Positions 1 to 64,000 of a DNA stretch of 64,000 nucleotides are shown here, piece after piece. The notes under the pieces were generated by a model, which made no database searches, had not been told where the DNA came from, and was given only the letters and a program-made list of their open reading frames with translations. A program made the translations under genes and the position numbers. This DNA comes from the human T2T-CHM13v2.0 reference genome, Homo sapiens. The stretch is from assembly GCF_009914755.1 (NCBI RefSeq), contig NC_060930.1. One strand, 5' to 3'. Every line of letters begins with the position of its first letter. The stretch's first letter is position 1.

Positions 1-319
1 TTTTCAGCAGTTTCCCCGTTGGCACCACCATTCTTCAGCAGCCAGTATTAAAGCCGATTTGATTCCTCTGTACTGAAGTTCAAGGGCAGAGACTGTATCT
101 TACCCACAGTGTTCACCCCTCCTCTTTCCAGTTCCCTGGAATAGAGGAGGCACTATATAAATATTTCTTGAGAATGATGAACTCCTTTATTTAACAAATA
201 TTTGGTGAATATCCACTACGTACCCGGACTTTTCTGGACACTGAGGATATAGAAAAAAAACAAAACAAAAAACCCTGCTCTCAAAGACCATAGCAATAAA
301 CAAAGTAAATTATATAGTA

Positions 320-1300
320 CAGTTAACCCTTGAACAACGTTGGGGTTAGGGGCCCTGTCCCCACCCCCTGTGCAGTCACAAATCTGCATATAACTTTTGG
401 CTCCCCCAAAACTTAACTACTAATAGCCTACCGTTGACTGGAAGCCTTATGGATAACATAAACAGTTGATTAACACATATTTTGTGTATGTATTATATAC
501 TGCATGCTTACAATAAAGCTAGAAAAAAGACAATGTTAAGAAAATCATAAGGAAGAGAAAATATATTTACAGTACTGTTATTAATACCTTAAGTTTATGT
601 CACCTGTTTACAAGTTGCAGACCTCAATCTACAGTATATATCAAGCAATTCAACTTTTTCTGGTATTATCATGACTTTTTTCTTCTTCGGAGCACTTAGA
701 GCATCACTAGTGGCACTCTGTATGAGTCCCATGGTGTTGCAAGGTTTATGGTATCACACTGAATACAAAGAAAAATACAAGAGAACCTCAAGAGATCACT
801 TTCTATGGTGATATGGAATTTACCGAAGAGACAAACTGCTCACGCAGAGATGATTAGCGTCACACGATGTTTTAAGCAGACACTTGCAACACCTGAGCTC
901 ACTGCAATAGCAAAGAAGATGGCTATAAAATTATTACAGTAGTATACACTAGTTAACTTTACACAGTTATGATTTAATACTACATTTCTCTCAACTGCAA
1001 ATGGCTCCATGTCCTGTCTATAGTGTTTGTGTGAATAAGTTTTGATAAATTTTACCTTTTACAATAGATATGTGTTTCTTTTATGGTAGCAAATGATAAA
1101 GCTGACTAGTATCTACATACATTTTATGCATTTATAACATACCTTTTTCTTAATTTCTTTTTGATATTTCTAGGCTACAGTTCTTCTGCAAAACATTTTC
1201 AAACTGTTACAAGTCTCCAAAAAGTTTTCCAATATATTTACTGAAAAAAATCCACGTATAAGTGGACCTACATAGTTCAAACCCATGTTGTTGAAGGGTT
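320..1300 (-). mobile_element. Tigger2-family non-autonomous DNA transposon nested in an L2
   Basis: TA + terminal inverted repeat cagttaacccttgaacaac at 320 and gttgttgaagggtt at 1287-1300; Tigger2-like subterminal sequence. Confidence 0.75.
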
Positions 1301-2142
1301 CTTTTGAGAGAAAATTAGTAAGGTAGGGGTAAGAAACACTACAATTTAAAATAGGAAGCTCAGGGAAGATGGCATCTGAGCAAAGACAACAGAGATGAGG
1401 GAAGAGGTAATGTGACTATCTAGAGGAAAAGTATTCCAGGCAAAGGGAGCAGCAACCAGTAAAAGACTGAAAGAGTGTGTTTCACTGTGTTCAAAAGTGC
1501 AGTGAAGCACGTATGGCTGGAATGGAAACAGCAAAGTGATCAAAGAGACCACGAAGGACTTTACAGGATACTCGCTAAGACTTGAGCTTCTAGTCAGATT
1601 GAGACAGATCCCTGAAGAGTTCTGAGCAGAACTGTATGAGCTGACTTCTGTTATAAAGGATCCTTGCTAATATTCTGAGAAAAGACTACACTCAGCCAGG
1701 GTAGAAACAGACTAGTTAGGAAGCTAATGATAATCTAGGCAATAAACCAGGACAGTGGTGTTGGTGGAGTGATGAGAAATGGTCGGACACGATGTATTTC
1801 AAAGGTAGAGCCAAAAGAACATACTAGTAGTCTGAAAGTGGAGTATGAGAAAGAGATGAATCAAGAGTAACTTCTAATCCAGTCCACCAGAGCTTAAAGG
1901 TAAAAATGTAAATAAAAAATAAAGAATGACTCCCAAGACTTCTTTCCTGAACAGCTGAAAAGACAGTTGTGATTAATTGAGATAAAGGTTATGGGTCAAG
2001 AAGGTTGGAGGGGAGGGGAAGAAAGTAATCCTGTCAATTTTGTGCATATTCATAGAAAGATCTCTATTAGATATCCAAGTGGAAATGTGGGTTAAGCACT
2101 TATACACACAAGTCTGGAGTCTGAGGAAAGAAGTTCAGACTG

Positions 2143-2455
2143 GGCTAGGTGCAGCGGCTCATGCCTGTAATCCCAGCACTTTGGGAGGCCGAGGTGGGCA
2201 CATCACTTGAGGTCAGGAGTTCAAGACTAGCCTGGCCAACATGGTGAAACCCGTCTGTACTAAAAATACAAAAATTAGCTGCAGGTGGTGGTGTATGCCT
2301 GTAATCCCAAGTACTCAGGAGGCTGAGGCAGGAGAATCACTTAAACCCGGGAAGTGGCGGTTGCAGTGAGCCGCGATCACACCACTGCATTCCAACCTAG
2401 ATCAGAGTAAAACTCTTGTCTCCAAAATAAAAATAAAAATAAAAATAAAAATAAA
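2143..2455 (+). mobile_element. AluS
   Basis: Dimeric Alu with A-rich tail. Confidence 0.9.
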
Positions 2456-2626
2456 GAAGTCTAGCCTGGAAATAGAAATTTTGGAGTCTGTGCATTTGTC
2501 TAATCCTAAGCCTGTCACCCCACCTGGGTTACAAATTCTACCAAAATAAGACTATGTTTATACTGCATTCATCATTGTATCATCTGCTGTACCTGTACGG
2601 TCAAACAGTGAACGCTTAATCAGTAA

Positions 2627-3033
<407 letters not shown>

Positions 3034-3307
3034 GAGAACATCTTTTTAAAAGAATGAACAGCATCGCCTTTCAAAGAAACAATGTGATGGTGAAATAGTG
3101 TAACAACATTTGTCATCAATAAAGTCTGGTAATAATAGGAAAACATTTTTAAAAGGAAGTCTAAGCAATTTATGAATACATTTGTAATCACCTTCTTTAT
3201 GTCTGAATAAAAAGTATGATTAAGGGAACAGGCATCTAAGAAAAGAAAATAAGCCTATCTTTATCAGGTCCTCCCAAGATCAAGCAGATATGCAACAAGA
3301 TGTTTAA

Positions 3308-3934
<627 letters not shown>

Positions 3935-4189
3935 AACATAATGCAGTTATTAATCTAATGTTTGTCACCACATTTATAAAACCTTCATGTTGTCCTGTAA
4001 TTCCTACTGCCAAGTTCCCAACTGCTTTCCTCTGTATAGGACTTAAGTGTGTATATGCTGCATGTCTGATACACCCCTCTGTCAGGATAGAACAAAGAAG
4101 GAATAACTTTTTAAAACAATTTAAAGTTTTATCAGATCGCTAATATTCCTTCAAGAGCTAAAGCCTGAGAAAACTGTAAGCTCTACACA

Positions 4190-5010
<821 letters not shown>

Positions 5011-5039
5011 ATTCATCCCCATTCTTTTCCCTGCACTTA

Positions 5040-5860
5040 AATCCCCAAACTGATCATTGGGCCAATCACCAAAAGCTTTCAAGAGGACAAGAAATAAGTA
5101 ATCCTAGAAATGAGTGAAAATTCAAAATCTGCACTCCACTCTCATTCTCTCCTCAGTACTTATATTCAATAAACAGTCCAAGCTTTCTTAGAATTCTCTT
5201 TCTAATCTGACCACCTGTCACTGGAAAGAGCCTCTGAAATGGACACCCCCTCCATCTAGTTTCCCACCCAGCCATCACCAACCTCCCCCTCCACCCACCA
5301 AACCATTCTCCACACAATATTCCACAAAAGCCAAACTGACCATGTTTTATTACCATACTTTAAAACCTCCATTGTTTACCAAATAACTTACAGGATAAAG
5401 TATAACCCTCTTAAAATACCTGAGTTGGTCGTAAGTGCCAATCACATTCAAATCTTTACCATTTACTAAACACCTCCATGCTTTTGCATATACTTTCCCC
5501 TATATATGGAATGCCCTTCTCCCACTTACCTTTTAAGACCTATCTCGTGTCACCTCCTCTGCATGAAACACTTCCCCAAATCCCAAAATATAATTATTTA
5601 CTCCTTCCTATGTGCTCCCAAAGCACCTTCCACTAGCCATTTTAACACATATCGTAATGTGTTATATTTACTTAATTACAGGAGGCAGCAGAGAGTAGTG
5701 GCTAACAAGAGATGCTCTGGCATAAGACAGAGTTGAGTCCAACAAACAGTCTTCCACCTGGTAGCTGTATGACTTTAGGAAAGTTGGTAACCTCCTCTAG
5801 GACGCAGTTTTCTCATGAATAAAATGAGATAATACATGAATCTAGCTCAAAGTGCTACCG
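5040..5860. mobile_element. L2 and MIR remnants
   Basis: Degenerate L2 (caaactgaccatg, caggataaag) and MIR core (tgactttaggaaagtt..cagttttctcat). Confidence 0.55.
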
Positions 5861-6039
5861 TGAGTGCATTCCGCACTACCCACCTTCAGGCTAGCTAGCA
5901 CTCACTCACTGAACAGCAACAGAGCTGAGTCTAGATGTAACTCTGGAGTCTACTGAAGGCTTGCAACTTTCCGGGAAAGGCTTGGAGGGTAAATTACGAA
6001 GGCTGTTGGTCAATTTTAGTTCCTTGGTTTGTACCTCCA

Positions 6040-6528
6040 TGTTGGGGCTCAGTGATACCCAAAATATGGCATTTTGACATGCTGAATGAAGAAGCCTCAA
6101 GGTCTCTCTGACTTTCCTCCCTGCCCTCCTGATGCCCCCCACCATATCCCAAAGCCTTCATCTGCCTAAGATCCAGACCCACCAAAACGAACAACTGCTT
6201 TTCTTCTCCTCCTGTAGGACCAAGAAGGTAACCACACCTAAACAGACCCTTCACAAGATAATGTACAAGTTAATCTCTGTTCTCTGATCCATTGTCCCTA
6301 GCAATCCTATCAACAGAATTCCTCTTCTCCCCCTTCCCATAACCTGTTTCACCAGGATGGTATATAAGCTTCTGAACTACATTGGGATGTGGGGAATCAC
6401 TCTGTGGTTCGCCCCATGTTCACATTAAATACATGTGTATGTCTTTCCTCCAATTAATCCACCTTGTCTGAGTTGATTTTTCAGCAAATCTTCAGAGGGC
6501 AAAAGGGAAGTTTCCCTTGGCCCCTACA
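6040..6528 (+). mobile_element. Solo ERV1 LTR, MER39-like
   Basis: TG...CA ends (tgttggggctcag...cccctaca); 4-bp TSD tcca at 6036-6039 and 6529-6532. Confidence 0.75.
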
Positions 6529-6532
6529 TCCA

Positions 6533-8010
6533 CACTTTGTTTTCTAAACAATAAACTAATGCATTTAAAAGAATTATTAGTTTATGCTTTGGGGCACACA
6601 ATGTATAAAGATGTAATTAGGGGAAATCAAATACTGAAAGAGGTGGGAAAGGAGCTATAAAGGAGCAGAGTTTTTATATGTCAAAGTTAAACTGGTATAA
6701 ATTGAAATTACAATATTTAGGATGTTTAATGTAATCCCCATGGTAACCACACAAAAAGTAACTACAGAATATACTCAAAAGAAAATGAGATGTGAGCAGT
6801 GGCTCACACATGTAATCCCAGCACTTTGAGAGTCCGAGACATAGATCACTTGGGCCCAGGAGTTTGAGACAAGCTTGAGCAACATGGCAAAACCCAGTCT
6901 CTATTTAAAAATAAAATAAAATAAAAATTAGAAAATGCAAAGAAATGTAAACATTTCACTACAAAAAAAATCAGCTAAACAAAAAAATAGTAATGCAGGA
7001 AATAAGGAACAAAAGGATATATGCCTATAGAAAACAAATAGCAAAATGACAGAGGTCCTTCTTTTTACTTTTTGTGTGTGACAGGGTCTCCTTCTGTCAT
7101 CCAGGTTGGAGTGCAGTGACATGATCATAGCTCACTGCAGCCTCGATCTCCTGGGCTCAAGTGATCCTCCTGCTTCAGCCTCCTGAGTAGCTAGGACTAA
7201 AGGTGCGTGCCACCATGCCTGGCTAATATTTTTTTGTTTGTTTGTTTGTAGGAACACGGTCTCATTATGTTGCCCAGGCTGGTTCAAACTCCTGGACTCA
7301 AGTGTTCCTCCCACCTCAGCTTCCCAAAGTGCTGGGATTACAGGAATGAAACACTGCACCTGGCCCTCCTTCCTTAACAGTAATTACTTTAAATGTAAAT
7401 GGTTAAATGTTCCAATCAAAAGACTGGCAGAATGGATTAAAAGCACCTGATCCAACTACGTCCATCTACAAGAGACTCACTTTATATCCAAAGACACAAA
7501 CAGATTGAAGGTGAAAGGATGGAAAAAATATTCCATGGAAACAGTAACCAAAAGATAGCAGGGTGGTGACTATAAGACAAAATAGACTTTAAAACAAAAA
7601 AGATTACAAGAGATAAAAGACATTACATATTAGTAAGAGGTTCAATACAGCAAGAAGATATAACATTTATAAACATTTACGTATCTAATGATCATCAAAA
7701 TGTACAATGCAAAAACCAACAGAACTGAAGAGAGAAACAGACAGTGCTACAATAATAGTTTCAGACTTCAATACACCCTCCATCCCCAAAAATGGATAGA
7801 ACAACCAAAAAGAAGATAAGGAAATAGAGGACTTAACACAAACCAACTAGATCTAACAGACATATACAACGCTCACTACCCTACAGCAGCAGCACATACA
7901 TTGTTCAGAAGTGCCATGGGACGTTTTGCAGGATAGACTATATGTTAAGCCACAAGATATTTTATTTTGAAAGATAGATATCATACAAAGTACCTTCTCT
8001 GACCGTAACA
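6533..8010 (+). mobile_element. Old L1M fragment with degenerate ORF2 endonuclease N-terminus, interrupted by FLAM (6795-6927, +) and AluJ (7060-7365, -)
   Basis: Sequence after 7380 gives ITLNVNG..PIKR / AEWIK / LQETH / RLKVKGWKKIFH-like peptides across frameshifts. Confidence 0.8.
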
Positions 8011-8992
8011 GATGAGTATGACCAATAAAGATGAGTATACTGAGATACACAGAAGTTAAATCAGTAACCAATACAGATGAGTATACTGAAACACACGGAA
8101 GTTAAATAACTTGCCTAAAATTACAGTAGGCTGCAGAGCCACATTTCAAAACCAGGCATTTTGAAAAAGTAAGGTTAAGTAAGTTTTGAAAAGGGAAGAT
8201 CAAGCCCCAAAAGTAAGATCAAGGAGTCAACAAAAACTTTTTTTAAATGATACATTTTATCTCAATTCAAAAGGAATTCTTTCCATAACCTACGGAAAGA
8301 ATAAAAGCATGCTTTTGATTATTCGAAATTCTAATAATTACAAGCAATCAGTTATTTTCTCTTGTCAGATAATACTCTTGTCAAATATATCAATGAAAGC
8401 CTAATGATATAAAATGTTTAAAGTGATAACTCTTCTATTGTAAATCAAAAAAGCAGTAAACAAAATTATGCACTTACAAATAATGGTTGGATTGAAATTC
8501 CACATAAACATTAAGAACACTTCTCATTTTAAAAGCACTAGGAAAGACAAACATTAACAATTACAAGAAAGCACAAAGTGGGCAGTACACACAAAAGGTC
8601 ACAGCACAGTATTGTTGGCAATACCAAAGATGGGTAGTGTTAAGGTAATTATGTGCAATTATTTCAAAATGTTAAGGATATCCAAATTACATAAGGCTCC
8701 AATCATAGCACAATGGTAAATACTCTGGAAGCCATTAATAGACAACTATGATAAACTGATTGTAAACTTGTATCATTAAAGTTGTTTGACAAAAATATCT
8801 GGCTTTTAACTCCCAGAACTTTACGTTACTGTTCTGTAAGTGCTTCTTAGCTATGTAAAACAAAAAGGCTAACACATTAGTTTTTTGGATTTTGTTGTTG
8901 TTGTTAGCAAAGAGCACATAGCAAAACAAATATACTACCTCCCAAAATGGCAACTACAGCAAAAGACCATTACTAAGGAAGCTCTCCTCCAA

Positions 8993-9537
<545 letters not shown>

Positions 9538-9886
9538 TCATTTTATTCAGCCAATTTGCAAACCAAGAGAGTAAAACAAATAACTACTAAAAGGGGTATT
9601 AATTATAAGTACGCTTAGCTAAACATGTTAGGCAGAAATCAAGGCAAAAGTATTCCATTAATAATGTTTTAGATAACAGGTACGTTCAATTAACATGTCA
9701 AATATGCCAATAAACGAACTATTTCCATTTTTCAAACCGCAGACTTTACAAGCTGTGAAATGGTGCTATGCTTTCTGGTGTATTCAAGAGCCCACTAATT
9801 CCAAAACAGCCATGCTGAAACGACTGTCAACCTTAAAAATTGAAAGTCCCAAATGTGTTGCAGAAAACACACAAAAAAAAACCTCA

Positions 9887-10701
<815 letters not shown>

Positions 10702-10739
10702 TACTTATATATGCTGTTGTGTTTCCCCAAAACTGTACT

Positions 10740-11880
10740 ACGGGGGTCCTCATCTTTTACTTAAAATCCTTAAGAACAAATGTGCTTCAGAATTTTTCAG
10801 ATTTGCCCCGTCCGGGAAGGAGGTGGGGGGGTCAGCCCCCCGCCCGGCCAGCCGCCCCGTCCGGGAGGTGAGGGGCACCTCTGCCCGGCCGCCCCTACTG
10901 GGAAGTGAGGAGCCCCTCTGCCCGGCCAGCCGCCCCGTCCGGGAGGGAGGTGGGGGGTCAGCCCCCCGCCCGGCCAGCTGCCCCGTCCGGGAGGGAGGTG
11001 GGGGGGTCAGCCCCCCGCCCGGCCAGCCGCCCCGTCCGGGAGGTGAGGGGCGCCTCTCCTCAGCCGCCCCTACTGGGACGTGAGGAGCCCCTCTGCCCGG
11101 CCACCACCCCGTCTGGGAGGTGTACCCAACAGCTCATTGAGAACGGGCCATGATGACAATGGCGGTTTTGTGGAATAGAAAGAGGGGAAAGGCAGGGAAA
11201 GGATTGGGAAATCGGATGGTTGCCATGTCTGTGTAGAAAGAGGTAGACACGGGAGACTTTTCATTTTGTTCTGTACTAGGAAAAATTCTTCTGCCTTGGG
11301 ATCCTGTTGATCGGTGACCCTACCCCCAACCCTGTGCCCTCTGAAACATGTGCTGTGTCCACTCAGGGTTAAATGGATTAAGGGTGGTGCAAGATGTGCT
11401 TTGTTAAACAGATGCTTGAAGGCAGCATGCTCGTTAAGAGTCATCACCACTCCCTAATCTCAAGTACCCAGGGACACAAACACTGCGGAAGGCCGCAGGG
11501 TCCTCTGCCTAGGAAAACCAGAGACCTCTGTTCACTTGTTTATCTGCTGACCCTCCCTCCACTATTGTCCTATGACCCTGCCAAATCCCCCTCTGTGAGA
11601 AACACCCAAGAATGATCAATTAAAAAAAAAAAAAAAATCAAAAAAAAAAAAAAAAAGAATTTTTCAGATTTTAGAAAAGTAACACAGCGTTTACACTCAA
11701 ACAGACCCTATGGGGTCTAAAGTGCACCAATAACCAAACAAATTAATATTCCAAGACAGAACATAACTATTTATTAAGTGAGATAAAGATTATTCAGTAG
11801 CCTCCTGTCAGTACAAGTCGGCAAATTATTTTGCAGCAAACTTCTGAAAAAAGTTCCTTATTCAGAGCTTTGAATGAGGC
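10740..11880. mobile_element. TcMar-Tigger MER46-like DNA transposon remnant interrupted by the SVA
   Basis: Flanks join into aaaatcctt..tgtgcttcagaatttttcagattttagaaaagtaa..ggggtct..agcctc, resembling recalled MER46C. Confidence 0.5.
10805..11655 (+). mobile_element. SVA retrotransposon, 5'-truncated (partial VNTR + SINE-R + poly(A)), antisense to SEC63
   Basis: GC-rich VNTR units (cccgtccgggagg...), SINE-R ending aacacccaagaatgatcaat, A-tail, 16-bp TSD agaatttttcagattt at 10789-10804 and 11656-11671. Confidence 0.95.
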
Positions 11881-12360
11881 AGTAATTCAAGATTTCTCTT
11901 TCATATTCAAGATACTGCAACTGGGCTGCAGAAAAAAAGTCACTATGATGAAAACATCCTTTTACTACAACTGTAATTCCACAGAAACAAGTTATTAGGG
12001 TAAATCCAAGAAAAAAGTCCAAGTGGTGCCCAACAATTTTCATAATGATTAGAATAGCATTTAAGTATTCACCTTAATTTTCATAACACAATTTTGAGCA
12101 AGAGCAAACAAATACATCAAAATATGCATATGGACTAAGGCAAGCCTGAAGCAGAGAGCCGGATGTAAAACGGGCAAACTGACACCCATAATAGTTCACC
12201 TAACTTTCTATCTAGCAGTATGGAAACCACACAGGGCTCTGAAGCTAAGCGACCAATGTTCTAATCCCAGTTCAACCATACAGGAAAATTACTTACATGC
12301 TCTACCCCCAGTTTCTTTACCTGTAAATGGAGATAATAATAGAACCTACCTCACTGCATT

Positions 12361-12615
12361 GCTGGAGTGTGGTGGCACGATCTCGGCTCATTGCAACCTC
12401 CAGCTCCCGGGTTCAAGCAATTCTCCCTGCCTCAGCCTCCCGGGTAGCTGGAATTACAGGCGTCCGCCACCACTCCCAGCTAACTTTTTGTATTTTTGTA
12501 GAGACGGGGTTTCACCATGTTGGCCAGGCTGGTCTTGAACTCCTGACTTTAGGTGATCCGCCCGCCTGGGCCTCCCAAAGTGAGCCACGGCAGGCGTGAG
12601 CCACCATGCCCGGCC
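12361..12615 (-). mobile_element. Tailless AluS inside a MIR
   Basis: Alu lacks 3' end and A-tail; flanked by acctcactgcatt direct repeats. Confidence 0.85.
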
Positions 12616-12757
12616 AACCTCACTGCATTTTTAAGAAGATTAAATAAAGTAAAAGTTGAAGTCCATGATTTACAAATAGTATTAATTCCCTCCACCTAAA
12701 CTACCACCACTTTTTCAAAGACACTTACATGCTGAAGGGGGTCAAGTATGACTTGTT

Positions 12758-13280
<523 letters not shown>

Positions 13281-15039
13281 CAACTTTAAAAATCCAATGT
13301 AGATTAAAAAATGATGGCTAATTTCTGAAATCAGGGCAGTTTCTCAAAACACTTTTTTTTATACCTTTGTTCTGCCTGATCAAAACACATTCTGGCCAAA
13401 CCCACCGACTACTCTCCCAATACCTTTTTGTTTTCTACACTACCAATTGCACACATAATGGCTGTTAGGTGAAAATAAACTACTGAAAAGTGTACCCTTT
13501 TAACTTGAAATACAACAACCACAAGAATGGCCTAGGTTTGCAGATAAGAAAAGCCATTACAGCATTAAGACTTCACTTATACACAACCACTGCCCAAAGA
13601 ACCTACCCAATTTTTTTTCCTTTTTCAACATCGAGGAAGAACCTACACAATTTAAATGCACTTAGGAAATAAGGCACAACAGTCCAAGATCCAAATTTCA
13701 TAAACTACCCATTGAGTAAAAAAAGTATTAAGACTAGTAACTTTGGACAGATTTTTGCATCTAATGGATTTTTAAACTTATTGTCAAACGTACAAAATGA
13801 TGCAATCCTTTGTTACTATTTATCCTAAATTTATTTTAGTTCTATTCCAAGTCAAGAATGTTAGTTTCCTGCAGATCACATGGGGCGGGGGGGAAAAAGA
13901 ATGTTACAGGACACTGAATCCATCTGAAAGTATAACAAGTTCTGAGCTGATTCAAGGCTTCACTGTTAACAACTTCCCCAAGTAGAGTATATAACCTGGA
14001 CAACCTAGACCTCCAGCACACCCAATTGAAGAGAAGATATTTAAGCAAGTTAGCACAGCTCTTGTGCAATAGAAAGCTTTCCCTAAGTTGTTAATACTCA
14101 AAACCCACTCCTTACTGTTAACACTACCATAAATAACCCATTAGGCCCTCGCAGTTACATCAGCTTTAAGAATACCATCTGCCATATGTCCTAGTAGAGT
14201 GCAACAAATGGATGCAAACATTACCCAAACATCAAGTGAAATATGAAAAGAATCTGTTATTCTGTGCTTTAATTCGATGTTGTTTAATGTGAAAAGACTT
14301 AGAACCAAAAGTAAATCGACCCACTACCTCAAAATTCCCTACAAGATTAATTAAACGAGACTTAATCCTTCATACTTGCACTTTTTCCGTCACAAACAGG
14401 AAACTCCGAAGAAAAGGAAATAGAAAAAAGCCTATTTTTGCTAAGAGGAATAACGGCATTGCTTCCAACCCCCACAGTGAGTGAACAAATGAAAAAGCAA
14501 CGGGAGGAAGTGACGGGGGTAGGCGGTGGAAAGCTCAATTGGAGTCCTAAGCATGCCACCCGGCTCAGAGATGCCCTAAAACATCTGTTAAGAGCAGCTG
14601 CAACAGGGAAACCGGAGTCGGGGGATGAGGGCCGCGAACTGGACGGACTGAGAGTTGTGCCCGCACGTTCAGTCTCTTCTTGGCCAACTCTTTGCTCACC
14701 TCCCAAGTCCCCATCCCGCTTCCTCCATAAAGAAAAATCCCCAATAAAAGCAAAGGCAGAGAAGACAAAGAGGCAGGAGGAGGCTGCAAGGAGCGTCCAC
14801 AACAATGGAGAAGATGGAGCGAGCGAAACTCCTGAGGACAATGAAGGGAGGTGGAGAAGCGCCGAGGGAAACGCTGCTGACCCGGGCCCCGCCAGTGGCG
14901 GACGCTGGACACAGGCCGGGCCGCACCGTCCCTGTCATCCCGGACGCCGCGGGCTGGGGCCGGGCAAGCGGGCGCCGCAGGGCCTGGGGGCGCTGGCGGG
15001 GCCTGCGCGGGTTCGCGGGCAAAGGCCGGCGGGACTCAC

Positions 15040-15163
15040 CGGCATTCTGATCTCGGGGCCAGAGGTAGTATGTCGCCGGGATCACGATGAGCCCCACGAA
15101 GGAGGTGAGGAAGTAGAAGAAGGTGTTCCCACTGTCATCGTACTGGAACTGCTGCCCGGCCAT
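15040..15163 (-). CDS. SEC63: SEC63 coding exon 1 (ER translocon-associated J-domain protein): MAGQQFQYDDSGNTFFYFLTSFVGLIVIPATYYLWPRDQNA + phase-1 G; includes first TM helix. Exon 2 not seen in window
   Basis: Recognised N-terminal peptide; strong Kozak GCCATGG; canonical donor CCG|GTGAGT at 15040/15039; 124 nt coding; lies within CpG island. Confidence 0.96.
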
Positions 15164-15380
15164 GGCACCCCCTCCTCCGCCTCGCTCTTCTCACCGCCGC
15201 CGCCACGACCACGCTCTGCACTCCCGCTCCCAACGCCCCAGCCCGAGTGGCGTAGCTTGGACACTGCCGCCGCCGCCTCTCCTCCCCGCCCCCACGCCAC
15301 TCTCACGGACACGCCGCCGCCACCTCTGCCGCTGCCGCCGCCGTCGCCAGCTCTCGCGAGAGGAGATAGTTCCCGCCCCG
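15164..15380 (-). other. SEC63: SEC63 5'UTR (TSS approximate), GC-rich with GGC tracts and no upstream ATG
   Basis: No CAT on + strand between 15164 and about 15480; (GCC)n runs near 15195, 15265 and 15313-15348; TSS position inferred. Confidence 0.6.
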
Positions 15381-15807
15381 CTCAGTTTTCCCTCCCCCTG
15401 CGTGTCCCCAGCGAGCTCGCTAAGGGAGACGTGGCGAGCGCAACGGTGGAACTCGGCGAGGTCTCGCCCTTAGCCCCGCCCTAACGTCAAAGCCCGCCCC
15501 CAACCCCTCCCCTAGGGTCCCGCCCCTAACCGCTCCGCCTTCCTCCACCGCTCAGTTTCCCAGCGCACCACGCCGGATTCCGGGCGTCGGCGTACAGGAT
15601 CCCAGAGAAGGCTTCCCGCCGGAGCAGCGGTCGCGGGCGGTTCACCTGGCTGCGCAGGGGTCCCAGATATTCAGAGAAGAGCTGAGGCTCAGCCTGTCCT
15701 GCCCTCTGGATTAATTGCCCTGGTTGATCACGTTTCCTTGGGTTCTGGATCTGCTCCTCCAGCCCCCATATTTTGGAAACAAGTGTCATTTAGAATAGGG
15801 GGTGGGA

Positions 15808-16308
15808 GGCCGGGCACAGTGGCTCACGCCTGTAATCCCAGCACTTTGAGAGGCCGAGGCGGACGGATCATGAGATCAGGAGTTCGAGACCAGCCTGACC
15901 AACATGGTGAAACCCACTCTCTACTAAAAATACAAAAATTAGCCGGACGTGGTGGCGCGCGCCTCCATCTCAAAAAAAAAAAAAATTGGGGGATGGGGAG
16001 GTGTGGGTTGCGGGAGGTGTGGGTTGCAGTTGTGTTTTCAAAGCAATGTTTACTATCTGGCCGGGCGCAGTGGCTCATGCCTGTAATCCCAGTACTTTGG
16101 GAGACCGGGTGGATCATGAGGTCAGGAGTTCCAGACCAGCCTAACCAACATGGTGAAACCGCGTCTCTACTAAAAATACAAAAACTAGCCGGCTGTGGTG
16201 GCACGCGCCTGTAATCCCAGCTACTCAGGAGGCTGAGGCAGGAGAATCGCTTGAACCCGGGAGGCGGAGGTTGCAGTGAGACCGGATCGCTCTCCACTGG
16301 GCGACAGA
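15808..16308 (+). mobile_element. Two internally deleted AluSg-like elements (15808-15985, 16059-16308) bordering the promoter
   Basis: Alu motifs; first has the right arm largely deleted. Confidence 0.85.
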
Positions 16309-17869
16309 TTTGAATCTACGCTGTGCCCATCTTGCAGATGAAGATTTCCCCAAGCCGTTACAGATGGTTCCCTACCCATTCCAGAGCTGCTAATTATAAC
16401 CACCAGCTTCAGGCGGTAGGCTGAGACCTTTATTGTTTTGTGTCATTTAGTCATCAGTAAACCCCATGGAATAAAGCAAAGTATGTCTGCTCTACAAATG
16501 AGAAAATTGAGGCCCAGAGAGACTGCCCAAGGTCCCTCACAGTAAAAGAATGTCTGAGGATTCAAACCCATATCATTTTGATGCCACAAAGCCAGTGTGC
16601 CCTTGACCCTCCATCGCCCAGGACCTTAAAATTTCCTGACAGTGACTGGCATTCTCCCTGCGGGTTGTGAACAGGAAACTGCATTTCAGGGATGGACGGT
16701 GGCGGGAGCAGTCGCTCTCGGGAGCCTCTCCTTCCCCTGGCTGTGGGACCCTAGAGGCTGGTGTCTGCTGAGCTGGAAACTGGACTTCTGCCCAGATCTT
16801 TGAACGACCCCACCGTCCAGCGGCAGCTGTGGCTGGGGTCTATCCCAAAGTCCATTGCCCCTCTCTGGGTTAAAAGGATAGCCCACCTGGTTGCAGAGAT
16901 TGAAAGGACTAATTGTGAAAATGCTTTTCAAAGGAGAAAGTGTAATATGCAAATACCAAATATTACACTATATTTCAAGGACTCATTTTAATACTTTATA
17001 CTCTGTTAACTAAATGCATTATAATATTCCTTCCATTGTTGGAGGAAAAATCTGGTTGCTCATTGTCTTTCATTTCATGTCTTCAAAACTAGTATCTTAA
17101 TCAGTAATGCTTTCCTTCATAATAGATTGTGTTCATATGTATTCTCTCTTCCCTTCAAATTTCCTATCTACTCACTTTGAAAGGAAATTTCTGAAATTCA
17201 TTTCTATGCATTTCCCTCCTCACTTTTTTTCTGCACAAAGTTCAAAACTATATTATAGGTGAAAAAATAAAACCAAGAAATGAAGGGAAGGTTGAACTAT
17301 GAAATCAACATAGCATTGTGATCTCCCAACGCTGATATACCCAGAGTGAACAATTTGCCTTGCTACAGAAAATTAGTCACAGACTTGTTGCAGCTGAAGT
17401 GAGCAGGATCATGAAGTTCCTTTTGTTTGTTGAATATGTTATTAAGTCTTCCTCGGTTTTAATAATGTTGAACTGTTTTTTTATTACTCCTATTATGTTT
17501 TGCTGGGCATTTGTTTAAAGATAATACATCAGTTTTGTAACCTTGTAGCAATATAAGTTATTGATGATAAATACTCCCCTTCTTTCTTTCTGCAGGAATA
17601 ATATTTTCACTGCAGCTTTGGGGTCATGCCTAAAAGTGGCTTGAACCAAATTGAAATAGCAATTTGAAAAAACCCCAGATCAATCTAAAATGTTATTTTT
17701 TTAACCAAAGCATGTTCAAGATTTGAAAATGTATCCTCTATTTTCAAAAGTATACATATAATTTATCCTAGAACTTAATATTACTGAACATAGATAACCT
17801 CAGACCACCCAAATATTCTCCAAAGCAAATCTTAATCATACCTTTAATTAATTTAATCGCAATTTCTGA

Positions 17870-19460
<1,591 letters not shown>

Positions 19461-20174
19461 AGTTATCCTTATACTACATTTTTGACTTAAATTTATACAT
19501 ACCAAAGTATATTTCTGTAGCCATAATCAACATTATTTAATTATCTACTTGTGGAGTTAGCTGCAAAGAAACTGGAAGGAACCAAATTATGATTAAATAA
19601 GGGCACACAGTTACTTCCAGTCTTCTTCCCTTTCCCCCATGCTACAGTAGAACATAACCTTTACTGCCAAAGCCTAGAAAATTATCTTTAATGTTAAACC
19701 CGAGTTTTAATGTTATCTTTAATGTTATACCAGAGATTTTTTTCATTAAGAGGCTAAATCTCTTCTGATACAAAGTAACCAATCCTGCTTATGACAACAG
19801 TAACATCAACAAAGTAATGTTTGTACAACACTTATGATTTACAAAAATCTTCCAAAACATTATTCCAATTGAAATTTCAAATCATGACCCTATGTTGGAA
19901 CTTTGACTAGGTAAAAGGTATTAAATCATTGCAATCCTTTTATTTCCTGACCCACTAAGGCCCTTCAGACCCAACAAAACCACAATCTCCTATCTGGAGA
20001 GAATGTAAAGAGAGGTATGAGTTGGAAAAACAGCAAAACTAGTTTAAGGTCAACCATGAAAACAATCCTAAAAGAGGAATTGAGGGCTGTGGTTTTCCTT
20101 TGGTATTGGAAGCAGGTTTGTATTTTGACTTCTTTCTTTTTATGAGTATGTTGGACTTGTTAATTTTGTGGGGT

Positions 20175-20327
20175 TTTTGTTTGTTTTGTTTGTTGTTTGT
20201 TGTGGGGTTTTTTGGTAGACTGCCTCGCTGTGTTGCCCACGCTGGTCTTGAATTCTTGTACTCAAGCCATCCTCCTGCCTTGGCCTCCCAATTTGCTGGG
20301 ATTGCAGGCACAAGCACTGTACCCAAC
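20175..20327 (-). mobile_element. FLAM-like Alu monomer
   Basis: Left-monomer motifs, degenerate tail. Confidence 0.7.
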
Positions 20328-20457
20328 CTATTGTTCTTTTTCTATCCCTGCTTTTGTGATTATAAAGCTGAGAATTTTTTGCACTAAAGCCAGTTGTCAG
20401 AGATACATCAACAAACTCAGGTCATTCCTTTATGAATTAATTGTATACATTACCAGT

Positions 20458-20860
20458 TGCTATAGTTTGAATGTGTCCCCTCCAAAATTCAGGTGTTGAA
20501 ACTTAATTGCCAATGTCATAGTATTCAAAGGTGGGGCCTTTAAGAGATGATTAGGCCATGAGGCTCCTCCCTCATAAATGGGATTAAGGTCCTTATAAAA
20601 GAAACTTCATGAAGTGTTAGTGTTTGAGTGTCTTGCCCTTCTCCTCCTGCCATGAAGATACAGCAGTCCTCCCTTCTGGAAGATGCAGCAACAAGGCACC
20701 ATCTTGAAAACAGAGTCCATGCCCATCACTAGACACTGAACCTGCCAGTGCCTTGGTCTTGGACTTCCCAGCCTCCAGAACTGTGAGAAATACATTTTGG
20801 TTCTTTATAAATTATTCGGTGTCCAGTATTTTGGTATAGCAGCACAGACAGACTAAGACG
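20458..20860 (+). mobile_element. ERVL-MaLR solo LTR (MST family, MSTD-like)
   Basis: tgctatagtttgaatgtgtccc...ggacttcccagcctccagaactgtgagaaa...gactaagac. Confidence 0.8.
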
Positions 20861-21153
20861 CCTACATATGTAAAGTGCTTTAATGAAAAAATAATGATTG
20901 ACACTACACGTTATGCCATAAAATAGCACTTACTGAAATTTCCCACCCAGATCAAAATATAACTTGGGAGATTGGTCATAAATAAATAGAAGAATTCACT
21001 CTGGGAAATTTCAAAGGTATATATTTGAGTAAGAAGAAAGAAAACTCTCAGGATTAAAACAAGCTTCAGGGAAGATATCAATTATCTTGTGTCAATCATT
21101 TTGTTGAAAAACAAACACTGTGGGTCTTAAAGCTTATAAAATTAGAAGTCTCT

Positions 21154-21435
21154 GGCCCGGTGCGATGGCTCAGGCCTGTAATCCCAGCACTTTGGGAGGC
21201 CGAGGCGGGTGGATCACGAGGTCAGGAGATCGAGACCATCCTGGCTAACACGGTGAAACCCCTTCTCTACTAAAAATACAAAAAAAATTAGCCGGGCGTG
21301 GTGGCGGGCACCTATAGTCACAGCTACTCAGGAGGCCGAGGCAGGAGAATGGTGTGAACCTGGAACGCAGAACTTGCAGTGAGCTGAGATAGCACCACCG
21401 CAGTCTGGCCTGCACCAAAGCACGAGACTCCGTCT

Positions 21436-21469
<34 letters not shown>
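21154..21469 (+). mobile_element. AluY (Yk-like diagnostics) with long pure A-tail
   Basis: gagatcgagaccatcctggctaacacgg; gagatag..cagtctggcc. Confidence 0.85.
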
Positions 21470-21470
<1 letters not shown>

Positions 21471-21974
21471 CCACTTCATAGTCAGAGCAGTGGCATGAGC
21501 AGTGGCATGGACTGCTTGACTGACTATACTTATGGTTATTTCTTGATTATATGCTAAACAAAGTGTGGCTTATTCAGAGTTTTTTGGGATTGGGGTGGGG
21601 AGTTCCTAGAACTGAAGGTTCCTCCCCTTTTTAGACCATATAGAGTAACGTCCTGACATTGCCATTTCATTTGTAAATGGTCATGGCACAGGTGGGAGTG
21701 TCTTAGCATGCTAATGTATTATAATTAGCATATAATGAGTAGTGAGGACAACCGTAGGTCACTTTCATTGCCATCTTGGTTTTGTTGGGTTTGGCAGGCT
21801 TCTTTACCGCTCCTGTTTTATTATAGGGGTCTTTATCACCTGTATCTTGTCGACCTATCGCATCCCATGACTAAGAATGCCTCATCTCCTAGGAATGCAG
21901 CCCAGCAGGTCTCAGCCTCATTTTACTCAGCCCCTGTTCAAGATGGAGTCGCTTTGGTTTGAATGCCTCTGACA
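21470..21974 (-). mobile_element. MER41B-type ERV1 LTR (3' end missing) with GAS motif TTCCTAGAA at 21603-21611
   Basis: Ends caagatggagtcgctttggtttgaatgcctctgaca (reverse complement of the MER41 5' end); contains the segment absent from the 44670 copy. Confidence 0.85.
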
Positions 21975-22186
21975 TATTGATACGTTTCTATTTGACTAAA
22001 GCTCAGTCAAGAGAATCAAACCCTTAGCTTATAATTTTAGTATGTGATAAGTGGAAGAATTTTCAGAGTAGTTTCTGACTCAGTACATTTCAAACAACGT
22101 TTCTCCTCCACAGCCTACATACTTCAGGTGCCAGGCCCCATGGGATATATTCATAATGTGAATCAAGATGTATCACACTTTCATGT

Positions 22187-22491
22187 TGAGACAGCCAGGT
22201 GGGAGGGGGTACCTGGCAAAACTCCAACCAGCCTGCGCTGGGAATGTGCACTGGGGTGGAGCTACAGAAGCCTGGCCCCTCCTCTTCCTGTGTGGAATCT
22301 GGGATTCTAACGGGAGGTGGGAAACGCACCAGCAGGGACTCTGGCTTTGTGGAGGATCCCTGTTCCCCCCTTTTTTTCCTTTCAACCAATAAAACCCTGC
22401 TTTACTCACCCTTCAAACGGCCTGCAAGCCTAAACTTCTGTGGCTGTGGGACAAGTACCCTGTCTTTAGCTTAAGGAAAAGTCCTGCAACA
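22187..22491 (+). mobile_element. Solo ERV1 LTR, MER61-like
   Basis: tgagacagccaggtgggaggggg...cctgcaaca; AATAAA; 4-bp TSD atgt at 22183-22186 and 22492-22495. Confidence 0.8.
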
Positions 22492-22674
22492 ATGTTACAA
22501 AGCTAGTTCAGTTTGCCTTATGGGGAAAGGAGCATTCCTGGAAATGGCAACAACTATAAGTGAAAGTAACTGTAAACAACTTAAAGATAGCCCGGTAACT
22601 CCACAGGAATGTGTAGCTGGAGTCAGGATAGCATTCTCAGCTCTGAAGTCTAACACAAGATTAGCATAGACTTG

Positions 22675-22964
<290 letters not shown>

Positions 22965-23229
22965 TTAGCACAGACTCATCAGAGTATCTGCCCTAAAGCT
23001 GTCTGATAACTAGCCAAGAAGTTTCAGCATCAACGAGCACTTCTAGTCCACCAAAAGCATATTGGTAACATTAACGTGTGAGCACATCCCTGCCAACACT
23101 GACAAATCAGATAGGGGGAGGGAAACTTTGAACTACAGATTGACTTGTTTCAGCCCTCATTTTAATTTCTGATTCACCGGACAAGCTGGCAAAAGACCAT
23201 AGTGTTAAATAAATGAATAAACTTGCCCT

Positions 23230-23675
23230 ACAGGTTAAGTTGTTGTCTTGCGTTCATGGCTAGTGAGACAATGGGCAGAACTATATGCCTACAACCTTTA
23301 TGGCAACCAGTCCAGGGAGCCAACCCACAGCCTCCACAACAACTGGCCTAGAACATTAGGATGTGGTCAATGACTACCAGCTTCCCAATTTTTTGCCCCA
23401 CTTCCAAATCAGGATCAACCAGCCAAACACACATAAACTAATCACATAGGATGCCTTGCTTCTAGTTAGCCTGCCTCCAATTTCCCCATGCCAACAACCT
23501 GCAATCTAAGCATACCTGAAACCTTCCCTTTTTTCCATTCCAAAGCTTCCCCACTCCCCTGCCTGGCTCTGAGTCTCTGCCAAACACAAGGAACAGTGGC
23601 AGAATCCCTTGCTATAGCAAGCTCTGAATAAACAGCATCTGTTTGTTCTCATTGAGGTGGTCTTGCTTTATTTCT
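23230..23675 (+). mobile_element. ERVL LTR, MER54-like
   Basis: ccagcttcccaattttttgcccc..aatcacataggatgcc..ctctgaataaa resembles recalled MER54. Confidence 0.55.
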
Positions 23676-23889
23676 AGGTAGATAAATGCTAAACGAATTG
23701 CTCTTAACAGTTGTTAAGTATAGTATTACACACATATTAGTAGTTTTGCATAGATATCTTAATGTCCTGCCAAGTACCTGCATCTCCTGTCACTAAATCC
23801 CAGACGCTCAGGGGAAAAAAGGAGACAACAACCAACCAACCAAAGCTCACTGCTTGAATCTGAGTCAGGACCACAGCAGTAAAGAGCCT

Positions 23890-24348
<459 letters not shown>

Positions 24349-24667
24349 TCTCAAACTTATTTTTGACCATTATTCATAATAAATATATTTTACATTATGG
24401 CTCAGTGTGTTACTGAAAAAAATATCATGTGCAAACCACTGTGATTTTTTCTTATTCCATAAATTTATTTATATAAAATATAAATAAATGATACATATTA
24501 ACATATAAAATGCTTTATTAAATAAATAAGCAACTACAATCCAGAAATTTTCTGCAGGTGCATTGGGGAACTTGGTCATAAAATTTAGCTAAGATCACCT
24601 TAGCGTGTTCTTGAACATTCTTTGTATTATCAGGTGGAAAGCTTTTCATTTAAGAAACTCCTCTGGG

Positions 24668-24947
24668 GCAGTAGTTCTCAGATTTAGCAGCCTGACAATC
24701 ACCTGAAAGGCTTGTTAAAACACAAATTGTTAGGCCCCAAGCCAGAGTTTCTGATTCAGGCCCTCAGGGTCAAGTTTTTTTTTGTTTTTTTTTAATCAGT
24801 GTTGACCAGGTTGGCCTCGAACGTGTAGCCTCGCCTCCCCGAGTGCCAGGGCAACCGGCCTGAGCCACGGCGGCTCCCAAGTTTCATATTTCTACCAAGT
24901 TCCCAGGTGATACTCCTGCTCCTGGTCTGGAAACCACACTGCTCTAG
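24668..24947. mobile_element. MER5A-type DNA transposon interrupted by the snaR-like retrocopy
   Basis: cagtagttctca..cttgttaaaacaca..ttctgattca / caagttcccaggtgata..accacact. Confidence 0.75.
24778..24877 (-). ncRNA. snaR-family (CAS/ASR-like) Alu-monomer-derived Pol III small RNA retrocopy
   Basis: Minus strand GGAGCCGCCGTGGCTCAGGCCGGTTGCCCTGGCACTCGGGGAGGCGAGGCTACACGTTCGAGGCCAACCTGGTCAACACTGATT + A-tail; A box TGGCTCAGGCCGG; B box GTTCGAGGC; TSD caagttt at 24771-24777 and 24878-24884. Confidence 0.75.
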
Positions 24948-25619
24948 GGAATCATTTCTGTGAATCAAATAATCCTTTGCACAGTGAATAATCACTTCCT
25001 AACTTATTTGTTGGTCATATGTCAAGTTCACCGAAACAAAGTATATTGCACTGGCTGGATATGTGTGAATGTAATTTTTTTGAATGTACATGAGGTCAAA
25101 AGTGAGGACTTCAAGGAGGCAGCCTGCTTCCTGGTTCCTTCCTCCAAGCTATTCTGGTGCTCCTTTTCAGAACTATTTAATCATTCATTCATTCATTTAT
25201 TTAAATATTGAGACTATGTGCCAAGAGCCATGCTAAGTTCTAGAATACAGTCAGCCTGAGCATTTGAAAAGAAAACATTGCCCTTAAGAAAGCTGTAGAA
25301 TCATGCTGAGACCATTTTTGTCCTTTTAAAACCATTTAGTTTTTGGTAGTGAGGATCAGGTGCTCTTCCAGAGACAGGAAGATGACAAAAGCAGGCAACT
25401 GCTGGCGAGTTTTCAGGCTACTAATCCACTGGTCTTTGAAAACGGTATTTCCCAAGCCTCCCTGTGAGAAGGAGCAGAGCACCTGGGTGGTTGATAAATG
25501 ACAGCTGTCAGGCCGTTGGTAATCCTGATGCACCGAGCTGGGTATGAGGCCTGGTAGTTATGGTTTTAGCAAGTACTTCAGATAAGTCTTACCAAAAGAG
25601 TGTGGGAAACACTGTTTTA

Positions 25620-27778
<2,159 letters not shown>

Positions 27779-28489
27779 TAGCTTTCTAACCCTGCTTGGC
27801 AGGCTGCAGAAAATCCAACTTTATGCAGAAGTTGTGCAAATAACCTGGGGAGCTCTCTTGCGTTCCCGTATTGGACTTTCTCATTGCTCTCTGCAGGCTC
27901 AGACCACAACAGAACCCAGAGAGGCATTACCCTTGCCATCACCACCAAGGTTGCCAATGCCTGAATACTGGAGCCTTTGCATCTTAATGGTTGAAATCCA
28001 TGTCATTGCTCTTGCAAAATGAACGTACCTGAGTATTACCTACGTTATTTGTCTAGAATTTGGTGACGGCAGTAGCGTATATTCTCTGAAACTGGGGTGG
28101 AAGTAGTGGTGTCAGGAGAGACGTCCACAGAAAGGAATCTTGAGCATCAACAGGTCTCAGAACCTTCACCTCACACACACAGGCATTTTCTCCCCAGAGT
28201 ACACAAATGGAGTGGAAGTTCCTGTGTAGACATCCATTCTATCCAGAGCGGCTCACTAACCACTCTCTGATGGTAAAGTCTTGTTGCTGATAACATGAAC
28301 ATTTGCTGAGGACTTATATCAGCTATCCTCAACTATCCCTATGAAGTAGGAACTATAACTGCATCGATTTTCCACATGAGAGAAAGAAGGTTTAGAAAGA
28401 CCAAGAAATAGGCCCAGGGTCACGCATATAGTAAGCAGTAGAGGTGGGTTTTGAATAAAGTCATTCTGACTCCAGGACAAACATGTTCA

Positions 28490-29227
<738 letters not shown>

Positions 29228-29757
29228 GCATGTTCAGCTTTGTGTCCACTCACTATTCTATTCCCTGCACCAGATTCCTCATACTGACCATTTCATTCTC
29301 CAAACATCTAGCTTCCACTTGGGGCCCCTAGTCAATCAGATATGTCTGTATATGTCTTAATCCTAATCGTGGACAGTGTTCAAGTATTTTATTCAGAGGG
29401 CTCCTTAATTCTGTTGCAAATCAGTGAATGCAAATAGCTACAAGGTAAAGGGGGTTACCAGCCTCCACTCTCCAGGAATATCTGAGTCTCAGTCTGATCT
29501 TCAAAGCCCTTTACAAAGTTGCTCCATCATTATCATCTTAATCCCATAACTGGGTGACTTTGATAGGCTGGAACTAAGTTTTCTGGATTTTATAGGCAAA
29601 TTCTATGACTATATCATTCATATAATAGAAGGGGGTAAGGAGGACAAAAAAGGAAGAAAAAACTGAATTTCAGGTTCATTTGCTCAGGCTCTCAGTTCCT
29701 GCAGAACATGAGTTCCAACAGTAGTGATGAGGGCAGCCCAGGGTGCTTCAGATGCAG

Positions 29758-30374
29758 TGTAACCAGCTCAAGTCCTGCTGCTCGCCGCTCAGAGGTCAAA
29801 AGCACGAGAAGCGAGGTGTGGTGAAAGGAAAGCAACTTTATTCAAATGCTAGAAGTTGGGGAATAGCCAGGCTCATGCCTTTAAAAGACCATTCCCAACT
29901 TTAGGCTAGGGAGAGGGACTTAAAAAGGGGAACTTGGAATGGGAAGTATGCAGGAGTGGTGCTGAGTTCAAGGTCTGTGTCTCTTGTTTCCCTGGTGACT
30001 GTCAGGGTGATCTGATGTCATCTGAACGATGGCCGGGTTGTAGACTAACAGCCTTGAGGTAATCTCTGGCATTTTGCAGCTGGGCCTCCATGTCTGGTTT
30101 ATCTCAAGATTAGACCCTGGAACTTCTAAGTAAGCACATAATTAGATCCAAGTACAATTAGATAAATGTGCATGGTGTAAGGGAGTGTATGGTAAGAAAG
30201 GGAGAGACGCGGTGTTTCAAATAAAGTACATTTCAAGGCTACGTCCTAATACTAAGGAGGAAAAAAGGGTTTCTGCAGTAGGCTTCAAGGTTACATCTTG
30301 AGACTGGAGAGAAAAGAGAAAAAGGGGGGAAAAAGTTTTGAAATGCATTTTGAAGCTGAGCTATTCAGTTCCCA
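29758..30374 (-). mobile_element. Solo ERV1-class LTR (subfamily not assigned)
   Basis: tgtaacc...ttccca termini; minus-strand AATAAA near 29837; LTR-like composition. Confidence 0.6.
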
Positions 30375-30671
30375 TAGGGTCCCATCTCCAATAGATGAAC
30401 CTAAGAAATAAGTGAGCAAGAGAACTGCGGGGCTGTCATTTATATGGTGTTACAGCTGCTGTGACCCATCCCTCACCTGCAGGTATCAGATGAAGGGTCC
30501 TAAATTGGAATCAGGCAGAGAGAGAATAAGAGAAAGAGAAGGGATTGAAGTACACCCAAAAATCCTTTATATATTAACAGGCATGTGAATCTTTAAGATG
30601 CAGTACAGGATGTGAGGTTTACCAAACTATTTGACCACTGCCTCCCTTTTTTTTTTTTTTTAACAGAATAA

Positions 30672-33862
<3,191 letters not shown>

Positions 33863-34262
33863 GAAATATTCAACAAAATCCACTTTGTTGAATATTTATG
33901 TTAATACTCAATGTTAAAAAATGCAAATGTCACCTCCTAAAGGCCTTTCAGGCCTCTTCATCTAAAACAGTGCCCTCCTTCTGCCATCACTTTCCAGTTC
34001 CTTGCCCTGGTTTATTTTTCTGAGTAACACTTTATGATATAAAGTAACTACTTTATATCATATTTGCTTAAAATCTCCATGAAGACAGAGATTTTGTCTG
34101 TCTTGTTTACCTCTCTATTCAGGATAGTAGATACTCAATAAATATTTATTGATTGAATGAAGTTAGTTATCATAATTGCTATTGTTATTATTACCTAATG
34201 TCCCTTCCTCACTTTGCCTTCGACTGTCTTGTATCATCGAGGGCATTAGAAATATTCTCTCT

Positions 34263-36226
<1,964 letters not shown>

Positions 36227-36894
36227 CTTTTCTCTTTTTTTGCACTTTGCTTCTGAAGACGTGTTAGAGAGTAGGTGTTCAATTAAATCAAACACTCTCA
36301 ATAGGGTAATAGAAGACTTTGTCCTTGTTGACGAATACTGGTATCTATGCTTTCCATTTGCTAAAATTGCTCTGAGTTTCCAGGGAGAGTTGCAGTGTGG
36401 TCAAGCCTACAGAATGCTAATACTGCTAATTTTTCTGTTAGGTTGAAACAAAGAGAATTTCAGTTTATAGTTTACAGCTCAAATATATTTGATGGCATAA
36501 CAAAACCCCTTGAAATATGGCTGGTACTTCATTGTAGAAGATGATTAACCTGTCTTGTTTCATTTTGTTTTGTTTGACGATACCTTTACCAGAAAAAAGC
36601 CTCATAAAACACTTTAAAAAACAAACAAACATTGTACCTGGAGAGTGTGGGGAATGTCCAGTATTTAAGAGAAGTTATGAACAATAAATAATATTTTTGG
36701 ACTTCTGCTATGTATTAGGCAATATTATCTTAAGACAGACAAATTATTTAGCCCATATATATAGATTAGGCAATTAAGGAGCAGTGAGATTCATAGTTTG
36801 CCAAGGTTACATGAGCTGAGATTGGAACCAGGCCTATTTGGGTAAATGTAAGCACTTCCCTGCACTATAATTAATTGTTGATCTTATTCTAACA

Positions 36895-39014
<2,120 letters not shown>

Positions 39015-39499
39015 AGCATGTCTTCCCTGATGTAGGAAGAGAAGCATGTTTTTTAGAGCCAGAAAAACCTGTTGAATGACAAGGACAGATGATACAAATT
39101 CTCCTGGACTCCTAATGCGATTTAAAATCAGGAATGATAATTTCTAATTCATCAGATTGCTGGGAGGTATCAGTGAAATGCCGCATGTAAAGCTCCTCGC
39201 ACAGTGTCTGGCATAGGTGAGCACTCAGGAGTGTTATTGTCCCTCTTCCTCACCACCACACTAAGATTCTCCATGATGGGAATGCTGAGAACAAGCAATC
39301 TGCTGCTAGGATGGGGCTGCACCTGGTCAGACCGACCCGAAATCTGGTCTAGGAAACCTGAGGGAAAACAGATTTGTTTGGAAATTCCTATTTTCAGGTC
39401 TCTCACCGGAAGTCACAAGTGATGAAAATACATCATTCTTGTCCTTGAAGTTGTTGGACCCTAAGAGGGCAGATGGTACAAACAGTAAGTTAGCAGCGG

Positions 39500-42785
<3,286 letters not shown>

Positions 42786-43454
42786 TTTTTGAAGCTTCTT
42801 AATGTCATTCTTGATTATTCTGTTCCTCATTTTCTTTGCCTTTGTGACTCTCCTGTATATTATGAGCAGAGTCCTGTGCTCCCCCATGCCACGTGGACAG
42901 CGCCTGGGGAGAGTGACCTCCCAGGATATCCACACTGGAAGGTTTTGTCGTGTTCTTAAAGAGTTTTGGACTTGCAGGATTCTCGCCAACCAGGATCATG
43001 CTCAGGTTTGTTGCCTGAGGCCACCCACTCTTCCACCTCCTGCCGCACTTTCTGCTTGATCTGCTGGGCTAGTTTCCTTCCAGAAATGACAACAGCTTCA
43101 TTTTGAACTGCCGCGAGGTGGAAGGGAGCAGCTATGTGCAGGCTGCAGCAGCCAGGCAGCCAACACGGACATGAGGGAAGTCGCAGCCATAGCCCGCGCC
43201 GGTGACCACGACGGGCCAGGTCACACTTTAATCAACAGCAATCACCAGAAAATTCAGTTATGAACTCAGTAGAATTCAGCACTTGCCAAAAATTCTTCAG
43301 ACATATGTTGTTTAAGAGTTACCATGTAAGGACTAATTAGCCATTATTCTTTTCAGTTCTCTACTTTCCATTTCTATTTCCTGTCAGTGCAGTAGAAAGT
43401 CATGGTGGCCGATGTAGGACTGTCTATGGGCAAATTAGAAAAAAGTGTCCCTCG

Positions 43455-44307
<853 letters not shown>

Positions 44308-44669
44308 TACCAGACATTTTTCATGATAAATATTCAAATCTACAATGTAAATAGCATCCCTCAGATTTACATAGGTGCCCTGGGTCAATGAAACCACCAA
44401 TAATAAGAAAAGTAAAATATAGACATAGATTATTAAATTGTAAAAAAATTAAGGTGAACTCATCATATATAAAGGAAATATCTTCCCAGCTCTGTCATTG
44501 AAAGTGACCCCCCTGTGGCACTCCTCTTACCTTCCCACCAACATTTTTATGCACTCCTAACACCCAGATTTTGTTCTCTAAAAGTATTCTCCATTAAACA
44601 GAACCAAGGTGTCTTCCATAAAAGAACTCTACACCTGTTTGGTATATCCTATTATTTGCAGGAAACAAA

Positions 44670-45259
44670 TGTTACTGGAAAGGGGTCTGGATCCAGACTC
44701 CAAGAGAGGGTTCTTGGATCTTGCGAAAGAAAGTATTTGGGGTGAGTCCATACAATCAAGTGAAAGCAAGTTTATTAAGAAAGTTAAGGAATAAAAGAAT
44801 GGCTACTCCATAGGCACAGCAGCCCTGAGGGTTGCAGGTTGCCCATTTTTATGGTTATTTCTTGATGATATGCTAAACAAGGGGTGGATTATTCATGCCT
44901 CCCGTTTTTAGACCACATAGGGTAACTTCCTGACGTTGCCATGTCATTTGTAAACTTTCATCGTGCTGGTGGGACTGTCTTTAAACATGCTAATGCATTA
45001 TAATTAGCATATAATGAGCAGCAAGAACAACCAGAGGTCACTGTCATTGCCATCTTGGTTTTGGTGGGTTTTAGCGGGCTTCTTTATTGCAACCTATTTT
45101 ATCAGTAAGATCTTTCTGATCTTATCTTGTGCTGACCTCCTATCTCATCTTATGACTTAGAATGCCTAACTGTCTGGGAATGCGGCGCAGTAGGCCTCAG
45201 CCTTATTCTACCCAGCCCCTGTTCAAGATGGAGTTGCTCTGATTCAAATATCTCTGACA
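44670..45259 (-). mobile_element. Complete MER41 solo LTR lacking the GAS segment (MER41A-like)
   Basis: tgttactggaaagggg...tctctgaca; TSD caaa/caag; ttattcatgcctccc junction without the STAT segment. Confidence 0.85.
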
Positions 45260-45523
45260 CAAGGATGTCAAAGGCAATACTGAAAGGAAAGGAAGCCAAC
45301 CAAAAGGGCTCCCATTGGCCAGCCTGTGATAATGTGAGCATTAGAAAATAACAATATCAATTTTAGATATCTTTAGTAGTAGTAATAGTAGTAGTAAGTA
45401 ATAATATGACAGTTATTTTGAACTAGCTGAACCTGGATAGCAATGAGTTTATAACCATAATCAAAGGAGAAACACTCTTTTAAATAGCAACAGATAGTTG
45501 TAATAAATAAAAAGGGTGAATAT

Positions 45524-46219
45524 TGAGGACTAAACTTTGACTTTTTTCTTTTCTTGCCCAAATTCCTACCTAAGGGGCCTGAGGAGTCACATCCTACAAA
45601 CCATAAAGTCTCATCAGAGGGGCTTTATTTAACCCTATATAACGTGGCTCACTTTCCAACTTGACTCTGGCATAACATCGCATAACAAATAAGGAAGAAA
45701 ATCAAAATATTTTCACTCCAAATATATTTCCTTGCCGTATCTTGAAACTGCCCTGCAAAGTCATCTCTTGTCGGGGGAAATCCCCTTTCTGTAGAGAATT
45801 CCCTTTCCCTTTTTCCAGGAGAGAATCAACAAATATTTACAATCTCTTCTCTCTGAATACTGCTACCTGGAAGCCTCATCTCCATAATAAGAACCTTGGT
45901 CTCTACAACCCCTTGTCTTAACCTAGGCATTTCCTTTCTTTTGATCCCAGGTCCTTAGATAAACTCTTTAACCAATTGCCAATCAGCAAATTTTTAAATC
46001 TATGGCCTGGAAGCTCACCTGACCCAGCTGTTTTGAGTTGTCCCACCTTTCTGGACCCAACTGAACCAACGTAAATGCTCAAAAATGTATAAAACCAACC
46101 ACCTTGGGCACATGTTCTCAGGATCTCCTGAGGGCCGTGTCATGGACCATGATCACTCATATTTGGCTTGGAATAAATCTCTTCAAATATATTACGGAGT
46201 TTTACTCTTTTCATCAACA
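45524..46219 (+). mobile_element. Solo ERV1 LTR, MER4D/E-like
   Basis: tgaggactaaactttga...catcaaca; TSD atat at 45520-45523 and 46220-46223. Confidence 0.8.
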
Positions 46220-46327
46220 ATATGATAAAATAGATTTCATTTTTATTGATTTTGGTAAAAGTTATAGTATGGATATTAGTTGTTGTTGTTGTTGTTTTGA
46301 ACTACGTAAGTAGAAAACAGTAAATAT

Positions 46328-46657
<330 letters not shown>

Positions 46658-46863
46658 TCAAATTATCCCTAAAGAATTAGGTGTTCAGCCAGAAAAGCAA
46701 AATCCCTGCCAGTCCAGGGGCAGCTCAGATAGAAGCAGGTCAAAGGCTCTCTGGGAGCTGGTCAGCACTGGGAGTCCTTGGCAGTTGCCAGTGAAAAAGA
46801 GGAGCCAATTCTGTGCTCCAAGGCAACACATTACCCAAATTCCTCAAGGAAGAAGATCGTTAG

Positions 46864-47545
46864 TGATACAGGAGCTAGAAATAAATTATTTATGCAGATA
46901 GATAGTGAGGGCAAAAGAGTCCTTAGTAAGGGTTCCCTTTTAAGAAAAAGTAGCCCAAGGAATTATTATTTTTTTCTAACAAAGAGCAGACCGAAAAATC
47001 AAGCTGCAAATGTAGATAAGCAAGCTGGAAGTTTGCACAGGGGAACACCGGCAGCTGTGCCAATAGAAAGGTGTTACCTGGGGGCCAGGCATATCCAACA
47101 TGGAGGCTCCATCTTCCCTTTTTTGTTACCATGTGTACAGTACAGGAATGGACATCGTGGCATCGGCCAGGCAGATAACCCATCTGCATAATAAAAGATT
47201 AGGGTGGGGGTGGCCATCTTTTCATGCTATATGCAAATGGCACACCTAGCCCTAACCAGTTTTTCACACCTATGCAAATGGTACACTACCTGGTCCAAAC
47301 AATCTTTTGCACCATATGTAAGTCAGACACTGCCTCCTCAAGCTCATCTATAAAACGCCCTGCATTTCACTGCAGATCTAGCAACCCATTTCTCTGGGAC
47401 CCCTCTCTGCTGCAAAGAGCTCTTCTCTTTCTTTCATCTATTAAACTTCCACTCTTAACCTCACTCCTTATCTGTCCATGTCCTTGATTTCCTCGGTGTG
47501 AGACAACGAACCTTGGGTATCACCCCAGATGACAAGGCCACTTCA
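46864..47545 (+). mobile_element. Solo ERV1 LTR, MER50-like
   Basis: tgatacaggagctagaaa...gccacttca; TSD ttag at 46860-46863 and 47546-47549. Confidence 0.8.
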
Positions 47546-47784
47546 TTAGTAGACCTTCCTAATTATGAGCTATGGATGGAGCAAATGTAAGTTTCCAAGA
47601 TATTGAAAGACCCAGAACAATGGGTGAGGTACAACCAGCCTTGCATGCAAAACTTAAAGAATATATCAGACACCAAATTTCAAAAGATTAAAATCTACTT
47701 GAAAGTCAGGAACTTAAGAGTCCTGTGATTAAATAAAGGAGACCAAATTATAAAGAGGGACCCCACCTAATAACCTTCACATGG

Positions 47785-48127
47785 TGCTGGGAGAAAAGCT
47801 GAGTGTTGGGAGCAAAGCTGAGGTAGGGCTTGCATGTCTGCTAGACTTGCTGGCTCCTTGCTTCTAGCACTCCCATTATCTCAAGTAGCCATATGTTTCT
47901 CATTCACTTGATACACCGTTTCCTTTCAACCCCCACATCCTCACCAACTCTTTCTTTGTTTGATCACCAATAAATAGCGTGGGCTCCCAGAGCTAGGGGC
48001 CTTTGCAGCCTCCACACTCGCGATGGCCCCCCCGTCCCACTTTCTCTCTCTGTCTTTTTCTCATTCCTTTGACTCCGCCACACTTCGTCGCCCCCACAAC
48101 CTGGTATTGGGTCTGATCACCCCAACA
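47785..48127 (+). mobile_element. Solo ERVK LTR, LTR14-like (HERV-K14/HML-1)
   Basis: tgctgggagaaaagctgag...accccaaca; AATAAA; 6-bp TSD acatgg at 47779-47784 and 48128-48133, typical of beta-like ERVs. Confidence 0.8.
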
Positions 48128-48228
48128 ACATGGCCTGATGTAGATCTCTTTGAACTAGACAATTAAGTCCCAGATCCCAACCAATAATCAGTCAACAACC
48201 CCAATTCTGACCTTGGTTGTTCTGAGAT

Positions 48229-48739
48229 TGAAGAGCGAATTCATGAATTGTATAAGTATAATCAAAGACAACCAAAAATTTTTACTTTTTCTCTCAAAAG
48301 CTAAATGTAGTGTAGTGCCCCTGTAGTCTAAGTTAGAGAAGAATACTAACTGCCTGTTTTTCCTTCTGTGCTCAGTGAGCCTTGCCTGTACTTGCTAGTT
48401 TCACATTCCTTGAGGCTCAGCGAGTTCCTGCTTCAGCTTCCTAGCCCAGCTGCAAAGTTACAAGGTTGATACAGAAACATGGTTTCCCAAGGATGTGGAA
48501 CATGTAGTATAGATAAATGTAAAAGACTGATCAACTGCCTTAATTCTCGCTTCTGTAAGTACACTTCCTGCATCACGTAGCTCCTGACCACTGACTGCTT
48601 AAAAGGTGGCTGCTTTCTTTGTCCGGGGCTCAGACTTTACTGGATGCTAGTCCTACTGAGCCAGGTGATCACCTTTTAATAAAGACCTTTCCTGAACTCA
48701 CGCTGTTCGGTGTCTCCCATCTTTGATTGTCCCGCAACA
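48229..48739 (+). mobile_element. Solo ERV1 LTR, LTR15-like
   Basis: tgaagagcgaattcatg...cccgcaaca; AATAAA; TSD agat at 48225-48228 and 48740-48743. Confidence 0.7.
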
Positions 48740-48791
48740 AGATCTTTTTGTTTTGCTTTTTCTTCTTTATTCCTTTTAGTGCTGGTAAAAT

Positions 48792-49840
<1,049 letters not shown>

Positions 49841-50278
49841 CATAAAGAAAACCTTTAAATCCTCACCGCTAGCCTTTTCTAATCAGTTTTAGTATAAATA
49901 TGCAGTTTTGTAATTATTGTGAGATTTTGTGTGTGTTGTCTGCTCTTTAAAGTGTTTAAAGAGCATTTGAGAGACTCCGATTGAACTTGGGATTTTCATT
50001 AAATGATTAGAAGAGTTTAGTTAAATAAATTTTGGTAAATGTTTAAATGTTTAGGGAAATTTAACTTATTTAAACCTATTAAGTTTGGGTTGGTTCCTCT
50101 TATAAGTAGTTTGAATACTTACGAGTGTTAATTGTTTAAGGAGACGTTAATTTAACAAATTCATAAAATTAATAAATTTGGCATGGAACAAAGCCCAAAG
50201 AGTAGTGAGCATTACTCTCCATACACAAAAGCCTCTCAGACATTAAATAAGCTATCAATATATTCCAGGATGGCAGGG

Positions 50279-52862
<2,584 letters not shown>

Positions 52863-53652
52863 ACTTAGCCTTTGTTCTGCAGACTTAATTTTGTAAGCAG
52901 AATTGAGATCTACATCCAGTTACCCGTTGTGAGTGATGAAGTGACTTGGGACCTATTCGAACATAACATATTCTTCCAGGGAAAGTCTCATGGGTTCAGC
53001 CGTTCAGCGACTATTCACTGGGCCCTGGACACTGCTGGGGCGATGGGAGGTTCCTGCCCCTGTGGAGTTTACAGTCCAGTTGTGGAGGAGAGAGACACAC
53101 GTGAGACACTAATCTGACGATGCTAACAATGTGTGCCAGGCAGTGTATAACACATATGTTCTGGAGACAGGGGGATCTCTAAAAGTTTGAGTTGGATGAA
53201 AAAGCCTTCTCAGAGAGGCAGGGATTGAACTGGCCCCTAGAGGAAGAGCTTTCCAGGCTAGGACTTCACGTGAGCAAATGCACAGATGTTGCATTGTGTT
53301 GACTATTGAATATGGTGCATTTAAAGTACAGTCATGGCTGAGGGTTCAGAAGTGGGAAGTGACTTTGGAAAGGTGGTTGGGCCATCTCTCAAGATGAGGG
53401 CAGAAGGCAAGGCTGAGGCTCCTAAATGACAGTTATAACTAAACTTATATGTTGAGTAGACATTACACATGACCTATTGGAAAGAAACTATTAAGTGATG
53501 TACTATAAAGTCATTTTAATTTGCCCACAGAGGCATGAGTTGGATTTAAGGAAGCAAATCCTTTTAAAATGGACACTTTAGAGTCTATTCCTCTTGTATC
53601 AAATTGCTGTTGGGAAATGAAGAAATTTGGGGACATGATGGAAATGCTCTAG

Positions 53653-56784
<3,132 letters not shown>

Positions 56785-57208
56785 TGATGTTTTCAAATGC
56801 ATATGAGGTGCAAGTAAAGTTATATTCCTGACTTTCCAAACCAAGTAAGTGTTAGTTTTCATTCAAGCCCCTTTGTCACATCCCATGCCAGGCAGCATGA
56901 GTTCTTATGATGTGAGCAGGGGATAAACCAAAATTTTGTCAGGGGTGGGATAGGATTTAGAGGGAGAGGCACATCCCTCCTTGATTCCTATCCATTCATT
57001 GATTCAGTAAACACTTAACAAACCCCACCTTTTTCCTAATTGTGGTCGGGTTAGAGTGTTAAATAAGGTCAAATCCCACCCTCAGGAGGCAAGCTTTCTC
57101 AAGGAGGCCCCAGATGCATGGCCCTTACACAAACAGGAGAATGAAGTGCAAGAGAGGCATTATAAAGGGCCATGGGAAAGAGAGGTGTATGTGGATGCAT
57201 GTGCTCTG

Positions 57209-57210
<2 letters not shown>

Positions 57211-57246
<36 letters not shown>
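57211..57246. repeat. (GT)18 microsatellite
   Basis: Perfect dinucleotide run. Confidence 0.95.
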
Positions 57247-57248
<2 letters not shown>

Positions 57249-57278
57249 CAAAAAGCAGACCTCACAGAGGAAGTGTCA

Positions 57279-60837
<3,559 letters not shown>

Positions 60838-61445
60838 TAAAACATATTTAGAGGAGAGCACAGCTAATAGACCTGTCTCCTCCAAAAGCCTTTGTTTTGA
60901 AGTCAATGGTCACATGCACCTACAAAACCATTTCAAATTCAAGAGGTCGAAAGATATTTGCCTAATACTCCAAAAAAGTGGCTTTACGGAACCTTAATTT
61001 TATTACCTCAGCAGACAAATAATTATTTTCCAAAGTTTTTCTACCTTAACTCTTCTACATTTCCGGCAGTCTTCTGCCATTGGCTGGATTGTCTGTGTGG
61101 GAAGGGACAGGGACAGGGGGTGATAGTCTACATTCCTGCCACCCCCAGCCTCCCTACCTAGTTTCTGCAACTGACTAAACAGCCCAGAGTTTACAAAGCG
61201 GAAATTCACTGGGGAATGTGACATGTCAAATCATAATGTTTATAAGACTTAATGAGTAGGAATAAAACCACAATTTTCCAAGTAGTGATATCTGGAAGAA
61301 AAATCATGGAAACCATATCCACAGGGGCTTCAAGCAGAGCTGCTTCCCTGAGGCAGAGGAAGAGTCTGGCGCCACGGGAAAACCAATGTTCACTGCTGCC
61401 CATGTATTGTGGAGTCACATCGCTTGGAAGACACAGCCACTTTTC

Positions 61446-63016
<1,571 letters not shown>

Positions 63017-63252
63017 ACATCAATGAATATTTTGTAGGTGACCATTAAGGACTGAAAATATCTATGGTAAGGCAAGAGATGACAGAAACCTGGACAGACC
63101 TGGAGGAGAAATGGTGTCACCCAAAAGGGCTCTGTAGTTATAAACGAGGAAGCAGCAGCTGAGTTCATCAAGGGTCTGTGTCAGTCACATCTGTATTTAA
63201 TGGTTTAGTGTTATTTTTTCCCATATATATTAGTCCATTCTCACACTGCTGT

Positions 63253-64000
<748 letters not shown>

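What the first reader, a model, noticed from the sequence alone, without database searches (positions are those of the whole stretch)
24717..24884. Intact-looking snaR-family (CAS/ASR-like) Pol III small-RNA retrogene hidden in a MER5A, about 9.5 kb upstream of SEC63
Seen: an 84-nt GC-rich body (24794-24877, minus strand) plus A-tail, flanked by a 7-bp TSD, with 7 undecayed CpGs, a good A box (TGGCTCAGGCCGG) and B box (GTTCGAGGC) about 33 nt apart, and a first T4 run at 24717-24720 that predicts a ~160-nt transcript. It is not a standard Alu: the 5' GGAGCC..GTGGCTCAGGCCGGTTGC and 3' GTTCGAGGCC.CCTGGTC.ACA match my recollection of snaR (small NF90-associated RNA). Established: snaR arose from an Alu left monomer via the ASR and CAS intermediates in catarrhines. 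Inference: a young L1-mobilised copy, possibly still transcribed, in the same orientation as SEC63, and likely mis-annotated as a FLAM fragment.
Basis: partly seen in the sequence, partly recalled or inferred. Interest (0 to 1): 0.8.

Follow-up and report, generated by a model that had tools for sequence, protein, structure and literature searches.

The report
Well-preserved CAS retroelement upstream of SEC63
This is one copy of CAS, a small Alu-derived mobile element already described as the ancestor of the snaR RNA genes; it is unusually well preserved, but nothing here shows that it is active.

Summary
At window 24794-24878 (minus strand) lies an 85-nt, 67% G+C element with 7 CpGs. It is followed by a 19-nt A-tail and flanked by a 6-7 bp target-site duplication, inside an old interspersed repeat about 9.5 kb upstream of SEC63. 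It is not an ordinary Alu monomer, not ASR and not a snaR gene. It meets every testable defining feature of CAS ('catarrhine ancestor of snaR', Parrott et al. 2010, PMC3045588):
- about 85 nt long
- both deletions relative to Alu left monomers
- neither of the two 8-nt snaR expansions
- A box at +11-22 and B box at +57-65
- A-tail, duplication and dispersed paralogues (40 matches in the same genome)

In a tree it sits at zero branch length at the base of the younger CAS clade, from which snaR-A emerges. It keeps all consensus CpGs, against 66 of 128 in 19 sister copies, and is one of 4 of 40 copies with both promoter boxes exact.

The family is published, with 24 human copies. I could not open the supplement to see whether this locus is listed. 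Transcription is untested: two published Pol III site lists show nothing here, and the RNA lacks the snaR hairpin signal. This is a known kind of low to moderate interest.

The parts
24794..24878 (-). CAS element body, 85 nt (+1 = 24878)
   Evidence: Read. G+C 0.671 with 7 CpG. Rfam snaR-A 42.4 bits, E 2.2e-8, over the whole model with two 8-nt gaps. Full-length paralogues at 80-98% identity. Zero-length branch in the young CAS clade.
24857..24868 (-). Putative Pol III A box, +11 to +22
   Evidence: Position counted. It matches the +11-22 that PMC3045588 section 16 gives for CAS. The exact 12-mer survives in 19 of 40 family copies.
24814..24822 (-). Putative Pol III B box, +57 to +65
   Evidence: Single match in the window. 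It matches the +57-65 that PMC3045588 section 16 gives. The 10-mer that includes the next C survives in 16 of 40 copies.
24775..24793 (-). A-tail (A9 C A9)
   Evidence: Most paralogues carry an A-rich tail at the same place.
24878..24884 (-). Upstream copy of the target-site duplication AAACTT(G). The last G (24878) is shared with the first base of the body.
   Evidence: 7-nt exact repeat found by script.
24771..24777 (-). Downstream copy of the target-site duplication
24717..24720 (-). First T4 run downstream, the predicted Pol III stop at about 162 nt. It lies in a conserved part of the host repeat.
   Evidence: T-run table. One search shows the same TGTGTTTTAAC stretch in most paralogous host-repeat copies.
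24885..24950 (-). 5' part of the host interspersed repeat (MER5A by recall; no tool named it)
   Evidence: 12 of 14 paralogous copies align at 50% identity or more (27-42 matches of 45-66 aligned bases) directly upstream of the 3' part, with no insert. It has 0 CpG.
24655..24770 (-). 3' part of the host interspersed repeat
   Evidence: 40 matches scored of 211 candidates in the same genome at 75-90% identity. 74-81 of 111-115 aligned bases are identical in 14 of 14 copies.

Best explanation
The element is a retrotransposed copy of CAS ('catarrhine ancestor of snaR'). CAS is a low-copy, roughly 85-nt descendant of the Alu left monomer, formed from FLAM C by deletion delta1 (giving ASR) and then deletion delta2. 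A Pol III transcript of a source CAS was most likely reverse-transcribed and inserted by the L1 machinery into an old DNA-transposon relic. That insertion left an A-tail and a 6-7 bp duplication that begins A-rich. This copy belongs to the younger CAS subfamily, the one that snaR genes grew out of, and its sequence equals that subfamily's inferred ancestor. Its complete CpG set and exact A and B boxes are best explained by its being among the last CAS insertions in the human lineage. Protection or function is not needed to explain them. If Pol III still used it, transcription would start near 24878 and run through the A-tail into the host repeat to the T4 at 24720-24717. That would give an RNA of about 160 nt with a CAS head and a unique tail. 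Identity and mode of insertion are shown here. The L1 dependence, the relative age and any transcription are inferred.
For: 1. snaR kinship without the snaR expansions. Rfam snaR-A aligns end to end (model 1-115) at 42.4 bits, E 2.2e-8. Exactly two 8-nt gaps fall at model 30+33-39 and 59+64-70, on either side of the central loop. This is the epsilon1/epsilon2 pattern that PMC3045588 section 16 describes.

2. Both deletions. Against 10 of 10 Alu left monomers from the same window, the element and 5 sister copies show a 19-column gap after GGGAGG. They also show a 16-column gap after CAACAYTGA. The ASR-type copies L024 and L026 fill the second gap. 6 of 40 family copies keep that 3' segment.

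3. Length and box positions equal the paper's figures: about 85 nt, A box +11-22, B box +57-65 (PMC3045588 section 16).

4. Not an ordinary Alu.
- An Alu left monomer finds 66 places in the window at E<=1e-8, and none overlaps the element.
- The element's best match to any Alu in the window is 78% over 46 nt (35.6 bits), against 98% over 85 nt (145 bits) to a CAS paralogue.
- There is no Metazoa_SRP match at E<=10, while the neighbouring Alu monomers score 30-61 bits.

5. A dispersed family. 40 matches were scored of 52 candidates on 19 chromosomes. 29 of 40 have an exact direct repeat of 6 nt or more at the ends, a few of them low-complexity. The clear duplications start A-rich.

6. Tree. Alu monomers are separated at 100/100. 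ASR-type copies lie next to them, then older CAS including the chr19 copy L057. Then comes a young CAS clade of 22 rows (support 95/87) holding the window copy at branch length 0. snaR-A plus L023 (chr21) and L029 (chr7) are nested in that clade at 99/95.

7. A single insertion. Flanks match other genome places only over the CAS part, query 64-177 of 291. The host repeat is uninterrupted in 12 of 14 paralogous copies.

8. Preservation.
- It keeps 6 of 6 leave-one-out consensus CpGs, or 7 of 7 by its own count.
- The 19 other young copies keep 66 of 128.
- Its 2 non-CpG differences both fall at sites where the family itself is split.
- Both boxes are exact in only 4 of 40 copies: L001, L002, L003 and L056.
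Against: - I could not confirm that this locus is among the 24 published human CAS. The supplementary data set is a .doc and the figures a .pdf, and neither can be read here. 'Hs6', 'chromosome 6' (outside the reference list) and 'SEC63' do not occur in the main text.
- No primate genome was on hand, so catarrhine restriction and the age of this insertion are untested.
- The family copies were found with the window copy as query, and the 'young' set was picked by similarity to it. That biases the consensus and the zero branch length towards it. The leave-one-out consensus removes only part of this bias.
- All-CpG retention is unlikely at the family average: P about 0.01, with 0.19 such copies expected among 20. 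So youth is an inference and protection from methylation is not excluded.
- The tree rests on 85 columns for 49 rows. 21 of 46 inner branches are unresolved, and the bootstrap had not settled.
Confidence: 0.9

Rival explanations
1. It is a live Pol III transcription unit. TFIIIC binds the intact A and B boxes, and Pol III makes an RNA of about 160 nt (CAS head, A-rich linker, unique tail from the host repeat). Occupancy keeps the CpGs unmethylated and so undecayed.
For: - Both boxes are exact and at the published positions. Only 4 of 40 copies keep both.
- All consensus CpGs are kept, against 66 of 128 in 19 sister copies, P about 0.01 at the family average.
- A T4 run lies at a usable distance.
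- The surroundings are CpG-poor (observed/expected 0.16-0.31) and the host-repeat flanks have 0 CpG. The retention is therefore local to the element.
- Alu left monomers that drive transcripts into unique downstream sequence are documented (PMC4333407, passages seen).
Against: - The supplementary tables of the H1/iPSC Pol III and TFIIIC study have no entry at chr6:108.x Mb (hg18): 0 occurrences of four search strings in 2 files.
- The supplementary file of the THP-1 study has no occurrence of SEC63, FLAM or the expected coordinates.
- Both are weak negatives. The coordinates were converted from memory, the lists come from few cell types, and the files may be cut.
- The four copies most like the window copy keep 22 of 26 CpGs (arithmetic). 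At that rate 7 of 7 is unremarkable, about 0.3, so youth suffices.
- The predicted RNA folds no better than shuffles: z +0.26 for the body and -0.53 with the trailer. The snaR-A control gives z -2.61.
- The main text of PMC3045588 has no statement on CAS transcripts: 0 occurrences of three phrasings.
- No RefSeq functional element overlaps the site (hub table).
Confidence: 0.12
2. It is just a fragment of an ordinary free left Alu monomer (FLAM) or an internally deleted Alu, with no special relation to snaR.
For: The lineage does descend from FLAM C (PMC3045588 section 17). Pieces of the element still align to Alus at 76-87% over 23-46 nt.
Against: - The same two deletions and the same diagnostic bases recur in more than 30 dispersed full-length copies, each with its own duplication.
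- A search of the window with an Alu left monomer finds 66 Alus but not this element.
- Rfam matches snaR-A and not SRP/Alu.
- In the tree, Alu monomers are split off at 100/100.
Confidence: 0.02
3. It is an unannotated snaR gene or a CAS-to-snaR intermediate such as snaR-21 or the chromosome 7 element.
For: It aligns to the whole snaR-A model and sits in the clade that contains snaR-A.
Against: - It scores 42.4 bits. The 54 snaR matches scored in this genome reach 93.7-143 bits.
- It has neither expansion.
- It lacks the substitutions that L023 (chr21), L029 (chr7) and snaR-A share, for example at columns 8-10, 56-57 and 80. Those three form their own branch at 99/95, away from it.
- It has no snaR duplicon flanks.
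- It has no hairpin signal.
Confidence: 0.02

Closest known systems
CAS, catarrhine ancestor of snaR (Parrott et al., Nucleic Acids Res 2010/2011, PMC3045588; Parrott and Mathews 2011, PMC3337139)
   Same: - Body of about 85 nt.
- Deletions delta1 and delta2.
- No epsilon1 or epsilon2.
- A box +11-22 and B box +57-65.
- A-tail and target-site duplication.
- Intergenic and scattered in low copy number.
   Different: Nothing tested differs. It is the least diverged copy found in this genome. Whether it is one of the 24 listed human copies could not be checked.
snaR-A (Rfam RF02556), the NF90-associated Pol III RNA
   Same: Shared 5' and 3' sequence blocks, B box and central loop. The alignment is collinear over the whole model.
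   Different: - About 16 nt shorter, lacking two 8-nt expansions.
- 42.4 bits against 94-143 for snaR genes.
- Spread by retroposition, not by duplicon.
- No terminator of its own.
- No significant hairpin: z +0.26 against -2.61.
ASR, the Alu/snaR-related element
   Same: Shares delta1 and most of the body.
   Different: - ASR-type copies (L024, L026, L056, L058, L061, L064) keep about 15-18 more nt before the A-tail.
- They carry older diagnostic bases.
- They lie next to the Alu monomers in the tree.
snaR-21 and the chromosome 7 CAS/snaR intermediates (PMC3045588 section 16). L023 and L029 are probably these, judged by chromosome only.
   Same: Same length class, no expansions, and flanked by duplications.
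   Different: They carry snaR-type substitutions and branch with snaR-A at 99/95. The window copy does not.
BC200 and the Ya5-lm units (PMC4333407): a left-monomer promoter driving a transcript into unique downstream sequence
   Same: Same predicted architecture: a monomer head with A and B boxes, an A-rich stretch, a unique tail and a downstream T-run.
   Different: Those are shown to be expressed. For this locus nothing is shown.

Membership tests
CAS | Body of about 85 nt excluding the 3' A/T tract | tested here: met
   85 nt, 24878-24794.
CAS | Internal deletion delta1 of 17-19 nt relative to FLAM C or the Alu left monomer | tested here: met
   19-column gap against 10 of 10 Alu left monomers from the window. 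Window Alus stood in for the FLAM C consensus, which was not on hand.
CAS | 3' deletion delta2 of about 13 nt relative to ASR | tested here: met
   16-column gap against Alu monomers. It is filled in the ASR-type copies L024 and L026. The A-tail begins 6 nt after the CAACA motif here, against 21-24 nt in L024, L056, L061 and L064.
CAS | Absence of the snaR expansions epsilon1 and epsilon2 (8 nt each) | tested here: met
   Two 8-nt gaps against the snaR-A model, at positions 30+33-39 and 59+64-70.
CAS | A box at +11-22 and B box at +57-65 | tested here: met
   24868-24857 and 24822-24814 with +1 at 24878. Only the positions were tested, not promoter function.
CAS | Hallmarks of retroposition: A-rich tail and flanking short direct repeats | tested here: met
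   A9CA9 tail and a 7-nt exact repeat. The site is uninterrupted in 12 of 14 paralogous host repeats.
CAS | Low-copy dispersed family, over 20 per genome | tested here: met
   40 matches were scored. By my reading they are 32 with the delta2-type end, 6 ASR-type and 2 truncated.
CAS | Restricted to catarrhines, with the human copy shared with another primate | not testable with these tools
   No primate genome is held. The statement comes from PMC3045588 sections 16 and 18.
snaR | Score over the Rfam gathering cut-off (98 bits) | tested here: not met
   42.4 bits. The 54 snaR matches scored in the same genome reach 93.7-143 bits.
snaR | Both internal expansions present | tested here: not met
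snaR | Extended, thermodynamically stable hairpin | tested here: not met
   z +0.26, with 114 of 200 shuffles folding as well. The snaR-A control gives z -2.61, with 1 of 200.
snaR | Conserved duplicon flanks, spread by segmental duplication | tested here: not met
   The flanks match other loci only over the CAS part.
snaR | Pol III transcript that binds NF90 | not testable with these tools
   No expression or binding data on hand.
ASR | Retains the ~13 nt 3' segment (no delta2) | tested here: not met
FLAM / Alu left monomer | Collinear alignment to the left monomer without the lineage-specific deletions | tested here: not met
   Not found by an Alu left-monomer search, where none of the 66 hits overlaps it. 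Its best Alu match is 78% over 46 nt. No SRP/Alu Rfam match.

The most novel reading that the evidence does not exclude
This is the best-preserved CAS copy in the human genome: sequence equal to the subfamily ancestor, all CpGs kept, both boxes exact. It may be still occupied by TFIIIC and Pol III. It would then produce a CAS-headed RNA of about 160 nt with a unique tail from the host repeat, a BC200-like architecture 9.5 kb upstream of SEC63. That occupancy, rather than youth, would be what has shielded its CpGs from methylation decay.
Probability: 0.12. Interest if true: 0.45.

Novelty: already known. Interest (0 to 1): 0.22.

Why it matters
CAS elements record the step between Alu and the snaR genes. 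snaR is a hominine-specific Pol III RNA family tied to NF90, testis, placenta and cancer. Knowing that this locus is a canonical CAS, and not a new gene, settles the finding. The modest added value is that this copy equals the inferred ancestor of the CAS subfamily that gave rise to snaR and keeps an intact promoter. That makes it the natural human locus for asking whether CAS elements are still transcribed, and a handy natural stand-in for the ancestral CAS sequence. If it were active, it would add one more Alu-derived Pol III RNA with a unique tail. That would interest specialists but would surprise few.

Tried and rejected
- Supplement of PMC3045588 (lists and coordinates of human CAS): only an index page can be read. 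The .doc and .pdf cannot. Whether the locus is already listed stays open.
- Main-text search for 'Hs6', 'chromosome 6', 'SEC63' and 'MER5': nothing relevant.
- Literature: 'catarrhine ancestor of snaR' occurs in 2 papers and 'snaR-related' in 4. A snaR+SEC63 search was swamped by SNARE papers and told nothing.
- Pol III occupancy lists: PMC3896398 supplements have 0 occurrences of SEC63 or of any chr6:108.x coordinate. The PMC9151912 supplement has 0 occurrences. The main text of the 2025 atlas preprint PMC12424700 has no mention of the locus, and bioRxiv supplements are closed. The coordinates in older assemblies were converted from memory, so these are weak negatives.
- snaR-like structure: rejected for this copy.
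- This copy as a source for other copies (3' transduction): no other CAS locus carries its trailer, since matches end in the A-tail at query 177 or earlier of 291. That gives no evidence either way, because SINE copies rarely carry flanks.
- Host-repeat continuity by blastn alone: only 2 of 19 paralogues showed the 5' flank. A MAFFT alignment of 14 non-redundant copies resolved it. Five near-identical duplicates of L074 were dropped.
- Bacterial-type promoter and terminator scan: irrelevant here.
- The repeat name MER5A is recalled, not given by any tool. The window file carries no soft-masking.

Full report
**What is there.** Read on the minus strand, the window holds these parts in order:
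- An 85-nt body at 24878-24794, with G+C 0.671 and 7 CpG.
- A 19-nt A-tail (A9CA9) at 24793-24775.
- The same 7 letters, AAACTTG, immediately before the body (24884-24878) and immediately after the tail (24777-24771).

The first G of the body and the last G of the repeat are the same base. The body is therefore 85 or 84 nt, and the duplication 6 or 7 bp. In 28 of the 30 paralogues printed that position is G, so I count it with the body.

The only T4 run downstream is at 24720-24717, position 159-162 from 24878. A TTT lies just before it at 24726-24724. SEC63's first exon ends at 15362 on the same strand (hub table), 9.4-9.5 kb away.

**Kinship with snaR, but not a snaR gene.** Rfam's snaR-A model aligns over its whole length (1-115) at 42.4 bits, E 2.2e-8, far below the gathering score of 98. 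The alignment is collinear except for two 8-nt gaps, at model 30+33-39 and 59+64-70. They lie symmetrically on either side of the central loop.

In the same genome, the 54 snaR matches that were scored reach 93.7-143 bits. Of these, 52 are over the cut-off and all 52 lie on chromosome 19. Parrott et al. (PMC3045588, sections 15-18 and 24 read) describe exactly this difference. snaR genes arose from CAS elements by two 8-nt internal expansions, epsilon1 and epsilon2, between the A and B boxes.

**Not an ordinary Alu monomer.**
- A 135-nt Alu left monomer from the window finds 66 places in the window at E<=1e-8, and none overlaps the element.
- The element's best match to any Alu in the window is 78% over 46 nt, 35.6 bits, and is split in two pieces. 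Its match to a paralogue on chromosome 22 is 98% over 85 nt, 145 bits.
- Rfam gives the neighbouring Alu monomers 30-61 bits to the SRP model and gives the element none at E<=10.

**The defining deletions.** I aligned the element and five sister copies with 10 Alu left monomers from the window, five weaker family copies and one snaR-A.
- All family copies share a 19-column gap after GGGAGG (delta1).
- The element and its sisters have a further 16-column gap just before the A-tail (delta2).
- L024 and L026 fill that second gap, so they are ASR-type.
- Over all 40 family matches I read 6 ASR-type copies (L024, L026, L056, L058, L061, L064), 2 truncated copies (L021, L030) and 32 with the short CAS-type end.

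With +1 at 24878, the A-box stretch lies at +11-22 and the B-box stretch at +57-65. These are the positions the paper gives for CAS, whose length it states as about 85 nt (section 16).

**A dispersed retroposed family.** The 87-nt query gave 40 scored matches of 52 candidates on 19 chromosomes at 80-98% identity, nearly all full length. A script found exact direct repeats of 6 nt or more at the ends of 29 of 40. A few of these are only A-runs. The clear ones are 8-18 nt and begin A-rich. By established knowledge of L1 endonuclease target sites (recalled, not tested), that fits L1-mediated insertion. The paper reports duplications at more than 69% of human CAS (section 18).

**The host.** The 3' flank is an old interspersed repeat, with 40 matches scored of 211 candidates at 75-90% identity. 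I aligned 14 non-redundant paralogous copies and left out five near-identical duplicates of L074.
- 12 of 14 also match the window's 5' flank (27-42 identities of 45-66 aligned bases), directly adjoining the 3' part.
- Only 0-5 of the 100 insert columns are filled in any copy.
- L070 and L083 do not match the 5' flank.

So the element plus its tail is one insertion into one repeat. The T4 run belongs to a conserved stretch of that host repeat. Outside the CAS part the locus has no other match in the genome, which excludes arrival by segmental duplication.

**Place in the lineage.** A maximum-likelihood tree of 38 full-length family copies, one snaR-A and 10 Alu left monomers reproduces the published series. 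It uses 85 columns, 21 of 46 inner branches are unresolved, and the bootstrap had not fully settled.
- The Alu monomers split off at 100/100.
- ASR-type copies lie next to them.
- Older CAS follow, among them the chromosome 19 copy L057.
- A clade of 22 rows (95/87) follows, holding the window copy at branch length 0.
- Inside that clade, snaR-A groups with L023 (chromosome 21) and L029 (chromosome 7) at 99/95.

The last two are probably the paper's snaR-21 and chromosome 7 intermediates, judged by chromosome only. The window copy lacks their snaR-type substitutions. It is a canonical CAS of the younger subfamily.

**How well preserved, and what that means.**
- Against a consensus built without it, the window copy keeps 6 of 6 CpG sites. 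The count is 7 of 7 if the split site at column 9-10 is included.
- It differs at 2 of 73 other positions. Both are sites where the family itself is divided: T6/G6/C5/A2 and T11/C8.
- The 19 other young copies keep 66 of 128 CpGs and differ at 63 of 1359 other positions.
- At the family average, keeping all seven has P about 0.01, and 0.19 such copies are expected among 20.
- Only 4 of 40 copies keep both boxes letter for letter: L001, L002, L003 and L056.

Two cautions apply.
- The copies were found and ranked with the window copy as query, which favours it.
- The family is not of one age. The four copies most like the window copy together keep 22 of 26 CpGs (arithmetic), and at that rate seven of seven is ordinary.

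The surroundings are CpG-poor, with observed/expected 0.16-0.31 and 0 CpG in the host flanks. The locus is therefore not in an unmethylated island. I conclude that it is most likely one of the last CAS insertions. The paper says that every human CAS has an orthologue in chimpanzee, orangutan or macaque, and that insertion has slowed or stopped in African apes (section 18; PMC3337139 section 5). 'Young' is therefore relative.

**Activity.** Nothing here shows transcription.
- The body folds no better than shuffles: -32.1 kcal/mol, z +0.26, with 114 of 200 shuffles as good.
- The same holds for the 162-nt predicted transcript, z -0.53.
- The snaR-A control folds into its long hairpin with z -2.61, matched by 1 of 200 shuffles. 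The structure that NF90 binds in snaR is thus not predicted for this RNA.
- The supplementary tables of a Pol III/TFIIIC ChIP-seq study in embryonic stem cells list bound FLAM elements elsewhere. They list none at chr6:108.x Mb.
- The supplementary file of the THP-1 study has no matching entry.
- The main text of the 2025 Pol III atlas preprint does not mention the locus.
- These are weak negatives, for three reasons: few cell types were covered, I converted the coordinates from memory, and the stored files may be cut.
- The main text of PMC3045588 holds no statement on CAS transcripts under three phrasings.
- Alu left monomers that drive Pol III into unique downstream sequence do exist (PMC4333407, passages). 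The architecture is therefore plausible, and I give it about one chance in eight.

**Novelty.** The kind is published. It appears under its full name in 2 papers of the library, and 24 human copies are shown in Figure 8 of PMC3045588 (legend read). Whether this particular locus is among them could not be checked, because the supplement cannot be read here. A genome-wide BLAT search would hardly have missed the most consensus-like copy. I therefore file the finding as already known, with low to moderate interest.

Noticed in passing
L003 (G000:C12:100305922-100306006), L059 (G000:C6:33044123-33044205), L030 (G000:C3:65751051-65751108): Three CAS copies are flanked by exact direct repeats of 9-14 nt (script values 12, 10 and 9; by eye 13 and 14 for L003 and L030) yet have no A-tail at all. 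L003 and L030 sit inside Alus, and L030 is also cut off after 58 nt. Tail-less copies flanked by duplications do not fit simple L1 target-primed insertion. The paper mentions one tail-less CAS inside a HERV, but I did not check whether any of these is that one.
   Followed up: no
G000:C19:50.74-50.95 Mb and 53.09-53.23 Mb: Of the 54 candidates scored, 52 matches to the snaR-A model lie over the Rfam cut-off in two arrays on chromosome 19 of this assembly. That is a lower bound. The older counts are 21 snaR genes in the table seen, and 14 snaR-A genes plus a few other subsets in Table 1 of PMC3045588, seen in part.
   Followed up: no
G000:C19:56095154-56095236 (L057): An older-type CAS copy lies directly followed by an Alu on chromosome 19. 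This fits the paper's description of the CAS in the tandem 1.9-kb repeats of the snaR parent locus. In the tree it branches below the young CAS clade.
   Followed up: partly
family copies, columns 9 and 81 of the alignment: The young CAS subfamily is itself split at two sites (C/T/G before GTGG, and C/T in CAACAYTG). This suggests at least two source lineages. The window copy carries C at both sites.
   Followed up: no
window 23886-24354: The repeat block just downstream of the element gives three SRP/Alu-monomer matches in a row on the minus strand (24243-24349, 24078-24224, 23904-24051). That makes one and a half Alus rather than one.
   Followed up: no
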